Virus record (IMG/VR): IMGVR_UViG_3300028876_000002
DNA length: 64,000 nucleotides
Source: a virus
Reading direction: 5' to 3' (one strand)
Under the pieces are notes generated by a model. That model was not told the origin of the DNA. It saw only the letters and a program-made list of their open reading frames with translations, and made no database searches. Position numbers and translations under genes: made by a program. Positions 1 through 64,000 of the stretch are shown here, one piece after another; positions within the stretch are counted from its first letter, which is position 1; each line of letters starts with the position of its first letter.

Positions 1-312
1 GCAGACGGTAGGACCATTTTCGAGTTCGATGGCGATCCTGCTACCCCGCTGGCGCGCACCTGGCGCGGCAAAGTGAACCTGCTGGAGCGACCTACGGCGT
101 TCGCGATCTGCCAGGTGAAGGCGGAAGACTACTCCAGCATCCTGCTGCGGTTGTACGCTGACGGGGCGCTGCTGACCGAGGTCACCGTCACCAGTCAGGA
201 GGAGTTCACCTTGCCACTGTCGAACGAGTACACGAAGTTCGAGATCGAGGTGTACGGCACCTCGCGGGTGTACTCCATCCAGGTGGCCGAGGACGTGATG
301 GAGCTCACCTGA
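1..312 (+). CDS. C-terminal part of tail tube/stabilisation protein, copy A (5' truncated)
   Basis: Frame 1 is open from base 1 (ADGRTIFEFDGDPATPLARTWRGK...AEDVMELT); paralogous to 61430-61741. Confidence 0.8.
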   Translation, partial: ADGRTIFEFDGDPATPLARTWRGKVNLLERPTAFAICQVKAEDYSSILLRLYADGALLTEVTVTSQEEFTLPLSNEYTKFEIEVYGTSRVYSIQVAEDVMELT

Positions 313-532
313 TGGCACTCGGCAAACCCCCCATCAGCACCCCGCGCACGCTCGAACTGCGCGTCGTGGCGCAGGCTGTCGAGAACATCCGCCAGCGCAT
401 CGAGGCGATTGAAGGTGTCAGCGCCACCACGGCCGCGCAAGCCGGCGAGACCACGCTGCGGGCTGGGCAGCAGAACATCAGCATCTCGGCGCTGCGGGCG
501 CAACTGGTGGCGCTGGCGGCTCGTGTGGACGC
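271..532 (+). repeat. 262-bp block identical to 61700-61961 within ~1 kb of diverged homology
   Basis: Line-by-line comparison; offset 61,429 bp. Confidence 0.9.
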
Positions 533-1199
533 CCTCACGGCCGCCGACCCGGAACTGGAAACCTACCGCGCTGGCTCCGCCATCACGATCGACACGGCGG
601 TCTACCCGACCGACGATGGTGTGGTGGCGCAGGTTGACCCCAGCGACCCGGTGAAGGTCTACGCCGTGCTGGGGGTGGCCACTCAGACCGTGGTGGAAGG
701 TGCCAGCATCGTCGTGCGCAAGGCCGGCGTGATGCAGATCATCGGCGCGGTGTTCGAGCCCGGCGGTCCGGTCTACGTGGGTGTGGACGGCCTGACGCAG
801 TTCCCGGACTACATCAACCTTGCCATCCCGGTGGGCGTGGCCACCAGCACCGACGAGATCGACGTGCGGCCGGGCTGGCCGGCGCTGCAACACCCGGGCG
901 TCTACTCGGAGTACGAGACCTTCCTGCCCGCGACTTGGGGCCTGGTGCGTGACGCCGTGACTTTGGCTCAGGACTTCAACTCCGCCGGCAACGGCCTGGT
1001 GGTGAAGACCGGACCGGACGATGTGACGACGCGGACGCTGCAGGCCGGCGCCAACATCACCATCACCAACCCGGACGGGGTGAACGGGGACCCCGTGATA
1101 TCGTCCACCGCCACCGGTGGTGGTGACTCCGTGATTTACGACCACACCGGTCGAGCCATGCTGACGGGCGACGGTCGAGCGTTTTTGGTAGGGACCTAA
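312..1199 (+). CDS. tail fibre attachment/N-terminal adaptor protein, copy A
   Basis: 295 aa; first ~245 aa match the N-terminus of the fibre ORF at 61741; start overlaps upstream stop. Confidence 0.7.
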   Translation: MALGKPPISTPRTLELRVVAQAVENIRQRIEAIEGVSATTAAQAGETTLRAGQQNISISALRAQLVALAARVDALTAADPELETYRAGSAITIDTAVYPTDDGVVAQVDPSDPVKVYAVLGVATQTVVEGASIVVRKAGVMQIIGAVFEPGGPVYVGVDGLTQFPDYINLAIPVGVATSTDEIDVRPGWPALQHPGVYSEYETFLPATWGLVRDAVTLAQDFNSAGNGLVVKTGPDDVTTRTLQAGANITITNPDGVNGDPVISSTATGGGDSVIYDHTGRAMLTGDGRAFLVGT

Positions 1200-1200
1200 C

Positions 1201-2598
1201 ATGCCAACCATCACCGGCCTAGATCCGGCCCCCAGCGGCGGGTTCAGCGGCAACGAACTGATCGCCGTTGACCTGGAGAGCGGGCAGACGGTTCACGCCT
1301 CTTTGAGCGACCTCGCAGCCTTGGTCGTCGTGGACCCCATCGCCGAGCTGCCGATCCAGAGCGGCGGGTTGCAGGCCACAGACCTGATCGCGGTCGATCA
1401 TGGGGATGGTGTCTCCTACCAGTACACGATCCAGGACGTTCTGGACCTGGCAGGCACTGGCGCCACCAACCTCGGCACCAGCGTCAGTTCGACCACCGTC
1501 ACCGTCACCAGCGACACCGGCACCGACGCGACACTGGTCGCGGCCACCGGCACCGATGCAGGGGTCATGACCGCAGCCATGCAGGTGAAGCTGGCCGGGA
1601 TCGCCACCGGAGCTACCGCTAACTCCTCTGACGCCACGTTGCTCGCCAGGGCGAACCACACCGGCACGCAGGCAGCGTCCACGATCTCCGACTTCTCTGA
1701 GGCAGTGGACGACCGAGTGGCCGCGCTGTTGGTGGAGGGTCAGGGCATCGACTTTGCGTACGTGGACGGTAGCAACACGTTCACGATCAGCATCACCCCG
1801 CCGTCCAGCCTGCCGATCCACAGCGGGGGCCTGAGCGGCCTGGAGCAGGTGGCCGTGGACAACGGCTCCGGCACCGTCATCCAGGTGACGGCGCAGGAGA
1901 TCGCGAACCTTGCCGGAGGTAGCGGGCAGTCCGCGATCCAGTTCCAGGACGAAGGGTCCAACCTCGGGACCAGCGGGACGGTCACAACCGTCGATTTTGT
2001 AGGGTCCGGCGTGACGGTCGCGCGGGTGTCCAACACCTTGACGGTGACGATCGACGCCGCCAGCGGTGGGGGCTCTGGTGGATCTCCCGCCAGCGGTGAT
2101 TTCTACTACCAGTCCTCCGCGCCGTCGTCGCCCACCCCGGCGGTTGGATCGCGCTGGGTCGATTCCGACACCGGTGTCGAGTACACCTACATCGACGACG
2201 GCACGTCGTTTCAGTGGGTCGAGGTCGGCACGTCGTTGGATGCCATCGGAGGGGTTCTACCGGTCATCAACGGTGGGACAGGTACCACCACCTTGGCTGG
2301 GGCCCTGGCTGGGGCGTTGGCCGGCAGTGCGCCAGTGGACCTCGCCGCGGACAGCAAAGAACTGCGCATCGGCGCCAGCGCGGATCTGCGGCTTTACCAC
2401 GACGGTACGAACAGCGTCATAGAAAACGACACAGGTGATCTGGTCATAAAGGCGTTTACTGACCTGGATTTACAGGAACTGACCATCACAACCGCATCCC
2501 CTTCGGCTGGCGGTGCTGGAGCGTTGCCTGCCACCCCGTTGGGCTACCTGAACATCAAGGTGGACGGGGTTCTCCGTAAATTTCCGTTCTACGCATAG
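1201..2598 (+). CDS. tail fibre protein
   Basis: Gly/Ser/Thr-rich; three SGGL..IAVD.G.G...QD..LAG repeats; APSSP..GSRWVDSDTG..YTY..W and NGGTG motifs typical of fibres. Confidence 0.75.
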   Translation: MPTITGLDPAPSGGFSGNELIAVDLESGQTVHASLSDLAALVVVDPIAELPIQSGGLQATDLIAVDHGDGVSYQYTIQDVLDLAGTGATNLGTSVSSTTVTVTSDTGTDATLVAATGTDAGVMTAAMQVKLAGIATGATANSSDATLLARANHTGTQAASTISDFSEAVDDRVAALLVEGQGIDFAYVDGSNTFTISITPPSSLPIHSGGLSGLEQVAVDNGSGTVIQVTAQEIANLAGGSGQSAIQFQDEGSNLGTSGTVTTVDFVGSGVTVARVSNTLTVTIDAASGGGSGGSPASGDFYYQSSAPSSPTPAVGSRWVDSDTGVEYTYIDDGTSFQWVEVGTSLDAIGGVLPVINGGTGTTTLAGALAGALAGSAPVDLAADSKELRIGASADLRLYHDGTNSVIENDTGDLVIKAFTDLDLQELTITTASPSAGGAGALPATPLGYLNIKVDGVLRKFPFYA

Positions 2599-2607
2599 GA
2601 GCCAGGG

Positions 2608-2808
2608 ATGGAATTTCCAACCTCACCAGCAGTTGGTACTCAGGTATCTCTGGGGGCAATATCGTGGACGTACAACGGTAGTGCTTGGGGCCGAACGTTG
2701 AACCACGGTCAGATGGCTATGGTCTTGGTGGCGGTGGAATTAGTACAAGAAGCCGTAGTAGAACTGCCCAACCTCGAAACACCGTTCACTCTCATAACGC
2801 ACATATAG
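2608..2808 (+). CDS. small fibre-associated protein
   Basis: FPTSPAVG...WTYNGSAW motif common in tail-fibre modules; RBS GGAG upstream. Confidence 0.55.
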   Translation: MEFPTSPAVGTQVSLGAISWTYNGSAWGRTLNHGQMAMVLVAVELVQEAVVELPNLETPFTLITHI

Positions 2809-2815
2809 GTACAAA

Positions 2816-3802
2816 ATGTCCGCAACGTTGACTTGGTTTTCCAGCGGTCTAGGGGTGAAACTTGGCACTACCCGGGCCGACTTCATCACGGACTTGAATA
2901 ACTTGGTGGTTACGAAGGTAGCGGACGCCAATTTCAAGTGGGAGGTGGCTTCCGTAAGTGTTGCGGGCAACCCCAATTGGCTATGTCTGAAACGCAAGAG
3001 CGGGGCGGCGGGGCGCATCCTGATCGTGGCCTATACTGCTGCCCCTGCCGGAGCGAACACCGCGCTGTTTGACGTAGCCGCCGGATCCATACTCACAACC
3101 GGCGCGTACATCGCGTGGTTTCCAGCTGGGAATGTGGACACACCTTCAAACCTGACTGCAGCTTCAGGAACGATACTGGGCGATGATACCGGTGTCGTTA
3201 AAGCAGCCAATAACGGTACTACCAACGCAAACTACCCAGCTTTATTTCAGCACTACTACTTCGATTCTGACGAAGGGATCTGGTTCTTCCAGACGAATCC
3301 TGCTGCCTCCACGATAGGGTACATGGCCGCCGGAGACCTGCTCGTTGACGGCAGTGACGTTGCGTATGGTGCCACGATCGGCGGTGGAGGTTCGGGAACC
3401 TTGTCGTGGTCAGCGAGCGGCGCCACTCAACACCTGTTCTCTGCTACTACGATATCCGCTGGTGCTTCCACACAAGTTATTCGTACCAACTACGGTTCGA
3501 GCAACCGCACGTACTACAACGCCTACAGCATCAACGGGGTTTGGGCAGCTTCCGCCGCTTCCCCCACGGACATAATGACAGATACGGCGTTGAATAAAGC
3601 GTGGTTCTTACCTGTGGCCGTGATCGGGAACACGAAAGGCGAGGGCCCTATCCTGAAGCACCGGCAGGTAGCCTTCGGCCCGGCCGTGACAGGTTCGTTC
3701 ACGGTGTACAGTACGACGGGCCCTGCGGTGCAGGCTCGGCACATGAGCGGTAACACCGTGGTGACCACCGGGATACCGTGGTTGACGAATTTCAAACTGT
3801 AA
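2816..3802 (+). CDS. putative tail/receptor-binding structural protein
   Basis: 328 aa, beta-rich and Gly/Ala/Thr-rich, in fibre operon; locally more AT-rich. Confidence 0.5.
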   Translation: MSATLTWFSSGLGVKLGTTRADFITDLNNLVVTKVADANFKWEVASVSVAGNPNWLCLKRKSGAAGRILIVAYTAAPAGANTALFDVAAGSILTTGAYIAWFPAGNVDTPSNLTAASGTILGDDTGVVKAANNGTTNANYPALFQHYYFDSDEGIWFFQTNPAASTIGYMAAGDLLVDGSDVAYGATIGGGGSGTLSWSASGATQHLFSATTISAGASTQVIRTNYGSSNRTYYNAYSINGVWAASAASPTDIMTDTALNKAWFLPVAVIGNTKGEGPILKHRQVAFGPAVTGSFTVYSTTGPAVQARHMSGNTVVTTGIPWLTNFKL

Positions 3803-3812
3803 GGGCACCGGC

Positions 3813-4379
3813 ATGAGACTCGCTCGTCTGTTTCCGGATCTGTCATTTAGGGATGTGGTCCTGATGGAAACTCAGGCTTACAACGATCTGCAGGTATCGA
3901 ACCCTGCCAGGTACGCTCTCCTGCGCGTTCTGGTGACCGACCCCTTACCGACTATCACGAACCTGCAGCGGATCGTCGCAGGCCCAGTCGTGATCGAGGC
4001 GCTGCAGGCTCGGGAGACCTGGACCGTCATCGACAAAACCCCGCAGGAAATCGCGGACGAAGCCGAAGCCGCTGCTATCGCCGCGGATCTACTGCAGGTA
4101 CAGAACCGACTGGACAACCTGGTCGAAGCCATCAACCAGCACCAAGCCGTGCTCGACGTGCCGTACTCCGAGCCTCCCCAGGCGGGGACGAACGCGTTGG
4201 AGATCACAGCCCTGCGGCTGCGCACGAGGAACGCCGAACAGGCGATCCGCGGTGTCGAGCGCGACCTGATCCTCGCCATGAGGTCTGCGCGCTTTCTGCT
4301 GCGTGAGACCAAGCACCGACTGAGCGCCGCGGCCACCCTTGTTGCGGCACGCGGCACACCGAAAACCGCGAAAAAATGA
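3813..4379 (+). CDS. hypothetical, possible fibre assembly chaperone
   Basis: QRIV.G...ETWTVIDKTPQEIA motif followed by a coiled coil. Confidence 0.4.
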   Translation: MRLARLFPDLSFRDVVLMETQAYNDLQVSNPARYALLRVLVTDPLPTITNLQRIVAGPVVIEALQARETWTVIDKTPQEIADEAEAAAIAADLLQVQNRLDNLVEAINQHQAVLDVPYSEPPQAGTNALEITALRLRTRNAEQAIRGVERDLILAMRSARFLLRETKHRLSAAATLVAARGTPKTAKK

Positions 4380-4609
4380 CCCTCCCTCCCATCCCTCAGG
4401 ACAAGGCCAACCACTTCCTCTACGGCACGGTGGTATGTGCCGTGGTCACCCTCCTCACCCGACAACCTATCGCCGGCCTCATCGCCGTGGTGGCGCTCGG
4501 GTTTGCCAAGGAGGTGTACGACCTGGTGTCCAAACGTGGCACTCCAGACTGGCGCGACGTGGCCTGGACTGCAGCCGGCGGACTTGTGGTCTGGGCCGGC
4601 AACGTGTGA
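4376..4609 (+). CDS. small membrane protein
   Basis: DKANHF...AKEVYD...DWRD motif with hydrophobic segments. Confidence 0.55.
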   Translation: MTLPPIPQDKANHFLYGTVVCAVVTLLTRQPIAGLIAVVALGFAKEVYDLVSKRGTPDWRDVAWTAAGGLVVWAGNV

Positions 4610-4971
4610 TCGCCGGCACCCAGTTCACGATCCAACCCCTGCCGGCGCTGCGTGTGCGCCCGAACCTCACCGCCGGGCTGGCGGAAGTTCAGGCAGAATG
4701 CGAAGCTGACAGGGCCACCTGCCTGGTGTGTGAGGACGTAGTGATCGTCTTCGACCTTCGAGCGCGGGACGGAGCCTTGGAGATGTTCGTCTGGCTGGCC
4801 GTGGCCCTGAAGCACGGCGCCTTCGAGCGTCAAGCCGCCGCGGTGTGCGCAGTCGCCCGCGATCTCGGAGCAACAACGGTCGCCTTCGAGTCTCGGAGGC
4901 GGGGTTGGGCGAGGCGGCTGGGTCCTGAGTGGCGCCCCCGCGGAACCCGCGAGTTCGTCCGAGAGGTGTGA
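4606..4971 (+). CDS. virion assembly protein, possible acetyltransferase fold (P22 gp14/T7 gp13 position)
   Basis: GTG start overlapping upstream stop; lies just before the ejection proteins; SRRRGWAR motif. Confidence 0.45.
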   Translation: MIAGTQFTIQPLPALRVRPNLTAGLAEVQAECEADRATCLVCEDVVIVFDLRARDGALEMFVWLAVALKHGAFERQAAAVCAVARDLGATTVAFESRRRGWARRLGPEWRPRGTREFVREV

Positions 4972-4972
4972 C

Positions 4973-5626
4973 ATGGGCGGTGGTGACGACGGAAAGGTGC
5001 AGGAGACCGCACAGGAGCGCGCGCTGGCCCAGCACGCGAAGGACTCCTACGCCGACTGGAAGCAGCGCTGGCTACCGCTGCAGAAGCAACTCGCCCGCAG
5101 CATCACCGCAGCCGGCGACGAGAACTCCCCACAGCGCGGCCTGGCCGCCGGCAAGGCGTCCACCGACACGGCCATCCAGTTCGCAGACGCCGGTAGCAAG
5201 CTGGAGAAGCAACTCACGGCCACCGGCGCAGGGTTGAATTCCGGCCGGGCCGTGATGGCCACCGCCGGGCTCGGCGACGACGCGGCCAAGTCCACCGGGA
5301 TGGGGCTCACCATCTCCGACCAGCAGATGAACGACGCCTACGTCGAGGGTCTGGCCGCGCTGACCAGCCTCGGGCAGGGCCAGCGCGCACAGGTGGGTGA
5401 CGCCATGGGCCTCCAGGCCCGGCAGAGCGCCCAGCAGGCGCAGTCCGACGCATCGATCGCGCTGGAGAACCGGGCCGGCAACGCCGAGCTGGTGGGCCAG
5501 TTCGCTGGGTACGGGCTGCAACAAGGCCTGAAGGGTGCTCCAGGCACGCCGCAGTACAGCTACAACAACGATGCTTCAGGGATGCAGTATTCGCGCACTG
5601 GAGCTGATGTGATGGGGAGGCGTTGA
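4973..5626 (+). CDS. internal virion (DNA ejection) protein
   Basis: MGGGDD start, Ala/Gln/Gly-rich, podovirus ejection-protein position. Confidence 0.6.
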   Translation: MGGGDDGKVQETAQERALAQHAKDSYADWKQRWLPLQKQLARSITAAGDENSPQRGLAAGKASTDTAIQFADAGSKLEKQLTATGAGLNSGRAVMATAGLGDDAAKSTGMGLTISDQQMNDAYVEGLAALTSLGQGQRAQVGDAMGLQARQSAQQAQSDASIALENRAGNAELVGQFAGYGLQQGLKGAPGTPQYSYNNDASGMQYSRTGADVMGRR

Positions 5627-5627
5627 G

Positions 5628-6029
5628 ATGGCCGGACTCAATCTCGGTAGCTGGATAGGCCAGCAACAGCCTTCAGCTTCCAACACCTTCGCCGCGCTCA
5701 CGCGCGAGCAGTGGGCTGACTACCAGAACACGTTCGTCCCGCTGGAGAACCAACTCATCCAGATGGCCACCGACCCGGAAGCCGCAAACCGGGCGATGGC
5801 GGACGCCAGCCAGAACGTCAACGACTCTTTCGCGGCGCAGGAGGGCGCCACGGGACGCCGGCTGCGCGGGTTGGGCCTGCAGTTGACACCTGAGCAGCAG
5901 ACCGCCAGCACGCGGGCCACGGCCCTCAGCAAGTCGCTGACGGACGTGCAGGCCCAGAACACGGCTCGGGACCTCACGGTTCAACGGCAACAGCAAATTT
6001 TGGGCAACCCTGCACCCCAAGGAGTTTGA
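5628..6029 (+). CDS. internal virion protein
   Basis: Gln/Ala-rich helical ORF in ejection cluster. Confidence 0.5.
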   Translation: MAGLNLGSWIGQQQPSASNTFAALTREQWADYQNTFVPLENQLIQMATDPEAANRAMADASQNVNDSFAAQEGATGRRLRGLGLQLTPEQQTASTRATALSKSLTDVQAQNTARDLTVQRQQQILGNPAPQGV

Positions 6030-6030
6030 C

Positions 6031-6291
6031 ATGGCCACTCGTGGTCTCGGAATCGGAGCCAACCTCGCCACCCTGGGTGCCAGCCGCGGTCGCGAGGCGA
6101 TGTACGAGGCTGCTCAGGCGGCAGGCACGGAGCAGCGCCGCAACATCGCCAACCAGCAGATGGAGCAGAACGAGAAGGCTGGCAACCGCCAGCTTGGCGC
6201 CACGATCGGATCGACCATCGGCATGGCCTGGGGCCCGGTGGGCTCGCTTGTGGGCGGCGCGATCGGCTCGATTGCCGGAGGCCTTTTTTAA
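6031..6291 (+). CDS. small internal virion protein
   Basis: C-terminal glycine zipper GATIGSTIG...GSLVGGAIG. Confidence 0.55.
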   Translation: MATRGLGIGANLATLGASRGREAMYEAAQAAGTEQRRNIANQQMEQNEKAGNRQLGATIGSTIGMAWGPVGSLVGGAIGSIAGGLF

Positions 6292-6294
6292 GCC

Positions 6295-8448
6295 ATGGCC
6301 ACCAGCTTCGGTGCGGGCGCCGCCCGCGGGATTGAGACAGGCTTCGGCCTCGGGCTGCGTGCTGACGCTGCGGCGGAGGAGAAGCGCCAGCGTGGTGTCC
6401 AGGAAGCCCGCCAGGCACAGGCCGACACCCGAGCCGAGGAGGAACTCGGGCTCCGGCGCAGCGCGGACCAGCGAGCCGAGACCCGGCTGCAGGACGCAGA
6501 ACGTCGCGACGCCACCGCTCGGGCGACCACGGCGCTGACAAGCCGCCGGGCTGAACTCCTGGCCGCCAGCACCGCTGCGCAGACTGCAGGGGCGCCAGTC
6601 CCGGCCGGCACGGCCGAGGAGTACAGCGTGGTGTCCGGCCGGCTGGCGAAGCTGCGTCAGGCGGCGCTCGACGACGCCTCACGCCTCGCCGCTGGCCAGC
6701 TTGACCTGGGCAGCATGTCACCGGCCCAGGCGTTCAAGGCCGTGACCGTGGGCACCGGCATGACGATGAAGGACCTGGCCGGCATGCCGCAGCACGCCAA
6801 CGACCTGCAAGCCGGCATCGAGACCAACAACCAGGGCCTCACGCTCCAGGCCGTCAACGGGCTGTTCGCCCCGCGGCTGCGGCAGGGTGTGGGTGAGGAG
6901 GCGCCCTCGGACGGCAAGATCACCCGCAAGGAGGTGATCCGCCTCGTGCCGGCGAAGGACGCCAATGGGCGGATGGACCCGGACAAGGTGTTCCCGGTCA
7001 TCCGTGTCTACGTGCAGCGCCCCGGCGACACCCAGGAGCGCTACTACGACGCCCCCATGACGCGCGGTGCCTCGGTGCAGGACGAGCAGGTCGAACCCAT
7101 CAGCGTCAAGAAGTCGTTGGATTGGGTTGGGAACCTGGGTGTGCTGACGACCGCGTTGCAGCGCCCGGACATCGCCGAGAAGATGGCGCAGGGCGAGCGT
7201 GAGGTCGGGCCGGAGGTGCAGAAGTACTTCGACGAGTTCTACTCCCTCACGAAACCCAGCAAGAAGACCGTAACCCGTGAGAAGGTGGATCTCGGTGACC
7301 GCGTGCTGGACCGTGAGATCGACATCACCGGCAAGGTGGTCAACCAGACGGAGTTGAAGAAAGGTGCAACGCCGAAGCTGTTCTCGCCAGGCGCCGGGGT
7401 GTCTACGTACCGGGCCAAGATGGCGGACATCGACCAGGCAGAAGTAGACGGCGACATCACGCCCGAAGAGGCGGCGGCGATGCGCAAGGCCAACATGTCA
7501 GGCATCAGGCCGACAAAGGCCGCACCCAATGCTACGCCAGGTGAGGTTCTGGCGAATCCTGACCTGCACGGTGAGGATTTCCTGAAGACACTCCCGAAGG
7601 CGGATGCGGATGTGGTTCGTGCCCTGGCCGAAGGGAAGATTAAGCCCACCGACATCAGCACCAAGGGCGAGGAACGGAGGCGCATGCTGTCCCTGGCGCT
7701 GCAGTACAAGCCTGGCGCCGACATGGGCAAGCAAAGCGAACTCGGGTCTCGGGAAGCGATATTCATCCAACGGGTGCTGTTGTCCGGAAATGAAGCTGCC
7801 AAGGATCTGGAGAGCGTCACGAGCCTCCCGCTGACAGCCAGCACCGGTCTGTTCGGTGGGCGCAAGCAAGGTGTCGGGTTGATGGATGCCGCCAAGGAGG
7901 TGCTCGCCAACAAGATGACCGGGCAGGAGGCGCAGTCGTACAACGTCATGGCTACCGGCTTCCAACGCTCTCTGGCCGCCATCGAGTCCGCGGGCCTCGC
8001 ACCCTCCGGTTCGTTGACTCACCAGATGGATTCCGTGCTGTTCAAGGAAGGCGACACCAACCTGACGAAGCTGCAGAAGCTGGCGCAGACCCGACAGATC
8101 GTCGAGGCCGGGTTGGAGACCACGATCGCCAACCCGCGGGTGCCGAAGGAAATGCGGGATCACGCCGAGGAAGTCGTAGCCAACATCCGGAAGTCGGTAC
8201 CGTTCACTCAGCGCGATCTGTCGCAGTTGACCAAGGGCCAGGAGGACAACCCCAACCTGACGTTGAAAGACGTGGTTGCGGCCCAGAAGGCTCAGGGTGC
8301 GGCCACTGCGCCAGCCCGTGGCCTCGGGCTGCAACAGCCTGGTGGTGCTGCGGCTCCGAAAGCACCGCCTGGCGTGCGTACCGCCACCAACCCGAAGACC
8401 GGTGAGAAACTGATGCTCCAGAACGGTCAATGGGTACCCCTCAAATGA
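6295..8448 (+). CDS. large internal virion/ejection protein
   Basis: 717 aa; ends in the NPKTGEKLMLQNGQWVP motif typical of ejection proteins. Confidence 0.6.
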   Translation: MATSFGAGAARGIETGFGLGLRADAAAEEKRQRGVQEARQAQADTRAEEELGLRRSADQRAETRLQDAERRDATARATTALTSRRAELLAASTAAQTAGAPVPAGTAEEYSVVSGRLAKLRQAALDDASRLAAGQLDLGSMSPAQAFKAVTVGTGMTMKDLAGMPQHANDLQAGIETNNQGLTLQAVNGLFAPRLRQGVGEEAPSDGKITRKEVIRLVPAKDANGRMDPDKVFPVIRVYVQRPGDTQERYYDAPMTRGASVQDEQVEPISVKKSLDWVGNLGVLTTALQRPDIAEKMAQGEREVGPEVQKYFDEFYSLTKPSKKTVTREKVDLGDRVLDREIDITGKVVNQTELKKGATPKLFSPGAGVSTYRAKMADIDQAEVDGDITPEEAAAMRKANMSGIRPTKAAPNATPGEVLANPDLHGEDFLKTLPKADADVVRALAEGKIKPTDISTKGEERRRMLSLALQYKPGADMGKQSELGSREAIFIQRVLLSGNEAAKDLESVTSLPLTASTGLFGGRKQGVGLMDAAKEVLANKMTGQEAQSYNVMATGFQRSLAAIESAGLAPSGSLTHQMDSVLFKEGDTNLTKLQKLAQTRQIVEAGLETTIANPRVPKEMRDHAEEVVANIRKSVPFTQRDLSQLTKGQEDNPNLTLKDVVAAQKAQGAATAPARGLGLQQPGGAAAPKAPPGVRTATNPKTGEKLMLQNGQWVPLK

Positions 8449-11400
8449 ATGATCCTGCACTGCCTCCCGGCTTCGAGGAAGATCCGCCGCCACCTCCTGG
8501 TTTCGAGATGGACGCCGGAGGCGATGCTGCGCCCGCGCCGGCCTTCTCCAGCGTCCCGACACTGGACCCCGCCTCCGGCCGGGTCAGTCAACCTTCCCTG
8601 CCGGGGCGGTCGTCTGCCCCACCCACGCTGACGCAGAAGATCACGGCGCTGGTGGAAACCGGCATGCACCTGGCGAGCGCGGCCACCGGCGGGTTGCTCG
8701 GGGCCGTGGGTGGGGGCCTCGGGGCGTTCGCAGGCTCGGCTGCCAGCGGCGGGCTGCGTCGCCAGGCGGACGGCAGCGTGCCGGCGCTGGACGCGATCGG
8801 TGCGGGTGCCAAGGAGGGGGCCGCCAGCCTCGTCTACAACCCCCGCAGTGAACTTGGGCAAGAGCGTGCAGCCCAGGCGGCCGAGGGTCTGTCCCAACTC
8901 GCACCTCTGGGAGGCCTGCCGGCTGAAGCCGCAGCACTCAGCAGTGCCAGCCGGATGGTGGGTCGCGACCTGCGTACCGCGGGCTCCGCGGCGCTGGACG
9001 CGAACCGGAAGTTCAACGCCACCCGCACGGTTGCCCGAGAAGTGAAGGCTGCTAAGGAAGCCGCCCTCGCGGCCCCGGAACGGGCCGGCATCGAAGCCGC
9101 GCACGAGGCCGGGTACAAGCTGACCCCGAAGGCGGCCAATGCCGGTGTGGCTGCCCGCATGACTCAGACCGCAGCCGGTTCTGGGCGGCTGGAGAAGGAG
9201 TTCTCCGCCCACAACGCCGAGAACACCTCCAGGCTCGCCCGTCAGGACGTGGGCCTGCCTGACGACGTGCCGGCGACGCCTGAAGCCACAGCCGCGATCC
9301 GCAAGCAGGAAGGTGAGAACTACGCGGTCGTGAAGGACGTTGGCCGGTTCGAGAACGACGCCCAGTACGGCAAGGACCTGGACAACATCACCAGGCCGTA
9401 CACCGAGGCCGCCAAGGACTTCCCGGAGCTGCTGAACAATCCCATCATCAAGCGCGTCGAAGGCCTGCGCAAGGCGGATGTGGATTCGGCCTCCGCGATC
9501 GAGGTGGTGAAGGACCTGCGCAACGAGGCCGACAAGGCGTTCCGGGCCGGCGACAAGAAGCTCGGGGCCTCGTACCGTGCGGCTGCATCTGCGGTGGACA
9601 ACTCCTTGGACCGGGCGTTGACACGCATGGCGGAGACGAAGCGCTCGCCGGAACTCGCCGACGCGGTGGCCAAGTACCAGGCTGCCCGGGTGCGCATCGC
9701 CAAGACGTACCTGTTGGACGAGGCCATGGACGGCAAGCCGGGCGAGGTGAACGCCATGGCCTACAAACGGGCGCTGGAGAAGGGTGCCAAGCTCACCGGA
9801 GGTGCCAAGCAGATCGCTGAGTTCGCCAAGCAGTTCGGCGAGGAGGGCCTCGCACAGAAGAAGGGCAAGTCCGGCGGTACCGGCCCTGACTTCCGCGACA
9901 TTCTGCTGGCGGCGCTTCACGGCCCGACCACCGCGCTGGCGGCGCTCGTCGCCCGGCCCGGGGCGCGTGCCGCCCTGGGTAGCGAATTCATGCAGAAGCG
10001 CATGGCAGGCAAGAAACCCCAAGCCCCGGCCCCCAAGCCGGAACTCACCGCCGAGCAGTCACCATTCCCGGCTCGGGAGGACGGTGCACCGCCCGCGGGC
10101 CCGCTGGGCGACTTGACGCCAGACTGGGAGACCGCGCCCGGCGCTACGGCGTCCGCAGGCCGCCAGGAGGTGGTTCCGACTGAGGGGCTGGTGCCCGCGG
10201 TCGATGAGGCCGGCGGGCCTGCCCGGGTGCGCCCCGGTGGCGCCGACCTACGGATCTCCCGAGAGAACCAGTCGGATGCCGGCCCGGTGAAGCAGGTGGT
10301 GGCCGAACCCCCAACTCCCGGCCGGCGAGCCGGCGAGCAGATCCCGGCCGTGCCTGGGCGTCCGGACCTGCCCGACGCCATGGTGGGCGGTCCTCCGAAG
10401 GAGGTCGGCGCCACGGAGCCCACCGGCCGCGCGATGCAGGACGCGCTGGCGACGATCGACGAGTTCGAAGCCCAGAACCCCGGCAAGATCCCGGTGGGTG
10501 AGGCCACCGAGGTCGCGCCTACCGACCCGCGCCTGGCGGAGATCGAACAGTTGCAGCAGGGTGCGAAGTCAGAAGCCGTGAAGAAGGCGCTGACCGCGGA
10601 GGCCGCCAAGCTCAAGCGCGAGATCAAGGCCCAGGCCGAAGCCGAGAAGCTCAAGGCCGACGTGGCCGAGTTGCGCCAGGTGGCCGCGGGGGTCAAGGAC
10701 GCGAAGCTGAAAGAGCGCCTGCTGGCGCGCGCTGAGGACCTGGAGAAGCCGGAGAAGATCCCGGTCGGTGAGGTGACCGAAGGTCAGCCCGAGATCAAGA
10801 CCGAGAAGGTCGGCAAGATCCCGGTGGGCAAGGCCACGGAGGTGCCCAACGAGCCCGCCACCGGTCGGGCACCGGAGATGAAGAAGCTCCCCACCGGTGA
10901 GGCCACTCACGTCACCGACTCGGGCGTCGAAGAGGCGATCCCTGTTGGTGAGGCCAAGGAGTTGTTCACCGCGCCCGGCAAAGGCGAGGCGAAGGCTCCG
11001 GAGGCCGAGGTGCGGCTGGAGAAGGGGCCTCGCGGTCAGCTTGAAGGCTTCGACAAGAAGGGCGACCCCTACCAGGTCAAGGTCAGTGAACAGGTGCTTG
11101 GGGCCGACAAGAAGGAGAAGGCGATCCTGGTGGAGGTGCATGACCCGGTGACCGGTCAGCGGCGGGGGTTCGTGGACTTCGCGATCCGCAAGGACGGCAC
11201 TCTGGTGGCCGAGAACGTGAAGGTCGCCCCGTACCTCAGAAGGCGCGGCTTGGCGGAGATGATGTACCGGGCGGTCCGGGATGCCGGTCACGATATCGCT
11301 CCAGGCCGCGTGCAGACCACTGACGGTCTCGCATTCGTGGAGGAGATGCAGAGCAAGAATATCATCAACAAGGAAGCTGACGGCCCTCGTGCCAAGGCTT

Positions 11401-11672
11401 CAGACCTCAAAGGAGACCAAAATGGTCAAACCGCCGAAACCCGCAAAGAAAAGCCCGTTCCCGATACCAAAGCCGAAGCCGGCAAAGAAAGACCCTTACC
11501 CGAAGGCGTGACCTTGCGGCCGGTGAAGACTGGCGGTTTCGAGGCGGTGAACAAGCAAGGCAACCGCATCGGGCGCGTCACACCAACCGGCGAGGTGACC
11601 GTGGACAATGCGTTCGCCGGCAAAGGCATCGTGCAGGCCCTGCGCGACGCGATGAAGAAACCCAAACCCTGA
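8445..11672 (+). CDS. very large internal virion/ejection protein with C-terminal GNAT-like region
   Basis: ATGA overlap at 8445; LPPGFEED N-terminus; KIPVGE repeats; V.V.PYLRRRGLAEMMY motif. Confidence 0.6.
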   Translation: MNDPALPPGFEEDPPPPPGFEMDAGGDAAPAPAFSSVPTLDPASGRVSQPSLPGRSSAPPTLTQKITALVETGMHLASAATGGLLGAVGGGLGAFAGSAASGGLRRQADGSVPALDAIGAGAKEGAASLVYNPRSELGQERAAQAAEGLSQLAPLGGLPAEAAALSSASRMVGRDLRTAGSAALDANRKFNATRTVAREVKAAKEAALAAPERAGIEAAHEAGYKLTPKAANAGVAARMTQTAAGSGRLEKEFSAHNAENTSRLARQDVGLPDDVPATPEATAAIRKQEGENYAVVKDVGRFENDAQYGKDLDNITRPYTEAAKDFPELLNNPIIKRVEGLRKADVDSASAIEVVKDLRNEADKAFRAGDKKLGASYRAAASAVDNSLDRALTRMAETKRSPELADAVAKYQAARVRIAKTYLLDEAMDGKPGEVNAMAYKRALEKGAKLTGGAKQIAEFAKQFGEEGLAQKKGKSGGTGPDFRDILLAALHGPTTALAALVARPGARAALGSEFMQKRMAGKKPQAPAPKPELTAEQSPFPAREDGAPPAGPLGDLTPDWETAPGATASAGRQEVVPTEGLVPAVDEAGGPARVRPGGADLRISRENQSDAGPVKQVVAEPPTPGRRAGEQIPAVPGRPDLPDAMVGGPPKEVGATEPTGRAMQDALATIDEFEAQNPGKIPVGEATEVAPTDPRLAEIEQLQQGAKSEAVKKALTAEAAKLKREIKAQAEAEKLKADVAELRQVAAGVKDAKLKERLLARAEDLEKPEKIPVGEVTEGQPEIKTEKVGKIPVGKATEVPNEPATGRAPEMKKLPTGEATHVTDSGVEEAIPVGEAKELFTAPGKGEAKAPEAEVRLEKGPRGQLEGFDKKGDPYQVKVSEQVLGADKKEKAILVEVHDPVTGQRRGFVDFAIRKDGTLVAENVKVAPYLRRRGLAEMMYRAVRDAGHDIAPGRVQTTDGLAFVEEMQSKNIINKEADGPRAKASDLKGDQNGQTAETRKEKPVPDTKAEAGKERPLPEGVTLRPVKTGGFEAVNKQGNRIGRVTPTGEVTVDNAFAGKGIVQALRDAMKKPKP

Positions 11673-11683
11673 AGGAGAACCCA

Positions 11684-11815
11684 ATGATCGAGATCCTGCT
11701 GGCCTTGGTCGCCTACCGTGCGACCATCTACGGCGTGAAGAAGCTCCCCGAGTCCAAAGTGAAAGACGGCTTGCTGGTGGTGCTGGTCGGCCCCCACCCG
11801 ACGACCCCGGTGTGA
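11684..11815 (+). CDS. small hydrophobic protein (43 aa)
   Basis: AAGGAG RBS; stop overlaps next GTG; not in supplied ORF track. Confidence 0.5.
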   Translation: MIEILLALVAYRATIYGVKKLPESKVKDGLLVVLVGPHPTTPV

Positions 11816-12189
11816 AGTCGCTGGCCCTCGTCCTCCTGCTGGTGGGGCTCTGCGCCCGCTTTGGGTGGATGTGGGCACCCATCGCGATGCAGGCGAACGT
11901 GTGGAACGCCTCCGGGGCCATCTATACGGCGTTGCTGCTGGGCCTGCTGGCCGCGGTGTTCCACCGCAGCGAGGAGATGGGGTTGGTGCTGGCGTACCTC
12001 ATTTGCCTCCAGCTTGCCACCGCCGGTTGTTCCGTAGCCTGGCTCATCGAGCCGTGGACCCCGGTGCCTGGCGAGGCCCAATGTGATGGGGTGTTCAACA
12101 CCCCGATCACCTTGCTAGGGATGTACATCGGTCTCATGGTTTCGCTTGCCGTACGGAGCAGTAGTCGTGGAAAAAATACCAAATCTTGA
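11812..12189 (+). CDS. membrane protein (lysis region)
   Basis: Several hydrophobic segments. Confidence 0.55.
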   Translation: MKSLALVLLLVGLCARFGWMWAPIAMQANVWNASGAIYTALLLGLLAAVFHRSEEMGLVLAYLICLQLATAGCSVAWLIEPWTPVPGEAQCDGVFNTPITLLGMYIGLMVSLAVRSSSRGKNTKS

Positions 12190-12571
12190 GACCTTCATCG
12201 CCGTCGTAGCGACGGTGGTGTTCGGCCAGCAAATGGGGCCTTTAATCAGCACATTCGCGCTGATCGTGTTCGGGTGGTTCGGGGGCATGTTGGTCGGCCT
12301 GTTGAGGCTGCAGTCCGACCCTGAAGGCGGCGGGGTGAGGGTGCGTGCGCTATGGTTCGTGATGGTCTCGTTCGTGGTGACGGTCGGCAGCGCCAGCACG
12401 GCGGCCACCTGGCTAGCGGCCCACAACGGTGGTAACCCTACCGACTGGTTGTTCTTTGTCGCGCTTGGGATTCCCGCCATCGGCATGGACTGGATCAGGG
12501 TTGGTCAGTGGTCTGCGGCGCTAGTCAAGCGCCGCATTGAGCGATTCGTGGAATCGCGATCTAAGGGGTGA
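12167..12571 (+). CDS. putative holin-type membrane protein
   Basis: 3-4 TM segments, basic C-terminal tail, upstream of endolysin. Confidence 0.5.
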   Translation: MEKIPNLETFIAVVATVVFGQQMGPLISTFALIVFGWFGGMLVGLLRLQSDPEGGGVRVRALWFVMVSFVVTVGSASTAATWLAAHNGGNPTDWLFFVALGIPAIGMDWIRVGQWSAALVKRRIERFVESRSKG

Positions 12572-12575
12572 GTAA

Positions 12576-12950
12576 ATGATGACGATCGTGACGTTGATCG
12601 CGGCCAACATGGCCATCTGGGCGGTGCTGTGCCGCATAGCGTTCATGGTCTCCGGCCGGACCCGGGGCGTGGTAGTGTTCCAGCACGCCGTCCTGGCGTT
12701 GAGCCTGTTTGTGGCCGGCATGACGGCGCTGGACTGGAGATTGCTGCGTGCTTACGGAGCCGAAGGCTGGGTCGTGGACCTGATGGCGCAACCACGGATC
12801 GGGGTCGCGGTATTGAGCGTCGGCGTCATGGTCTACCTGCTGGCAGGGTCGGCCCGCTGGCGCCACGGAGCCCCGGAGGGCACTCTCAAGCCAGGTCAGC
12901 AGGTGCACCAGCAGCGAGTCCCGAGTCGCGTTCGCCTGGCTGGAAGGTAA
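12576..12950 (+). CDS. membrane protein (holin/antiholin candidate)
   Basis: About 3 TM segments, adjacent to endolysin. Confidence 0.45.
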   Translation: MMTIVTLIAANMAIWAVLCRIAFMVSGRTRGVVVFQHAVLALSLFVAGMTALDWRLLRAYGAEGWVVDLMAQPRIGVAVLSVGVMVYLLAGSARWRHGAPEGTLKPGQQVHQQRVPSRVRLAGR

Positions 12951-12956
12951 CAGCCG

Positions 12957-12985
12957 TTGCGCCGCCCGGGGGCCGGGCGTAGCAT
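12957..12985 (+). promoter_or_regulatory. sigma70-like promoter with palindromic spacer before endolysin
   Basis: TTGCGC-17-TAGCAT; spacer CGCCCGG-GGG-CCGGGCG is an inverted repeat. Confidence 0.35.
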
Positions 12986-13006
12986 GGTCTGAGGAGGGCA
13001 CAAACC

Positions 13007-13621
13007 ATGCTCACTCTCGACCACCTGATCGCGTGCGGTATCGGGCCGACCCAGGCCCGCACCTTCCTCGCTCCGCTCCAGCAAGCCTTCGAGCGCTTCG
13101 AGATCCTCAGCCCGGTGCGCATGGCGGCGTTCATCGCCCAGGCGGCTCACGAGTCGGTCAACTTCACCCGGTTGGAGGAGAACCTGCACTACTCGACGCC
13201 GGAGCGCATCGCAGCCGTGTTCCCGTCCAGCGTGCCGTCAACCGCTGCTGCGGCGCCGCTCATCCGCAATCCTGAAGCCTTGGCCAACCGCGTGTATGCC
13301 AACAGGCTCGGCAACGGCGACGACGCCAGCGGAGATGGGTGGAGGTACCGGGGCCGTGGTCTCTTCCAGATCACCGGCCGGGCCAACTACATGGCCGCCG
13401 GAGGGGCGCTCGGGGTGGACCTGAAGAACCACCCGGCCATGGTGGCTGAGCCTGAGAGCGCGGCCATGACCGCCGCATGGTTCTGGTCCGCCGCCGGCTG
13501 CAACGACCTGGCTGACGGCTCACAGATCGACGCCATCACCCGCAAGATCAACGGCCGAGCCATGCTGGGTGCTGACGAGCGGCGCTGTCGGTTCGACCGC
13601 GCCTTGCAGGCCCTGTCGTGA
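13007..13621 (+). CDS. endolysin, glycoside hydrolase family 19
   Basis: FIAQAAHES..F..LEENL.YS and YRGRGLFQITGRANY motifs. Confidence 0.9.
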   Translation: MLTLDHLIACGIGPTQARTFLAPLQQAFERFEILSPVRMAAFIAQAAHESVNFTRLEENLHYSTPERIAAVFPSSVPSTAAAAPLIRNPEALANRVYANRLGNGDDASGDGWRYRGRGLFQITGRANYMAAGGALGVDLKNHPAMVAEPESAAMTAAWFWSAAGCNDLADGSQIDAITRKINGRAMLGADERRCRFDRALQALS

Positions 13622-13980
13622 TCGCCGCCTATGTTGCTGGCGCGGCGCTGGTTGCAGGGATCGGTCTGGGCTGGACGGTCGCTGACTGGCGAGCCGACGC
13701 CCGGGAACTGCAAAGGGTCCAGGCTCAGAAGGAAGTGGCCGACGAGCAGCAACGCATGGTCTCACAGGCATCGGCCAGGTTTGAGACTCAACGAGAACAA
13801 CGTGGTGCGCGAGAGCGCATCGTCGTGAAGGAGGTTCAACGTGTTCTGGAAAAGCCTGTGTACCGCAACGTGTGTCTTGATGACGGTGGGTTGCGCATCC
13901 TCTCTGACGACATCGCCGCCTCCAACGCTCGCCGCCAACTTGGACCGGCGCTGCCCAGCGCTTCCAGCCCCGACCGGTAA
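13618..13980 (+). CDS. i-spanin (Rz-like)
   Basis: N-terminal TM, coiled coil, YRNVCLDDGGL motif. Confidence 0.8.
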   Translation: MIAAYVAGAALVAGIGLGWTVADWRADARELQRVQAQKEVADEQQRMVSQASARFETQREQRGARERIVVKEVQRVLEKPVYRNVCLDDGGLRILSDDIAASNARRQLGPALPSASSPDR

Positions 13981-14080
13981 GACCGGCGCAGACCAGGTGC
14001 TGTGGAGCCGCGAGGTCATCGTGCTGTACGACGAGTGCGCTTCGCGGCTCGACTCGGTGCTTGAGGCTTGGCCGAAGTAG
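13841..14080 (+). CDS. o-spanin (Rz1-like lipoprotein)
   Basis: Overlaps Rz in another frame; lipobox TVGC; Pro-rich; second Cys. Confidence 0.75.
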   Translation: MFWKSLCTATCVLMTVGCASSLTTSPPPTLAANLDRRCPALPAPTGKTGADQVLWSREVIVLYDECASRLDSVLEAWPK

Positions 14081-14113
14081 AAAGGCCCGGCCGCCTTGTG
14101 GACGAGGGCGTTC

Positions 14114-14809
14114 TCACTCATTGCGCGCCGCCTCCCACCACTCGTTGTCGAAACACCCCTTACCGGTGACCCAGCCTGGTATCCAAGGCCCTCCTAGAGT
14201 CATATGGGCTATGCCCAGGTTGTCGGGCCTCTCTACTTCGTCGCAGAGCCAGTTCCAGGCCGGGCTCAGGTCACCGATCTCGTCGTCGTGCAGCCAGTAA
14301 AACCTGTGCAGGTCGCGGCCAGGCCGGTTGTTCACGTCCCAGAGCGTGAGCCGGCGGTTGGCGGGGTGGGAGCAGTCGAACAACATCACCGAAGATTGGT
14401 TTTTCCTGACGTAGTTGCTCTGCTCCTGATTCACCATCTTGAACCGGGTGGATGGCGTGTAGTCGTGCTTCACGACGTAGACGGCCTTGCCCGGTTCGAT
14501 CTCGTTCAACATCTCTTCCGGGTTGCGCAGGAACACCACGTCGCAGTCGGTGAAGAGTGCGAAACCCTCCTGGCACAGGATCGGAGTGAGGAAGCGCGAG
14601 ACCGCGAAGCGGGTGCTCTTCTTCGCGTTGGACACCAGGTCATAGTCCTGGCCGCCCCGGTGGTCGCCGAGCCTGTTGAGCAGGCCGTGGGCCGCCAGCT
14701 TCTCCGCGTCCAGCAGTTCAGCCGGCACGTTGGACACGCTGCGCAGCGACTTGAGCGCGACACGCGCGGCTTCCGCTTCGCGTTCGTCGTAGCCGATCAG
14801 GATTCTCAT
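14114..14809 (-). CDS. glycosyltransferase, GT-A fold (GT8-like)
   Basis: RILIGYD.RE, SRFLTP, FTDCDVVF (DxD), WNWL, HMTLGGPW. Confidence 0.8.
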   Translation of the reverse strand: MRILIGYDEREAEAARVALKSLRSVSNVPAELLDAEKLAAHGLLNRLGDHRGGQDYDLVSNAKKSTRFAVSRFLTPILCQEGFALFTDCDVVFLRNPEEMLNEIEPGKAVYVVKHDYTPSTRFKMVNQEQSNYVRKNQSSVMLFDCSHPANRRLTLWDVNNRPGRDLHRFYWLHDDEIGDLSPAWNWLCDEVERPDNLGIAHMTLGGPWIPGWVTGKGCFDNEWWEAARNE

Positions 14810-14811
14810 GT

Positions 14812-15012
14812 TCAACCGTGCTCCACTTCGACTACCCAACAGATCAGATTCCCGTCGCCGTCCTCGACACGAGCACAGCCTTCAGTTCCTTCAGCGCACT
14901 CCTCCACGTGGTGCCCAGGGAAGGACTTGTAGCCCCGTGCTTTCCGTAGCGCCGACCTGTGCGTTCCGGCCTCTACCGGTTTCCCGTCCACGATGTACTT
15001 CTTGAGTTTCAT
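14812..15012 (-). CDS. hypothetical protein
   Basis: 66 aa, tightly packed in operon. Confidence 0.55.
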   Translation of the reverse strand: MKLKKYIVDGKPVEAGTHRSALRKARGYKSFPGHHVEECAEGTEGCARVEDGDGNLICWVVEVEHG

Positions 15013-15659
15013 GTCGGCACCAAGATGTAGTCACCGCTTATCTCCTCGACCACCTTGTAGCCCCACGACTCCAGGAGGTGCACGGCGCCCAGCGTGGGTA
15101 GCCCGAACCGCGAGGCCATCTCCCGCTTCTGCTCCACGACGATCACTGGCTTGCAAGCCTTGATCGTCTGCTCACCGCCGCGCAGGACGTTCTCTTCAAA
15201 GCCTTCGGTGTCGATCTTCAGGAAGTCCAGGTCGTTGAGCCCGAAGCTGTCGAGGGTGCGCATCTCGATCTCACCAGGCCCGCCCACCGCGCTGTTACCG
15301 CTGCTTCCGACTTCGGTGTCAATGGAGACCATGCTGGGCTTGGCCCCGAGCGCGTACGGCAACAGAGTGACTTGGCCAACTCCAGTGACGTTCTTCTGGA
15401 AGCACTCGCGGTGTTCGGCTACCGGCTCGAAGGCGAACACGGTGTCGAACGCGAACGCCAGGTTGCGGCTCCAGAGCCCGACGTGCGCTCCGACATCCAC
15501 GGCCAGCCGGAACGAAGTGCAGCGCTTGAGCGCCGCGATCTGTTTCGATCCTTGGTAGGCCGACCGACCGTTCATCTCGACCTTGTTCTTCTTGCTGTCC
15601 ATCCAGGCCGTGAGGTGCTGCTCATGGTCCGGGAACCACCAGCCTTTGTGAAGTTTCAT
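15009..15659 (-). CDS. FkbM-family SAM methyltransferase
   Basis: VDVGAHVG, AFEP, LDFLKIDTEGFE..VL.G. Confidence 0.9.
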   Translation of the reverse strand: MKLHKGWWFPDHEQHLTAWMDSKKNKVEMNGRSAYQGSKQIAALKRCTSFRLAVDVGAHVGLWSRNLAFAFDTVFAFEPVAEHRECFQKNVTGVGQVTLLPYALGAKPSMVSIDTEVGSSGNSAVGGPGEIEMRTLDSFGLNDLDFLKIDTEGFEENVLRGGEQTIKACKPVIVVEQKREMASRFGLPTLGAVHLLESWGYKVVEEISGDYILVPT

Positions 15660-16405
15660 TCCAGGATCTCCTTCAAGTTGCGAACCACCTCGTCAACCGA
15701 GATGGCTTCCATGGACGTCCGGCAGCCGGGGCAGTCGGTGCGCATGCCGCACGCTGGCCCGGCATGCCGGATGTTGCGGTGCGCGGTGTAGCCGGTGATG
15801 TCCGGGCTGATGAACTCGCTGAACAATACCACGGCCGGTGTGCCCACGGCCGCAGCCGCGTGCATGAGGCCGCCCTCAGTACCGACGAACGCCTTGCAGA
15901 CCGAGAGCACGGCGCAGGCGTGGCGGAAGGACGGCGACACCACCCACGACACGCCGTGCAAGGTCGGCTGGAGACCGTTCGAGATGCACTGCACGAACCG
16001 CGTTTCCGGCATCGCGCGCACCACCTCCTGCCACCGACCCCAACTCCAGGCCTTGTTCGTGTGCCCGATGGCCTTCACGTTCGGTTCGACCATCACCATC
16101 CCGCGGTACAGCTCCGCGAACGCCAGCTCGGCAGGCGTGAACACGATCTGGGCCGGCGTGGGGCCGTACGGCTTCCACGTCCACCGCTCCGCGGTCTTGG
16201 CCGCGATGTAGGGGCGCACGCCCGAGCCGTCCACGATGGTCTGGTACCGGCGGCCCGCAGGCCGGCGGGCGATGTATGGCAAACCATCCCAGAGGTCGGA
16301 CCAGGCGCGAGTCCCGTTCCGGCCAAGGATGAGCACCGGGAGCTTGTTCTCCTGGTACAGCTTCCGGGCTCGGCCGGATGCCATCAAAAAATCACCGAGA
16401 CCCAT
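15656..16405 (-). CDS. glycosyltransferase, GT-B (GT9/heptosyltransferase-like)
   Basis: MGLGDFLM start; FVGTEGGLMHAAAAVGTPAVVLF; C-terminal C..C..I..DEV. Confidence 0.85.
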   Translation of the reverse strand: MGLGDFLMASGRARKLYQENKLPVLILGRNGTRAWSDLWDGLPYIARRPAGRRYQTIVDGSGVRPYIAAKTAERWTWKPYGPTPAQIVFTPAELAFAELYRGMVMVEPNVKAIGHTNKAWSWGRWQEVVRAMPETRFVQCISNGLQPTLHGVSWVVSPSFRHACAVLSVCKAFVGTEGGLMHAAAAVGTPAVVLFSEFISPDITGYTAHRNIRHAGPACGMRTDCPGCRTSMEAISVDEVVRNLKEILE

Positions 16406-16622
16406 GGAACACCATCGCGGCTCGGAGCGGGTGTTGCGGATCACCTCGTGTGTACCGCCCCACGTCATCCGCCACGTCATCAACCGCCGCGTGCAGGCGG
16501 TCCAGGCGCACGAGAAGGCTCCTTGCCACTTCTACGGTCAAGGCTCCCGGGAGGGTCTTCAGGTACTGGATGAGTTCCTTGTCCGGCATCTGGGTAAGCC
16601 GGTGAATGTCAGCATCGGTCAT
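16392..16622 (-). CDS. hypothetical protein
   Basis: ATGA overlap with upstream stop. Confidence 0.5.
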   Translation of the reverse strand: MTDADIHRLTQMPDKELIQYLKTLPGALTVEVARSLLVRLDRLHAAVDDVADDVGRYTRGDPQHPLRAAMVFHGSR

Positions 16623-17143
16623 GGTGTCTCCGTCAAGCAGAAGTCGAGAGGCGCAACCCGCGTTGCGTTCATGCCGTGGAACTTCTTGAGCCACCACTCG
16701 TACGGCTCGATGGTGACGTGCAGGTTGGTGCCGTCCGGAAAGCACTTCTTGGCCGGCCGGCAGCAGACGCTGGCCCAGACGAACAGCTTGGCGTGCCCGA
16801 ACAGCCTGTCGATCAGCGCGTCCACGTCCTCGCGAGGCACGTGCTCCAGCACGTCACTACAGAGCACGCCGTCGAACTTGCGGCCCTCGGGCAGCACCCG
16901 GGCGTTGCCCTTGAACGCCGGGTCGTACAGCGTCACGTCCTTGCGCTTGACGCCGATGTCGCGGTGCAGGTTACCACCAGCGCCCCAGGCGTCCCCGCGA
17001 CCGCAGCCGTAGTCGAGGATCGTCTTGGCGCCGGTTTTGCGGACCAGCTTGCGGATCGTCTTCTCGTGCTGAAGAATCGAGAGGCCGAAGAACGACTGGC
17101 CGCCTGCGGCCATGTCACGGTACAGCGGGGTCAGGTCGGTCAC
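16619..17143 (-). CDS. class I SAM methyltransferase
   Basis: ILDYGCGRG, YDPA, FDGVLCSDVLEHVP. Confidence 0.85.
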   Translation of the reverse strand: MTDLTPLYRDMAAGGQSFFGLSILQHEKTIRKLVRKTGAKTILDYGCGRGDAWGAGGNLHRDIGVKRKDVTLYDPAFKGNARVLPEGRKFDGVLCSDVLEHVPREDVDALIDRLFGHAKLFVWASVCCRPAKKCFPDGTNLHVTIEPYEWWLKKFHGMNATRVAPLDFCLTETP

Positions 17144-17361
17144 AGCTTGCGCCTCTTGGTGTGGAGGGTCTGAACCTCTCGTTGTACAGCTTCGATGTCC
17201 AGGACATCCCCGTCCCGGATGTTCCTGACGAACTGCCGTCCGCGGGACTCCACCGTGATCTGACCGACCACCTCCCGCCGATCGGGGTCCTCCTTGTGGG
17301 TCTTCAGATTCGCGAGGAACTTCCGGGCCTCAGCATCGTAGTGCTTGACTTCCATCTTCAC
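17140..17361 (-). CDS. hypothetical protein
   Basis: Overlapping start/stop with neighbours. Confidence 0.45.
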   Translation of the reverse strand: MKMEVKHYDAEARKFLANLKTHKEDPDRREVVGQITVESRGRQFVRNIRDGDVLDIEAVQREVQTLHTKRRKL

Positions 17362-17915
17362 GCGCCACTCCTCACGTACGTCCCGCACCACTCGATGAAG
17401 TGCCCACGCGTCACCCGCTCCAACCGCCAGCCCCGAACCTCCATCACTCGGTCGATGTGGTGGGGGTTGTTACCGCTGCGCGAGTCGATGATCGTGGGTG
17501 CGTGCTCGGGCGGCAGGCGAATGACCACCATGTCGATGGCTGCGTCCGCGAACCGGGCGCACGCCTCGGTGGGGTTCTTCAGCTTGTGGAGCACCGCCAG
17601 CAGCAGCACGACGTGGTACTTGCGCTTCGGAACCCACACGTTGGCGTCGCCGACCTCGAAGCAGGCCGCCAGGTCTGCGTGCACCCTGCGGCCGGTCTCG
17701 ACGTGGGCCTTGACCACCTCGACGCCGTGCACCGCCACCGCGCCGCGGTGAGCCATCTCGGCCGTGAGCATGCCCTCAGCACAACCGATGTCGAGCACGG
17801 TCTTGCCGTGGACGAACTCGAACACGTGGTCCAAGCCCTTCATCTGGTCCTGGAGCGTGCGGTCGCCGGGGCGACCGGGAGTTGTGAACCATCCGCTTTT
17901 CACTTGCTTAGCCAT
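17358..17915 (-). CDS. class I SAM methyltransferase
   Basis: TVLDIGCAEG, VHGVE, YHVVLLLAVLHK. Confidence 0.85.
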   Translation of the reverse strand: MAKQVKSGWFTTPGRPGDRTLQDQMKGLDHVFEFVHGKTVLDIGCAEGMLTAEMAHRGAVAVHGVEVVKAHVETGRRVHADLAACFEVGDANVWVPKRKYHVVLLLAVLHKLKNPTEACARFADAAIDMVVIRLPPEHAPTIIDSRSGNNPHHIDRVMEVRGWRLERVTRGHFIEWCGTYVRSGA

Positions 17916-18634
17916 TTCCACGCCACCCCCTGTTTGATTTCCAAAAGTGAAAATTGGTTGTCCGCCAGCACACCCATGACGTTGAGCCGGACCGGGCAAT
18001 TGTCGTTGCCAACGTCAAAATTGCAACCCCACAGCGCCGACATGCTCGACACCTGAACCGGCACCCCGTGGATGAGCGCCGTAACCGCGGCGGCGGAGCT
18101 GTGGGTCACGAGCAGGTGCGCGTTCTCCAGGTCGTGCGGCAGGGTGCTTGCAGCTTTCAGCTTGTCGCGGCCCCACGCGCGGAACACCACCGGCGAGGCG
18201 TGGGCCAGGCTCTGCATCGTGTCCTTCGCCCAGTCGCCCGGGTACTGGGCGATGTCACGCATGAACGCGTCCGACTGCGGACACACCAGCGTGTGGCTGG
18301 TGGCGGTCGGGTGCCGCCACGGCTGCAGCTTGATGCCCAACGCCGCGAACCGAAAGCCGTCAGACTTGAGGTCCACCGCGGGCACTTGGAACCTGTTCCT
18401 CGTGATCCGGAACTGCGCGTGCGGCTCCTTGAAGCCGCGGGTCTGGTCGAAGTACGAGTTGTCGATCGAGTAGTACGGCCGCCGGAACCGGCGCACCTCG
18501 CGCCAGTGCTCGATGTTGGTCTCGTTGACGCCGTAGAAGACCGCGGCGTTCTCCTTCAGATCGCCGCAGCCCTCCATGAAGGCGTCGAGGAGGACTTTGG
18601 CTTTCGGCTTGCCAAGGGTGGGGTAGGGGGTCAT
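17900..18634 (-). CDS. GT-B-like protein (capsule-synthesis/KpsS-like)
   Basis: IDNSYFD, VFR, LVTHSSAAAVTALIHGVPV. Confidence 0.6.
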   Translation of the reverse strand: MTPYPTLGKPKAKVLLDAFMEGCGDLKENAAVFYGVNETNIEHWREVRRFRRPYYSIDNSYFDQTRGFKEPHAQFRITRNRFQVPAVDLKSDGFRFAALGIKLQPWRHPTATSHTLVCPQSDAFMRDIAQYPGDWAKDTMQSLAHASPVVFRAWGRDKLKAASTLPHDLENAHLLVTHSSAAAVTALIHGVPVQVSSMSALWGCNFDVGNDNCPVRLNVMGVLADNQFSLLEIKQGVAWKWLSK

Positions 18635-18852
18635 TCGTCATGCTCCACGTAGCGATCCGCCGCGGTGTCCAGGTCGGTGGCGTCGAAGGGTGGCGTCTGC
18701 CACACCACGGCCGCCACAGGCGCCACCTGCTTCGACTGCTCGCGCAGCCAGCGCCAGCGGGCCGCGTCACGCTTCATTTCCTCGTCGCTCATTTCAGTCC
18801 TTCCAAGATTCTGGCGAAGGGTTCGCCGGTTGTGATTTCGTCTACGTGCCAC
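18631..18852 (-). CDS. hypothetical protein
   Basis: KRDAARWRWLRE motif seen in small phage ORFs; true start uncertain. Confidence 0.45.
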   Translation of the reverse strand: MARRRNHNRRTLRQNLGRTEMSDEEMKRDAARWRWLREQSKQVAPVAAVVWQTPPFDATDLDTAADRYVEHDE

Positions 18853-19583
18853 TGCCCGTGGCTCATGCGGTGGAGGGCCTCTTTACGGTACAGGTCGCAA
18901 ACCGGAACCCCACCACCGTGACGCGCTCTCCACGAGATTGCTGCCTGCTCGCAGACCCAGTGAGGCGCGCTGTAGTTCACCGGCACGCCCTCCACCAGAG
19001 CCCTGACCCCTGAGCCGCTGGACCAGATGACGCACGATTCAGCCTTCGCCAAGTCGGTCACCAGCGGCACCTTGGCGACGAAATTGCCAGGGTGAGACCT
19101 CACCTTGACCGGAAGCAGAATGATCTTCTTGAGGCTTTCGGCCATCTTGCGATCCCACCCTGGCGGGCTGGCCATGAGCTTCGAGCCGATGCCGCGCTGT
19201 GCGCACACCAGCACGTACTCACCACCCTCGCGCCACGGCTTGATCTCGAACCCGAGCTTCGTGAATCGGTCCTCGTCGCCCACCGGGAACCAGCCCGCGC
19301 CGTTGTGCTGGCCCACGCTGATCGCGTACATGGTCTTGTCTACCTTAGCTAAGTAGCCATTCTCCATGACGATGACGCTGCCGCCCCGGCGCTCCCAGTC
19401 CTCGGCCTCCGCCTCCTCGACGCCAGCTTTGCGGTTCCAGAGCACCAGCCAGTCGTCCTTGTGGAGTTGCGGGGCCTTGATGCTGGCCGCGAGCGCGAAC
19501 CCGCAGCGCAGGAGGCCCGACTCGATGGCCTGGCGGCGGTAGTGCGGCTCTTTGCGAACCTTGACGACGGCAATACGGCTCAT
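18789..19583 (-). CDS. GT-B-like protein (capsule-synthesis/KpsS-like), paralogue of 17900-18634
   Basis: MENGYL, RSHPG, VIWSSGSGVRALVEGVPV. Confidence 0.6.
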   Translation of the reverse strand: MSRIAVVKVRKEPHYRRQAIESGLLRCGFALAASIKAPQLHKDDWLVLWNRKAGVEEAEAEDWERRGGSVIVMENGYLAKVDKTMYAISVGQHNGAGWFPVGDEDRFTKLGFEIKPWREGGEYVLVCAQRGIGSKLMASPPGWDRKMAESLKKIILLPVKVRSHPGNFVAKVPLVTDLAKAESCVIWSSGSGVRALVEGVPVNYSAPHWVCEQAAISWRARHGGGVPVCDLYRKEALHRMSHGQWHVDEITTGEPFARILEGLK

Positions 19584-19915
19584 GGCTTGTTCTCGATCAC
19601 CAGCACGTCGGTGACGTTGCCGATCTTCAGTTGCGAAGGCGAGGCCTGGACCTCACCACCGTAGTCCTTGGTCTCCAGGCCCAGGAGCCCGCGGACGACG
19701 TTCGCCTGAGCGCGTGCCGCGACTCGGAAGTCACGGCTCTCGTCGCGCCGGGCGATCTGGTCCAGCAGGTGGAGCACGCCGGTGAGCCCAGCCCGCCGCT
19801 GCACGCCTGTCGGTACCATCTCGCCGTCCGGACCTTCGTTGGGGTTGCGCAGACGGCGTTCTTCACCGCCGTCCACGACATAGGCTTCAGTGCTGCTCAC
19901 GAGAAGTCCACGCAA
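19580..19915 (-). CDS. hypothetical protein
   Basis: Overlaps neighbours in operon. Confidence 0.5.
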   Translation of the reverse strand: MRGLLVSSTEAYVVDGGEERRLRNPNEGPDGEMVPTGVQRRAGLTGVLHLLDQIARRDESRDFRVAARAQANVVRGLLGLETKDYGGEVQASPSQLKIGNVTDVLVIENKP

Positions 19916-20298
19916 GAGTTGCCGTAGAGCACAGCCTGGAACAGCGCTACACGGTCAGCTTTCTGCAGCAGGTTCAACCGTTTGGCGACCGACGACGCAG
20001 CCAAGAACCGATCGTGGAAATCCCCGTCGTGTGTGACGATGATGTTCACCTCGCCGAGCGAGTAGGACTTGAAGCACGAGTCGGACACGAAGCCGAGTTT
20101 GTCGCTGATGTCCGAACCGTCGTGTCCGTAGCCGTTCGCCACCAGGAACGCTTGAGCTTCGTCCCACTGGTCCTCGCCTACCAGTACCAGCACGTCCAGG
20201 TCGGTGTCGGCGGGTGGCGGACTGCACGTCACGCGGCTGCCGACCAACGTTGCCGAGATCAAACCCGGCATGCCTTCAGGTATCGGGATACTGTTCAT
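19897..20298 (-). CDS. minimal nucleotidyltransferase (pol beta superfamily)
   Basis: LVGSR...DTDLDVLVLV signature. Confidence 0.7.
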   Translation of the reverse strand: MNSIPIPEGMPGLISATLVGSRVTCSPPPADTDLDVLVLVGEDQWDEAQAFLVANGYGHDGSDISDKLGFVSDSCFKSYSLGEVNIIVTHDGDFHDRFLAASSVAKRLNLLQKADRVALFQAVLYGNSCVDFS

Positions 20299-20897
20299 GT
20301 CCTCAACTCCTCTTCGATTGTGCTCATCGGGAAACAGGTCAGCGCGCTCAAGGGATCGCAGTTCACAACCGTGCAGCCGTGAGCCTTGAGATCATCCGCC
20401 ATCTTCGTGAACTTGTGGCGCCACTCATCTGGAAGCACCACCTGAGTGAGGGGTGCCGGGTGGTCTGGATGCCAGTGCTTGCGGCCGTCGATCACCCGCA
20501 TGGTGAAGCCCAGAAGCAGGATCCGCCGGCAGCCGAACAGGAACGCGAGATTGATCGCCTGGTACCCGCTGTTCCCGCCCGTGTGCAGCACGTTCAGGCC
20601 CAGGCCGGGCCGGTTGACACCCTTCACGCGGTTGATCTTGTAGTGGTGCTCAGCCTGGTGGTCGCAGGTCCAGCGCTGCATCGGCGCGGGGACCTCCTTG
20701 TGGTACTTCTTCCACCACTGCATGTCGCCTGCGTACGCTACGTCGGCCCAGGGCGCGGGCTTGAAGGTGGAGTTGACGGCAATCGACCTCAAAGGGCCGG
20801 TACTGCCGCCGACGTGCTCGACCTGCTCCTCGGTGAGACCTGGGCCACTGGCCAGGATGACGCAGGTCTTGCCGGACCAGTCGAGCAGCTTGCTCAT
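20295..20897 (-). CDS. Maf/DUF115-like (sialyltransferase-fold) protein
   Basis: VILASGPGL, IAVN, GGNSGYQAINLA..FG..RILLLGF, HWH. Confidence 0.7.
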   Translation of the reverse strand: MSKLLDWSGKTCVILASGPGLTEEQVEHVGGSTGPLRSIAVNSTFKPAPWADVAYAGDMQWWKKYHKEVPAPMQRWTCDHQAEHHYKINRVKGVNRPGLGLNVLHTGGNSGYQAINLAFLFGCRRILLLGFTMRVIDGRKHWHPDHPAPLTQVVLPDEWRHKFTKMADDLKAHGCTVVNCDPLSALTCFPMSTIEEELRT

Positions 20898-21448
20898 ACC
20901 CCGAACCACCGCTTCAGCGCGTGCTCGGTGATCGCGGTCACCTCACCCGCGGTCGCGATCCGCGGTTCGGCGCTGCCCCACTCCTGGCCAAGGGGCCAGA
21001 ACACCCGGGCCGACTCGTCGGTGGTGGGCGACTTGCGCATGAACGTGACGGTGCCGTCGTCGGCGTCGGTCTCGTGGATCTCGTTCGGCTCTTGCGAGTA
21101 GGTCTCTCCAGGGCGGTAGAACTCAGCAGGGAGGGCTCGCAGCCGAATACCCGCGGGTTCCGACTTCTTGAAGTACCCGTACCCCGGCTTGATAGTCATG
21201 TGCATGACCTCCGTGCCGTTCGCGTCTTCGACGTAGCGGCGGTTCGTCATCACCCCGGCAAGGATGGTCGAGTGCAGGCCCCACTGCAGGTGGTCGTGGA
21301 TCATGCTGACGCCCGGCTTGCGGAACCGCGAGTCCCAGACATGCAGCCGGCAGTGGTTTGGCAGGTGAAGTCGGAGCAAGCCCATGCCTTGCAGGGACCA
21401 CTCGAACGCATTGGCGTTGGTGAGGATGTGTTGCGCAAGTTCTCTCAC
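20894..21448 (-). CDS. cupin-fold protein (possible dioxygenase/epimerase)
   Basis: RLHVW...IHDH.W.LHS.ILAG and later EIH metal-binding pattern. Confidence 0.55.
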   Translation of the reverse strand: MRELAQHILTNANAFEWSLQGMGLLRLHLPNHCRLHVWDSRFRKPGVSMIHDHLQWGLHSTILAGVMTNRRYVEDANGTEVMHMTIKPGYGYFKKSEPAGIRLRALPAEFYRPGETYSQEPNEIHETDADDGTVTFMRKSPTTDESARVFWPLGQEWGSAEPRIATAGEVTAITEHALKRWFGV

Positions 21449-22005
21449 CGTGACACTCCTTGCAGCCTGTCGGCCACCAGCTTGGTATAGCCCGAGATGT
21501 CCACCCACGAGTCGTCGTAGTTCGGGTCGCCATTCAGGATCCTGGCGATCTTGTGGACGACCATCTTCAACGCCTCCTTCTGGTCGGCTGCCAGCGCCGA
21601 CCACTTCGGGCAGGCCCGCATCACGTCTTCCAGGTCCTGAGATATCTGAGCGTGGTCGGTGAACTTGCCGTAGCGCTTGCCGCGTTCGGTGAGGGTGTCG
21701 GTGAGGGTGTCGGTGAGGGTGTCGGTGGGCACCCCGATGACGGTGTTGGTCTCCGGGTCGTAGAGCATCCGACCTTCGGTCGGTACCGGCTGCTTGTCCA
21801 GCACCCCCGCGGCTGCCTTCAACTCCTCACCAGCCACGATCATCAGCCCTTGGGGGTCGTGCACCACGTCGTACGTGGCACGACGCTTCCCCGTCAAAGG
21901 GTTGAAGGCCCACGACTCGGTCGGGCACAGCTCCCGGTACTCCTCCGCCGTCAGTGAAACGTCAACGTGCCGGACACCGGTCACCGGGCTGTAGATCAAC
22001 TTCAT
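21445..22005 (-). CDS. DUF6378-like protein
   Basis: ERGKRYG.F...KIARILNGDPNYDDSWVDISGY. Confidence 0.75.
   Translation of the reverse strand: MKLIYSPVTGVRHVDVSLTAEEYRELCPTESWAFNPLTGKRRATYDVVHDPQGLMIVAGEELKAAAGVLDKQPVPTEGRMLYDPETNTVIGVPTDTLTDTLTDTLTERGKRYGKFTDHAQISQDLEDVMRACPKWSALAADQKEALKMVVHKIARILNGDPNYDDSWVDISGYTKLVADRLQGVSR
21689..21727. repeat. 12-bp tandem repeat x3 (TDTL)
   Basis: GGTGAGGGTGTC repeated within the DUF6378 ORF. Confidence 0.7.
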
Positions 22006-23414
22006 GATTCCAATCTCCTCTTCAGTGCTTGCAGCAGAACGTCTTGGACATCCTGCTTGGTTGAAATGCGTGCGATCACATCCTCGTCCACGGTATTACG
22101 AGCAACGATCTGATGGATAAAGACCGGTCGATCATGTCCGGCCTGAAGCTGACGGACCGGGCCGATCCGCTCGACGATCTGCTGCCTCTCTTCCAGTGAC
22201 CACCAGTGCGAGAAGAAGACCAGGATGTTGCCCCCGTCTTGCAAGTTGAGGCCGTGGCCCGCAGAAGCCGGGTGAGCAAGGAGGAGTCCGATCCGCCCCT
22301 CGTTCCAATCAAGTATTGTTTGTGGTTTCTTGTCGAGGACCCGGGCTTGCGGGAAGCGCCGCTGTATACGCGCAAGGTCAGACTTGAAGTGGTACGCAAC
22401 CAGTACCGACGCGCCGGCCGCCTCCTCAATGATGCTTTCGAGCGCTTGCAGTTTTTCATCGTGCATCTCCACCCACTCGTCGTTCGACCCGTTAATGTAT
22501 GCGGCTCCGCTCGCGAATTGAAGACATTTGATCGTCTTCGCAGCAGCGCCGAACGCCTCGATCTCGTTGTTCTCCAGCACCGTGTACAGCTCGCGCTCCA
22601 TCTCCTGGTAGTGCTTGCGCTGCTTCGGCGGCAGGTCCACGTAAAGAGTGTTTACAACCGGATCCTTCACGTCGAACCAGTCCTTCACGTCGAGCGTGAG
22701 GCACACGTCCTTGACCAGCACCTCGATCTCCTTCTGCGCGTGCGGGAAGGGGATCCTCTCGACGTACGCCTTGCCGGAGTTGTTCGCGGCGTCCTTCGCA
22801 TTCCGGAACCCGAACCACCGGTTCATGAACGCCGTGTAGGTGCTGCCCAGCCTGGCGCCCTGGTCGATGAACCACATCTGGCCCCACAGGTCTTTGACAC
22901 CGTTGGGTACCACAGTCCCTGTCAACCCAACCCAGCGCTTCACGTGCTTGTGGGCAACTTTGCTCAGCGCCTGCGCGCGCTTGCCGCCCTGCTTCGTACG
23001 GAAGTTTTTTGTGCGCGTGCACTCGTCTGCCACTACCATGTCCCAGAACCACTTGTCACCCACCGTCTCGATCAACCAGACCAGGTTGTCGTAGTTGGTA
23101 GTGTAGATGTCAGCCTTCACCTTCAAGGCCGCCAGGCGTTCGACTGGAGTGCCAACGATGGTCGACACACGCAGGTGTGAGAACTCGGCCCACTTCTTCA
23201 CCTCGTCCGGCCACGTGCTCTGGGCCACGCGCAGCGGGGCCAGCACCAACACCTTGCGGGCCGACCCGGACATCAGCAGGATGGAGATGGCCATCAGCAC
23301 CGAGCTTGTCTTTCCCATACCCATGGGCACCAACAGCATGCTGCGGTGGTGCTCCACGATGTGGTTCCACATCAGCGGCTGGAAGGGGCGAGGGGTGAGA
23401 TGGCGTAACGTCAT
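22002..23414 (-). CDS. SNF2-family helicase
   Basis: PMGMGKT, VADEC (DExx), GLTGT, HPASAGHGLNLQ. Confidence 0.92.
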   Translation of the reverse strand: MTLRHLTPRPFQPLMWNHIVEHHRSMLLVPMGMGKTSSVLMAISILLMSGSARKVLVLAPLRVAQSTWPDEVKKWAEFSHLRVSTIVGTPVERLAALKVKADIYTTNYDNLVWLIETVGDKWFWDMVVADECTRTKNFRTKQGGKRAQALSKVAHKHVKRWVGLTGTVVPNGVKDLWGQMWFIDQGARLGSTYTAFMNRWFGFRNAKDAANNSGKAYVERIPFPHAQKEIEVLVKDVCLTLDVKDWFDVKDPVVNTLYVDLPPKQRKHYQEMERELYTVLENNEIEAFGAAAKTIKCLQFASGAAYINGSNDEWVEMHDEKLQALESIIEEAAGASVLVAYHFKSDLARIQRRFPQARVLDKKPQTILDWNEGRIGLLLAHPASAGHGLNLQDGGNILVFFSHWWSLEERQQIVERIGPVRQLQAGHDRPVFIHQIVARNTVDEDVIARISTKQDVQDVLLQALKRRLES

Positions 23415-24022
23415 TGCACCGGTCTGCTTAGTGCTTCTTCTGGGGTCCACCCAGATACCACGATTCTGTACCGAATGGTGCTACTTTTCAGCTTGGTGCT
23501 CTCTGCCCACTGAGCCAATGTTTTTGTGACCCCGAATGCAGTAATCCGCAAGTTACCTCTCCGGTTGTTACCTTGGGTTTTTCTCGTGGCCCACACGCAA
23601 TTGCCAGGCCCGTAGCCTTCAGAGTTCCTCTCCCGCTCCAAGGTGTGCCAAGGCGTCGGTCGTGGCCCCATGTCCTGGTAAAACCGGCTGAATGTTGACC
23701 ACTTCTCGGAGACCTCCAACCCTCTCCCGCCGTAGTTACGGTAGGACTTGCTCTTCAAGTTGCTGCAGCGTTTCCACATGCCACACCAAACTCTGTACTC
23801 TGGTAGGTGCCCCATTCCGTGTTTTTCACCGTGGGTGCAACCGCACGACTCACTGTTCCCGGATTTCAGGTTGCAACCCTCCACCAAGCACAGGGCACCA
23901 CAGTCGCACACGCAATACCACTGAGTGCGACCGCCGTGGTCGGCACGAGGCATGTCCGGGCCCCGCTCCAGAACCTCCAACATGCCGAAACGCCTACCGG
24001 AGAGATCGACCAGTCTGCTCAT
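23411..24022 (-). CDS. free-standing homing endonuclease (HNH-like)
   Basis: DLSGRRFGML, WYCVCDCG, SCGC, YGGRGL, LERERNSEGYGPGNCVWAT. Confidence 0.8.
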   Translation of the reverse strand: MSRLVDLSGRRFGMLEVLERGPDMPRADHGGRTQWYCVCDCGALCLVEGCNLKSGNSESCGCTHGEKHGMGHLPEYRVWCGMWKRCSNLKSKSYRNYGGRGLEVSEKWSTFSRFYQDMGPRPTPWHTLERERNSEGYGPGNCVWATRKTQGNNRRGNLRITAFGVTKTLAQWAESTKLKSSTIRYRIVVSGWTPEEALSRPVQ

Positions 24023-24330
24023 GTCTTCAATCCTAGAAGTTCTGCGTCGCGTTTCCTGGCCCGTCGATCTGCGCACACCTGCGCCCGGGTCCTCGTCGGC
24101 TTCTTTGCATCCTTGCCGGGCCCGAGCCGGTAGATGCGAATGCTGCACCGGCCGAGGGAGTCCAACTCCCAACCCGAGATGTGGGCCGCGCCGGCCTTGT
24201 GCATGGCCTTGCCGTACTGCAGCACCGTGAGGTAGTGCAGGCCGGTCTCCGCGGCCAGCTCGCGGCACGTCATCGTGCCGTCGATCATGGCCTTGACGAG
24301 CATGGCCATCATCATGGCATTGACCTTCAT
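24019..24330 (-). CDS. winged-helix DNA-binding protein
   Basis: TCRELAAETGLHYLTV...W...IYRLG. Confidence 0.6.
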   Translation of the reverse strand: MKVNAMMMAMLVKAMIDGTMTCRELAAETGLHYLTVLQYGKAMHKAGAAHISGWELDSLGRCSIRIYRLGPGKDAKKPTRTRAQVCADRRARKRDAELLGLKT

Positions 24331-24614
24331 GCCAGCACCTCGTCCACCCGCTCGAACGAGTCCACGATCTCAACCTGCTGGCCGCGACGGCGCATGCGCT
24401 CGTGCTCACGGTCCTGCTGGCGCTCGTGGGCGTTGGACGGGAACCCAGCCGCCAGCCCAGATGCCTTGAGTTCAACCCACACGATCCGCCCGTCAGGGAA
24501 CATCACCACCCGGTCCGGGCAGCCCTTGCGCCCGACCCAGGCCGCCTTTCGGACCAGGCAGCCCTGGGCGTTGGCCTGCTCCACGAAGTACGCCTCGATC
24601 CTGCTCTCACGCAT
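24327..24614 (-). CDS. VRR-NUC nuclease
   Basis: RESRIE, GCPDR, VWVELK. Confidence 0.85.
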   Translation of the reverse strand: MRESRIEAYFVEQANAQGCLVRKAAWVGRKGCPDRVVMFPDGRIVWVELKASGLAAGFPSNAHERQQDREHERMRRRGQQVEIVDSFERVDEVLA

Positions 24615-24897
24615 TCTTGCGCTCCTTGGGTCGTGCCGTAACGTCTGCGTCGGGGATGCCGCTGATCGGGCGCAGGTAGTCGTCAGGGCACAGCACCTCG
24701 GTGCACATGCGGTACTGGAGATCGACCAAGCACAGCGTCACGAGAGGCCGACCCGTGGCCGTGCAGTGCCAGTACGGCCCGGGACCTGGTAGCCGCCAGT
24801 CGTAGTCGCGCTTGCCCACCTCGACGATCGCACCGATGTTCTCAGGCCGCTCGTCCTTGATGATGATCGCCAGATCGCCGGTTTTCACGTTCGTCAT
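24607..24897 (-). CDS. hypothetical protein
   Basis: KTGDLAII...DDYLRPI motif common in betaproteobacterial phage ORFs. Confidence 0.55.
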   Translation of the reverse strand: MTNVKTGDLAIIIKDERPENIGAIVEVGKRDYDWRLPGPGPYWHCTATGRPLVTLCLVDLQYRMCTEVLCPDDYLRPISGIPDADVTARPKERKNA

Positions 24898-24898
24898 G

Positions 24899-25135
24899 TC
24901 AACTCCTGTCAACCCACCTGTAAACCGCTGACCTGTCACGCGACCCGTCTCTGACGATAAGGCCCTCGGCTTCGAGCACGGCGAAGTACCGAGCCGTGGT
25001 GTCTACGCCGGCACCTGTCACCTTCACGACTTCGCGCACGGTCCTGGGGGTCCTCCACAACAGCCCTACCACGTCCCCAAACTTGCCGATCCACGTACCC
25101 GGTGACTTCGCGTTCACGCGTGTGCTTCTGGTCAT
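24899..25135 (-). CDS. small winged-helix protein
   Basis: TVREVVKVTG...LEAEGLI...VYRW. Confidence 0.5.
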   Translation of the reverse strand: MTRSTRVNAKSPGTWIGKFGDVVGLLWRTPRTVREVVKVTGAGVDTTARYFAVLEAEGLIVRDGSRDRSAVYRWVDRS

Positions 25136-25344
25136 GGCAGCACCTTGAACGGGTCGTCGATCTGGCACACGTGCTCGCCCGGACCGAGGTTGAAGAGGAC
25201 CCACTTGCCGGTCTGCTGGCGCCAGCGCACGTCGCGGCTCCCGCAACGGTTGCAACGGGTCAGGGGTCGGTACTCGTCGTCCAGGTTCTCGTCCTCATCA
25301 CCGTCCCACAACCGATCGAAGTGGTCGTCTGCGATCTCACCCAT
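25132..25344 (-). CDS. small zinc-finger-like protein
   Basis: CNRCG...W...HVC. Confidence 0.55.
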   Translation of the reverse strand: MGEIADDHFDRLWDGDEDENLDDEYRPLTRCNRCGSRDVRWRQQTGKWVLFNLGPGEHVCQIDDPFKVLP

Positions 25345-25347
25345 GCC

Positions 25348-27705
25348 TCACCCCTTCCTATTGCGGTAGGTCTCGAACCCGGCAGCCGCCAGCGGCAAGC
25401 CGGCGTTCCAGGGCAGTTCAGCGCACATCATCTCCGCCAGCTTCTCGTGCGTGAAGTCCCCCGTGTCGGGGACCTCGGCTGCGATCTCATCGTGCACGTG
25501 GAAGACGATCGGGTAGCCGGCGGCTTCGATTGCCGGCATGCAGTCCGAAAGCTGGTCTGCGGCTACGGCCTGGGTGCCATTCTCGATGGTCTTGCCGCCA
25601 TACGTGCTCAGGCGCTCCCACTTCCGGCTGTACTGGTTGAGCCCCATGTAGCTCAGGGTCCCGGTCTTGGGGTCCACCTGCGGCTGGGGGTAGCACAGCA
25701 CCCGGCCGTTGGGCAGCGCCATGCGCAGCCAGGCCCCGTCGCGACGGAACGCAAGCCGGCGAGCCCGGAATACGGTGCCAGGGTTCAGCACAGCATTTTT
25801 GGCTGCAGCTTCGGCCTCACCCCACAGCGCTTCGATGTTCGGGTGGGCCCGGCGCCAGAGGCGCTTCAGCGAGTCGCAAACCACGAACACCTTGTCGCTC
25901 AGTCCGAACTGGACTTTCGACTTGGCTGCTGCCACGTCATCGGGTCTCGTAGCCATCGCGATGTCGAGTGCCATCTCGTACTGCGTGTCAGTGATCTTCC
26001 CGGTCTTCGGGAGCAACCCGACCCTCCGCAACAACGCCGTCAACGCGGTGTGCTCCACCCACTCCCGGAAGCTCTCCGCCTCGTCGACCACGTCCCCCGG
26101 CAGCACAGGCCACGCGGCCTCAGCCATGGCCGTCAGGTCGATGCCGTAGGTCGCGGCCCCGGTCAGGAACGCCCCGACTCCGCCCTGGTAGCCGAGCATC
26201 AACTCCAGCACCTTGCCGATCTGGCGCTGGTCGTGCGTGACGGTTTCGTGCGACACGTTGAACGCGCGAGCGTACGAGAGCTTGTACAGATCCGGGCCAG
26301 TGCCCGCGTCGTAGTCCCGGAACGCCTGCAGCTTCCACTCCTCGCCGGCCAGCCACGCCAGCACACGGCCTTCAATGTTGGCCAAGTCCGCAATCACGAG
26401 CTTCTTGCCCGGAGCCGCGACGATGCAGCCGCGGATGCAGCAGCTTGCCAGCCGGATCACATCGCCGTGGGTCAGGTCGGCAGAGCCACCCTTCAGTGCC
26501 TCGATGCCCGAGTTCACGTACTGGAGGATGTGGGCGTCCTTGACCTTCTCCTTGGGCAGGCCCCACCAGGCGGCAATCGTCGCCGTGTCCATCCGCGGCA
26601 TGTTGCCGTGCTGGAACAGTCGGTGGGCCCAGCGGCCGGTGCGGAACGCGCCGCGGAACTGGGCCCCGCCACGCAGCCGCCCGTCCTGGTTCACGGCCTT
26701 GAGCAGCGTCTTGTACTTGCTGACGCTGTTCATGGACGACTGCAGCCGGATCGCGATCAGCTCCCTCACGCCGTCAGGCAGGTCCGGGTCCTTCAGCCGG
26801 CGCTCCAGCGTGTCGGCCTGCATGTCAGGCAGGTCCACGCCGTGCGACGCCAGGATCCACTCCAGCAGCGCGTCGCGCTGGGTGGCCGCACCCACCTCCC
26901 CGTCCGTGATGACGACCGTGCGCTCGTTCAACGTGGCCTTGGCCTTGGCCACGGCCTCCACCGCCGCGACGGCCAGGTCTTGGTCCACGCAGAACCCGCG
27001 CTGGTTGATCGTCAGGTCGATGTGCCACAGCTCGACCTGGCGGCCGGTGTAGTTCCACTTCGGCATCTTCCGGTGCGCCTCACGCATCACCGTGATGTCG
27101 CGGCCGGCGTAGCGGATGAACGCCGCCCACTCCGCGGGGTGCGTGTGCTTGGTGGCCCGGTTCGTGCCGTACTTCTTGATGAAGGCTTCGCCTTGCGGCT
27201 TGCAGAAGAGGTGGATGTACTTCTTCCCTTCAGTGTCCTTGCGCTTGGCCTCGTCGATGTTGAGGGCGTGCCCGAGCTTCTCCAGCGAACCGGGCAGCCC
27301 GTGGCAGAACGCCTGCACCATGGTGTCCCGGCGTCTCGACTTGGTGATCCACTTGGCCAGGCCGGGCAGGGCCTTGTCCAGCACCACGAAGTCGAACATG
27401 CCGGAATTGTGCCCCCACACGAGGCACTCAGGGTCGGCCAGGGCCTGCTCCAGGTCCACCGGCGGGAACTGCCAACCAGGGCCACCCTTAGGTTGTGTTG
27501 GCGACTGGTGCCACTCGACCGTGCCAGACAACTCCTCGACCTCCGGCCAGTGCACGGTGCCGTCTGTCAGGTCCCACACCTTGACAAGCCCGTCGCCTGT
27601 GGCGTACGACCAGAGCATCACCTCCACCTGCTCAGCGTAGCGGTGCACGCCGTCCTTGATCGGGACGGGGCTGAAGGTTTCGAGATCAAAAAAGAAATTC
27701 TTCAC
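25348..27705 (-). CDS. DNA polymerase family A with N-terminal 3'-5' exonuclease
   Basis: FFDLETFS exo motif; TGRW; motif A DLANIE; motif B RQIGKVLELMLGY; motif C VHDEI. Confidence 0.95.
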   Translation of the reverse strand: MKNFFFDLETFSPVPIKDGVHRYAEQVEVMLWSYATGDGLVKVWDLTDGTVHWPEVEELSGTVEWHQSPTQPKGGPGWQFPPVDLEQALADPECLVWGHNSGMFDFVVLDKALPGLAKWITKSRRRDTMVQAFCHGLPGSLEKLGHALNIDEAKRKDTEGKKYIHLFCKPQGEAFIKKYGTNRATKHTHPAEWAAFIRYAGRDITVMREAHRKMPKWNYTGRQVELWHIDLTINQRGFCVDQDLAVAAVEAVAKAKATLNERTVVITDGEVGAATQRDALLEWILASHGVDLPDMQADTLERRLKDPDLPDGVRELIAIRLQSSMNSVSKYKTLLKAVNQDGRLRGGAQFRGAFRTGRWAHRLFQHGNMPRMDTATIAAWWGLPKEKVKDAHILQYVNSGIEALKGGSADLTHGDVIRLASCCIRGCIVAAPGKKLVIADLANIEGRVLAWLAGEEWKLQAFRDYDAGTGPDLYKLSYARAFNVSHETVTHDQRQIGKVLELMLGYQGGVGAFLTGAATYGIDLTAMAEAAWPVLPGDVVDEAESFREWVEHTALTALLRRVGLLPKTGKITDTQYEMALDIAMATRPDDVAAAKSKVQFGLSDKVFVVCDSLKRLWRRAHPNIEALWGEAEAAAKNAVLNPGTVFRARRLAFRRDGAWLRMALPNGRVLCYPQPQVDPKTGTLSYMGLNQYSRKWERLSTYGGKTIENGTQAVAADQLSDCMPAIEAAGYPIVFHVHDEIAAEVPDTGDFTHEKLAEMMCAELPWNAGLPLAAAGFETYRNRKG

Positions 27706-27708
27706 GGG

Positions 27709-27936
27709 TCAGAAAAGCCTGTTGGGGAACTTGGTGTCGATCTGAACCAACTCGTCGTGGGCCGCGATGGCTTCACGCACGATGCGCAAGTCGAAGCACT
27801 GCACCGACATCGGGTCGGACTTCCACTCAGCGACCACCAGCTTGAAGATCTCAAGCGCGCGGTCTTCCAGTTCGATGCGACGATCGTGGGCTTCCGCCGC
27901 TTTGCGACGGTAGTCGTGCGGTAGCGAACGTTCCAT
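27709..27936 (-). CDS. hypothetical protein
   Basis: AAGGAG RBS upstream. Confidence 0.5.
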   Translation of the reverse strand: MERSLPHDYRRKAAEAHDRRIELEDRALEIFKLVVAEWKSDPMSVQCFDLRIVREAIAAHDELVQIDTKFPNRLF

Positions 27937-28036
27937 CACGACTTCTCCTTCGGAGGGGGTGGCGGAGGTGCCACCCACCGCGGGCAGTGGCTCAGGGTGC
28001 GCTTGCCGCCGCACAGGGGGCAGGTGTTGGACCACT

Positions 28037-28237
28037 TCACGACCGCCCCTTCGCCAGCTTGCTGATCTCGGTCTCCAGACGGTGGATGCGCTTGCGCAGC
28101 ATCGGCACCACGGCGTCGAAGTATTCCTTGTTGCTCACGGCGTCGATGAGTTGGCCGCGGGCCTCCTCCAGCAACTTCTTGCGCCTGCGGTCGGTGCCTG
28201 CGATCTGGAACGGGTTGAAACGGTTCAGGAATCCCAT
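28037..28237 (-). CDS. hypothetical protein
   Basis: GGAG RBS upstream. Confidence 0.5.
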   Translation of the reverse strand: MGFLNRFNPFQIAGTDRRRKKLLEEARGQLIDAVSNKEYFDAVVPMLRKRIHRLETEISKLAKGRS

Positions 28238-28325
28238 CAGCTTTCTCCGGGTTGGTGGGTTTTGCTTTGTGCTGCCACCCCTCGTGGAGTGGCAGACCAA
28301 AACATCTTCAGATCACAAAGTCACA

Positions 28326-28988
28326 TCAGCCCAGGTCGCCCTCACCACCACCACCACCACCACCACCACCACCACCACCACCACCACCACCACCACCACC
28401 ACCACCGAACGCGTCCGCGTCGGCCCCGACTTCCATCTCGGTGAAGTCGTTCTCGTCGGGCATGCTGCCACCGCCGAACGAGTCGCCCTTGCGCACCAGT
28501 TGCACACCCAGCAGCGTAGCCCGGATGCCCTTGCCGTTGGTGTTCTGCTGCGCCCAGATCTCGACGTGCATGTTGATGAAACAGCCCGAGTACAGCACAC
28601 CTTCCTTGCCCGGGACCGCGATGCCGTTCTGCTGGTACAGCGGGTGCTTCAACTGGTCGAACACCAGCGGGCGGCCGTCCTTCTGGTACCGGTGCGCGGA
28701 GAGCACCCAGTGGTCGGCGTAGCCGTCGAAGTCCTTCAGGTTGCCGTCCGCCCAGCAGCAGCCCTTCGGGTCGCGCTTGATGGCCTCCAGGGTGGTCTGC
28801 CACTTCTTGTCCCACTTCTCCTTGGCCAACTGCTCCAGCACCGCGTCCACCTTCTTGCGCTGCGGGCTGTCGGCCGGGATCAGCGCCGAGGCGGACCACC
28901 GCGCCGGGTCGCCCTCCTTGTACGGCTTGGGCTCACCGAGGACCAGGAACGACCCTCGCACATCCGTCAACATCAACTTCACCCCCAT
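28326..28988 (-). CDS. ssDNA-binding protein (DUF2815)
   Basis: LYSGCFINMHVEIWAQ.N..GKGI.A.L.GVQ..RKGDSFGGG, acidic tail. Confidence 0.88.
   Translation of the reverse strand: MGVKLMLTDVRGSFLVLGEPKPYKEGDPARWSASALIPADSPQRKKVDAVLEQLAKEKWDKKWQTTLEAIKRDPKGCCWADGNLKDFDGYADHWVLSAHRYQKDGRPLVFDQLKHPLYQQNGIAVPGKEGVLYSGCFINMHVEIWAQQNTNGKGIRATLLGVQLVRKGDSFGGGSMPDENDFTEMEVGADADAFGGGGGGGGGGGGGGGGGGGGGEGDLG
28344..28406. repeat. perfect (ACC)21 trinucleotide repeat encoding poly-Gly
   Basis: Direct reading of sequence. Confidence 0.9.
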
Positions 28989-29013
28989 GGGGATCTCCTT
29001 CACAAAAATAAGT

Positions 29014-29328
29014 TCAAAGACCCGTGGGTTGTGCCACGGCACGTGTGAGCTTCATCAGCCCGGTTTGGAAATCAGTGCGGGCCATGGCGAGCCACCGCTC
29101 GGGCTGCGCCTCCTGGAGGCGTTGCTGCTCGTCAGCATCTTTCAGCACGACGGAACCGCCGACAGCGGGGAGGCTGCTCACCGGCCCGCATGCAGCACGT
29201 TGGTAGGCAATGTGATCGCCCACCACGTTAAGCAGCATCTCCGTGGTTGCCGCCAGGTTTCTGATCGCCACGTCCGCCGCCAGCCCTGTGTGCAACGTGG
29301 TCCCACGCACTCGTGTGCTCTCGTCCAT
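29014..29328 (-). CDS. hypothetical protein
   Basis: AAGGA RBS; ends TGLMKLTRAVAQPTGL. Confidence 0.55.
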   Translation of the reverse strand: MDESTRVRGTTLHTGLAADVAIRNLAATTEMLLNVVGDHIAYQRAACGPVSSLPAVGGSVVLKDADEQQRLQEAQPERWLAMARTDFQTGLMKLTRAVAQPTGL

Positions 29329-29346
29329 ATCGTCCTTCTTCTGGGC

Positions 29347-30729
29347 TCAGCCCAACAGTTCGCCACCGTCATCGGCAGCAGGTTCATCAACAACACCGAA
29401 GTCGGAACTCTCCAACCCCGGCACCACGTACAGCTCCTTGATCGCCTCCAGCCTCTTGACTGACGGCTTGGGCTTGTTCCTGACCACCAGCTTCTGCAGC
29501 TTCTTCCACTGGCCGGGCCCGATCACCGGTGCAGGACCCACCGGTTCCTTCTTGCGGTTCAACTTCTGCGTCGCCAGCTTCTCCGCAGTGGTGGGGGAGA
29601 TCAGCTTCAGGTCGTACATCTCCTCCGTATTGAGCCGCATGCGTTTGAGTTCCGCCTCGGCCGCGTCCGCGTCCTGCCACTTCCTCGGTCCTTCACGGCC
29701 CAGCTCCAGGCCGTAGCCCAGCTCCTGGCAGACCGCCAGGTCGTTGTTGGCCGCGATGAGCCGGCGCTCCGTCTCCGCCCGCACCGCGATGATCCAGTCC
29801 TCCAGCATGTCGGTGACCGACATGGAGAGCGCCAGGTCCTGATTCGCTTCGCCGGGGAGCTTCACCTCGCCCCTTGCGGCGATGACCTCGAACTCGTCCC
29901 CCACCGCGCGCTCCAGCTTGAGCCTGTAGGCCGGGCAGGTCGGGATCGCCCGGCAGAACGCGCAGTCCCTGTCGTTCGGGTCCGGGTTGAGGAAGGTCTC
30001 CATCCAGATCGTGGTGCGCTTCGTGTCCCCCACCGAGAGCGGGTACGCCTCCATCGCGACCCGCACCGACGCCTCGCGAGACCGAGCCGTCTGCGCGAAC
30101 TTGAGCAGGTAGGCCAGGTCGCAAGTCCACTCCCGTTCGCCGCCCTGCTCAGGCTGGTAGATCACGAGCCGGACGGAGCGGATATCGTGCGACAGCTCGA
30201 ACATGCTGTACGCCCCGAGCGCGTAGTACAGGAGCTGCGGGTTCTCCTCCACCGGCACGAACTTGTAGCCGAACTTGGCATCTATGACGATCAGCTCGTG
30301 GCCGACCTCACCGGTGAGGGGGTCGGCCCACGGCTTGACCACGATCGCGTCGGCCGTGCCGAACTGGCCGGGCACCTCGATCCACTGCCCGAACTCCACC
30401 CGCTGCTCGACCATCAGCAGGTCGTTGCCAGCGACGCCGCGCACGTAGTCCACGTACTCCTGGACCGGAGGCGTCATCCCTTCGGTGAAGGGGATGGTGT
30501 GCGTCTGCCTGTTGTTCTCGTAGACCGGGCAGCCCATGCCCACGTAGTCCTTGGCCTCGACGATACCGCCCGGGGCGGCGAGCACCACCGCCGCGAAGTG
30601 GTGCTTGCAGGTGCCGTCCTCGCTGGCCTTGGACGAGTTGTTCGGGTAGGCGTCCTCCAGGGTGAGGGACCCGGGGCACACGAAGCGCCGGGCCGCGCCT
30701 GACGGGCTGTGCCTGGCGTGCTCGCTCAT
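29347..30729 (-). CDS. DUF2800 (Cas4/PD-(D/E)xK-like) exonuclease
   Basis: HARHSPSGA, FGTADAI, VIDAKFG, NPQL..YALG, CAFC....CP. Confidence 0.88.
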   Translation of the reverse strand: MSEHARHSPSGAARRFVCPGSLTLEDAYPNNSSKASEDGTCKHHFAAVVLAAPGGIVEAKDYVGMGCPVYENNRQTHTIPFTEGMTPPVQEYVDYVRGVAGNDLLMVEQRVEFGQWIEVPGQFGTADAIVVKPWADPLTGEVGHELIVIDAKFGYKFVPVEENPQLLYYALGAYSMFELSHDIRSVRLVIYQPEQGGEREWTCDLAYLLKFAQTARSREASVRVAMEAYPLSVGDTKRTTIWMETFLNPDPNDRDCAFCRAIPTCPAYRLKLERAVGDEFEVIAARGEVKLPGEANQDLALSMSVTDMLEDWIIAVRAETERRLIAANNDLAVCQELGYGLELGREGPRKWQDADAAEAELKRMRLNTEEMYDLKLISPTTAEKLATQKLNRKKEPVGPAPVIGPGQWKKLQKLVVRNKPKPSVKRLEAIKELYVVPGLESSDFGVVDEPAADDGGELLG

Positions 30730-31157
30730 CAGCGCACTCCCGCCGCAGCCCGGAGCTTGCGCAACGCGGCTTTCATCTTGGCGGCTTCATCGGCGTGGAC
30801 CGCTTCGGAGGTGTAGTAGCCCACCGCATCCGCCAGCAGACGGATCTCAGCCCGCGACAGGCCTGTCGGGTTGGGCTTCTTGACCTTGGCGATCTTCGCG
30901 ACCGCCGGCATGGGTGGCAGGCTGTCCACCACCTGCACCGGGGTCACCCCCAACGGAATTTGCTGTTCCATGTTCTTCCTTCGCAGGCAGCGAGGTACGC
31001 CCGCATGATTCGGTGAATCGGCCACAACCTGCGTGCGGTCCTCGCATCGCACGACCAGTTGAGGCCGGCATGGCCCCAGGCCGTAGCCAAGGGCGCGAGC
31101 TTCAACCCATGCTCTCTTCGCCGGAGAGGCCGGCCAGCACGGCCGCCGGGTCGGCAC
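30729..31157 (-). CDS. hypothetical protein (true start probably near 30970)
   Basis: ORF in operon orientation. Confidence 0.35.
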   Translation of the reverse strand: MPTRRPCWPASPAKRAWVEARALGYGLGPCRPQLVVRCEDRTQVVADSPNHAGVPRCLRRKNMEQQIPLGVTPVQVVDSLPPMPAVAKIAKVKKPNPTGLSRAEIRLLADAVGYYTSEAVHADEAAKMKAALRKLRAAAGVR

Positions 31158-31614
31158 CGTCGTTCAGGGCCTTGAACGCTGCGTGCGCGGCGTCGTAGTA
31201 CTCGGGCTTGATCTCCAGCCCGCTCTTGGCGCCGCCGAGGGCGGCCAGGGCGGCCACCAGGGTGGGCCGGTTCTTCACCGCGTCCTTGCGCAGGTAGCCG
31301 TTGATGAGGTCGCCGATGCCGGTCTCGGGGTAGGACTTGCCGGCGAGGCTGGTGCTGGCCGCAGGTTCAGCCGGGGGCGGCGCGGGCTTTTCGGCGGGGG
31401 TCTTGCCCTTGCCAGCGGTTGCTTTCGTGGCGGACGCAGCGGGCGGCGGGGTCTTGACTTCCGGGGTTGCAGGCTGCGAAGTACCGGCAGGGGCTGCCGT
31501 CTCCGCAGACTTTGGGGTCGGGCTCGTGGCCTGGGCCGCGCCTCCTGCCAGGAGGGTGAGAGCCGCTGCGGCTTCGCCGGGCGTGCTGAAATTGAGAGTG
31601 ACTTGGATCGTCAT
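31102..31614 (-). CDS. hypothetical Pro/Ala-rich protein upstream of DUF2800
   Basis: Usual position in this replication module; AAGGA RBS. Confidence 0.6.
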   Translation of the reverse strand: MTIQVTLNFSTPGEAAAALTLLAGGAAQATSPTPKSAETAAPAGTSQPATPEVKTPPPAASATKATAGKGKTPAEKPAPPPAEPAASTSLAGKSYPETGIGDLINGYLRKDAVKNRPTLVAALAALGGAKSGLEIKPEYYDAAHAAFKALNDGADPAAVLAGLSGEESMG

Positions 31615-31791
31615 GGGGTCCTTCGTTGGTTGAGTCGTTGAATCAGAACGCAGAGCGCTTTCACCCTGCAGGTTCGCTTCCTGGAGTCCTCGTCGTCCTG
31701 GATCACGGACCTCGACCAGCGAGTCAATGCCCACCACAGCAAGATCCTGTACCACCACGTCTTCACTTTGTTCCCCAGAAGTAGCGAACCG

Positions 31792-31865
31792 AGTGTAGCA
31801 CTTGGTCCAAGGATTGTGTCAACCCCCTACGCGGTATTTGCGATTACCGAACCAAGTGCTACAGT
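31792..31865. promoter_or_regulatory. divergent promoter/operator region
   Basis: 13-bp inverted repeat TGTAGCACTTGGT (31794-31806) / ACCAAGTGCTACA (31851-31863); rightward TTGCGA-16-TACAGT, leftward TTGACA-19-TACACT. Confidence 0.65.
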
Positions 31866-31874
31866 CGGCCCCTC

Positions 31875-32126
31875 ATGAAGCGGACCAACCTCTCAGACCT
31901 GGATGTGGCAACGCGGCACGAACTTGCTGCGGAGATGTCCACAAGCGAAGCCGTCATCCGGCACATCGCGACGGGCCGCCGCCAGGCGAGTTCTGGTATG
32001 GCCATCCGCATCGAGCGGGCCGCCGCGAAAATCGGCCTGCACATCCCGCGCTCGGACCTCTCGTCCGCATGCGCCACCTGTGAGTACGCCCGCCAGTGTG
32101 AGCGGAGCAAGAAAGGGAAGTCATGA
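31875..32126 (+). CDS. Cro-like HTH regulator
   Basis: ELAAEMSTSEAVIRHIATGRRQAS..MAIRIE; C-terminal CATC. Confidence 0.75.
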   Translation: MKRTNLSDLDVATRHELAAEMSTSEAVIRHIATGRRQASSGMAIRIERAAAKIGLHIPRSDLSSACATCEYARQCERSKKGKS

Positions 32127-32458
32127 CACGTGAAGACGCCTGGATCGTTGGTATCGGGATTGCGGCTGTGGTCGTGGCGCTCGTCACGACGCCCGCTGAC
32201 GCCGCGCCGACCGTGAAGACGGGAGACGTACTGTACGCCATGGTGAAGATCGCCCAGCCGCTCAAGGTCGATGAGCGCGTGTACGAGGACCACGAGATCC
32301 ACGGTTCGCTGTACGCGGATCGCGAGTCGTGCGAGGCACGAGCGAAGCGCGAACTGCAGCAGAACGCCGTCGAAGCGGCGGCCGGCAGGGCCAAGTTTCG
32401 CATCTTCGTTGGTTGCATCCCGATTCCGGCCCCAGTCCCTGCAGCACCGAGCATCTGA
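32123..32458 (+). CDS. hypothetical exported/membrane-anchored protein
   Basis: N-terminal hydrophobic signal, ADA cleavage-like site, two Cys. Confidence 0.5.
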   Translation: MTREDAWIVGIGIAAVVVALVTTPADAAPTVKTGDVLYAMVKIAQPLKVDERVYEDHEIHGSLYADRESCEARAKRELQQNAVEAAAGRAKFRIFVGCIPIPAPVPAAPSI

Positions 32459-32459
32459 G

Positions 32460-32663
32460 ATGGTCGAGATCCGAATCGCAGCGCACCGCCTCGCGGAGCG
32501 CGAGAACGAGGTCCTCAAGGGCCAGCTCCTGCTGAACGAGTTGCGGGACGCGCTGGTCCCCGTGGCCGGGGTCCTGTTCCCGACCGGGGTCATCTACGGG
32601 ACCTTGAGCACCAGCACCGACCTTGCGACTGGCGACACGGTGCTGCAATGGGTCGAAGACTGA
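32460..32663 (+). CDS. hypothetical protein
   Basis: In-operon ORF. Confidence 0.45.
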   Translation: MVEIRIAAHRLAERENEVLKGQLLLNELRDALVPVAGVLFPTGVIYGTLSTSTDLATGDTVLQWVED

Positions 32664-32736
32664 ACCGGCTGCTGGCGGTCCTCGCCGCAGCCTACGTGCT
32701 GTGGGAGATCCTGCGGTCACTACGAAGGAGATAGCT

Positions 32737-33267
32737 GTGGAATTTGAATCGTTTGGCAAGATCGCCCGGCTCAGCCGGCAAGTCGTAATCACCGAGAAGA
32801 TCGACGGCACCAACGCCCAGGTCTGCGTGGGTGAAGATGGCACCATCAGCGCCGGGTCCCGCACTCGCTGGATCACGCCCGAGGACGACAACTTCGGGTT
32901 CGCGGCGTGGGTGAAAGAGCACGAGGGCGAACTCCGGGCGCTCGGGCCAGGCCGCCACTTCGGCGAGTGGTGGGGTCGAGGCATCCAGCGCGGCTACGGG
33001 CTCACCGAGCGCAGGTTCTCGCTCTTCAACGTCAGCCGTTGGACCGCGGAGACGCCACCTCCGGCTTGCTGCTCGGTGGTGCCGGTTCTCTGGGAGGGGT
33101 TGTTCGACACGGGCGTGGTTGATCGCGTGCTGGCTGACCTGAAAGACACCGGCAGTTACGCGGCCTATTCGGCGAAGGCGGAAGGCATCATGATCTACCA
33201 CACCGCGGCGCGCATCTACTTCAAGAAGACGCTGGACAAGGATGCAGAACCGAAGTCGAAGGTGTGA
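32737..33267 (+). CDS. RNA ligase (Rnl2-like adenylation domain)
   Basis: TEKIDGTN (KxDG), FGEWWG.GIQ, AEGIMI, YFK. Confidence 0.85.
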   Translation: MEFESFGKIARLSRQVVITEKIDGTNAQVCVGEDGTISAGSRTRWITPEDDNFGFAAWVKEHEGELRALGPGRHFGEWWGRGIQRGYGLTERRFSLFNVSRWTAETPPPACCSVVPVLWEGLFDTGVVDRVLADLKDTGSYAAYSAKAEGIMIYHTAARIYFKKTLDKDAEPKSKV

Positions 33268-33271
33268 GTGG

Positions 33272-34564
33272 GTGACCCCCGACAACCCACTCATTGCTGC
33301 GCTGGAGCCCATCACCAGCCGGGTGCGCACCGACGTGACCGCGGTCCGCCGGCTGGATGGGCTGCAGGCGTGGACCAAGCAGGCCCTGACCCCTGAGCGC
33401 CTGGCCAAACATTACAACGGAGGTCCTGCCCGCGGGGTCTGCCCCATCAAGGCCGGCGAGTCGGTCACCATGCTCGGGCTGCTCGACTTCGACAGCCACA
33501 AGGGTGAGACCAACTGGGCGACCATGAGCCACACCGTGTGGCTGGTGGCCAGCGCGCTGGAGTTGTGCCACGGCGCGGTGCCGGTGCTGTTCCGCTCCAC
33601 CGGTGGCCGCGGGGTGCACCTCTACGTCCTCTGGGACGACCCGCAGGACGCCTACAGCGTGCGCACGTGGTTGGCCGAGGTGCTCAGGTCCTGCGGCTTG
33701 CGGCCGGGTGTGAAGAGCGTCAGCGCCGGACAGGTGGAGGTGTTCCCGAAGCAGGATGCCGTGGCCCCGGATGGCTTCGGCAACCAGTTCATCCTGCCCC
33801 TCGCAGGCAAGTCCGAACTCCTGCAGTTCGAGGAGTTGAGCGGCATCCTGGAGATCGTACCCCGCGAGTCGGTGGTCGGGATGCACTGGCCCATGTCCCC
33901 GCCCGTGCCGGTGGTCGAGAGGCCTGAGCACCAGCGCGGCCTCGTGGCCCGCTCCGCGGAGCGTGATACGCCGTGGATGCTGGCGCTGGACGCGATCCCC
34001 AACTCGGGCACCGCGACTCTGGACTACGACGCCTGGCGCAACGTGGTGTTCGCCGTCCACTACGAGACCGGGGGCAGCCCGGAGGGCCTGTCCATCGTCG
34101 AGGAGTTCAGCGCCCGATCCGCGAAGGCCGACTTGGACTTCCTGCGTGAGCGGGTGTGGCCGTTCGTGCGCAGCGACCACGCGCAGCCGATCACCGGCAA
34201 CACGATCATGGCCATGGCCCGCGGCAACGGGTGGCAGGAGCCGCTGGACGACAGCGCGTTCTCGGTGTTGACCGAGGAAGGCGAAGGGGTTGAAGATGCT
34301 GGGGTGGCGGAGAGTGCCGCACCGGTCAGGCGCCGCGGTGTTCCGGCGGCCGAGCACAAGACCACGGACCAAGCCAATGCCAACAGGCTGGTCAAGGCCT
34401 ACGGTCACCGGGCGCTGTGTGCAGGCGACAAGTGGTATATCGACGACGGCAAGCGCTGGGCGCTGGACGAGGCAGGAATCTACAGGTACGCGTGTCAACT
34501 CTCCCGCATCGTCGGGGACGAGGCGCGCGTGTTGTTGCAACGAGCGAAGGAGAAAACTGAGTGA
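33272..34564 (+). CDS. primase (AEP-like with PriCT-2), N-terminal half of a split primase-helicase
   Basis: LLDFDSH, RSTGGRGVHLY, LDYDAWRNV.FAVH, then TDQANANRL..W...GKRW (start of D5_N). Confidence 0.8.
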   Translation: MTPDNPLIAALEPITSRVRTDVTAVRRLDGLQAWTKQALTPERLAKHYNGGPARGVCPIKAGESVTMLGLLDFDSHKGETNWATMSHTVWLVASALELCHGAVPVLFRSTGGRGVHLYVLWDDPQDAYSVRTWLAEVLRSCGLRPGVKSVSAGQVEVFPKQDAVAPDGFGNQFILPLAGKSELLQFEELSGILEIVPRESVVGMHWPMSPPVPVVERPEHQRGLVARSAERDTPWMLALDAIPNSGTATLDYDAWRNVVFAVHYETGGSPEGLSIVEEFSARSAKADLDFLRERVWPFVRSDHAQPITGNTIMAMARGNGWQEPLDDSAFSVLTEEGEGVEDAGVAESAAPVRRRGVPAAEHKTTDQANANRLVKAYGHRALCAGDKWYIDDGKRWALDEAGIYRYACQLSRIVGDEARVLLQRAKEKTE

Positions 34565-35010
34565 ACACCGTAACGTTGAACCGTCTTGCTGTGGTGTGTC
34601 AAGCGAGCAATCGGGAAGAGCTATTGGCTGAACTGGAAAGCCGGGGCCCAATCCAGATTACCGAAGTGAACGAAGAATCCTGCATTGAACTGGCGGGCTT
34701 CGTAGACTGGGGGTGGGCGTTTCGGACCCTGCCGTTCTATGCCAAAGACCCTTTTTCTAATGATCTGGACAGACTCTCAGAAGCGTTTCGCTCAGGTATG
34801 GCCCAAGTATCGGTTCGCTTTGAGGCCGAAGTGGCTGCTGCCATACCTCCGGACGACGCCGGGCCGGACACGCATCGCGGAGCCGCCATCGCGGTACATG
34901 CCGCCGGTCAGCGCGCAATTCTGGCGCAGGATGCCATCAAGAGAGAATTAGAAAAGGGCGTGGCTGTTTTGTTTGCCAAGGCCTGGGCCTTTAAACCTGT
35001 AACGCATTGA
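34561..35010 (+). CDS. hypothetical protein
   Basis: GTGA overlap with primase stop; AT-richer. Confidence 0.5.
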   Translation: MNTVTLNRLAVVCQASNREELLAELESRGPIQITEVNEESCIELAGFVDWGWAFRTLPFYAKDPFSNDLDRLSEAFRSGMAQVSVRFEAEVAAAIPPDDAGPDTHRGAAIAVHAAGQRAILAQDAIKRELEKGVAVLFAKAWAFKPVTH

Positions 35011-35022
35011 AAGGAAAACTGA

Positions 35023-35334
35023 ATGAAAACGGTAGTAGACGAGTTCACTGTCGTTGCCAGGACCACGGGGTCGGGTGACGGCATCGTAGAGGCGTGGTGC
35101 GAGGTGCCTCACACCGCCGAGATCCTGGGTCTTTCAGGTCCGATCGGTTGGGGTTTCGGGCTGGTGTGTCGGTACACCGAGGATGATGACACGCCAGCAA
35201 CGACCGAGAAGCGCACGATGTACCTGCTGCGCAACTGCGACAAGCTTCCCTGGGGTGCCAAGGCCAAGTACATCGGGTCGTGGAGTAGTCCCAGCTCGCC
35301 GCCCCTTCACGTGTTCGAGGAGATGTCAAAGTGA
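35023..35334 (+). CDS. hypothetical protein
   Basis: AAAGGA RBS. Confidence 0.5.
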   Translation: MKTVVDEFTVVARTTGSGDGIVEAWCEVPHTAEILGLSGPIGWGFGLVCRYTEDDDTPATTEKRTMYLLRNCDKLPWGAKAKYIGSWSSPSSPPLHVFEEMSK

Positions 35335-35540
35335 ACGACCATCAGCAAGATTGCCGAGACTTCTGGCGCGAGGTATACCTCGCCACACTGAGAAACTGCG
35401 TAATTGAGGTCGCTGCCGAATACGCAGACCAAGCAATGCTGGAGTACGACTCGCGGTTCGCGCCTACTGAGGAGCCGACGCCTACTGAGGAGCCGACGCC
35501 TACGCCGCTGCCGGAGGTCGACCTGGACCTGCTGGGCTGA
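35331..35540 (+). CDS. hypothetical protein
   Basis: FWREVYLA..ADQAMLEYDSRF; 18-bp duplication encoding EEPTPT. Confidence 0.55.
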   Translation: MNDHQQDCRDFWREVYLATLRNCVIEVAAEYADQAMLEYDSRFAPTEEPTPTEEPTPTPLPEVDLDLLG

Positions 35541-35545
35541 TCGCC

Positions 35546-35752
35546 ATGGACGGAAGATACAAGAGCCACCTGGTGTTCAACTCCAAACCCGGCAACGACC
35601 CAACGTACAGCCCGTACCGCGCAGGCTGGAACGGCTACTACGACGGCCTGACCAACCCCCACCCTCTCGGCGATCACGACGCCGGGCTCTGGGAGCTGGG
35701 TTGGATGGACGCACGACGCAAAGGAGGCGCGCATGGCCAGGCTACCGAGTGA
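35546..35752 (+). CDS. Rmf (ribosome modulation factor)-like protein
   Basis: YRAGWNGYYDG..NPHP.....LWELGWMDA resembles the Rmf pattern. Confidence 0.45.
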   Translation: MDGRYKSHLVFNSKPGNDPTYSPYRAGWNGYYDGLTNPHPLGDHDAGLWELGWMDARRKGGAHGQATE

Positions 35753-35930
35753 AGCGACCCAGTTGAGAACCGCAAAGCGCGAGGCCAAGGAGTTGCGAGA
35801 CGAGCTTTGGCAGGTGAAGCAGGAGCGTCATCGGGCCCTCGTACGACTCTCGAAAGCTGAAGACGAACTCGCCGAGTGGAAGGAGCGGTTTGACATCCTG
35901 CTCCGGCGTGACCAGGAGAATCCCTCATGA
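35733..35930 (+). CDS. coiled-coil hypothetical protein
   Basis: GGAGG RBS. Confidence 0.55.
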   Translation: MARLPSEATQLRTAKREAKELRDELWQVKQERHRALVRLSKAEDELAEWKERFDILLRRDQENPS

Positions 35931-36187
35931 AGCACGAACTCAAGTGCTGGTCCAGGTACTTCAACGACCTCTACGTCAAGCCCTTCGAGTTGCGGCTCAA
36001 TGACCGCAACTACCAGAAGGGTGACGTGCTCCACCTGCGTGAGTGGTGCCCCATGGAGGCCGCCTACACCGGCCGCGAGTGCCTGCGCGAGGTGACCTAC
36101 CTCCTGAGCCCCGGGGCGCCTGGGCTCCGGCCAGGGTACATCGGCTTGGGGCTCGGGCCCTGGATGAGCGTGAGGACTTTGACGTGA
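35927..36187 (+). CDS. DUF3850/ASCH-domain protein
   Basis: HELK...YF...FELRLNDRNYQKGDVL.LREW...YTGR. Confidence 0.8.
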   Translation: MKHELKCWSRYFNDLYVKPFELRLNDRNYQKGDVLHLREWCPMEAAYTGRECLREVTYLLSPGAPGLRPGYIGLGLGPWMSVRTLT

Positions 36188-37749
36188 CCACCGCCACCGA
36201 CGACACCAAGGTCCGAGCCGAGTACGAGGCCAGCCGCAGCGAGCTGGCCGAGGTCGCGGAGGCTGCAACCGAACGTGCCGGCAACCTGCTGGCCACCGCC
36301 GACCGGCTGGAGGGCATCGCCGCGACCGCGGTGGCTAAGGCCGGGGTCGAGAAGACGGTCGAGGCCAAGGCTGCGGCCACGCTGGCCCGCAAGGCTGCCA
36401 CTGAGGCCCGACACCAGGCTCGCAAGGCCGTGACCCTGGCCGAGCGCGCCGAGCGCGAGGCGGCCAAGGCCAAGCCGTGGGAGGAGGAGAGCGCCGACGC
36501 CTTGCGGGCCTGGGCTCGCGAGTGCGAGATGAAGCCGCGCATCGACGCCGCGGTGGGCCTGCTCCGCAAAATGTTGACCGTGGACATCGAGGTGATGGAC
36601 CGCGACCCGTGGCTGCTGAACTGCCGCAACGGCACTGTGGACCTGCGCACCGGCGCTCTGCGCGAGCACCGCTCCGAGGACCTCATCACCAAGCTGACGG
36701 ACCTGGACTACAAGCCCGAAGCCCGAAGCGTGCTGTGGGAGACCGTGCTCGGGCAGATCGCGGGCGGGGACGCAGCGCTGGTCGGGTTCTTGCAACGATG
36801 GTTCGGGTACTGCGCCACTGGCAGCGTGCGCGAGCAGGCATTCGTCGTGCACTGGGGCAAGGGGTCGAACGGCAAGTCGCTGGTCATGAGCACCATAGAG
36901 CGGGCGCTGGGTGAGTACGCCGGTGCGGCCGCGCCCGGCCTGATGGCCGACTCGCGAGGCGACGGCGATAGCCGCCACCCCACCGAGATCGCGGACCTGA
37001 AGGGCCGGCGTATGGTCACCGCCAAGGAGACCGGGGACGGCATGACGCTGCGCGAGGCGTTCATCAAGGGTGTGACCGGGGACGACAAAATCAAGGCCCG
37101 GTACATGAATCAGGACTTCTTCGAGTTCACTCCCACCCACAAGTTGCAGTTGATGACCAACTTCAAACCTGTCATAAAAGGTCAAGATCATGGAATCTGG
37201 CGGCGGGTGTTGTTGGTGCCATACCTGCAGCTCTTCGGTACCGAGGACCAGGTAGCCACGGGTGAGACACAGTGGCTCAAGGATCAGGACCTGGCCGCCA
37301 AGCTCGCGCGCCGCGAGGAGCTTGAGGGCGTGCTGGCCTGGATCGTGGCTGGCGCTCGCGAGTGGTTTGAGACCGGGCTGCGGCCGCCCTCGGTGGTGCT
37401 GGCCGCCAAGGCCGAGTACCAGGCCGAGCAGGACCGCGTGAAGGCGTTCGTGTCCGAATGCTGCGAGGTGGACCAGAGTGCCGTAACAAGAGGAGGGGAG
37501 GGGACTGGCGGGACTCAAGGATGGACGGAGCTACTGACCGAGCCCGGCGGTATGGGTGGGGGCTTGTACCCGACGTACAGCAGTTGGTGCAAGGAGTCGG
37601 GCGTCTACGTGATGAGCCGCCAGAAGTTTGCCGCGGAGCTTCGCCGGGCAGTCCCAGGTTGCCGATTCACGCACGGCAAAGCCTCAGTCGAAGGTGGTGG
37701 CCGCCGCGACGTGCTGCGCGTCGAAGGGATCAGGCTCCTGCCGGAGTGA
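36184..37749 (+). CDS. D5/P4-family SF3 helicase, C-terminal half of the split primase-helicase
   Basis: DPWLLNCRNGTVDLRTG, Walker A GKGSNGKS, KGVTGDD..ARYM, WRR. Confidence 0.9.
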   Translation: MTTATDDTKVRAEYEASRSELAEVAEAATERAGNLLATADRLEGIAATAVAKAGVEKTVEAKAAATLARKAATEARHQARKAVTLAERAEREAAKAKPWEEESADALRAWARECEMKPRIDAAVGLLRKMLTVDIEVMDRDPWLLNCRNGTVDLRTGALREHRSEDLITKLTDLDYKPEARSVLWETVLGQIAGGDAALVGFLQRWFGYCATGSVREQAFVVHWGKGSNGKSLVMSTIERALGEYAGAAAPGLMADSRGDGDSRHPTEIADLKGRRMVTAKETGDGMTLREAFIKGVTGDDKIKARYMNQDFFEFTPTHKLQLMTNFKPVIKGQDHGIWRRVLLVPYLQLFGTEDQVATGETQWLKDQDLAAKLARREELEGVLAWIVAGAREWFETGLRPPSVVLAAKAEYQAEQDRVKAFVSECCEVDQSAVTRGGEGTGGTQGWTELLTEPGGMGGGLYPTYSSWCKESGVYVMSRQKFAAELRRAVPGCRFTHGKASVEGGGRRDVLRVEGIRLLPE

Positions 37750-38245
37750 CGAGGGTTTGAAACGGATGGTAGAGCGCCTTGGCTGCCAGGTATGCGGCAT
37801 GTGCTAGCTCGGGGGTGGTGAACGTCCCGAGGTACTCGTGCACCCCGTCCACCACGATCCTGGCCTTCCACAGATTCCCGTTTGGGCTCACACCGAGCAG
37901 GCCGCACTTGCTGTTTGAACGTGCCTTCCTCTGGTTCTGCATGTTCAACGCCTGGGTAGCGAGCCGCAGGTTCTTGATCCGGTTGTTCGATCCGACACCA
38001 TCGCGGTGATCGACTCCGGTCTCTGGCCACACGTCGAAGACAAACAACCATGCGAGGCGGTGCGCGCCGTATTTGCGCCCGTCCACCTTGATCCTAACGT
38101 ACCCACCCCCGTCAAGTGTCCCAGCGACAGCCCCAACCTTCGCCCTTGGTCCTGTGTTGACCTGCCAAGTGAAAATTCCTGTGTCCGGATCGTAGGAGAG
38201 AACCTCACGCAACCGAGCGGCGGTGAGAGAATCGGCAGTAGCCAT
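37730..38245 (-). CDS. HNH homing endonuclease with AP2 domain
   Basis: AHRLAWL, VDHRDG..SNNRIKNLR, WKARI...YLGTF. Confidence 0.9.
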   Translation of the reverse strand: MATADSLTAARLREVLSYDPDTGIFTWQVNTGPRAKVGAVAGTLDGGGYVRIKVDGRKYGAHRLAWLFVFDVWPETGVDHRDGVGSNNRIKNLRLATQALNMQNQRKARSNSKCGLLGVSPNGNLWKARIVVDGVHEYLGTFTTPELAHAAYLAAKALYHPFQTLVTPAGA

Positions 38246-38270
38246 GGTGCGTGTCCTCGCAGAGTGGTCA

Positions 38271-38316
38271 GAAGCCCGCACAGCGTTGGTAGCGCTGCGC
38301 GGGCTTCGTCATTCTA
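38271..38316 (-). promoter_or_regulatory. -10 box (TAGAAT) and GC hairpin upstream of HNH gene
   Basis: GAAGCCCGC...GCGGGCTTC inverted repeat 38271-38307. Confidence 0.5.
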
Positions 38317-38388
38317 CGGGTTCAGGGTTTGGAGCAAGCAGACACAGCCGCCAGCTTGGTTAATTGGCAATGGCGATGCCGCCGCAGT

Positions 38389-38664
38389 TCATTCCGGTTT
38401 CCTGATGCCGAGACCTTCCTCACAGAACTGGTTCAGTGCCCCGTTGGCGTACATGCTGTCCTTGCCTCGCACGTAGTCGTGCACGTTCTGCAGAGCCTCG
38501 CGGGCCTGCTGCAGCTCCATGAACAGCGCACCCACGAGGTTGTCACCCAGCAGGTCCTGCTCACGCCACGGCTGGCCGTAGCGCAGGGCTGACAACCGGC
38601 CCATGTTGTTGACGATCGTGTACTTGCCGCCTGCAAGGTCGAGGCGTTCTGGTTCAGTGCTCAT
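38389..38664 (-). CDS. hypothetical protein
   Basis: GGKYT...LSALRYGQPW motif common in phage ORFs. Confidence 0.6.
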   Translation of the reverse strand: MSTEPERLDLAGGKYTIVNNMGRLSALRYGQPWREQDLLGDNLVGALFMELQQAREALQNVHDYVRGKDSMYANGALNQFCEEGLGIRKPE

Positions 38665-38681
38665 GTAGGTGCCCTTTCGGT

Positions 38682-38936
38682 TCAGGGTTTGGGAAACAGG
38701 GCTCGGATGGCTTCGGCGAAGTCGCGCTTCTCACTGCCGTAGCCGTTGGCCAGGCGGTCGCACTCCTGTGCGCATCGCTCTGCAACGGCTGCGGCAATGT
38801 GCCCGACCACGCGGTGCACCTCGTCGTGCGTCATCCCGGTGATCTGGCACAGGAAGTGACGGCCGTCGAGTTGCACCCCGTCCTGGTCGGACCAGGACCT
38901 GACCCGTATGCCGGCAATAATCGATTCAGCGCTCAC
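38682..38936 (-). CDS. hypothetical protein
   Basis: ERCAQECD...AEAIRAL motif. Confidence 0.55.
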   Translation of the reverse strand: MSAESIIAGIRVRSWSDQDGVQLDGRHFLCQITGMTHDEVHRVVGHIAAAVAERCAQECDRLANGYGSEKRDFAEAIRALFPKP

Positions 38937-39121
38937 GACTTCTTCCTCTCTGCGATCTCGACCAGCTTGATGCGGCGCTCGATTTCAGCGATGTCCTTTT
39001 CGAGTTCCTCGTAGTAGTCGTCATAGGCGCCCTGGGAATCATCCTGCAGACCCTTGCGCGTGAGAGCACCTTCCAGCGCGTAGTCCAGCAGGTCAGCCTT
39101 TGACAGTTTGTGTCGGGTCAT
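38933..39121 (-). CDS. hypothetical protein
   Basis: Overlapping neighbour, AGGAAG RBS. Confidence 0.5.
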   Translation of the reverse strand: MTRHKLSKADLLDYALEGALTRKGLQDDSQGAYDDYYEELEKDIAEIERRIKLVEIAERKKS

Positions 39122-39126
39122 GGTGT

Positions 39127-39423
39127 TCAGCTTCCTGCCGCAGGTGATGCGAGGGTCTGCTCAAAGCGGGCCGCAAGCGCGGCATTCACCTCGGCCTTGA
39201 CCAGGCTGTCGGGTGCGTTCTTGGCGCGGTGCAGTTCCTCGTACCGCCGCAACGTGCGTGCGGCTTCTTTAAGATCGGTGCGTAGGCTGTCGATCTTGGC
39301 ATCGCGTTGCGTGACCATGCGAATCGCAGATACAGCCAGTACCTGCGACCAAAATCCAGCGCTCCTGTCTGCGGCCACCGCTTCCAGTTCGCGCATAACA
39401 TCGGAGTCTGCCTTCGTCGTCAT
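39127..39423 (-). CDS. hypothetical protein
   Basis: AAGGAG RBS inside a hairpin. Confidence 0.55.
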   Translation of the reverse strand: MTTKADSDVMRELEAVAADRSAGFWSQVLAVSAIRMVTQRDAKIDSLRTDLKEAARTLRRYEELHRAKNAPDSLVKAEVNAALAARFEQTLASPAAGS

Positions 39424-39565
39424 GACTAGGCTCCTTTCAAAAAGGAGCCGGCGGATAGACCGGCTTCGGTTGTTGCTTCTTGAGCCGGGCCCACTCTTTC
39501 AGGTCGAGCCGGCCGAATGGCCAGCCGAGAGGGTCGGCTCGTTTGTTGGGGCTCACAGTCCCTGG

Positions 39566-40384
39566 TCAAGCTGCCACGAGCTTACGCAGCAAGCCTACGG
39601 GGTCGAGCTCGACCCACGCCCACGCCGCCTCCGCCGCCTCCGCCGCCGCCGCCTCCGCCCACGCCGCCTCCGCCGCCTCCGCCCACGCCGCCTCCGCCGC
39701 CTCCGCCCACGCCGCCTCCGCCGCCCACGCCCACGCCGCCTCCGCCGCCCACGCCGCCTCCGCCCACGCCGCCTCCGCCGCCTCCGCCCACGCCGCCTCC
39801 GCCTCCGCCTCCGCCCACGCCGCCTCTGCCGCCCACGCCGCCGCCGCCGCCCGCGCCGCCGCCGCCGCCGCCGCCGCCTCCGTCGCCGCCGCCGCCTCCG
39901 TCGCCCGCGCCGCCCGCGCCGCCCGCGCCGCCCGCGCCGCCCGCGCCGCCCGCGCCGCCCGCGCCGCCGCCTCAGGCGTGCGGAGGCGGCACATGGTTTG
40001 CCACTCGGGGCCGAAGCCGTACCTGTCGGCTGTTGGTTGCACCATCGGTAGAGCCACCTCCCACATGTGCGTGAGGAGCACCTCAAGCCGCCTGCGCTCT
40101 GCAGCCGGGTCGCGTCCCGTGCCTGCGGCCTGGGGTAGCAAGGCCCGCCACTCAATGCTGTTGCGCAAGGTGGCAGGCATGGCGTCCTGCGTCGCGATGA
40201 TCCAACGCCCGATGACCTCCGACATGCAGGGAGGCACGGAGTCGGTCAGTTGACCAGTCAAGGCGAGGTTTATTGCAGCAACGCTGCACGCCTCGTGCTT
40301 GTCGCCCAGGCCGTAAGGGATGTTGGTCTGGGCAGCAAGGCGCTGGATGATGGCTTGGGTTTGTTCAGGGGTAAGGGTGCTCAC
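39566..40384 (-). CDS. Ala/Trp/Glu repeat protein
   Basis: Globular N-terminus (CSVAAINLALTG...CMS.VIG) then AAR/AAWAE repeats. Confidence 0.7.
   Translation of the reverse strand: MSTLTPEQTQAIIQRLAAQTNIPYGLGDKHEACSVAAINLALTGQLTDSVPPCMSEVIGRWIIATQDAMPATLRNSIEWRALLPQAAGTGRDPAAERRRLEVLLTHMWEVALPMVQPTADRYGFGPEWQTMCRLRTPEAAARAARAARAARAARAARAARATEAAAATEAAAAAAAARAAAAAWAAEAAWAEAEAEAAWAEAAEAAWAEAAWAAEAAWAWAAEAAWAEAAEAAWAEAAEAAWAEAAAAEAAEAAWAWVELDPVGLLRKLVAA
39620..39975. repeat. GCC-rich low-complexity coding repeats
   Basis: CGCCGCCTC, CCCACGCCG and CGCCGCCCG units. Confidence 0.85.
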
Positions 40385-40812
40385 GATGATCCTTTCAATT
40401 CGTTGGTTATTTGCTCTGCCCACTCAGACGCAAGCATCGCGGTGGGCAGGCCCACGATGGTAATCAATTCATCCATGACTTGCAGCCCCGTGCGTGCGGC
40501 TTGGTAGTCCGGGCCGCTGAAGCCGACCTTGCCGGTGTTCCAGTAGCGGGTCACGAGTCGGCGGGCAACCGCTACCTGAGCGTCCATCTCCGGCACGCCC
40601 ACCTGGAGAAGGTGGGCGACTCGGGCCCACGTGTACACACCGCCAACGAACTGCCACATCGTGGCCTCGTCAGCGGAACCCCGCGCGATAGCGTCCAGGT
40701 TGACCGCGTGCGTGAGCCCCAAATCGCGCACCTGCGAGCGGGTGAGCTTCGGGCGCATGCCGGGCGGTGGAAGTGGCGTGACGTGCCTGCGGCGGCAAGA
40801 CTTGCGGCTCAC
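40381..40812 (-). CDS. hypothetical protein (start uncertain)
   Basis: LDAIARG...TGKVGFSG motif seen in betaproteobacterial phages. Confidence 0.55.
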   Translation of the reverse strand: MSRKSCRRRHVTPLPPPGMRPKLTRSQVRDLGLTHAVNLDAIARGSADEATMWQFVGGVYTWARVAHLLQVGVPEMDAQVAVARRLVTRYWNTGKVGFSGPDYQAARTGLQVMDELITIVGLPTAMLASEWAEQITNELKGSS

Positions 40813-41004
40813 CTACTTCACCTTGACGCAGGACGTGGCGTTGAAGTTCACGTAGCACACGACACCGTGCTCGTCAGGGCCGTGGACGGTGAACGGTTTG
40901 GGCGTCGGGGCTGCGGGCTCTCGGTTTGCAACGCCGCAGGAAACGACAACACCAGTGACTACCGCGCACAGCGTGGTGTTGAAGATCAAGTCGGTGTACT
41001 TCAT
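40813..41004 (-). CDS. small putative lipoprotein
   Basis: Signal with VVSC lipobox; EHGVVCY. Confidence 0.45.
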   Translation of the reverse strand: MKYTDLIFNTTLCAVVTGVVVSCGVANREPAAPTPKPFTVHGPDEHGVVCYVNFNATSCVKVK

Positions 41005-41213
41005 GATTGCTGATCCAGTGGTTTCGGGTCTTCGTCCACGTTGGTGGGCCAGGGGCCGCGGTAGGTGGGTTCCGGTCGCTCGCTCCACGCCCGGCGGCGG
41101 TACGGGCAGTCGATGTGTGAGCACTCCTTGAACGTGGTGTTGGTGGTTGCCGGGTCGCGGCTGCAGACTTTGCACTTAGGTTTGGTGGTCACGATTCTTC
41201 CGCTTCTCTCCAC
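41001..41213 (-). CDS. small Cys-rich hypothetical protein
   Basis: CKVC...CSHIDCP. Confidence 0.4.
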   Translation of the reverse strand: MERSGRIVTTKPKCKVCSRDPATTNTTFKECSHIDCPYRRRAWSERPEPTYRGPWPTNVDEDPKPLDQQS

Positions 41214-42451
41214 AGCGGGCAGCTTCGCCCAGTTGTGGCCGGCTCACGATCCCTCAACTGCGGGCACTGGCTGTGGGTGCAGTCCCCGTCCCGGCCTGCA
41301 GCACAGCCGTTGAGTGGTTGTTGCGGCGGCGGCGCGGGCTGCACCTCCGTGCGGGTGATCGAGTCGAAGTGCCGCACCTCTGCACTGCATGCGCGCCCCA
41401 GGTTGTCATCCCACTCCAGCTTGGGCCCGTCCAGCCGTCGCAGGCGCTCCAGTTCCACCGCCGGACCGTCGATCAGCACCATGTCGTTCTTGCCTCGGGT
41501 CTTGATGGTCTCGACTCCGTTGGTGGGCACGTCAGCGGGGCGCCACACGAAGCCGCAGTTGCCGCACAGGCGGCTGCGGTGGGGTGGGTTGGTCCACCGG
41601 TACGTCTGCGGATCGTCGTCCTGGACGATGTCAGGTTCCGGCGCATCAATGTGCTGGTGCAGGCAAGCCGGGCAGTGCAGGATCATGTCTACCGGCTTGA
41701 GCGCTGCGGCTGCCAGCGCTGCTTGCGCGTCGGTCAGGTAGACGACGGCTCTTGCAAACGTCCCGTCTGCGCGCGGACCTGCAGGCGTGTAGCAACAAGG
41801 CAGGCTGCAATCCTCTTCCGGCCACACCCACGCCACCACCGGCATCGCCGGGTCCGCGGCTACCGGCTCAGAGGTCAACCCCCACCGGCTGCGCATGTCG
41901 GCCGCAAGCTGCGGGTGCGTGCCCTCCACCGCGGCCGCGTAGACGGCCAGCGCAGCCGGTGCGCACTTGTCGTGGGTCACGTCCAGCACGAAGTAGTCAC
42001 ACCCGTGGTGCTTGCCGCCTGGCGCGTCGGTGCCATCGGTGCGGTGCACCTCGAACTTGGTGTAGAGGCCCGGCTGCCGGGTCGAGGGGATCGGCTCGGG
42101 ACTCGGCAGGTCACCCCCACCGGCTGCGTACACGCCGTCCGAACAGGTGTCCTCGTAGTCCATGATGGGCGGTCGCTCACCCTGGCCGAACAGGTGCTTC
42201 AGCCGCGCCGCCTCGTAATCGGCGCGGTTCTTGTGGTGCTCGTCGTACTGGTGGGTGTACTCCGTCTTGTTGCCGACACGGATCTGAACCCACCACGTTT
42301 TGCGGTGGCTTTCAAGCATGGGGATCACCGTGACTACCGGCTCGGGAGCCCGCTTGTCGATCACGGCTTGCAGCTTCGCGATCACGACGGCGGACGTGTC
42401 GGAGCCGAGGATGCCGGCACCGTTCACAAGGTCAGCGAGTTTGAGGTTCAT
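41189..42451 (-). CDS. mosaic multi-domain early protein
   Basis: Separable modules: GLYTKF.V.RTDG..GKH.GC.YFVLD; VDMILHCPAC..HID..PHRS.LC..CG. Confidence 0.65.
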   Translation of the reverse strand: MNLKLADLVNGAGILGSDTSAVVIAKLQAVIDKRAPEPVVTVIPMLESHRKTWWVQIRVGNKTEYTHQYDEHHKNRADYEAARLKHLFGQGERPPIMDYEDTCSDGVYAAGGGDLPSPEPIPSTRQPGLYTKFEVHRTDGTDAPGGKHHGCDYFVLDVTHDKCAPAALAVYAAAVEGTHPQLAADMRSRWGLTSEPVAADPAMPVVAWVWPEEDCSLPCCYTPAGPRADGTFARAVVYLTDAQAALAAAALKPVDMILHCPACLHQHIDAPEPDIVQDDDPQTYRWTNPPHRSRLCGNCGFVWRPADVPTNGVETIKTRGKNDMVLIDGPAVELERLRRLDGPKLEWDDNLGRACSAEVRHFDSITRTEVQPAPPPQQPLNGCAAGRDGDCTHSQCPQLRDREPATTGRSCPLWREAEES

Positions 42452-43035
42452 GCCGCGCTCCCGTACTTCGCTTCGTCGTACGGGTCACCGACTTGCGTGC
42501 CGGGCGCTGCGGCTCGGTACCAGCAGTCGCGGAGGAACAGCGGTGATGAGGTCGCACGATCCTGCCGGTGAGGTGCGGAAGGGTCTCCGGATGCGTGCCA
42601 CAGCCCTGTGCGTTCGGCTTCCGGGACGTCAGGCCCGCGGCGCCACGTGGGGGTGGGCACGGGTGCTGCATCCGCTTTCACAAGTCGCAGCCACTCGACG
42701 GCGACTCCTTTCGGTGCCTTCACGTCGTAGCGCTGCTTTCCTGCCTTCGACCACTCCTTGCCGTCCCAGTGGCGTTCCACGTTGGTTTTCCTGCGCACCG
42801 ATGCGATGTACACGCCCGGCACGGGTGGGGGCTCGCTGTGCCACGTGTCGGTGGTCTCAGGGGCTGGTACGGGGGTGGGCGTATCAGGCACCGGTGCGGG
42901 CGGTGTCGGCAGTGAGTGGTCTCCACTCTCGAACGCGGCGCAGCGGGCCTTGTAGGCCGTGTCCTGAGTGGTTGCGGAGGTGAGTGCAGCCGCTGCGGCT
43001 TGCGCGCGGAGGATTGCGAGTCTGCGTGAAGACAT
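42448..43035 (-). CDS. hypothetical protein
   Basis: WH..PPP.PGVY...RHWDGKEW. Confidence 0.55.
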   Translation of the reverse strand: MSSRRLAILRAQAAAAALTSATTQDTAYKARCAAFESGDHSLPTPPAPVPDTPTPVPAPETTDTWHSEPPPVPGVYIASVRRKTNVERHWDGKEWSKAGKQRYDVKAPKGVAVEWLRLVKADAAPVPTPTWRRGPDVPEAERTGLWHASGDPSAPHRQDRATSSPLFLRDCWYRAAAPGTQVGDPYDEAKYGSAA

Positions 43036-43051
43036 GGTGCGGGCTTTCGGC

Positions 43052-43525
43052 TCAAGGTTGCGAGAGGTAGGCGTCAGCGAATGCTACAGCGACTGCGGCT
43101 TGGTACTGGGCCAGCGTGGGGGCGACTGCGGCTTGGTACTGGGTCTGCGCGGTGCTGCGTGCGGCGTCGTACTGGGCCCCCGCGGTGCTGCGTGCGGCGT
43201 CGTACTGGGCCCACGCGGTGTCGCATGCGGCGGCGTACTGAGCCCGCGCGGTGTCGCATGCGGCGGCGTACTGAGCCCGCGCGGTGCTGCGTGCGGCGTC
43301 GTACTGGGTCCGCGCGGTGCTGCGTGCGGCGTCGTACTGGGTCCGCGCGGTGCCGGTCAGCAGGTTGTTTGCCGCCCACCCGAAGTCAAACACCGAGGCG
43401 AGAGCGAGGCAGGCGGCAGGGGTGACCAAGGCCGAACCGGTCGGGAAGTGCTTGCGGAAAAGTGCAACTTGAGGTTGGCAGGCACCGTGGGCTAGGAGCT
43501 GGTCGAGGGTGATGCGTGAAGGCAT
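43052..43525 (-). CDS. 11-residue-repeat protein
   Basis: GAC..QV..F..HFP N-terminus, then AR(T/A)QY(D/A)AA(R/C)(S/D)T repeats (33-bp units). Confidence 0.75.
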   Translation of the reverse strand: MPSRITLDQLLAHGACQPQVALFRKHFPTGSALVTPAACLALASVFDFGWAANNLLTGTARTQYDAARSTARTQYDAARSTARAQYAAACDTARAQYAAACDTAWAQYDAARSTAGAQYDAARSTAQTQYQAAVAPTLAQYQAAVAVAFADAYLSQP

Positions 43526-43574
43526 GGTGCAGGGATCCTGTGTTGCGGTTTGAGGGAGGGGGCGGGTCAGAGGT

Positions 43575-43591
43575 AGCGAAAACCGTGCCGG
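43575..43591 (-). promoter_or_regulatory. sigma54-like promoter
   Basis: CCGGCACGGTTTTCGCT (GG-N10-GC), intergenic, ~50 bp before ORF start 43525. Confidence 0.55.
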
Positions 43592-43642
43592 AGGCGAAAT
43601 TCAGGCCGCGTGAGCCAGTGTTCGTGACTTATTCACACTTGG

Positions 43643-43791
43643 TGTCGGGTTGGGTTTAGCTTTCAAGCGTTTACACCTCCGCGTATTGCGTAAGAGAATT
43701 TGGAAATATATTTGTAACAGAAATAACGTTTGAATTTTTCCCGCATGACGCGATAGGCTGTAAGGGGCTAAAAGCTAAAACCAACCCGACA
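43643..43791. repeat. 21-bp inverted repeat (20/21) flanking an AT-rich 107-bp core
   Basis: TGTCGGGTTGGGTTTAGCTTT (43643-43663) vs AAAGCTAAAACCAACCCGACA (43771-43791). Confidence 0.8.
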
Positions 43792-44225
43792 TTCACCGAT
43801 TTGGTGCATTTTGGCTCCGCCCACCCGGCCGTTTGGCTGTTTGTGGCGGATCGTTCATGTGTCGGGCCTGCCACCGCCCTGAGACATGCTCAAGAACCCA
43901 CCCAGGAGGGCACACAGCAGCACATTCGGCGTAGGTCGGTAGGGTGGTGGCTTGACGGCTCGCGGGAGCCTCTACGGCCCGGAAATCGACGACCCACGGG
44001 TTCATGGACCGGAGCACAGCCTTAATAGTTCGTGTGCGCTTACTCACTTAGTGTCCTTGCAGAATTTTGCAGATTCAACCCAGAGCACGGAACCGAAGGT
44101 CAGCGTGCACGCAGCGGAGCCGTCAACGGCAACGATCACCACCTCTACCGTGTCGGGGGCCCGGGGGTAGAAGTCCAGCACCAGCCGGACGGGCGCGCAT
44201 GTGGGGGCGGGGGCCGGGTCGGGAC

Positions 44226-44462
44226 TCATGGGTTGAATGTCTCATCAAGGATGTAGCCTGCGTCCCGCAAGCACTGCACTACGCGCTGCGGCAGTTCACC
44301 TGCCCCGTCGTAGTCGGTGAGTTCGAGGCCCGTGAACCACAGGCCACCACCCTCCGTGCCGTCAGCACGTTCCCAGTAGCCGTAGCACGCTGCGGTGTCG
44401 ATCGCCACCACAGCACCCGCGGCGTTGGTGACGAATTGCTTGTCGAAGGTGTAAGAAGCCAT
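44226..44462 (-). CDS. hypothetical early protein
   Basis: YGYWE..DG.EGGGLWF...LTDYDG..ELP. Confidence 0.65.
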   Translation of the reverse strand: MASYTFDKQFVTNAAGAVVAIDTAACYGYWERADGTEGGGLWFTGLELTDYDGAGELPQRVVQCLRDAGYILDETFNP

Positions 44463-44465
44463 GAC

Positions 44466-44927
44466 TCAGTAGTCCTGCAGTTCGGTAGCGAAGCGTGCCA
44501 GTTCCTCGGGAGTGAAGAAGCCGCGCAGTTTGTCTCCGTTGCGCTGGCACGCTTCGTACGTCGCGAATGCCTTGCGCGAGTCGGTGTCGTAACCGAAGTC
44601 ACCACACCACGACTCGAAAGACTGCCCACACGCTTCGGCATCGGACAACACGCACTGCAGCACGTCGGCAGGGCTCGGGGCTTGGGGTTTGGCTTGAGCG
44701 AGCCGTTCAGCCCCCATCAAGCTGTGGAAGCTAGGGATGGGCCCGGGACCCTTCCATTCAGGCATCTTGCGATTGCCAAGGGCGGTGAAGTAGTCGAAGG
44801 TGATTGACTGCTTGTCGCGAGTGAAGGTGCACGCCCACTCATCCATTGTGCGGCCGCTGCCCAGTGAATTAGCGCGTTCACCACGGTAGACAACGTTGAA
44901 GACTGCACCAGCAAGGTCGAGGTTCAT
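44466..44927 (-). CDS. hypothetical early protein
   Basis: DVLQCVLSDA...FESWCGDFGYDTDSRKA..TYEAC. Confidence 0.7.
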   Translation of the reverse strand: MNLDLAGAVFNVVYRGERANSLGSGRTMDEWACTFTRDKQSITFDYFTALGNRKMPEWKGPGPIPSFHSLMGAERLAQAKPQAPSPADVLQCVLSDAEACGQSFESWCGDFGYDTDSRKAFATYEACQRNGDKLRGFFTPEELARFATELQDY

Positions 44928-45385
44928 GATTGGATCCAGGTTTGAGCGAAGGTATCAGCCAGGAAATAGGCAGACGATTGCAAGCCGTGCTTCACAGGCT
45001 TGCGGCGGTAGAGTTCGAACACCTGCACCCCGCCGTTGATCGTGGTGAGGCGCACACCGTAGTTGCGCATCGTGTCACCAGCAAAGCGCATGTTCTCCCG
45101 AGAGAAGTAATGCGACTCGGTATTCCGGGCCAGCAATTCGGCACGCAGGCCGGAGGGGGTGAGCTTGCGGGGCGGTTCGTACGTCACGATATCGCTCACG
45201 CAGCACGAGGCACCATCGGTGAAGGAGACTTGAACCCCGTACGCTTTCGCGAAAGGGGTGCGCGACTCCAGCGATTCAACGATGCGCCCGGTGATGATGC
45301 CGCTGCGCGCGGTGTGGTGCGACACGATGCCACCCTTGCGAATCCGCAGGGGCTGGAAGTAGGGTGCGACTTTGATAGTGGTCAT
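44924..45385 (-). CDS. hypothetical early protein
   Basis: Start 22 nt after sigma54 box; HYFSRENMRFAGDT motif. Confidence 0.65.
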   Translation of the reverse strand: MTTIKVAPYFQPLRIRKGGIVSHHTARSGIITGRIVESLESRTPFAKAYGVQVSFTDGASCCVSDIVTYEPPRKLTPSGLRAELLARNTESHYFSRENMRFAGDTMRNYGVRLTTINGGVQVFELYRRKPVKHGLQSSAYFLADTFAQTWIQS

Positions 45386-45407
45386 TGGGTTTTCCTGAGA
45401 AGAGAGA

Positions 45408-45424
45408 AGCAGGGATCGTGCCAG
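45408..45424 (-). promoter_or_regulatory. sigma54 promoter
   Basis: CTGGCACGATCCCTGCT. Confidence 0.75.
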
Positions 45425-45425
45425 T

Positions 45426-45824
45426 TCACTCGCCGACGTAGAAGAAGACTTTCGATTCGTCAACGCCCTGACTAATGCGGCCGCTGCACACCCCGTCTTC
45501 ACAGTATTGCCGGTACAGAGCCCAATCCCAAGGCAATTGCATGCCGCTTTCGCGCATGGCAGCACTGATATCCTGAATCAGCATTGCGCACAGCTCATCA
45601 TTGCTGTGGGCTTCCAGCTCTTCACGATCCCATGCACCGTACGCTTCGAAGTGACTGATAACCTCGTCACGGTTTTCGTCGGTGACGTAGTTGTACCTTG
45701 GTGCGTTGTCATTCGCGGCTTGCCATGTGTATTGCCCTGCCGAAAGGCCGAGTTCGGCAATGCTGGCCGAGTAGTCACGGGGGTATTCGGAATTGAAGAA
45801 GTCGGTAATGTCGAGTTCAAGCAT
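45426..45824 (-). CDS. hypothetical early protein (acidic)
   Basis: SASIAELG..AG..TW...HFEAYGAW; stop abuts next promoter. Confidence 0.7.
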   Translation of the reverse strand: MLELDITDFFNSEYPRDYSASIAELGLSAGQYTWQAANDNAPRYNYVTDENRDEVISHFEAYGAWDREELEAHSNDELCAMLIQDISAAMRESGMQLPWDWALYRQYCEDGVCSGRISQGVDESKVFFYVGE

Positions 45825-46170
45825 GACGGGCTTTCAGGTAGTCGGCCATTGCAGCACTGTCCAGCAAGTCGGCCAGCGTGTCGGCGTCGGGGTCTTCGTC
45901 AACCGGTTCCAGTTCGGCAGTGATCCACGCTGCGCCGAACGCTTGTTCGCCGTTCGGGCCTTCGTAGACGGTTGCAAGCACGCCATATTCAGCTTCACCA
46001 TCGGTGGTGATGGTGTCGGCTATGTGCTGCCGGGTAGGGCCTTCGTTGTACATGCTCAAGACCAAGGCACGCAGGGCTGCGAAGGGGCACTCAGTGTCGG
46101 CCAGGTTCACGGTGTGGCAGGGGAAGTTACCTTCATTGCCATCACCAGCACGAAATAGGTAAGTCTTCAT
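45817..46170 (-). CDS. hypothetical early protein
   Basis: GGAG RBS, ATGA overlap. Confidence 0.6.
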   Translation of the reverse strand: MKTYLFRAGDGNEGNFPCHTVNLADTECPFAALRALVLSMYNEGPTRQHIADTITTDGEAEYGVLATVYEGPNGEQAFGAAWITAELEPVDEDPDADTLADLLDSAAMADYLKARHA

Positions 46171-46316
46171 GCCCGTGCTCCCCGTGCGCAATGCAGCGCG
46201 TAATGGCAGGCCGATGCGAAGGCCACGCCAGCCGCTTGCAGCGCGCGCACTGCGGCCGCAAGGTCAGTGCGGGCGATCATGCGCGCGAAAGTGATGGCAC
46301 GTTGCAGAGTGGTCAT
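46167..46316 (-). CDS. small early protein (49 aa)
   Basis: AAAGGA RBS directly after sigma54 box; not in ORF track. Confidence 0.5.
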   Translation of the reverse strand: MTTLQRAITFARMIARTDLAAAVRALQAAGVAFASACHYALHCARGARA

Positions 46317-46341
46317 GATTGGGTTCCTTTGAGTAGAGAGA

Positions 46342-46358
46342 AGCAAGAGTTAGGCCAA
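46342..46358 (-). promoter_or_regulatory. sigma54 promoter
   Basis: TTGGCCTAACTCTTGCT plus the shared TCTCT leader. Confidence 0.65.
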
Positions 46359-46706
46359 TTGGGCGAGGCATTCAGAAGCGAGTTCGGCCCGCACTACACG
46401 GCGGTACGCGTCACTCGCGTCAAGGATCGACCATAAGGAGGTGAGCACGTAGCCGTCAGCACTGCGGATGCGGCAACCTTCGCAAGTCTCGAACCTGAAC
46501 CCGTCGTGCTTCGCATCGTAGGCCCCGTCAACGTCGTCAACCCACTCGCACGTCGCGTTAGAGCGCATGAACACCAGTTCTGCAGCCGCCAGCGAGATGG
46601 CGCAACGTGTGCGACCCATGGCGGGGGTTTCGTCGGGCCTGTGGCTGTAACCCGCGTTGCGAAAGAAAAACGCTTCGTCGGGTGTGAGTTTGCGAGTGGG
46701 TTTCAT
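46350..46706 (-). CDS. hypothetical early protein
   Basis: FFRNAGYS...SLWSI...YRRVVRAELA. Confidence 0.65.
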   Translation of the reverse strand: MKPTRKLTPDEAFFFRNAGYSHRPDETPAMGRTRCAISLAAAELVFMRSNATCEWVDDVDGAYDAKHDGFRFETCEGCRIRSADGYVLTSLWSILDASDAYRRVVRAELASECLAQLA

Positions 46707-46721
46707 GGTGTGCTTTCAGAG

Positions 46722-46868
46722 TTAGGCCACAGCGCGACGCAGTTCAATTGCGCCAATCTGCCTACGCGCTTCGAAGGCGTAGTTGCGTGCCAGGTGCCGG
46801 CGGGTCGGGTCATTGCGAAGGCAACGAATCCAAGCCGCTGCGGCAGAGATAAGAGAATAGTGGTTCAT
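46722..46868 (-). CDS. small early protein (48 aa)
   Basis: AGGAG RBS after sigma54 box; not in ORF track. Confidence 0.5.
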   Translation of the reverse strand: MNHYSLISAAAAWIRCLRNDPTRRHLARNYAFEARRQIGAIELRRAVA

Positions 46869-46892
46869 GGTGTGGGCTCCTGAGAGAAGAGA

Positions 46893-46909
46893 AGCAGGGA
46901 TCGTGCCAA
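46893..46909 (-). promoter_or_regulatory. sigma54 promoter
   Basis: TTGGCACGATCCCTGCT. Confidence 0.78.
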
Positions 46910-46910
46910 C

Positions 46911-47147
46911 CTACTTAACGTGGGTTTCAAGGCCCGCACGAAACGCGGCAGCGCGTAACTCTGCGCCCAGTTCGGCCGGGGAGAATCCAGTTCCCTCCAT
47001 TCCATAGTGCACGCAGTAGCTAAACAACCCAGGATCACGAAGCACAAGCGCACCCCGCAATGCAACCCGATGGTATTTGCGAACGCCAGTCAGCGCCGCA
47101 CGTGCAGCGTTTTCAGTGGTGAAAGTGCAATGGGCTTGTGTGAGCAT
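46911..47147 (-). CDS. small early protein
   Basis: GGAG RBS after sigma54 box; stop abuts next box. Confidence 0.55.
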   Translation of the reverse strand: MLTQAHCTFTTENAARAALTGVRKYHRVALRGALVLRDPGLFSYCVHYGMEGTGFSPAELGAELRAAAFRAGLETHVK

Positions 47148-47178
47148 GGCGCGGACTCCGGTTGAATGAGAGTAGAGA

Positions 47179-47195
47179 AGCAGGGATCGTGCCAA
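47179..47195 (-). promoter_or_regulatory. sigma54 promoter
   Basis: TTGGCACGATCCCTGCT. Confidence 0.78.
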
Positions 47196-47348
47196 TCAAC
47201 GAATCTTCACCGAACGAGCGCCAAGGATGAAGAGACAGAAGTCCGCCGGCCCGTAGCACGGGGCGCGACTGCGGAATTCAGCAACGGCAGCCGCCAGCCC
47301 CTGAGTCGCAAGGATGCCGCGAATGGTGAGGATGGTGCCGTAGTTCAT
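47196..47348 (-). CDS. small early protein (50 aa)
   Basis: MNYGTILTIRG...; TGA directly adjacent to the next sigma54 box; not in ORF track. Confidence 0.55.
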   Translation of the reverse strand: MNYGTILTIRGILATQGLAAAVAEFRSRAPCYGPADFCLFILGARSVKIR

Positions 47349-47379
47349 TGCAGTTCTCTAGGTTGAATGAGAGTAGAGA

Positions 47380-47396
47380 AGCAAAGGCCGTGCCAA
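47380..47396 (-). promoter_or_regulatory. sigma54 promoter (consensus)
   Basis: TTGGCACGGCCTTTGCT. Confidence 0.82.
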
Positions 47397-47576
47397 TTAG
47401 TTTGGCTCACACTGACAGTCACCGCAACCCTCAGAGGTGAGCATGCGGGCGAGATACCCGGCCCGGCCGCTGACCATGCGACGGGCACCGGAACGATGCT
47501 CACAGAATAGGGGCTCGCCCGCATCACTGAATCCGCAGAAGTAGCCGTACCGGGCGCGGATGATGTAGGTTTTCAT
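47397..47576 (-). CDS. small early protein (59 aa)
   Basis: MKTYIIRARYG...; TAA directly adjacent to the next box. Confidence 0.55.
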   Translation of the reverse strand: MKTYIIRARYGYFCGFSDAGEPLFCEHRSGARRMVSGRAGYLARMLTSEGCGDCQCEPN

Positions 47577-47611
47577 GTTGCGGTTCTTTGCAGGTTGAAT
47601 GCACAGACACA

Positions 47612-47628
47612 TGCATGACTCGTGCCAG
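47612..47628 (-). promoter_or_regulatory. sigma54 promoter
   Basis: CTGGCACGAGTCATGCA; leader shares CATTCAACC with two other cassettes. Confidence 0.72.
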
Positions 47629-47679
47629 CCCCTGCAACCCCCTGCAACCCCCTGCAACCCCTGCAACCCCTGCAACCCC
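47629..47679. repeat. five tandem CTGCAACCC(C) units
   Basis: Direct reading: three 10-mers then two 9-mers. Confidence 0.9.
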
Positions 47680-47711
47680 GTCCACCAAGCCGAACGCCAG
47701 AAATACCTCTG

Positions 47712-47730
47712 TGGTATGCTTCTTGCATAC
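47712..47730 (+). promoter_or_regulatory. divergent sigma54-like promoter overlapping a palindrome
   Basis: TGGTATGCTTCTTGCA (GG-N10-GC); GTATGC-N5-GCATAC. Confidence 0.55.
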
Positions 47731-47779
47731 TGTGTCAATCCCAAGCCACAAACCGTTAACCAAAATCGTCACCCCCAAA

Positions 47780-48088
47780 ATGCGCCTGCAAAGACTGGAC
47801 CACCCCACGAACCCCGAGCACGGAGGCGTGCTCTGCACCTTCCCCAGCGGGGCCACCAAGGCCGTGCAATGGCCCTCCGCGGGCTACATCACAGACACGC
47901 ACAAGGCAGCCGTGCACGCGGCCACAGAGCTTGTGGACCACATGCTTCGGGTCGGCCTGATCGATGATTTGGAGCGCACGAATATCCCGTCGTGTGTGGC
48001 AGCGATCCAAGCGGTGATGGTTCAGCACAACGAGGCGTGGTTGGGGAGGACGGGAGTCGTGACTCAGGGCTCGGGGCTTGTGATTTAG
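47780..48088 (+). CDS. hypothetical protein
   Basis: Only plausible ORF between the promoter and terS; weak RBS. Confidence 0.4.
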   Translation: MRLQRLDHPTNPEHGGVLCTFPSGATKAVQWPSAGYITDTHKAAVHAATELVDHMLRVGLIDDLERTNIPSCVAAIQAVMVQHNEAWLGRTGVVTQGSGLVI

Positions 48089-48247
48089 GAGGGGGTGGGG
48101 AGGTAGGGGGAGAAGGGCGCTGGGCAGGAAGCCCCTCACCCCCTCCTAGGCCCACAGCCTGTCCAAGTCCCGATCCGGAAATCGAGATTCCGGGGACCAG
48201 AAAACGTCACTTTGCTAAAAATTGCAGAAATTATTTTCTGAATTTCC

Positions 48248-48988
48248 ATGGACGATATTGCTGCCCACCTCAAATCGCTACTTCCGAAGCGTCCCCCGGT
48301 GAAAAAGCCTGCCAAAAGCGGCAATATCATCCGGAAGCGGGCCACCGCAGAGCGGGCAGCAGCAGCCGGAGACCCGGATGCCGAGCAGCGGCTCCAGCGC
48401 GTCGAGGAGGAGACCGCCGAGTACGCCGAGCGCATCTCCGCACGGGGCAACCTGGAGTTGCAGGCCGCCGAGATAGTCGCCCGCAAGACGGTACTGCCTA
48501 TCGACCGCTGCAGCAGTGACCCGCGCCTCCAGGCCGCAATCGCGAAGAAGACGCAAGAACGCCTCGCTGCCGCGGACATAACCGCCGGCAAGGTGATGCA
48601 CGCCATTGGTCGAATCGCCTTCGCGGACATCCGCCGGGCGTTCGACGACGAGGGTGGAATGGTGCCGATCAACCAGCTCGACGACGACACGGCCATGGCG
48701 ATCTCGTCGGTGGACGTGGAGACGAAGGTGGAGCGCACGCTGACCGAGGGCATGCGCAGCGTGACCAGCGTCAAGAAGCTGCGGATGTCGGACCGGATGT
48801 CGGCCCTCACCCTGCTGGCCAAGCACTTCAAGTTGGTGGGCGACGAGGGCGACGGCGTGAACGCGCTCGCCAGCGCCCTGGCCGATCGGCTCGACCGGGC
48901 CCAGAAGCGGATGCACGGCACTGCCCCAGCGCAGCCTATCGAGGATGCAGTCATCCGCGAGCCCAGGGCCGTAGACTACGGGTCCTGA
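48248..48988 (+). CDS. terS: terminase small subunit
   Basis: ITAGKV...IAFADIRRAFD, KKLRMSDRMSALTLLAKHF; precedes terL. Confidence 0.85.
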   Translation: MDDIAAHLKSLLPKRPPVKKPAKSGNIIRKRATAERAAAAGDPDAEQRLQRVEEETAEYAERISARGNLELQAAEIVARKTVLPIDRCSSDPRLQAAIAKKTQERLAAADITAGKVMHAIGRIAFADIRRAFDDEGGMVPINQLDDDTAMAISSVDVETKVERTLTEGMRSVTSVKKLRMSDRMSALTLLAKHFKLVGDEGDGVNALASALADRLDRAQKRMHGTAPAQPIEDAVIREPRAVDYGS

Positions 48989-49028
48989 CCCTCTCCCCTA
49001 CGGTCCCCAACTCCGGAGCACACCGCCA

Positions 49029-49282
49029 TGACCTGCAACTACAGCAAGCGCAGCCCGAACTTCACTCCCACCCCGCACGGCGCCACCCACGTCGCCGAAC
49101 TGCAACCGGCCGCCGACTTCCGAGCCAAGGCCACCGGCGTCGGCAACACCCTCGCCGTCAGCCTGGCCACCGGCCGCGTGCGCTCGCAGTTGGCTGCGGA
49201 ACCGCCGGAGGGCACCACCGCGGACATGGCCGAGGACCTGCTGGAGGAAGCCTCGTACCAAGGCAAGGGAATTGGCTACTAA
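49029..49282 (+). CDS. hypothetical protein between terS and terL
   Basis: GGAG RBS. Confidence 0.45.
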
Positions 49283-49391
49283 AGGGACCATCAATGCCAG
49301 CCCCGTACGGCTGCCTGGCCTACCGGCCGGCATCACGACCGTACGGGCTCCCCCACCCCAATGCAGAGTCCCGATCCGTCCAGGAGACGCC

Positions 49392-50891
49392 ATGAACGCC
49401 GCCATTGAAGGTACCGCCCTGGACCGCGTGATGGACGGGCTGGAGCGGTATTGCAACGACCCTTACGGCTTCGTGATGTGGGCGTTCCCGTGGGGTGAGT
49501 TCGGGACCTCGCTCGAAGACCAGGCCGGCCCGCAGCCGTGGCAGGAGGCGCAGCTCAAGCGCATCGGTGAGCGCCTGCGCGCGGGAGCCGCCAGTCCCGC
49601 ACAGGGCTGCGTGATCGAGGAGGACACGGTGGCCGGCCGCGGGGTCGGCAAGTCGGCGCTGGTGTCGTGGCTTATCCTGTGGTCGGTCAGCACCCACAAG
49701 GACACCCGCGGCGTGGTGACCGCCAACACCGACTCGCAACTCCGGACCAAGACGTGGGCGGAGTTGAGCAAGTGGCACCAGCTCTTCATCGCCAGGGACC
49801 TGTTCACCTTCACAGCCACCAGCATCTACATCGCCAACGACAAGGTGCGGGAGAAGGCGTGGCGGGTGGATGCAATCCCGTGGAGCGAGTCGAACACCGA
49901 GTCGTTCAACGGCCTGCACAACCAGGGCAAGCGGCTGATCGTGATCTTCGACGAGGCGTCTGCTATCAGCGACAAGATCTGGGAGGGCATGCGCGGGACC
50001 CTCACGGACGCCCGCACTCAGATCCTGTGGCTGCGCTACGGCAACCCGACGCGCACGTCCGGGATGTTCTTCAACCGGTGCACGAAGCCCAACCGCAACG
50101 TCGTGACCCGGGTAGACAGCCGCGAGGTGAGCTTCACGAACAAGGAGGAGATCCAGGCGTGGATCGACGAGGAGGGGGAGGACTCGGACTTCGTGCGGGT
50201 GCACGTCAAGGGTATGTTCCCGCGGGCCGGCTACAGCAACTTCATCTCGCCCGAGCTGGTGTTCAACGCCCGCCGCCGCCGGCTCAAACCGGAGACCTAC
50301 CGCGCATACCCGAAGATCATGGCGATCGACCCGGCCCGCTTCGGGGACGACTCGTCGGTCATCACGATCCGGCAAGGCCTCAAGGTCCTGCTGCAGGTGG
50401 CCTTGCAAGGCTTCGACGGCGTGGACCTGGCCGGCCGCGTGTTCGAGCTGTGCCGCAAGGAGGGGCCGATCTCGTGCATCGCGTACGACGCCATCGGCAA
50501 CGGAGCGGACTTGGACTCGGCGCTGCGCCGCATGCAGGGCCTACCGCACCTGATGCCGATTCAGTGGGGCGTGCCGGCGAGCGACGACAAGCAGTACCGC
50601 AACCAGCGCAGCGAGTGCTGGGGCAAGATGCGGGAGTGGCTGGAGAGCGGGCAGATCCCGGACGAGGACGACCTGAGCAACCAGCTCACGAGTCTGGACT
50701 ACGGCCACGACGACCGGTTCAGGATCTCGTTGCAGAGCAAGAAGGACATGAAGAAGAATGGAGGTAAGTCGCCGGACCGCGCCGACTCCTTAGCGATCAG
50801 CTTCGCCCCCGATCTCGTTAAGATTACCACAACCAGAGCCAAGGTTATCCCTACGAAACGTCGGACGGTAATCTGGTCGAGAACGTCCTGA
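49392..50891 (+). CDS. terL: terminase large subunit
   Basis: Walker A GRGVGKS, Walker B IFDEAS, GNPTR, nuclease IDPARFGDD and PDRADSL; AGGAG RBS. Confidence 0.95.
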   Translation: MNAAIEGTALDRVMDGLERYCNDPYGFVMWAFPWGEFGTSLEDQAGPQPWQEAQLKRIGERLRAGAASPAQGCVIEEDTVAGRGVGKSALVSWLILWSVSTHKDTRGVVTANTDSQLRTKTWAELSKWHQLFIARDLFTFTATSIYIANDKVREKAWRVDAIPWSESNTESFNGLHNQGKRLIVIFDEASAISDKIWEGMRGTLTDARTQILWLRYGNPTRTSGMFFNRCTKPNRNVVTRVDSREVSFTNKEEIQAWIDEEGEDSDFVRVHVKGMFPRAGYSNFISPELVFNARRRRLKPETYRAYPKIMAIDPARFGDDSSVITIRQGLKVLLQVALQGFDGVDLAGRVFELCRKEGPISCIAYDAIGNGADLDSALRRMQGLPHLMPIQWGVPASDDKQYRNQRSECWGKMREWLESGQIPDEDDLSNQLTSLDYGHDDRFRISLQSKKDMKKNGGKSPDRADSLAISFAPDLVKITTTRAKVIPTKRRTVIWSRTS

Positions 50892-50925
50892 ATCTGGCAC
50901 AATAGCGAGACTAAGGAGATCCGCT

Positions 50926-51576
50926 ATGCCAAGAGAATTCGTAGTCTACAACGGTGAAAAGTTTTGGTTGCAGACGACCGGCCGGTACTTCCAGTCCGGT
51001 CGTCACGGCCCGAATGCCAAGGAGCGACTGCTACACCGTCGCATTTGGACCGACAACTTCGGGCCGATCCCTGAAGGGACAGAGGTGCACCACCTGGATG
51101 AGGACTGGAGGAACAACGCTCCGGGCAACTTGGAAGTGCGATCCATCTCCAAGCACCGCCGAGAACACCAACTGCAGCGTATGGCGGAGCCTGAGTTCAG
51201 GGCGAAGGCCATCCAGGCGTTGAGAGACAACTCCGGCAAAGCGGCCGAGTGGCATGCATCGCCGGAAGGCCGTGAGTGGCACGCCAAGAACTCCCTCCAG
51301 GCATGGGAGAAGCGCGAACCAGTGGCTGCGGTGTGCTCCGTCTGCACTGCGGCGTACCAGACGTACTTCCCTGACCGGTCACGGTTCTGCTCCCACTCGT
51401 GCGAGCAGAAAGAAGGCCGTATCAGGCACAAGACCGCCGTAGGCTCGTGCCTCCAGTGCGGGACGACATTCACCTTCAACAAGTACCGGAAGGGTGGCCA
51501 GGAGTGTTGCTCCAGAGGCTGTGGCATCCGGCGCCGGCTGGGCCACCCACCGGCAATCGACGCACCCCTGGGTTGA
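50926..51576 (+). CDS. HNH homing endonuclease with C-terminal Zn fingers
   Basis: LHRRIW...GPIP...VHHLDED..NN..NL; CxxC pairs. Confidence 0.88.
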   Translation: MPREFVVYNGEKFWLQTTGRYFQSGRHGPNAKERLLHRRIWTDNFGPIPEGTEVHHLDEDWRNNAPGNLEVRSISKHRREHQLQRMAEPEFRAKAIQALRDNSGKAAEWHASPEGREWHAKNSLQAWEKREPVAAVCSVCTAAYQTYFPDRSRFCSHSCEQKEGRIRHKTAVGSCLQCGTTFTFNKYRKGGQECCSRGCGIRRRLGHPPAIDAPLG

Positions 51577-51601
51577 CAACCTCCAAGTCCTGAGCCACAC
51601 T
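51573..51601 (+). promoter_or_regulatory. sigma70-like promoter upstream of portal
   Basis: TTGACA-17-CACACT. Confidence 0.45.
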
Positions 51602-51641
51602 GCGCAGGTCCTTTCTTCTTTCCGCCTCTGCCTCACGTTAC

Positions 51642-51666
51642 GGCCCTCTCCGGGCCGTTTTCTTTG
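51642..51666 (+). terminator. intrinsic terminator-like hairpin
   Basis: GGCCC-TCTCC-GGGCC followed by GTTTTCTTT. Confidence 0.5.
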
Positions 51667-51712
51667 GTACACTGGCGTCGCTTTCTCCAAGGCGCCGTCC
51701 TCGTGACGATTG

Positions 51713-51746
51713 AACCCCCGGCCCCGTGCCGGGGTTTCTCTTTCTG
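51713..51746 (+). terminator. intrinsic terminator-like hairpin
   Basis: CCCCGGC-CCCGT-GCCGGGG followed by TTTCTCTTT. Confidence 0.5.
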
Positions 51747-51769
51747 GGTCCAGTGCATAATCCGGTCCC

Positions 51770-53971
51770 ATGGCACTCGCAGCCCGCCCTACGCTCACCT
51801 CCAGCACCGACCCGCAGACCGGCGGCCGGCGTTTCGACCCGCGGCCGGAGGGTGGTGGTAACCCGCTGGTGCAGCGGATGGGCCTCCAGGAGGTGCTGGA
51901 CGCGGAGAAGGAGAAGCTCCCGCAGTCCACCACCGAGATCGAGGGCTCGGCCGCAGAGTCGGCCCTCGCCGGCCACGTGCGCCTGGCCTGGAACCGGAAC
52001 AAGCTCGCCAAGGAGCGGATCGGCCAGAAACTGCTGGCCTGCCTGCGTGCCCGCCGCGAGATCTACAGCCCCCAGGAAATCCAGATCATGGAGGGCATGG
52101 GCGGCGGCAACCTGGTGTGGCACCCGCTCACCGAGGTGAAGTGCCGCGCGGCCTCCGCCTGGATCCGCGAGATCGTGCTGCCGGAAGGTGAGCAGCCGTG
52201 GGGCGTTGGCGCCACGCCGATGCCTGATCTGCCGGCCGCGGTCAAGAACGCCGTGGTCAAGAAGGCGCTCAAGCAGGGCCAGCAGATCATGCAGCAGATC
52301 GTCCAGAGCGGTGGTGAGCCGCTGGAGCCGGGCGACTTCCGCGACATGGTGATGGAGCTGGGCGAGAAACTACGCGACGAGGCCGAGGCCACGTTCGTGA
52401 AGATCGCCGAGACCCGGGCCAAGCGCATGGAGAAGGTGATCGCGGACCGGCTTGCCCAAGGCGGCTACCACGCGGCTATGGACGAGTTCATCGAGGACTT
52501 CGTGACCTACCCGGCCGCCATCCTCAAGGGCCCGTTCTACGCCCGGCACAAGCGCCTGAGTTGGGGTGAGGGCTTCACGCCGCACGTCACCAACGATGCG
52601 GCGCAGACCTGGGAGCGGGTCAGCCCCTTCGACGCGTTCCCGTCCCCGGCCGCCAAGGACCCGCAGACCGGGGACTTCATCGAGCGCGTGCGCTTCCAGC
52701 GCAGTGAACTCTGGGACCTCAAGGGCCTGCCCGGGTACCGCGACGACCAGATCGACAGCGCGCTGATGGACTACACCAACGGCCACCTGGAAGGATGGCT
52801 GTGGACGGAATCCGAGCGCCAGCAGCTCGAGCACGAGACCCTGTATATGTGGCTCTCACCTCCCGGGGTGATCGACGCTCTGAACTACTGGGGGTCCGTG
52901 CCGGGCTGGAAGCTCAAGTCCTGGGGCGTGACCGGCGACCTGGAGGACACCCGCGAGTACGAGTGCAACGCCCTGCTGTGCGGCTCCTACGTGCTCTACG
53001 CGTCGCTGAACACCGACCCGATGCAGCAGCGTCCGTACCACAAGGCGTGTTACGACGCCGTGCCGGGCGCGTTCTGGGGCCGCAGCATCCCGGAGCTGGC
53101 CTCCACGCCGCAGAAGATGTGCAACGGGCTGGTGTGCGCCATGGCCAACAACTGGGCCATTGCCTCCGGGCCCATGGGCTGGATCCACAACGACCGCCTG
53201 GCGGATGGCGAGCAGTCGCTGGAACTGTTCCCGTGGAAGATGTTCCAGCTCAAGAGCGACCCGACCCAGGGTGTGAACCCGGGCGTGGGCTTCTTCCAAC
53301 CCAACGACAACAGCGTCAACCTCATGGCGGCGCTGGAGAAGTGGGAGTTGAAGGCCGACGACAGCACCGGCATCCCACGCTACGCCTACGGCAACGAGCG
53401 CTCCGGCGGCAGTGCGGACACGGCCAGCGGCCTGCACACGCTGATGAACAACTCGGCCAAGGGTCTGCGCCGCAGCATCGGGAACATCGACGCCAACGTG
53501 ATCGCGCCGACGATCGGCAACACGTTCGTCAACGAGATGCTCTACAACCCAGATCGCACGATCAAGGGCGACTCGATCGTGGTGCCCCGCGGCGCGGCCG
53601 CGATCCTGATCCGCGAGTCGATGCAGCAACGCCGGCTGCAGTTCCTGACGCTGGTGACCAACCCGCTGCTGGCCAACATCCTCGGCAACGAGGCGATCCT
53701 GGAGACGCTGCGCGAAGTGGCGGCCGTGATGCAGTTGCCGATGGACCTGGTGCCCACCGCTGAGGCCATGGGCCAGCGCATGCAGGAGCAGGCCAAAGCC
53801 CAGCAGCAGGCTGAGCAGGCTCAACTGCAGATGCAGATGCAGCTCCAGGCCGCCAAGGAGCAGGGCATCGCCCAGCGCGAGAGCCAGGGCCAGGAGGCGG
53901 AACTCACGGCCGATATCGTGAAATCCGCGGTGGCGGCCCGGTTGGCCCCGCCGAAGGCGCCTGGTGCATAA
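51770..53971 (+). CDS. portal protein (podovirus type)
   Basis: 733 aa after terL; VSPFDAFPSP, FWGRSIPEL, ASGP, TASGL..LMNN, Gln-rich C-terminal barrel. Confidence 0.9.
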   Translation: MALAARPTLTSSTDPQTGGRRFDPRPEGGGNPLVQRMGLQEVLDAEKEKLPQSTTEIEGSAAESALAGHVRLAWNRNKLAKERIGQKLLACLRARREIYSPQEIQIMEGMGGGNLVWHPLTEVKCRAASAWIREIVLPEGEQPWGVGATPMPDLPAAVKNAVVKKALKQGQQIMQQIVQSGGEPLEPGDFRDMVMELGEKLRDEAEATFVKIAETRAKRMEKVIADRLAQGGYHAAMDEFIEDFVTYPAAILKGPFYARHKRLSWGEGFTPHVTNDAAQTWERVSPFDAFPSPAAKDPQTGDFIERVRFQRSELWDLKGLPGYRDDQIDSALMDYTNGHLEGWLWTESERQQLEHETLYMWLSPPGVIDALNYWGSVPGWKLKSWGVTGDLEDTREYECNALLCGSYVLYASLNTDPMQQRPYHKACYDAVPGAFWGRSIPELASTPQKMCNGLVCAMANNWAIASGPMGWIHNDRLADGEQSLELFPWKMFQLKSDPTQGVNPGVGFFQPNDNSVNLMAALEKWELKADDSTGIPRYAYGNERSGGSADTASGLHTLMNNSAKGLRRSIGNIDANVIAPTIGNTFVNEMLYNPDRTIKGDSIVVPRGAAAILIRESMQQRRLQFLTLVTNPLLANILGNEAILETLREVAAVMQLPMDLVPTAEAMGQRMQEQAKAQQQAEQAQLQMQMQLQAAKEQGIAQRESQGQEAELTADIVKSAVAARLAPPKAPGA

Positions 53972-53980
53972 TCCACCCCA

Positions 53981-54226
53981 ATGAATCAACTGACCAACGA
54001 CCAACTTGCGTTCTTGGAGCGGTTCTCGCGAACCCCCGACGCCCGGTCGTTGCAAGAGATCCTCGGCGCCGAGCTGGCGGCCGTAGAGCAGAGTTTGCGG
54101 AAACTGAGCGACCAGGGCATGTACCGGGCGCAAGGTGACGCAGGCCGGCTCGACTGGCTGATCGCCAAGCTCAGCGCCAAATCTGCGCCCCAGTCCGCGC
54201 CTCGTGCGCCCCGGCTGACGGCGTAA
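53981..54226 (+). CDS. small head-region protein
   Basis: YRAQGDAG motif; conserved position after portal. Confidence 0.65.
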   Translation: MNQLTNDQLAFLERFSRTPDARSLQEILGAELAAVEQSLRKLSDQGMYRAQGDAGRLDWLIAKLSAKSAPQSAPRAPRLTA

Positions 54227-54308
54227 ACAGGCTGGGCAGGGGTGTCTCGCCTCCCCCGAGCATGCGACATCTGGACCCTTGCGTGTCCTGCTCGCGGAGA
54301 CCTGACTA

Positions 54309-55316
54309 ATGGCCCCTGACGCCACGTTGAACACCACACGCCTCCCCCGTGCGGTACTGCGAAAGAGCACGAAGCTCGACGAGCAGTACGGCAAGAAGGA
54401 CCGGAGACAAGATCCCGCGGACCCGACCGGTGCTGCGCCCCAGGCAACTGAGGCACCCCCGACCGAGAACGCAACCCCTCCTGTAACGACGGCCCCGCCC
54501 GTCGATCTGGCACCCACCGCACCGGTGCTGCCGACCATCCAGGATCTGCTCCGGCAGATCGGTGATCTTGAGCAGAAGAACCGCTCAATCTCAGGACGGT
54601 TGGCCGCCATCGCGGAGGAACGCCGGACCGAAAAAGCGCTGCATCGCCAGGAGATGACCAAGTTGCAGGAGCAGGTCCGTGACCTGAAAGCCGCGCAACC
54701 ACAAGCACCAGTCGATCTGTCGAAGCACTTCAGTGCCGAGGAGATCGAGACGCTGGGTGAAGCGAAGTGCCAGGCGATGATCGCCACGGCGCAGAAGGTC
54801 GCCCAAGACAGCGCCCAGGAGGCCCTGAAGCCGATCCAGGAGCAGCAAGCCGCCGCAGCGAGAGCCGCGGAGGACGAAGCCCAGGAACGCTACATCGCCA
54901 AGCTGCTGGAACTGGTCCCCGATTGCCTCACGATCGACAAGGACCCGGCGTGGTTGGAGTGGTTGGCGGAAACGGATGACGACACCGGCGAGCAGCGGCA
55001 GGTCACTTTGGACAGGCACAACGGTCGGCGCGACGCGCCCCGGGTGGCCAGGATGTTCAAGGCGTACCAGGCCACGCTGCAGCCCGTGCCGGCACCTGCT
55101 CCAGCGCCGACGCCCCCTGTGGCGCCGCGCGGCAAAGGTGCTCAGCCGACCGGGGATGTACCCCCGAATCGGCAGCCGAACACCGGTGCCACGGGGCGTC
55201 CGAGTCCGAAGGAGATTGCGGACTTCTACAAGCGAGCGGCGACGAAGCGGATTGGTCAGCCAGGGTACGTGACGGATCAAGAGCGTGTGGAGTTCGAGCG
55301 GCGATTGGGGCAGTGA
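54309..55316 (+). CDS. scaffolding protein
   Basis: Coiled coil with Pro/Ala-rich linkers, directly before the capsid gene. Confidence 0.75.
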   Translation: MAPDATLNTTRLPRAVLRKSTKLDEQYGKKDRRQDPADPTGAAPQATEAPPTENATPPVTTAPPVDLAPTAPVLPTIQDLLRQIGDLEQKNRSISGRLAAIAEERRTEKALHRQEMTKLQEQVRDLKAAQPQAPVDLSKHFSAEEIETLGEAKCQAMIATAQKVAQDSAQEALKPIQEQQAAAARAAEDEAQERYIAKLLELVPDCLTIDKDPAWLEWLAETDDDTGEQRQVTLDRHNGRRDAPRVARMFKAYQATLQPVPAPAPAPTPPVAPRGKGAQPTGDVPPNRQPNTGATGRPSPKEIADFYKRAATKRIGQPGYVTDQERVEFERRLGQ

Positions 55317-55361
55317 TTCCGGCCACATGCCGGGTAACGCGCCAACCACCAAGGAAACACC

Positions 55362-56294
55362 ATGTCCATCGGCGTCGCACGGTCCTCCGGTCAAACTGAC
55401 TACACCGTAGGGTCCGCTTCCAAGTTCATCCCCGAGCTGTACTCGGGCAAGCTGGTCGAGAAGTTCTACAAGTCCACCGTGTTCGGCGAGATCGCCTCGA
55501 CCGACTACGAGGGCGAGATCACCGGCTACGGCAACAACGTCATCATCCGCACCGTGCCGGATGTCACCGTCTCCGACTACACGATCGGTGGCGGGCTGGC
55601 CAACGAGTACCCGGCCAGCGTGGCCGTCAGCCTGACGATCGATCAGGCCAAGTCGTTCGCCGTCGCGCTCAACACCGTCGATGCGGCTCAGTCCGACATC
55701 GACATGGCGAACGTCTTCGCTGACGACGGCAGCATCCAGCTTCGGCTGGCGGCCGACGCCGAGGTGCTGGAGACGATCCCGGCCCAGGTGTCCGCGGACA
55801 ACAGCGGGCGCGTGGCGGGCGTGGACAGCTCCATCGACCTGGGCGACAGCACCACGCCGTTCGGCGTGAGCAAGACCAACGTGCTGGACTTCATGGTGGA
55901 TTGCGGCACCGTGCTGGACGAGCAGGATGTGCCCGACGAAGGCCGCTGGATGGTGGTGCCTCCGTGGTTCACGGCTCGGATCAAGAAGTCCGACCTGAAG
56001 ATCGCCAGCCTGGCCGGGGACAACACCTCGATCCTGCGCAACGGCAAGGTCGGGATGATCGACCGGTTCATGATCTACCAGTCGCGCAACCTGCTCCGCC
56101 AGACCAGCCCGGGCCCGGCCACGTACGTGATGTTCGGCCACAGTGCCGGCCTGACGTTCGCATCGCAGATCGTGCAGCTCCGGATGATCGACAATCCGAA
56201 CGACTTCGGGTACCTGATCCAGGGCCTGATGGTGTTCGGGTTCAAGGTCATCGAGGGGCAGTACATCGGTACCGCCGTCGTGGCCCCGGCGTAA
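55362..56294 (+). CDS. major capsid protein
   Basis: FIPELYSGKL.EKFY..TVF.EI..TDYEGEI; VPDEGRW.VVPP; GLMVFG.KV. Confidence 0.92.
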   Translation: MSIGVARSSGQTDYTVGSASKFIPELYSGKLVEKFYKSTVFGEIASTDYEGEITGYGNNVIIRTVPDVTVSDYTIGGGLANEYPASVAVSLTIDQAKSFAVALNTVDAAQSDIDMANVFADDGSIQLRLAADAEVLETIPAQVSADNSGRVAGVDSSIDLGDSTTPFGVSKTNVLDFMVDCGTVLDEQDVPDEGRWMVVPPWFTARIKKSDLKIASLAGDNTSILRNGKVGMIDRFMIYQSRNLLRQTSPGPATYVMFGHSAGLTFASQIVQLRMIDNPNDFGYLIQGLMVFGFKVIEGQYIGTAVVAPA

Positions 56295-56361
56295 GCAGGC
56301 AGCCCGGCCCCAGGCCGGGCGCCTCAACCCGCAAACTGCAACCTTCACCTGGAGATCCAAC

Positions 56362-56568
56362 ATGGTCAAGATCGTCACCCCCTACGGCGAGAGCGTTCAG
56401 GCGCTGCTGCCGCCCGACACCATCACCCACCAGCTCAACATGGCCAAGGGCAAGGCCAAGCCGCGGTACCCGAGCGGCAAGCCCACCGTCGATGTCACCA
56501 CCGGCGGTGGCAAGGGTCCGATGAAGATCCGTGCCCTGACGCCCGATTCGAGCCCGTCCGGCTCGTAA
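56362..56568 (+). CDS. small hypothetical protein
   Basis: GGAG RBS, flanked by hairpins. Confidence 0.55.
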   Translation: MVKIVTPYGESVQALLPPDTITHQLNMAKGKAKPRYPSGKPTVDVTTGGGKGPMKIRALTPDSSPSGS

Positions 56569-56631
56569 TCCAACCCCGGGCCCGACCACCAGGCCGGGCC
56601 TGGCTCTCAACTCGCGCCTTGGAGGAAACAC

Positions 56632-57048
56632 ATGGCCATCAGCTCCCAGCAAGAGATCCAGGCAGTCGCCCAACGTCAGAAGTCCAAGCGGTACTCGCAG
56701 GACAAGACGAACCCGATGTGCATCAACGTCAACGACGGGCGCCTGTTCCCGAACGTGCCGAACATCCGCAAGAACCCGGACTACCGCGTCTACACCGGGG
56801 ACATCAACGCCTCCGCCAAGGAGCGGATGGACTATCTGAAGTCCGGTATCGGCCCGAAGCGTGCGCGCGTGGTGGTAGAAGCCGAACCGGCGCCTTTCGT
56901 GGTGGCCACGGCCGACAAGGACGACCTGATCGCCTTCGCCAGCGTGGAGTACGGCTACGCGCTGGACGCCCGCAAGACGGTGGAGAACCTACGTGTGGAC
57001 TTCACCAAATACCTGGCCACGTTGGAAACCTCGGACGCCCTGGGCTAA
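56632..57048 (+). CDS. hypothetical head-region protein
   Basis: GGAGG RBS. Confidence 0.6.
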   Translation: MAISSQQEIQAVAQRQKSKRYSQDKTNPMCINVNDGRLFPNVPNIRKNPDYRVYTGDINASAKERMDYLKSGIGPKRARVVVEAEPAPFVVATADKDDLIAFASVEYGYALDARKTVENLRVDFTKYLATLETSDALG

Positions 57049-57051
57049 GCC

Positions 57052-57696
57052 GTGGCGCTGACCGTCGCCGATGTTGTCACCACCGCCCGCGGCACCCTGC
57101 TGGATGCCGCAGCGGTGGCGTGGCCGGACGCGGAACTGGTCCGCTACGTCAACGAGGCGCTGCGCGCCACCTCCGCCGTCAAGCCGGACCTGTACACGAA
57201 GCGCGGGAACGTCGAGATGGACGGCGGGTCACTGCAGCAGCTGCCGACAGACGGCATCTCGCTGATCGACGTGTTCGAGAACGCCTACAGCGGCACACCG
57301 GTGACCTTGGTGGACAAGGAGCTGCTGGACGAGTGCAACCGGTTCCTCACGCCCGCCGACCGCGAGCGCGACGTGCAGCACTACACCGCCGACCCGCGTG
57401 ACCCGCGCCGGTTCGTCGTGACACCACCCAACGATGGGACGGGCGAGGTGCGGACGATGTACGGCGCGGTGCACCCGGCGGTGACCAGCACGGCCGACGA
57501 CCTGCTGGTGGATGACATCTACCAACCCCTGCTGGTGGACTACGTGCTGCACCGAGCCTACGCCAAGAACTCCAAGCGCCAGGACTTGACCAAGAGCGGG
57601 TACTACAGGCAGCAGTGGGCCCAGGCCGTGGGCCTGAACACCCAGGCGCAAGTCGCCATCGCACCCAAGGTCTCCGTCTCGGAAGGCATGCAATGA
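57052..57696 (+). CDS. head-tail adaptor (DUF6682-like)
   Basis: WPDAELVRYVNEA...LVDYVLHRAYAKN. Confidence 0.8.
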   Translation: MALTVADVVTTARGTLLDAAAVAWPDAELVRYVNEALRATSAVKPDLYTKRGNVEMDGGSLQQLPTDGISLIDVFENAYSGTPVTLVDKELLDECNRFLTPADRERDVQHYTADPRDPRRFVVTPPNDGTGEVRTMYGAVHPAVTSTADDLLVDDIYQPLLVDYVLHRAYAKNSKRQDLTKSGYYRQQWAQAVGLNTQAQVAIAPKVSVSEGMQ

Positions 57697-58334
57697 ACAT
57701 CGTCGATGCCTTGCCGCGCATCGCGCAGATCGCGCGGCGGTGCCCCACAGCCACCCTCACCCGAGCCTACGTGGACGCCGCGCGGACCTTCTGCGGGCAG
57801 ACACGCTGGCTGCGCGAGACCTTGGCCGACATCACGACCGCCGTGGACGACCCGTCGTACGTGCTGGGGTCCGCGGACGAAGGCTTGGAGGTGATCGGCG
57901 TGCGGCAGGTGATCGGCACCGACAGCCGCGGGCAGCAGTGGGAACTGCCCCCGCTGGACGCCACGACCAAGTGTTTGAACACCGACAACGCCCAGCCGCG
58001 GTGGTACTCCTACAGTCCCGAGGGTGCCCTGGTGCTGCACCGGACCCCGGACGCGGCCTACACGCTCACGGTCATGGCGCAAGTGCAGCCCATCCGCACA
58101 GCGACGACCATCCCTGACGCACTGGATCGCAAGTGGAGCCTGGCGCTGATGGCCGGCGCGCTCGGGTACTTGCTGGATCTGCCTCGCCAGCCGTGGACCG
58201 ACCACAGCCAGGCCTTGAAGCGGCAGAAGGAGTTCCAGTCGGCGATCAACAACGCCAAAGCGGACGAGCAGCGCGGCTACAACACGGGCAGCGTGCGGGC
58301 CCGCCCGCGGCTCTTCGTGCGGCCGGGGTTCTGA
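57693..58334 (+). CDS. second head-tail/tail tube adaptor
   Basis: CPTATL...ARTFC.QTRWLR; LL..PRQPWTD. Confidence 0.75.
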   Translation: MNIVDALPRIAQIARRCPTATLTRAYVDAARTFCGQTRWLRETLADITTAVDDPSYVLGSADEGLEVIGVRQVIGTDSRGQQWELPPLDATTKCLNTDNAQPRWYSYSPEGALVLHRTPDAAYTLTVMAQVQPIRTATTIPDALDRKWSLALMAGALGYLLDLPRQPWTDHSQALKRQKEFQSAINNAKADEQRGYNTGSVRARPRLFVRPGF

Positions 58335-58337
58335 TGC

Positions 58338-60791
58338 ATGGCCAAAATCACGATCGACTCGTTCCGAGGTGAAGCACCCCGACTGACGCCGCGGGCGCTG
58401 CCCCCCAACGCCGCCCAGGTGGCGATCAACGCCCGGCTGCAGTCCGGCGACCTGGAGTCCTGGCGCGGCATGCTGGAGACGGCCAGCCTCGCCAACGACG
58501 CCCGGACCATCTACCTGCTGAATGACGCGTGGCTCTCATGGGAGAGCGACGTGGACGTGGCCCGCGGCCCCATTGCCGGGGACACGACGTACCGGGTGTA
58601 CCTCACCGGGCCGGACGAGTACGACCAACCCCGATTCACGAACTACGCGCTGGCCACCACCGGGTCGGCTCCCTACCCTGTCACCACCCGGCCGTTGGGC
58701 GTGCCCGGCCCGGTCTCGGAGCCGACGCTCGTGATCGGGGTGGACCCCAGCCCGACGACGTTCACCGTGGACGTGTTGGACGAGGGTGACGTGCTGGGCA
58801 GCCAGTGGGTTGCGTCTCCTCATGCCCAAGGTGGGGGTCTTTACTCCGACGTGTCTCAGGAGGCCTCCGGCGGTAATCCCGGCAGTTGCTACAAGCTCAG
58901 CTTCGACGAGAGCAAGCCGGGGGCAGGCCCGTACGCGTACCGAAAAGTGGACACCGCCAGTGCGACGGTGATCCATGCCAGCGCAGACTTCAAGTTCACC
59001 GACAGCGACAACGAAGCTCCCCGCCGGGCAGGCTTTGCCGTGGCCACGTCGGCTGACGGCGTGGGCTGCGCGGCACAGGTGTTCAACGGAACCGGCCTGC
59101 GCATCTTCAACCAGCCGGACAAGGGTGGGTGGTTCGGTGGCGCCGTAGTGGATACCGTGCCGTGCTCCTTGGCCTACGACACCTGGTACACGTTCGACGT
59201 GGTGATGATCGTCAACACGAACGGTACGCAGACGGTGACGGTGCAGGTGTTGCAAGGTTCGGCGCAGATCGCCACGGTGACCGCCACTTCGGTGTTCACG
59301 GTGGGCGACTACATCGGGATCAACGCCGTAGCGGGGAATGACGCGGACGCCCAGTACGCAACCCTCTTCGACAACATCCACGTCCAGGCCAGCGGGTCGA
59401 ACGGGTTCACGCCGGTGAACATCGCCACCAGCTACGTCTACACGTTCGTCAACGACCTGGGCGAGGAGTCCACCCCCAGCACACCCAGCAGCGTCATCCA
59501 ACGCCCGGACGGCGTGTCGGTGGCGGTGACCACGCCCACCGCGATCCCGAGCGGGATCAGCAGCACGTACGGCATCACCACAAAACGGATCTACCGGGCC
59601 GCTACCGGCAACACGGGCACCGTGTTCAGGTTCGTGGCCGAGATCGACCTGGCGACCGAGACCTACGAGGACGTGCTCACTGACGAGCAACTCGGAGAGG
59701 TGCTGGAGAGCGAAGAGTTCGACCTGCCACCGGACGACCTGCGCGGCATCATCGCCCTGCCGAACGGGGTGATGGCCGGGTTCAGCAAGAACCAGCTTTG
59801 CTTGAGCGCGCAGAACCGCCCGCACGCCTGGCCAGTCGGCAATCGCCTCATCACCGACACCGACATCGTGTCGATCGCCAACATCGACACCACGGTGGTG
59901 GTGGGCACGGAGAGCTTCGTGTACAGCGCCAGCGGCAACGACCCGGCCGCCTACAGCATGAGCCAGCCTGGAGCGCCGCAGGCGTGCGTGGCTAAGCGCT
60001 CCATGCGGTACCTGAACGACTCGGTGGGGGTGGTGTTCGCGAGCCCGGATGGGCTGATGGCGATGACCGGCCCGACGACCGTGCGCAACGTGACCGAGGG
60101 GGTGTTCACCCGCCGCCAGTGGCAGGACCTCGTGCCGGAGACGATCCGCGCCGCGGTGCACGACGACATCTACTTCTTCAGTTACGGCACGAACTCGTCA
60201 GCGTCGGGCGGGATGTTCATGCTCGACCTGAAGACTTCCGGCTTCGGGTTGGTGCGGCTGGACTACTTCGCCAACGCGATGTATTCCGACCCACTGACTG
60301 ACAAGCTATTCATGACCCAGACGGATGAAACGGAGGAACAAGTGTTCAGCATGCAATTGGCAGATACGGGTTTGAGCATGGATTTCTCTTTCAACACCAC
60401 GTGGGGTACGGCAGTGGTGTTGACCACTGCAAGCTACGCGTCCTGGAACGCGTATACCGGGAAGATCGAGATAAACCAACCCGGGGTATACGAGGTGGTG
60501 TTTTCTGCGCAATTCGACTCCAGCGTATTCACAAACTACGATTGCTGCATTGGGACCACCCCATACGGTTTGGCTAGTGCGAGCAAGTATCCCAATGCCG
60601 CAGGCATTAGCTCACACCACGTTGACGCCAACAGCACCGGTCAAACCAATGAGGCCATCACGGACATGTGGCTCCTCACCGTGGCGGCCTCTGACTCATT
60701 CTTCCCCACCATCTACGGGACGTCGGGTGCAGCAGTACCATACACCGCAGCCCTGGCCGTAACAGTCAATCGGCTCGGGGATATCGCGTGA
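58338..60791 (+). CDS. tail tube/stabilisation protein (nozzle) with an inserted lectin-like domain and a foreign C-terminus
   Basis: FRGEAPRLTPRALP, YVYTFVNDLGEES, RIYRA, LPNGVMAGF, PHAWP, VFASPDGL. Confidence 0.85.
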   Translation: MAKITIDSFRGEAPRLTPRALPPNAAQVAINARLQSGDLESWRGMLETASLANDARTIYLLNDAWLSWESDVDVARGPIAGDTTYRVYLTGPDEYDQPRFTNYALATTGSAPYPVTTRPLGVPGPVSEPTLVIGVDPSPTTFTVDVLDEGDVLGSQWVASPHAQGGGLYSDVSQEASGGNPGSCYKLSFDESKPGAGPYAYRKVDTASATVIHASADFKFTDSDNEAPRRAGFAVATSADGVGCAAQVFNGTGLRIFNQPDKGGWFGGAVVDTVPCSLAYDTWYTFDVVMIVNTNGTQTVTVQVLQGSAQIATVTATSVFTVGDYIGINAVAGNDADAQYATLFDNIHVQASGSNGFTPVNIATSYVYTFVNDLGEESTPSTPSSVIQRPDGVSVAVTTPTAIPSGISSTYGITTKRIYRAATGNTGTVFRFVAEIDLATETYEDVLTDEQLGEVLESEEFDLPPDDLRGIIALPNGVMAGFSKNQLCLSAQNRPHAWPVGNRLITDTDIVSIANIDTTVVVGTESFVYSASGNDPAAYSMSQPGAPQACVAKRSMRYLNDSVGVVFASPDGLMAMTGPTTVRNVTEGVFTRRQWQDLVPETIRAAVHDDIYFFSYGTNSSASGGMFMLDLKTSGFGLVRLDYFANAMYSDPLTDKLFMTQTDETEEQVFSMQLADTGLSMDFSFNTTWGTAVVLTTASYASWNAYTGKIEINQPGVYEVVFSAQFDSSVFTNYDCCIGTTPYGLASASKYPNAAGISSHHVDANSTGQTNEAITDMWLLTVAASDSFFPTIYGTSGAAVPYTAALAVTVNRLGDIA

Positions 60792-61426
60792 CAACGCTCA
60801 TCACCATGGTCCCGACCGGCGCGACGTTGCGCGAGGATTGGGCACGGGAGTGCCGGGAGTCCGCCGCGGGACAGGCCAATCACATCACGGTGCCGGCCGG
60901 AGACTTCTTCACCGGCCGGGCGCAGACGTACACCTGGGGCGGCGTCGTGGCGTGCCTGGATTGGGACGACCGGCTTTGCCCAGGCGCGGTGGCTGCGTGC
61001 GAAAAAGCCATGGCCGCCCACAAGGTGGGAGTGGCGTTCACGTGGCAGCGCAAGATTGACCCGGATGGAAACGAAATAGAGTCGGCATGCAACCCGGTGA
61101 GCCGGCGCATGCTTGGGTCCCTGCCGGACAGCGTGCACCATCTGACGCTCGTTCGAACGGAATACCTACCGAAGGACCTGCTACCGGTGTTCCAAGCTGT
61201 CGCACCCCTGTGCGTTGATTGGCTCGTAAAGGCGTACGTGGCACTGAAATTCGGCGCGGTGCAGGTACCGATGGTTGGCTACGAGTGGCGGCAGCACGTT
61301 GACCAGGCCTCCCGCACACTGGCGCCTGCATACCGCGACCAAGTGCCTCGCGCCCGCGCGCTAATTCGTACGTGGCTACCCACCGGGATCGAGCAGACGC
61401 ATGACTTTCCGATCTGGAAGGGCTGA
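60788..61426 (+). CDS. glycosyltransferase, GT-A (GT2-like)
   Basis: ACLDWDDRLCPGA (DxDD), VAFT, HHLTLVR, DW, YEWRQH. Confidence 0.65.
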   Translation: MTTLITMVPTGATLREDWARECRESAAGQANHITVPAGDFFTGRAQTYTWGGVVACLDWDDRLCPGAVAACEKAMAAHKVGVAFTWQRKIDPDGNEIESACNPVSRRMLGSLPDSVHHLTLVRTEYLPKDLLPVFQAVAPLCVDWLVKAYVALKFGAVQVPMVGYEWRQHVDQASRTLAPAYRDQVPRARALIRTWLPTGIEQTHDFPIWKG

Positions 61427-61429
61427 CCC

Positions 61430-61741
61430 GTGGCCACCTCCACCATCTTCGAGTTCGATGCCGATCCCGGTAACCCGCTGCCGCGCACCTGGCGCGGCAA
61501 GCTGAACCTGCTGGAGCGGCCCTCGGCATTCGCGATCTGCCAGGTGAAGGCCGAGGACTACGCCAGCATCCTGCTGCGGTTGTACGCTGACGGGGCGCTG
61601 CTAACCGAGGTCACCGTCACCAGCCAGGAGGAGTTCACCTTGCCGCTGGCGAACGAGTACGCCAGCTTCGAAGTCGAGGTGTACGGTACCTCGCGCGTCT
61701 ACTCCATCCAGGTGGCCGAGGACGTGATGGAGCTCACCTGA
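61430..61741 (+). CDS. detached C-terminal domain of the stabilisation protein, copy B
   Basis: GTG start; paralogue of 1-312. Confidence 0.75.
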   Translation: MATSTIFEFDADPGNPLPRTWRGKLNLLERPSAFAICQVKAEDYASILLRLYADGALLTEVTVTSQEEFTLPLANEYASFEVEVYGTSRVYSIQVAEDVMELT

Positions 61742-61961
61742 TGGCACTCGGCAAACCCCCCATCAGCACCCCGCGCACGCTCGAACTGCGCGTCGTGGCG
61801 CAGGCTGTCGAGAACATCCGCCAGCGCATCGAGGCGATTGAAGGTGTCAGCGCCACCACGGCCGCGCAAGCCGGCGAGACCACGCTGCGGGCTGGGCAGC
61901 AGAACATCAGCATCTCGGCGCTGCGGGCGCAACTGGTGGCGCTGGCGGCTCGTGTGGACGC
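61700..61961 (+). repeat. second copy of the 262-bp identical block
   Basis: Matches 271-532. Confidence 0.9.
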
Positions 61962-64000
61962 TCTCACGACCGCCGACCCGGAACTGGAGACCTTCCGCGC
62001 TGGCTCCGCCATCACGATCGGCACGGCGGTGTACCCGTCCGGGGACGGCGTGGTGTCGCAGGTTGACCCTAGCGACCCGGTGAAGGTCTATGCGGTGCTG
62101 GGGGTGGCCACCCAGACCGTGGTGGAAGGCGCCAACATCGTCGTGCGCAAGGCCGGCGTGATGCAGATCATCGGCGCGGTGTTCGAGCCTGGCGGGCCGG
62201 TGTACGTCGGTGTGGACGGGCTGACGCAATTCCCGGATTATGTCAACTTGGCGATCCCGGTGGGTGCGGCCGTCAGCGCCGACGAGATCGACGTGTGGCC
62301 GGGCTGGCCGGCGCTGCAGCACCCGGGCGTCTACTCGGAGTACGAGACCTTCCTGCCCGCGACTTGGGGCCTGGTGCGCGACGCGGTGACTCTGGCTCAG
62401 GACTTCAACTCGGCCGGCAATGGCCTGGTGGTGAAGATTGGACCGGACGACGTGACGACGCGCACGATCGAAGTGGGCGGGAACCTGGTGGTCGAAGATG
62501 GCAACGGAGTGGGCGACAACCCGTTCATCTACGACACGCCGATCTCCAACCTCCCGATCCGCAGCGGAGGGTTGAACGGTCACGAAGCCGTGGCCGTTGA
62601 CGACGGGGATGGCACCTCGTACCAGGTGAGCGTGCAGGACATCGCAGACCTCGCAGGTTCCGGCTCAGGATCCGTGACCTCGGTGGGTATCACGCCAGCG
62701 GACGGGGTCACGTCCGTTGGAGGGCCGATCACTTCATCCGGATCCATCACCATCGGGCTCGGCAACATCACGCCTACGTCAGTGGCCGCCAGCGGCACGG
62801 TGGCAGGCTCCAACCTCAGCGGCACCAACACCGGCGACCAGACCATCACCCTGACTGGTGATGTGGCAGGTTCCGGGACCGGGTCGTTTGCCACCACCCT
62901 GGCAACGGTGAACAGCGACGTCGGGTCATTCGGCTCCAGCACCGCCATCCCGTCGTTCACGGTCAACCCTAAGGGTCTGGTCACAGCGGCCAGCACCAAC
63001 GCGGTCGTGGCACCGGCCGGCACGCTGACAGGTACCACTCTGGCCGCCAACGTGGTCACCAGCTCGCTGACGAGCGTCGGTACGATCAACACTGGGGTGT
63101 GGCAAGGCACACCGCCGGCAGCCAACTTCGGAGGCACGGGCTTCTCCACCTACGCGGTGGGTGACATCCTCTATGCCAGCACCGCCAGCGTGCTGTCGAA
63201 GCTGGCAGATGTGGCGACGGGAAACGCACTCATCTCTGGTGGGGTCGGCGCGGCGCCGGCCTGGGGCAAGATCGGACTCACCACGCACGTCAGTGGCACA
63301 TTGGCCACCGGGAACGGAGGCACCGGGTTGTCGTCCTACGCTGACGGAGTGGTCCTGACATCCATATCGAACAGCCTAACCCCGATAGCGGCCGGCGTTG
63401 ATGGCCAGGTTATCGTGCGCGTCGGCGGTTTTCCCGCTTGGTCAAACGCACCGAGCAGTGCCCTGACGTCCACCAACATCGGCTACGGCAATGGGTCGAA
63501 CGTGCTTACCGGCACGTCCACCTTCACCTGGGCGAACTCGACGCTCACGATGCAGATGGGCGCCGGCACGGGCCCGTCTACACTTCGCACGGCCAACGCT
63601 TCCAGTGGCGCAAATGCCGCCTCCTTGACCATCCAAACCGGCGATGCTGCGCCCAGCGTTGTCGGCGCTGGCCTGCTGACCATCCAAGGCGGTGCTGGCG
63701 CCGGCACGTCCGCTGCCGGCAGCATCGCCATAACGGCCGGCAACAACCCAAGTTCAGGTGCTGGTGGATCCGTGTCAATCACGGCCGGAACAAGTTCAAG
63801 CGGTACAGCCGGCAATTTCACCGTGGTGGTCAACGGCACCACGCGGTTGACCATCTCGAACACGGGCGCGGCCACGTTTCAGTCGTCGCTTGCTGGCACA
63901 TCCGGCGTGTTCTCGTCCACGCTGGAAAGCGCGTCGCTGCTGGTCACCGGATCGACGGCGCCAGCCAACGGTATGTATCTCCAAGCCGCGGGCGTGGTTG
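61741..64000 (+). CDS. long tail fibre (at least 753 aa, 3' truncated): adaptor fused to fibre
   Basis: Frame read by hand with no stop to 64000 (missing from ORF track); GSFGSSTAIPSFTVNPKGLVT and GGTG..Y.VGDILYAS fibre motifs. Confidence 0.85.
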   Translation, partial: MALGKPPISTPRTLELRVVAQAVENIRQRIEAIEGVSATTAAQAGETTLRAGQQNISISALRAQLVALAARVDALTTADPELETFRAGSAITIGTAVYPSGDGVVSQVDPSDPVKVYAVLGVATQTVVEGANIVVRKAGVMQIIGAVFEPGGPVYVGVDGLTQFPDYVNLAIPVGAAVSADEIDVWPGWPALQHPGVYSEYETFLPATWGLVRDAVTLAQDFNSAGNGLVVKIGPDDVTTRTIEVGGNLVVEDGNGVGDNPFIYDTPISNLPIRSGGLNGHEAVAVDDGDGTSYQVSVQDIADLAGSGSGSVTSVGITPADGVTSVGGPITSSGSITIGLGNITPTSVAASGTVAGSNLSGTNTGDQTITLTGDVAGSGTGSFATTLATVNSDVGSFGSSTAIPSFTVNPKGLVTAASTNAVVAPAGTLTGTTLAANVVTSSLTSVGTINTGVWQGTPPAANFGGTGFSTYAVGDILYASTASVLSKLADVATGNALISGGVGAAPAWGKIGLTTHVSGTLATGNGGTGLSSYADGVVLTSISNSLTPIAAGVDGQVIVRVGGFPAWSNAPSSALTSTNIGYGNGSNVLTGTSTFTWANSTLTMQMGAGTGPSTLRTANASSGANAASLTIQTGDAAPSVVGAGLLTIQGGAGAGTSAAGSIAITAGNNPSSGAGGSVSITAGTSSSGTAGNFTVVVNGTTRLTISNTGAATFQSSLAGTSGVFSSTLESASLLVTGSTAPANGMYLQAAGVV

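Follow-up and report, generated by a model that had tools for sequence, protein, structure and literature searches.

Organization of the locus

The window analysed here is a 64-kb stretch of DNA from an uncultured soil-type phage (IMG/VR record IMGVR_UViG_3300028876_000002). It carries a leftward, putatively early operon of small ORFs, interspersed with boxes that resemble sigma-54 promoters, and a divergent rightward operon. The boxes were scored on both strands of the window with our own sigma-54 weight matrix, which approximates the published consensus. The features discussed below are as follows; L010 is a relative with 95% TerL identity.

47780–48088, plus strand: orf102, a core gene conserved throughout the phage group, where it stands first in the rightward (terminase and structural) operon
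47711–47727, plus strand: sigma-54-like box GTGGTATGCTTCTTGCA (14 bits), which doubles as a GTATGC-N5-GCATAC palindrome and precedes orf102 by 52 nt
47629–47679: tandem repeat of five 9–10-bp units (minus-strand sequence GGGGTTGCAG) that separates the divergent transcription units and abuts box A
47612–47628, minus strand: box A, CTGGCACGAGTCATGCA, 16.3 bits, heading the leftward operon; L010 has a homologous box at 2125
47397–47576, minus strand: ORF of 59 aa after box A
47380–47396, minus strand: box B, TTGGCACGGCCTTTGCT, 21.0 bits, perfect consensus
47196–47348, minus strand: ORF of 50 aa after box B
47179–47195, minus strand: box C, TTGGCACGATCCCTGCT, 17.6 bits
46911–47147, minus strand: ORF of 78 aa after box C
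46893–46909, minus strand: box D, TTGGCACGATCCCTGCT, 17.6 bits
46722–46868, minus strand: ORF of 48 aa after box D
46350–46706, minus strand: boxless ORF of 118 aa; comparison with L010 (at 1353) makes its junction look like a degraded box
46342–46358, minus strand: box E, TTGGCCTAACTCTTGCT, 15.0 bits, with the TAA stop of the ORF at 46350–46706 inside it; homologous variant in L010 at 1353
46167–46316, minus strand: ORF of 49 aa after box E
45817–46170, minus strand: ORF of 117 aa, whose start overlaps the stop of the preceding ORF; missing in L010
45426–45824, minus strand: ORF of 132 aa, phrog_24784 (unknown function); missing in L010
45408–45424, minus strand: box F, CTGGCACGATCCCTGCT, 15.6 bits, missing from L010 along with two upstream ORFs
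44924–45385, minus strand: ORF of 153 aa after box F; its counterpart in L010 is 90% identical and comes directly after that of the ORF at 46167–46316
43575–43591, minus strand: weak candidate box G, CCGGCACGGTTTTCGCT, 10.1 bits; the ORF at 43052–43525 begins 50 nt on

Public gene callers predict the same array ORFs. The first-pass annotation of this DNA had given each cassette a promoter of its own. This holds for the six ORFs that are headed by a box, but the array has at least nine ORFs, and those at 46350–46706, 45817–46170 and 45426–45824 lack a box and are coupled to the preceding ORF. Pfam gave no family for the cassette ORFs and the Atlas nothing usable; their only matches are two PHROGs whose function is unknown. 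The role in host takeover or anti-defence that the first-pass annotation had proposed for the array thus finds no support in these searches. The sole anti-defence-like domain found, an Acb2/Tad1 hairpin domain at 29014–29328, lies outside the array.

A DNA search found no similarity between the window phage and GenBank phages, among which the best TerL identity is 44%. The phage itself occurs across many public assemblies (34 index blocks); samples that contain it include JGI 3300028718, ENA ERZ27257275 and SRA SRR7092012. The window has no tRNA genes, and host assignment was unsuccessful. The nearest genome-bin relative is a 55-kb contig (61% TerL identity) of a Rhodanobacteraceae MAG that has rpoN; it was set aside, as nothing found supports Rhodanobacteraceae as the phage host. 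The sole match in an order-wide DNA search was the low-complexity CGCCGCCTC repeat at 39617–39971.

Sigma-54-type boxes in the leftward operon

Boxes A–F are the six best matrix matches of the window on either strand (15.0–21.0 bits), and both their positions on the minus strand and their spacing agree with what had been read from the sequence by eye. They lie within 2.2 kb, one per 200–950 bp, in series inside a viral operon. In 1000 block shuffles of the window, matches of ≥15 bits averaged 0.45 and never exceeded 4, against the six observed. Similarity to the extended consensus YTGGCACG-N4-TTGCW is above background on this approximate matrix, and the GG-N10-GC spacing is exact in all six boxes (18 of 18 when relatives are counted). 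As in the bacterial −24/−12 promoters glnAp2, nifH and pspA, this spacing falls within TGGCACG-N4-TTGCW and a start-site-like step follows 12–13 nt downstream. In four boxes CCC precedes TGC, giving a CCCTGC that resembles nifH; at nifH-type promoters, CCC in this position weakens sigma-54 binding.

The seventh box that had been proposed at 43575 is weak. Its score of 10.1 bits ranks about 22nd in the window, within the noise, so that by score it is inseparable from chance; its TCGCT −12 region resembles that of glnAp2. A scan of IMG/VR for the box-plus-leader pattern gave nine single, unrelated matches with a GC content of 37–54%, which we treated as chance or unrelated sites.

The boxes are tightly fitted between the ORFs. 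Each starts 0–2 nt past a stop codon or overlaps it; the stops preceding boxes B–F are at 47397, 47196, 46911, 46350 (which falls within box E) and 45426. Every box lies on the coding strand, is oriented toward its ORF (6/6) and is followed by a small ATG ORF with a Shine-Dalgarno sequence beyond the predicted transcription start. The distance from the C of the GC to the ATG is 36, 32, 32, 25, 26 and 23 nt for boxes A to F, respectively. The leader contains TTCTCT after five boxes and CATTCAACC after three, as originally described, and the promoter-plus-leader modules (29–37 bp) are 89–97% identical. A pyrimidine-purine step 12 or 13 nt past the GC was found in 16 of the 18 boxes from the window and its relatives L010, L024 and L118.

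Between 45300 and 48300, a promoter scan found no sigma-70-like sites, and no terminator-like sites were found. The modules are unstructured (folding z of +0.3 to +0.7, not below shuffles), and an Rfam search returned nothing above noise. Sigma-70 and ECF readings of the box are ruled out by its spacing and by which positions are conserved: with only 5 nt between the blocks there is no room for a −35/−10 pair, and the sigma-70 reading fails because the first bases vary (C/T/G/A-TGGCA), there is no −10 element and the scan was negative.

Conservation and turnover in related phages

Over the 18 boxes from the window, L010, L024 and L118, only GG, GGCACG and TGC are invariant, and the information content peaks there. 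The 4–5-nt spacer differs from box to box, and conservation of the leader does not extend beyond a lineage (TTCTCT... in the window, ATGTACTAGCCTGTACGCAAC in L024/L118). Fixed GG, GGCACG and TGC elements around a free spacer match the pattern that contacts with sigma-54 would be expected to impose.

The recurrence of the box was assessed in 23 non-redundant relatives that share the orf102 divergent region, using 450 nt of the leftward strand and a threshold of ≥13 bits. Matches were found in six relatives representing four lineages, against a background of 0.7% per such stretch; in the remaining 17, the leftward operon is not headed by such a box. In a fifth lineage, L195, a 19.4-bit box is followed 38 nt later by a small ORF. 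At least five lineages of the phage group carry a box at or near the head of this operon. The boxes of L024/L118, L029 and L195 are likewise aimed at an ORF over a short distance, with the ribosome-binding site past the predicted start. In a complete relative, G001 (61,445 bp), the two best genome-wide matches both fall in the leftward, putatively early region. At least one boxless relative, L021, instead has a repeated module of another kind between its ORFs: a unit of 35 nt that ends with a ribosome-binding site and ATG. Sites of the form GCCGC[GA]AAGTGTCAC occur in relatives.

Comparison of the window with L010 showed that ORF blocks have been gained and lost at the junctions of genes and boxes. 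A 780-bp block comprising two ORFs and box F is present in one and absent from the other, and two further segments are replaced, the pieces in common being boxes and leaders. The first-pass annotation had called the array recombination-expandable: block turnover at the junctions agrees with this, and recombination at the modules themselves is suggested by position only.

The divergent region

The five GTTGCAGGGG repeats at 47629–47679 form a candidate protein-binding array, possibly an enhancer. The repeat is retained in L010 with a different unit and copy number. Relative to box A it lies at about −30 to −80, nearer than usual enhancers. The plus-strand box at 47711–47727 keeps 16 of 17 bases in L010 although its flanks have diverged, and it is the only candidate for a late-side promoter. 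A PP2C-like assignment of orf102 (Atlas lead 0.93, 156 shared features) was rejected as below the trusted level.

Search for an activator

Sigma-54 promoters are silent until fired by an ATP-driven activator; without one, the sigma-54 holoenzyme makes stable closed complexes and does not initiate. To our knowledge, all known sigma-54 activation requires an AAA+ ATPase with a GAFTGA-type loop. No GAFTGA-type activator was found in the window, in agreement with the initial reading: Pfam on called ORFs of ≥60 aa and a six-frame search for GAFTGA were both negative. The GxxGxGK[ST] P-loop is likewise absent from the six frames of the window, and Pfam found no phage RNA polymerase, sigma factor or Sigma54_activat domain in its ORFs of ≥60 aa. 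The complete relative G001 has no match to PF00158, and neither a sigma factor nor an RNA polymerase was found in it.

As activator-binding sites, the repeat at 47629–47679 and one NtrC-like site at 43792–43808 are the only candidates. Only coding sequence lies upstream of boxes B–F, and a k-mer search found no upstream motif or enhancer common to the box-bearing lineages. NtrC was considered as the activator and rejected: the site at 43792–43808 has a single mismatch, such sites are no more numerous than expected by chance, and the surroundings of boxes A–F contain none. The array differs from bacterial −24/−12 promoters in that neither a cognate activator gene nor recognisable activator sites upstream were found.

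Possible mechanisms

We suggest, with a probability of roughly 0.6, that the six boxes are genuine −24/−12 promoters of the host RpoN and are fired by a host activator. Near-consensus boxes stand before the first small genes, and no phage RNA polymerase or activator was found, so early expression probably depends on a host sigma-54 activator. After DNA entry, each box would be bound by the host sigma-54 holoenzyme as a closed complex, and some host AAA+ enhancer-binding protein would open it, acting perhaps from solution or via the short-repeat array beside box A. Transcription would start at the conserved C-A step, about 12–13 nt beyond the GC, and the resulting 5' leaders of about 11–25 nt would carry the ribosome-binding site. 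Since there are no terminators between the ORFs, the transcripts would form a nested set that extends into the downstream, putatively early genes. The modules may double as junctions for the gain, loss and swap of ORF blocks between related phages. Several points speak against this reading: an activator-gated sigma factor for the very first genes would be an odd choice for a lytic phage, most relatives (17 of 23) lack the box at the operon head, the k-mer search found no enhancer site shared by the box-bearing lineages, the repeat beside box A is unusually close, boxes B–F have coding sequence upstream, and four boxes carry the CCC that weakens binding.

The sigma-54 promoters might instead be fired by non-classical means, either by a new activator that is phage-encoded or delivered with the virion, or by a host activator of the PspF or RtcR kind that infection switches on. 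This we consider unlikely. Neither the window nor the complete relative encodes a canonical activator, no non-coding enhancer is visible upstream of boxes B–F, and yet at least five lineages retain boxes at the start of genes that would be critical for infection. There is also room for a new protein, as many ORFs are without an assignable family, including virion proteins of 1080 aa and 717 aa. On the other hand, known activation needs an AAA+ ATPase of the GAFTGA type and nothing of the kind is encoded; no candidate could be pinpointed, and a host activator working at a distance or from solution is simpler. Equally speculative is the extension of this idea to a widespread group of phages that have neither an RNA polymerase nor an activator and start infection via sigma-54, the trigger being an infection-switched host activator or a new one that is non-AAA+ or virion-delivered, and the short-repeat arrays a new kind of enhancer. 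If it were true, a physiological or stress signal of the host would license early gene expression.

It is improbable that the boxes serve mainly to hold closed complexes on the phage DNA, as decoys, roadblocks or insulators that tie up RpoN or RNA polymerase. All six face an ORF, the distance is short and fixed, and the ribosome-binding site comes right after the predicted start. Such geometry, needless for a decoy, is shared by L024/L118, L029 and L195, and no other promoter is visible for the array ORFs. These observations stand against the known stability of closed complexes without an activator and the fact that neither an activator nor a clear enhancer was found, both of which speak for a decoy.

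Little probability, too, attaches to a coincidental likeness to sigma-54, in which the module would be read by another factor (a phage DNA-binding protein, a modified host polymerase or another sigma factor) or would merely be a junction for recombination or translation initiation. Boxless relatives do have repeated inter-ORF modules of their own, as in L021, the indel boundaries coincide with the module, and the conserved TTCTCT leader lies outside the sigma-54 consensus. The leader, however, is where a junction function would be expected to reside, and it differs between lineages, while the cross-lineage invariants are GG and TGC at sigma-54 spacing within TGGCACG-N4-YTGCW.

Comparison with known phage systems and significance

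Three sigma-54 sites in Pseudomonas aeruginosa phage YuA reportedly control the region for particle formation and lysis and were tested with an rpoN mutant; we know of no description of a phage activator for them. YuA has host sigma-54-type sites, no RNA polymerase of its own and reliance on host sigma factors (Ceyssens et al. 2008, J Bacteriol 190:1429, as cited in PMC10914365). The window phage similarly combines host sigma-54-type sites with the lack of its own RNA polymerase, but here six predicted sites are arranged head to tail before small, putatively early ORFs rather than a structural operon. With the YuA precedent published, sigma-54 use by a phage is not new in kind.

PeSL (promoter-early stem-loop) cassettes, which are mobile regulatory elements of T4-type phages, consist of a sigma-70-like promoter together with a terminator stem-loop (Arbiol et al. 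2010, PMC2839356). The array resembles them in that a short promoter module recurs between small, putatively early ORFan genes within a plastic region, and the differences between close relatives (window and L010) again map to module junctions. In contrast to PeSL, the promoter is of the sigma-54 type, and neither a strong sigma-70-like promoter nor a stem-loop or terminator is present.

The only phage precedent that we found in the literature is YuA, with a few late-region promoters, and the strategy is rarely documented. Here the sites stand in series before putatively early ORFans and recur in several lineages of an uncultured group, other members of which use different modules. Placing the first genes behind sigma-54 promoters would make the onset of infection depend on a host signal, and such gating could account for host ranges that vary with conditions and for phage resistance that is linked to rpoN but not due to receptors. 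As far as can be judged from sequence comparison, the array suggests an under-described mode of phage early transcription.

Probable sigma-54-type promoter array in the early region

The first-pass annotation had described a series of small leftward early-gene cassettes, each with a sigma-54 promoter. Six minus-strand boxes, A to F (47628 down to 45408), were found at the claimed sites, all with the GG-N10-GC geometry. In a scan of both strands of the whole window they are the top six matches, scoring 15.0–21.0 bits with a weight matrix that is our own approximation. Matches of at least 15 bits averaged 0.45 in 1000 block shuffles (maximum 4, versus six observed), and the observed six are confined to one strand and 2.2 kb. 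The reported abutment on the preceding gene also held: its stop codon lies 0–2 nt from the box start and, for box E, inside the box. The distance from the C of GC to the next ATG is 36, 32, 32, 25, 26 and 23 nt for boxes A to F, and a C-A step occurs 12/13 nt beyond GC in 6/6. A sigma-54 start at this step would give an 11–25 nt leader holding the Shine-Dalgarno sequence.

A proposed seventh box (43575–43591) scores 10.1 bits, a value within noise; it is situated 50 nt 5' of an ORF, in the one large gap without coding sequence in the leftward operon. This AT-rich gap (43600–43830) has a 20/21 inverted repeat at its borders, sigma-70-like hexamers on both strands (43670–43734) and a single NtrC-like site, TGCACCAAATCGGTGAA (43808–43792), upstream of the weak box.

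No sigma-70-like site or terminator was found in 45300–48300. The box modules fold no better than shuffled sequence, and an Rfam search returned nothing. Among called ORFs of at least 60 aa, Pfam detected no Sigma54_activat, sigma-54 or sigma-70 domain and no RNA polymerase. The window was said to lack an activator, and indeed the GAFTGA-like motif and the GxxGxGK[ST] P-loop are absent from every frame; PF00158 has no match in the complete relative G001, with matches in 14/14 control genomes.

Conservation of the boxes in related phages

Relatives were recovered by TerL-based searches. Contig L010 (TerL 95% identity) carries four boxes at the position corresponding to the window array, and the more distant L024 and L118 (64–65%) carry five and three. 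Over the 18 boxes of these four sequences, information content is highest at GG, GGCACG and TGC, with low values across the spacer, and the leader following the box is lineage-specific (TTCTCT-rich in the window versus ATGTACTAGCCTGTACGCAAC in L024/L118). This pattern fits sigma-54 contacts rather than a junction or translation element.

The divergent control region is marked by orf102, which is kept throughout the phage group and heads the rightward operon. A leftward-strand match of at least 13 bits within 450 nt of orf102 was found in 6/23 non-redundant relatives from four lineages, with a background rate of 0.7%. A fifth lineage (L195) has a 19.4-bit box 38 nt 5' of a 69-aa ORF and a 67% identical homologue of c6, the last array ORF (44924–45385, minus strand). 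In G001 (complete, 61,445 bp) the top two genome-wide matches are both within the leftward early region; one heads this region, with a leader, Shine-Dalgarno sequence and ATG downstream.

The head-of-operon box is absent in the other 17 of the 23 relatives. At least one contig without sigma-54 boxes (L021:3335–4775) has early ORFs separated by another repeated module of ~35 nt (CCCCCACACGCGCGCCCGTGCGCGAGAAAGA..ATG). The inter-ORF slot is therefore general and can hold different elements, the sigma-54 box among them.

Cassette turnover

Comparison with L010 bore out part of the proposed cassette turnover, namely block gain and loss at gene/box junctions; recombination at the modules is suggested by position only. 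A 780-bp block that L010 lacks, comprising ORFs 45817–46170 and 45426–45824 and box F, lies in the window exactly at the c5/c6 junction (c5, ORF 46167–46316). Two further segments are replaced by unrelated sequence, with boxes and leaders as the common pieces. Set against L010 position 1353, the junction 5' of ORF 46350–46706 resembles a box whose -12 half is lost. Module copies are 29–37 bp long and 89–97% identical, and are thus possible recombination substrates.

Genome organization

The window represents a novel tailed phage (GC ~65%). No DNA-level match was found among GenBank phages, where the best identity is 44% for TerL and 52% for PolA (Bordetella phage BPP-1). In a public-assembly index the phage occurs in 34 blocks at 99.7–99.97% identity across 41.9–48.4 kb, and independent gene callers also predicted the small ORFs of the array in public assemblies. 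Leftward genes start with small ORFs from ~47576 and continue with replication genes, followed by a glycosyl- and methyltransferase block.

Main genes of the two arms
47780–48088, plus: orf102, conserved, 102 aa
48248–48988, plus: small terminase
49272–50891, plus: large terminase
rightward, plus: portal (SU10-like Pfam match), then more structural genes
leftward, minus: D5-type helicase, AEP primase, DUF2800 nuclease, Enc34-type SSB, family A polymerase, SNF2 helicase

Several other features were observed. A 1025-bp direct repeat (13–1037 and 61442–62466, 92.8% identity) has an offset of 61,429 bp between its copies, similar to the G001 genome length (61,445 bp). The copies do not form an exact terminal redundancy, and different sequences follow them. 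Between large terminase and portal, 50892–51572, with a 216-aa ORF (50926–51576), has no counterpart in L010 (87–91% identical) and is an indel of the structural operon. Between the DUF2800 nuclease and SSB, a 104-aa ORF (29014–29328, minus) matches the Acb2/Tad1 hairpin domain above the curated cut-off (E 8e-7, 29.6 bits). This ORF lies outside the sigma-54 array and may encode an anti-CBASS or anti-Thoeris sponge. ORF 43052–43525 contains a 33-bp tandem repeat (43094–43353, 7.9 copies) of variable copy number, giving 157 aa in the window versus 113 aa in the near-identical contig L193. ORF 39480–40253 contains a long imperfect CGCCGCCTC repeat (39617–39973), with weak, uniformly low-complexity matches in hundreds of bacterial genomes.

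Candidate regulatory sites and proposed mechanism

Host sigma-54 holoenzyme would bind each box, a host enhancer-binding protein would open the complexes, and the early ORFs would be expressed from nested read-through transcripts. The best local candidate for an activator binding site is a run of five tandem 9–10-bp units at 47629–47679 (GGGGTTGCAG on the minus strand, CCCCTGCAAC on the plus strand), which fills the gap from box A to a divergent plus-strand site at 47711–47727. L010 retains the CTGCAAC core with unit CCTCTGCAA in more copies, and has a second repeat, GAGCCCC. The minus strand of 47629–47679 carries six G4-5 runs at 6-nt spacing and so could form a G-quadruplex.

The plus-strand site, GTGGTATGCTTCTTGCA, 52 nt 5' of orf102, is both a 14-bit sigma-54 match and a GTATGC-N5-GCATAC palindrome, and may be read as either promoter or operator. 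L010 retains 16/17 of its bases though the flanks diverge; other lineages have nothing similar. No motif common to all box-bearing lineages was found. An operator-like word, GCCGC[GA]AAGTGTCAC, occurs in 2–3 copies near the head box: L028 and L029 have it upstream of this box, L024/L118 in the interval from the first box to the second.

Copies of GCCGC[GA]AAGTGTCAC
L024:3680–3760
L028:5230–5330
L029:8000–8110

Directly 3' of orf102, a long G/C-rich hairpin (48086–48149, stem ~17 bp, -38.7 kcal/mol) is followed by AT-rich sequence and then the small terminase gene. L010 and L133 have this hairpin in near-identical form; it could be a terminator, an attenuator or a packaging-related element.

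Relation to known systems

The array ORFs have no assigned functions, so the host-takeover or anti-defence role attributed to them is only a guess based on position. The sigma-54 sites of phage YuA reportedly belong to its late region and were confirmed with an rpoN mutant. YuA is the precedent for a phage using host sigma-54 (PMC10914365). For promoter modules that act as shuffling junctions, the precedent is the PeSLs of T4-type phages, which combine sigma-70 promoters with terminator stem-loops, unlike the terminator-less sigma-54-type modules of the window. From its sequence, the array would unite phage use of sigma-54, as in YuA, with promoter-module shuffling, as in PeSLs, without the defining features of either family.
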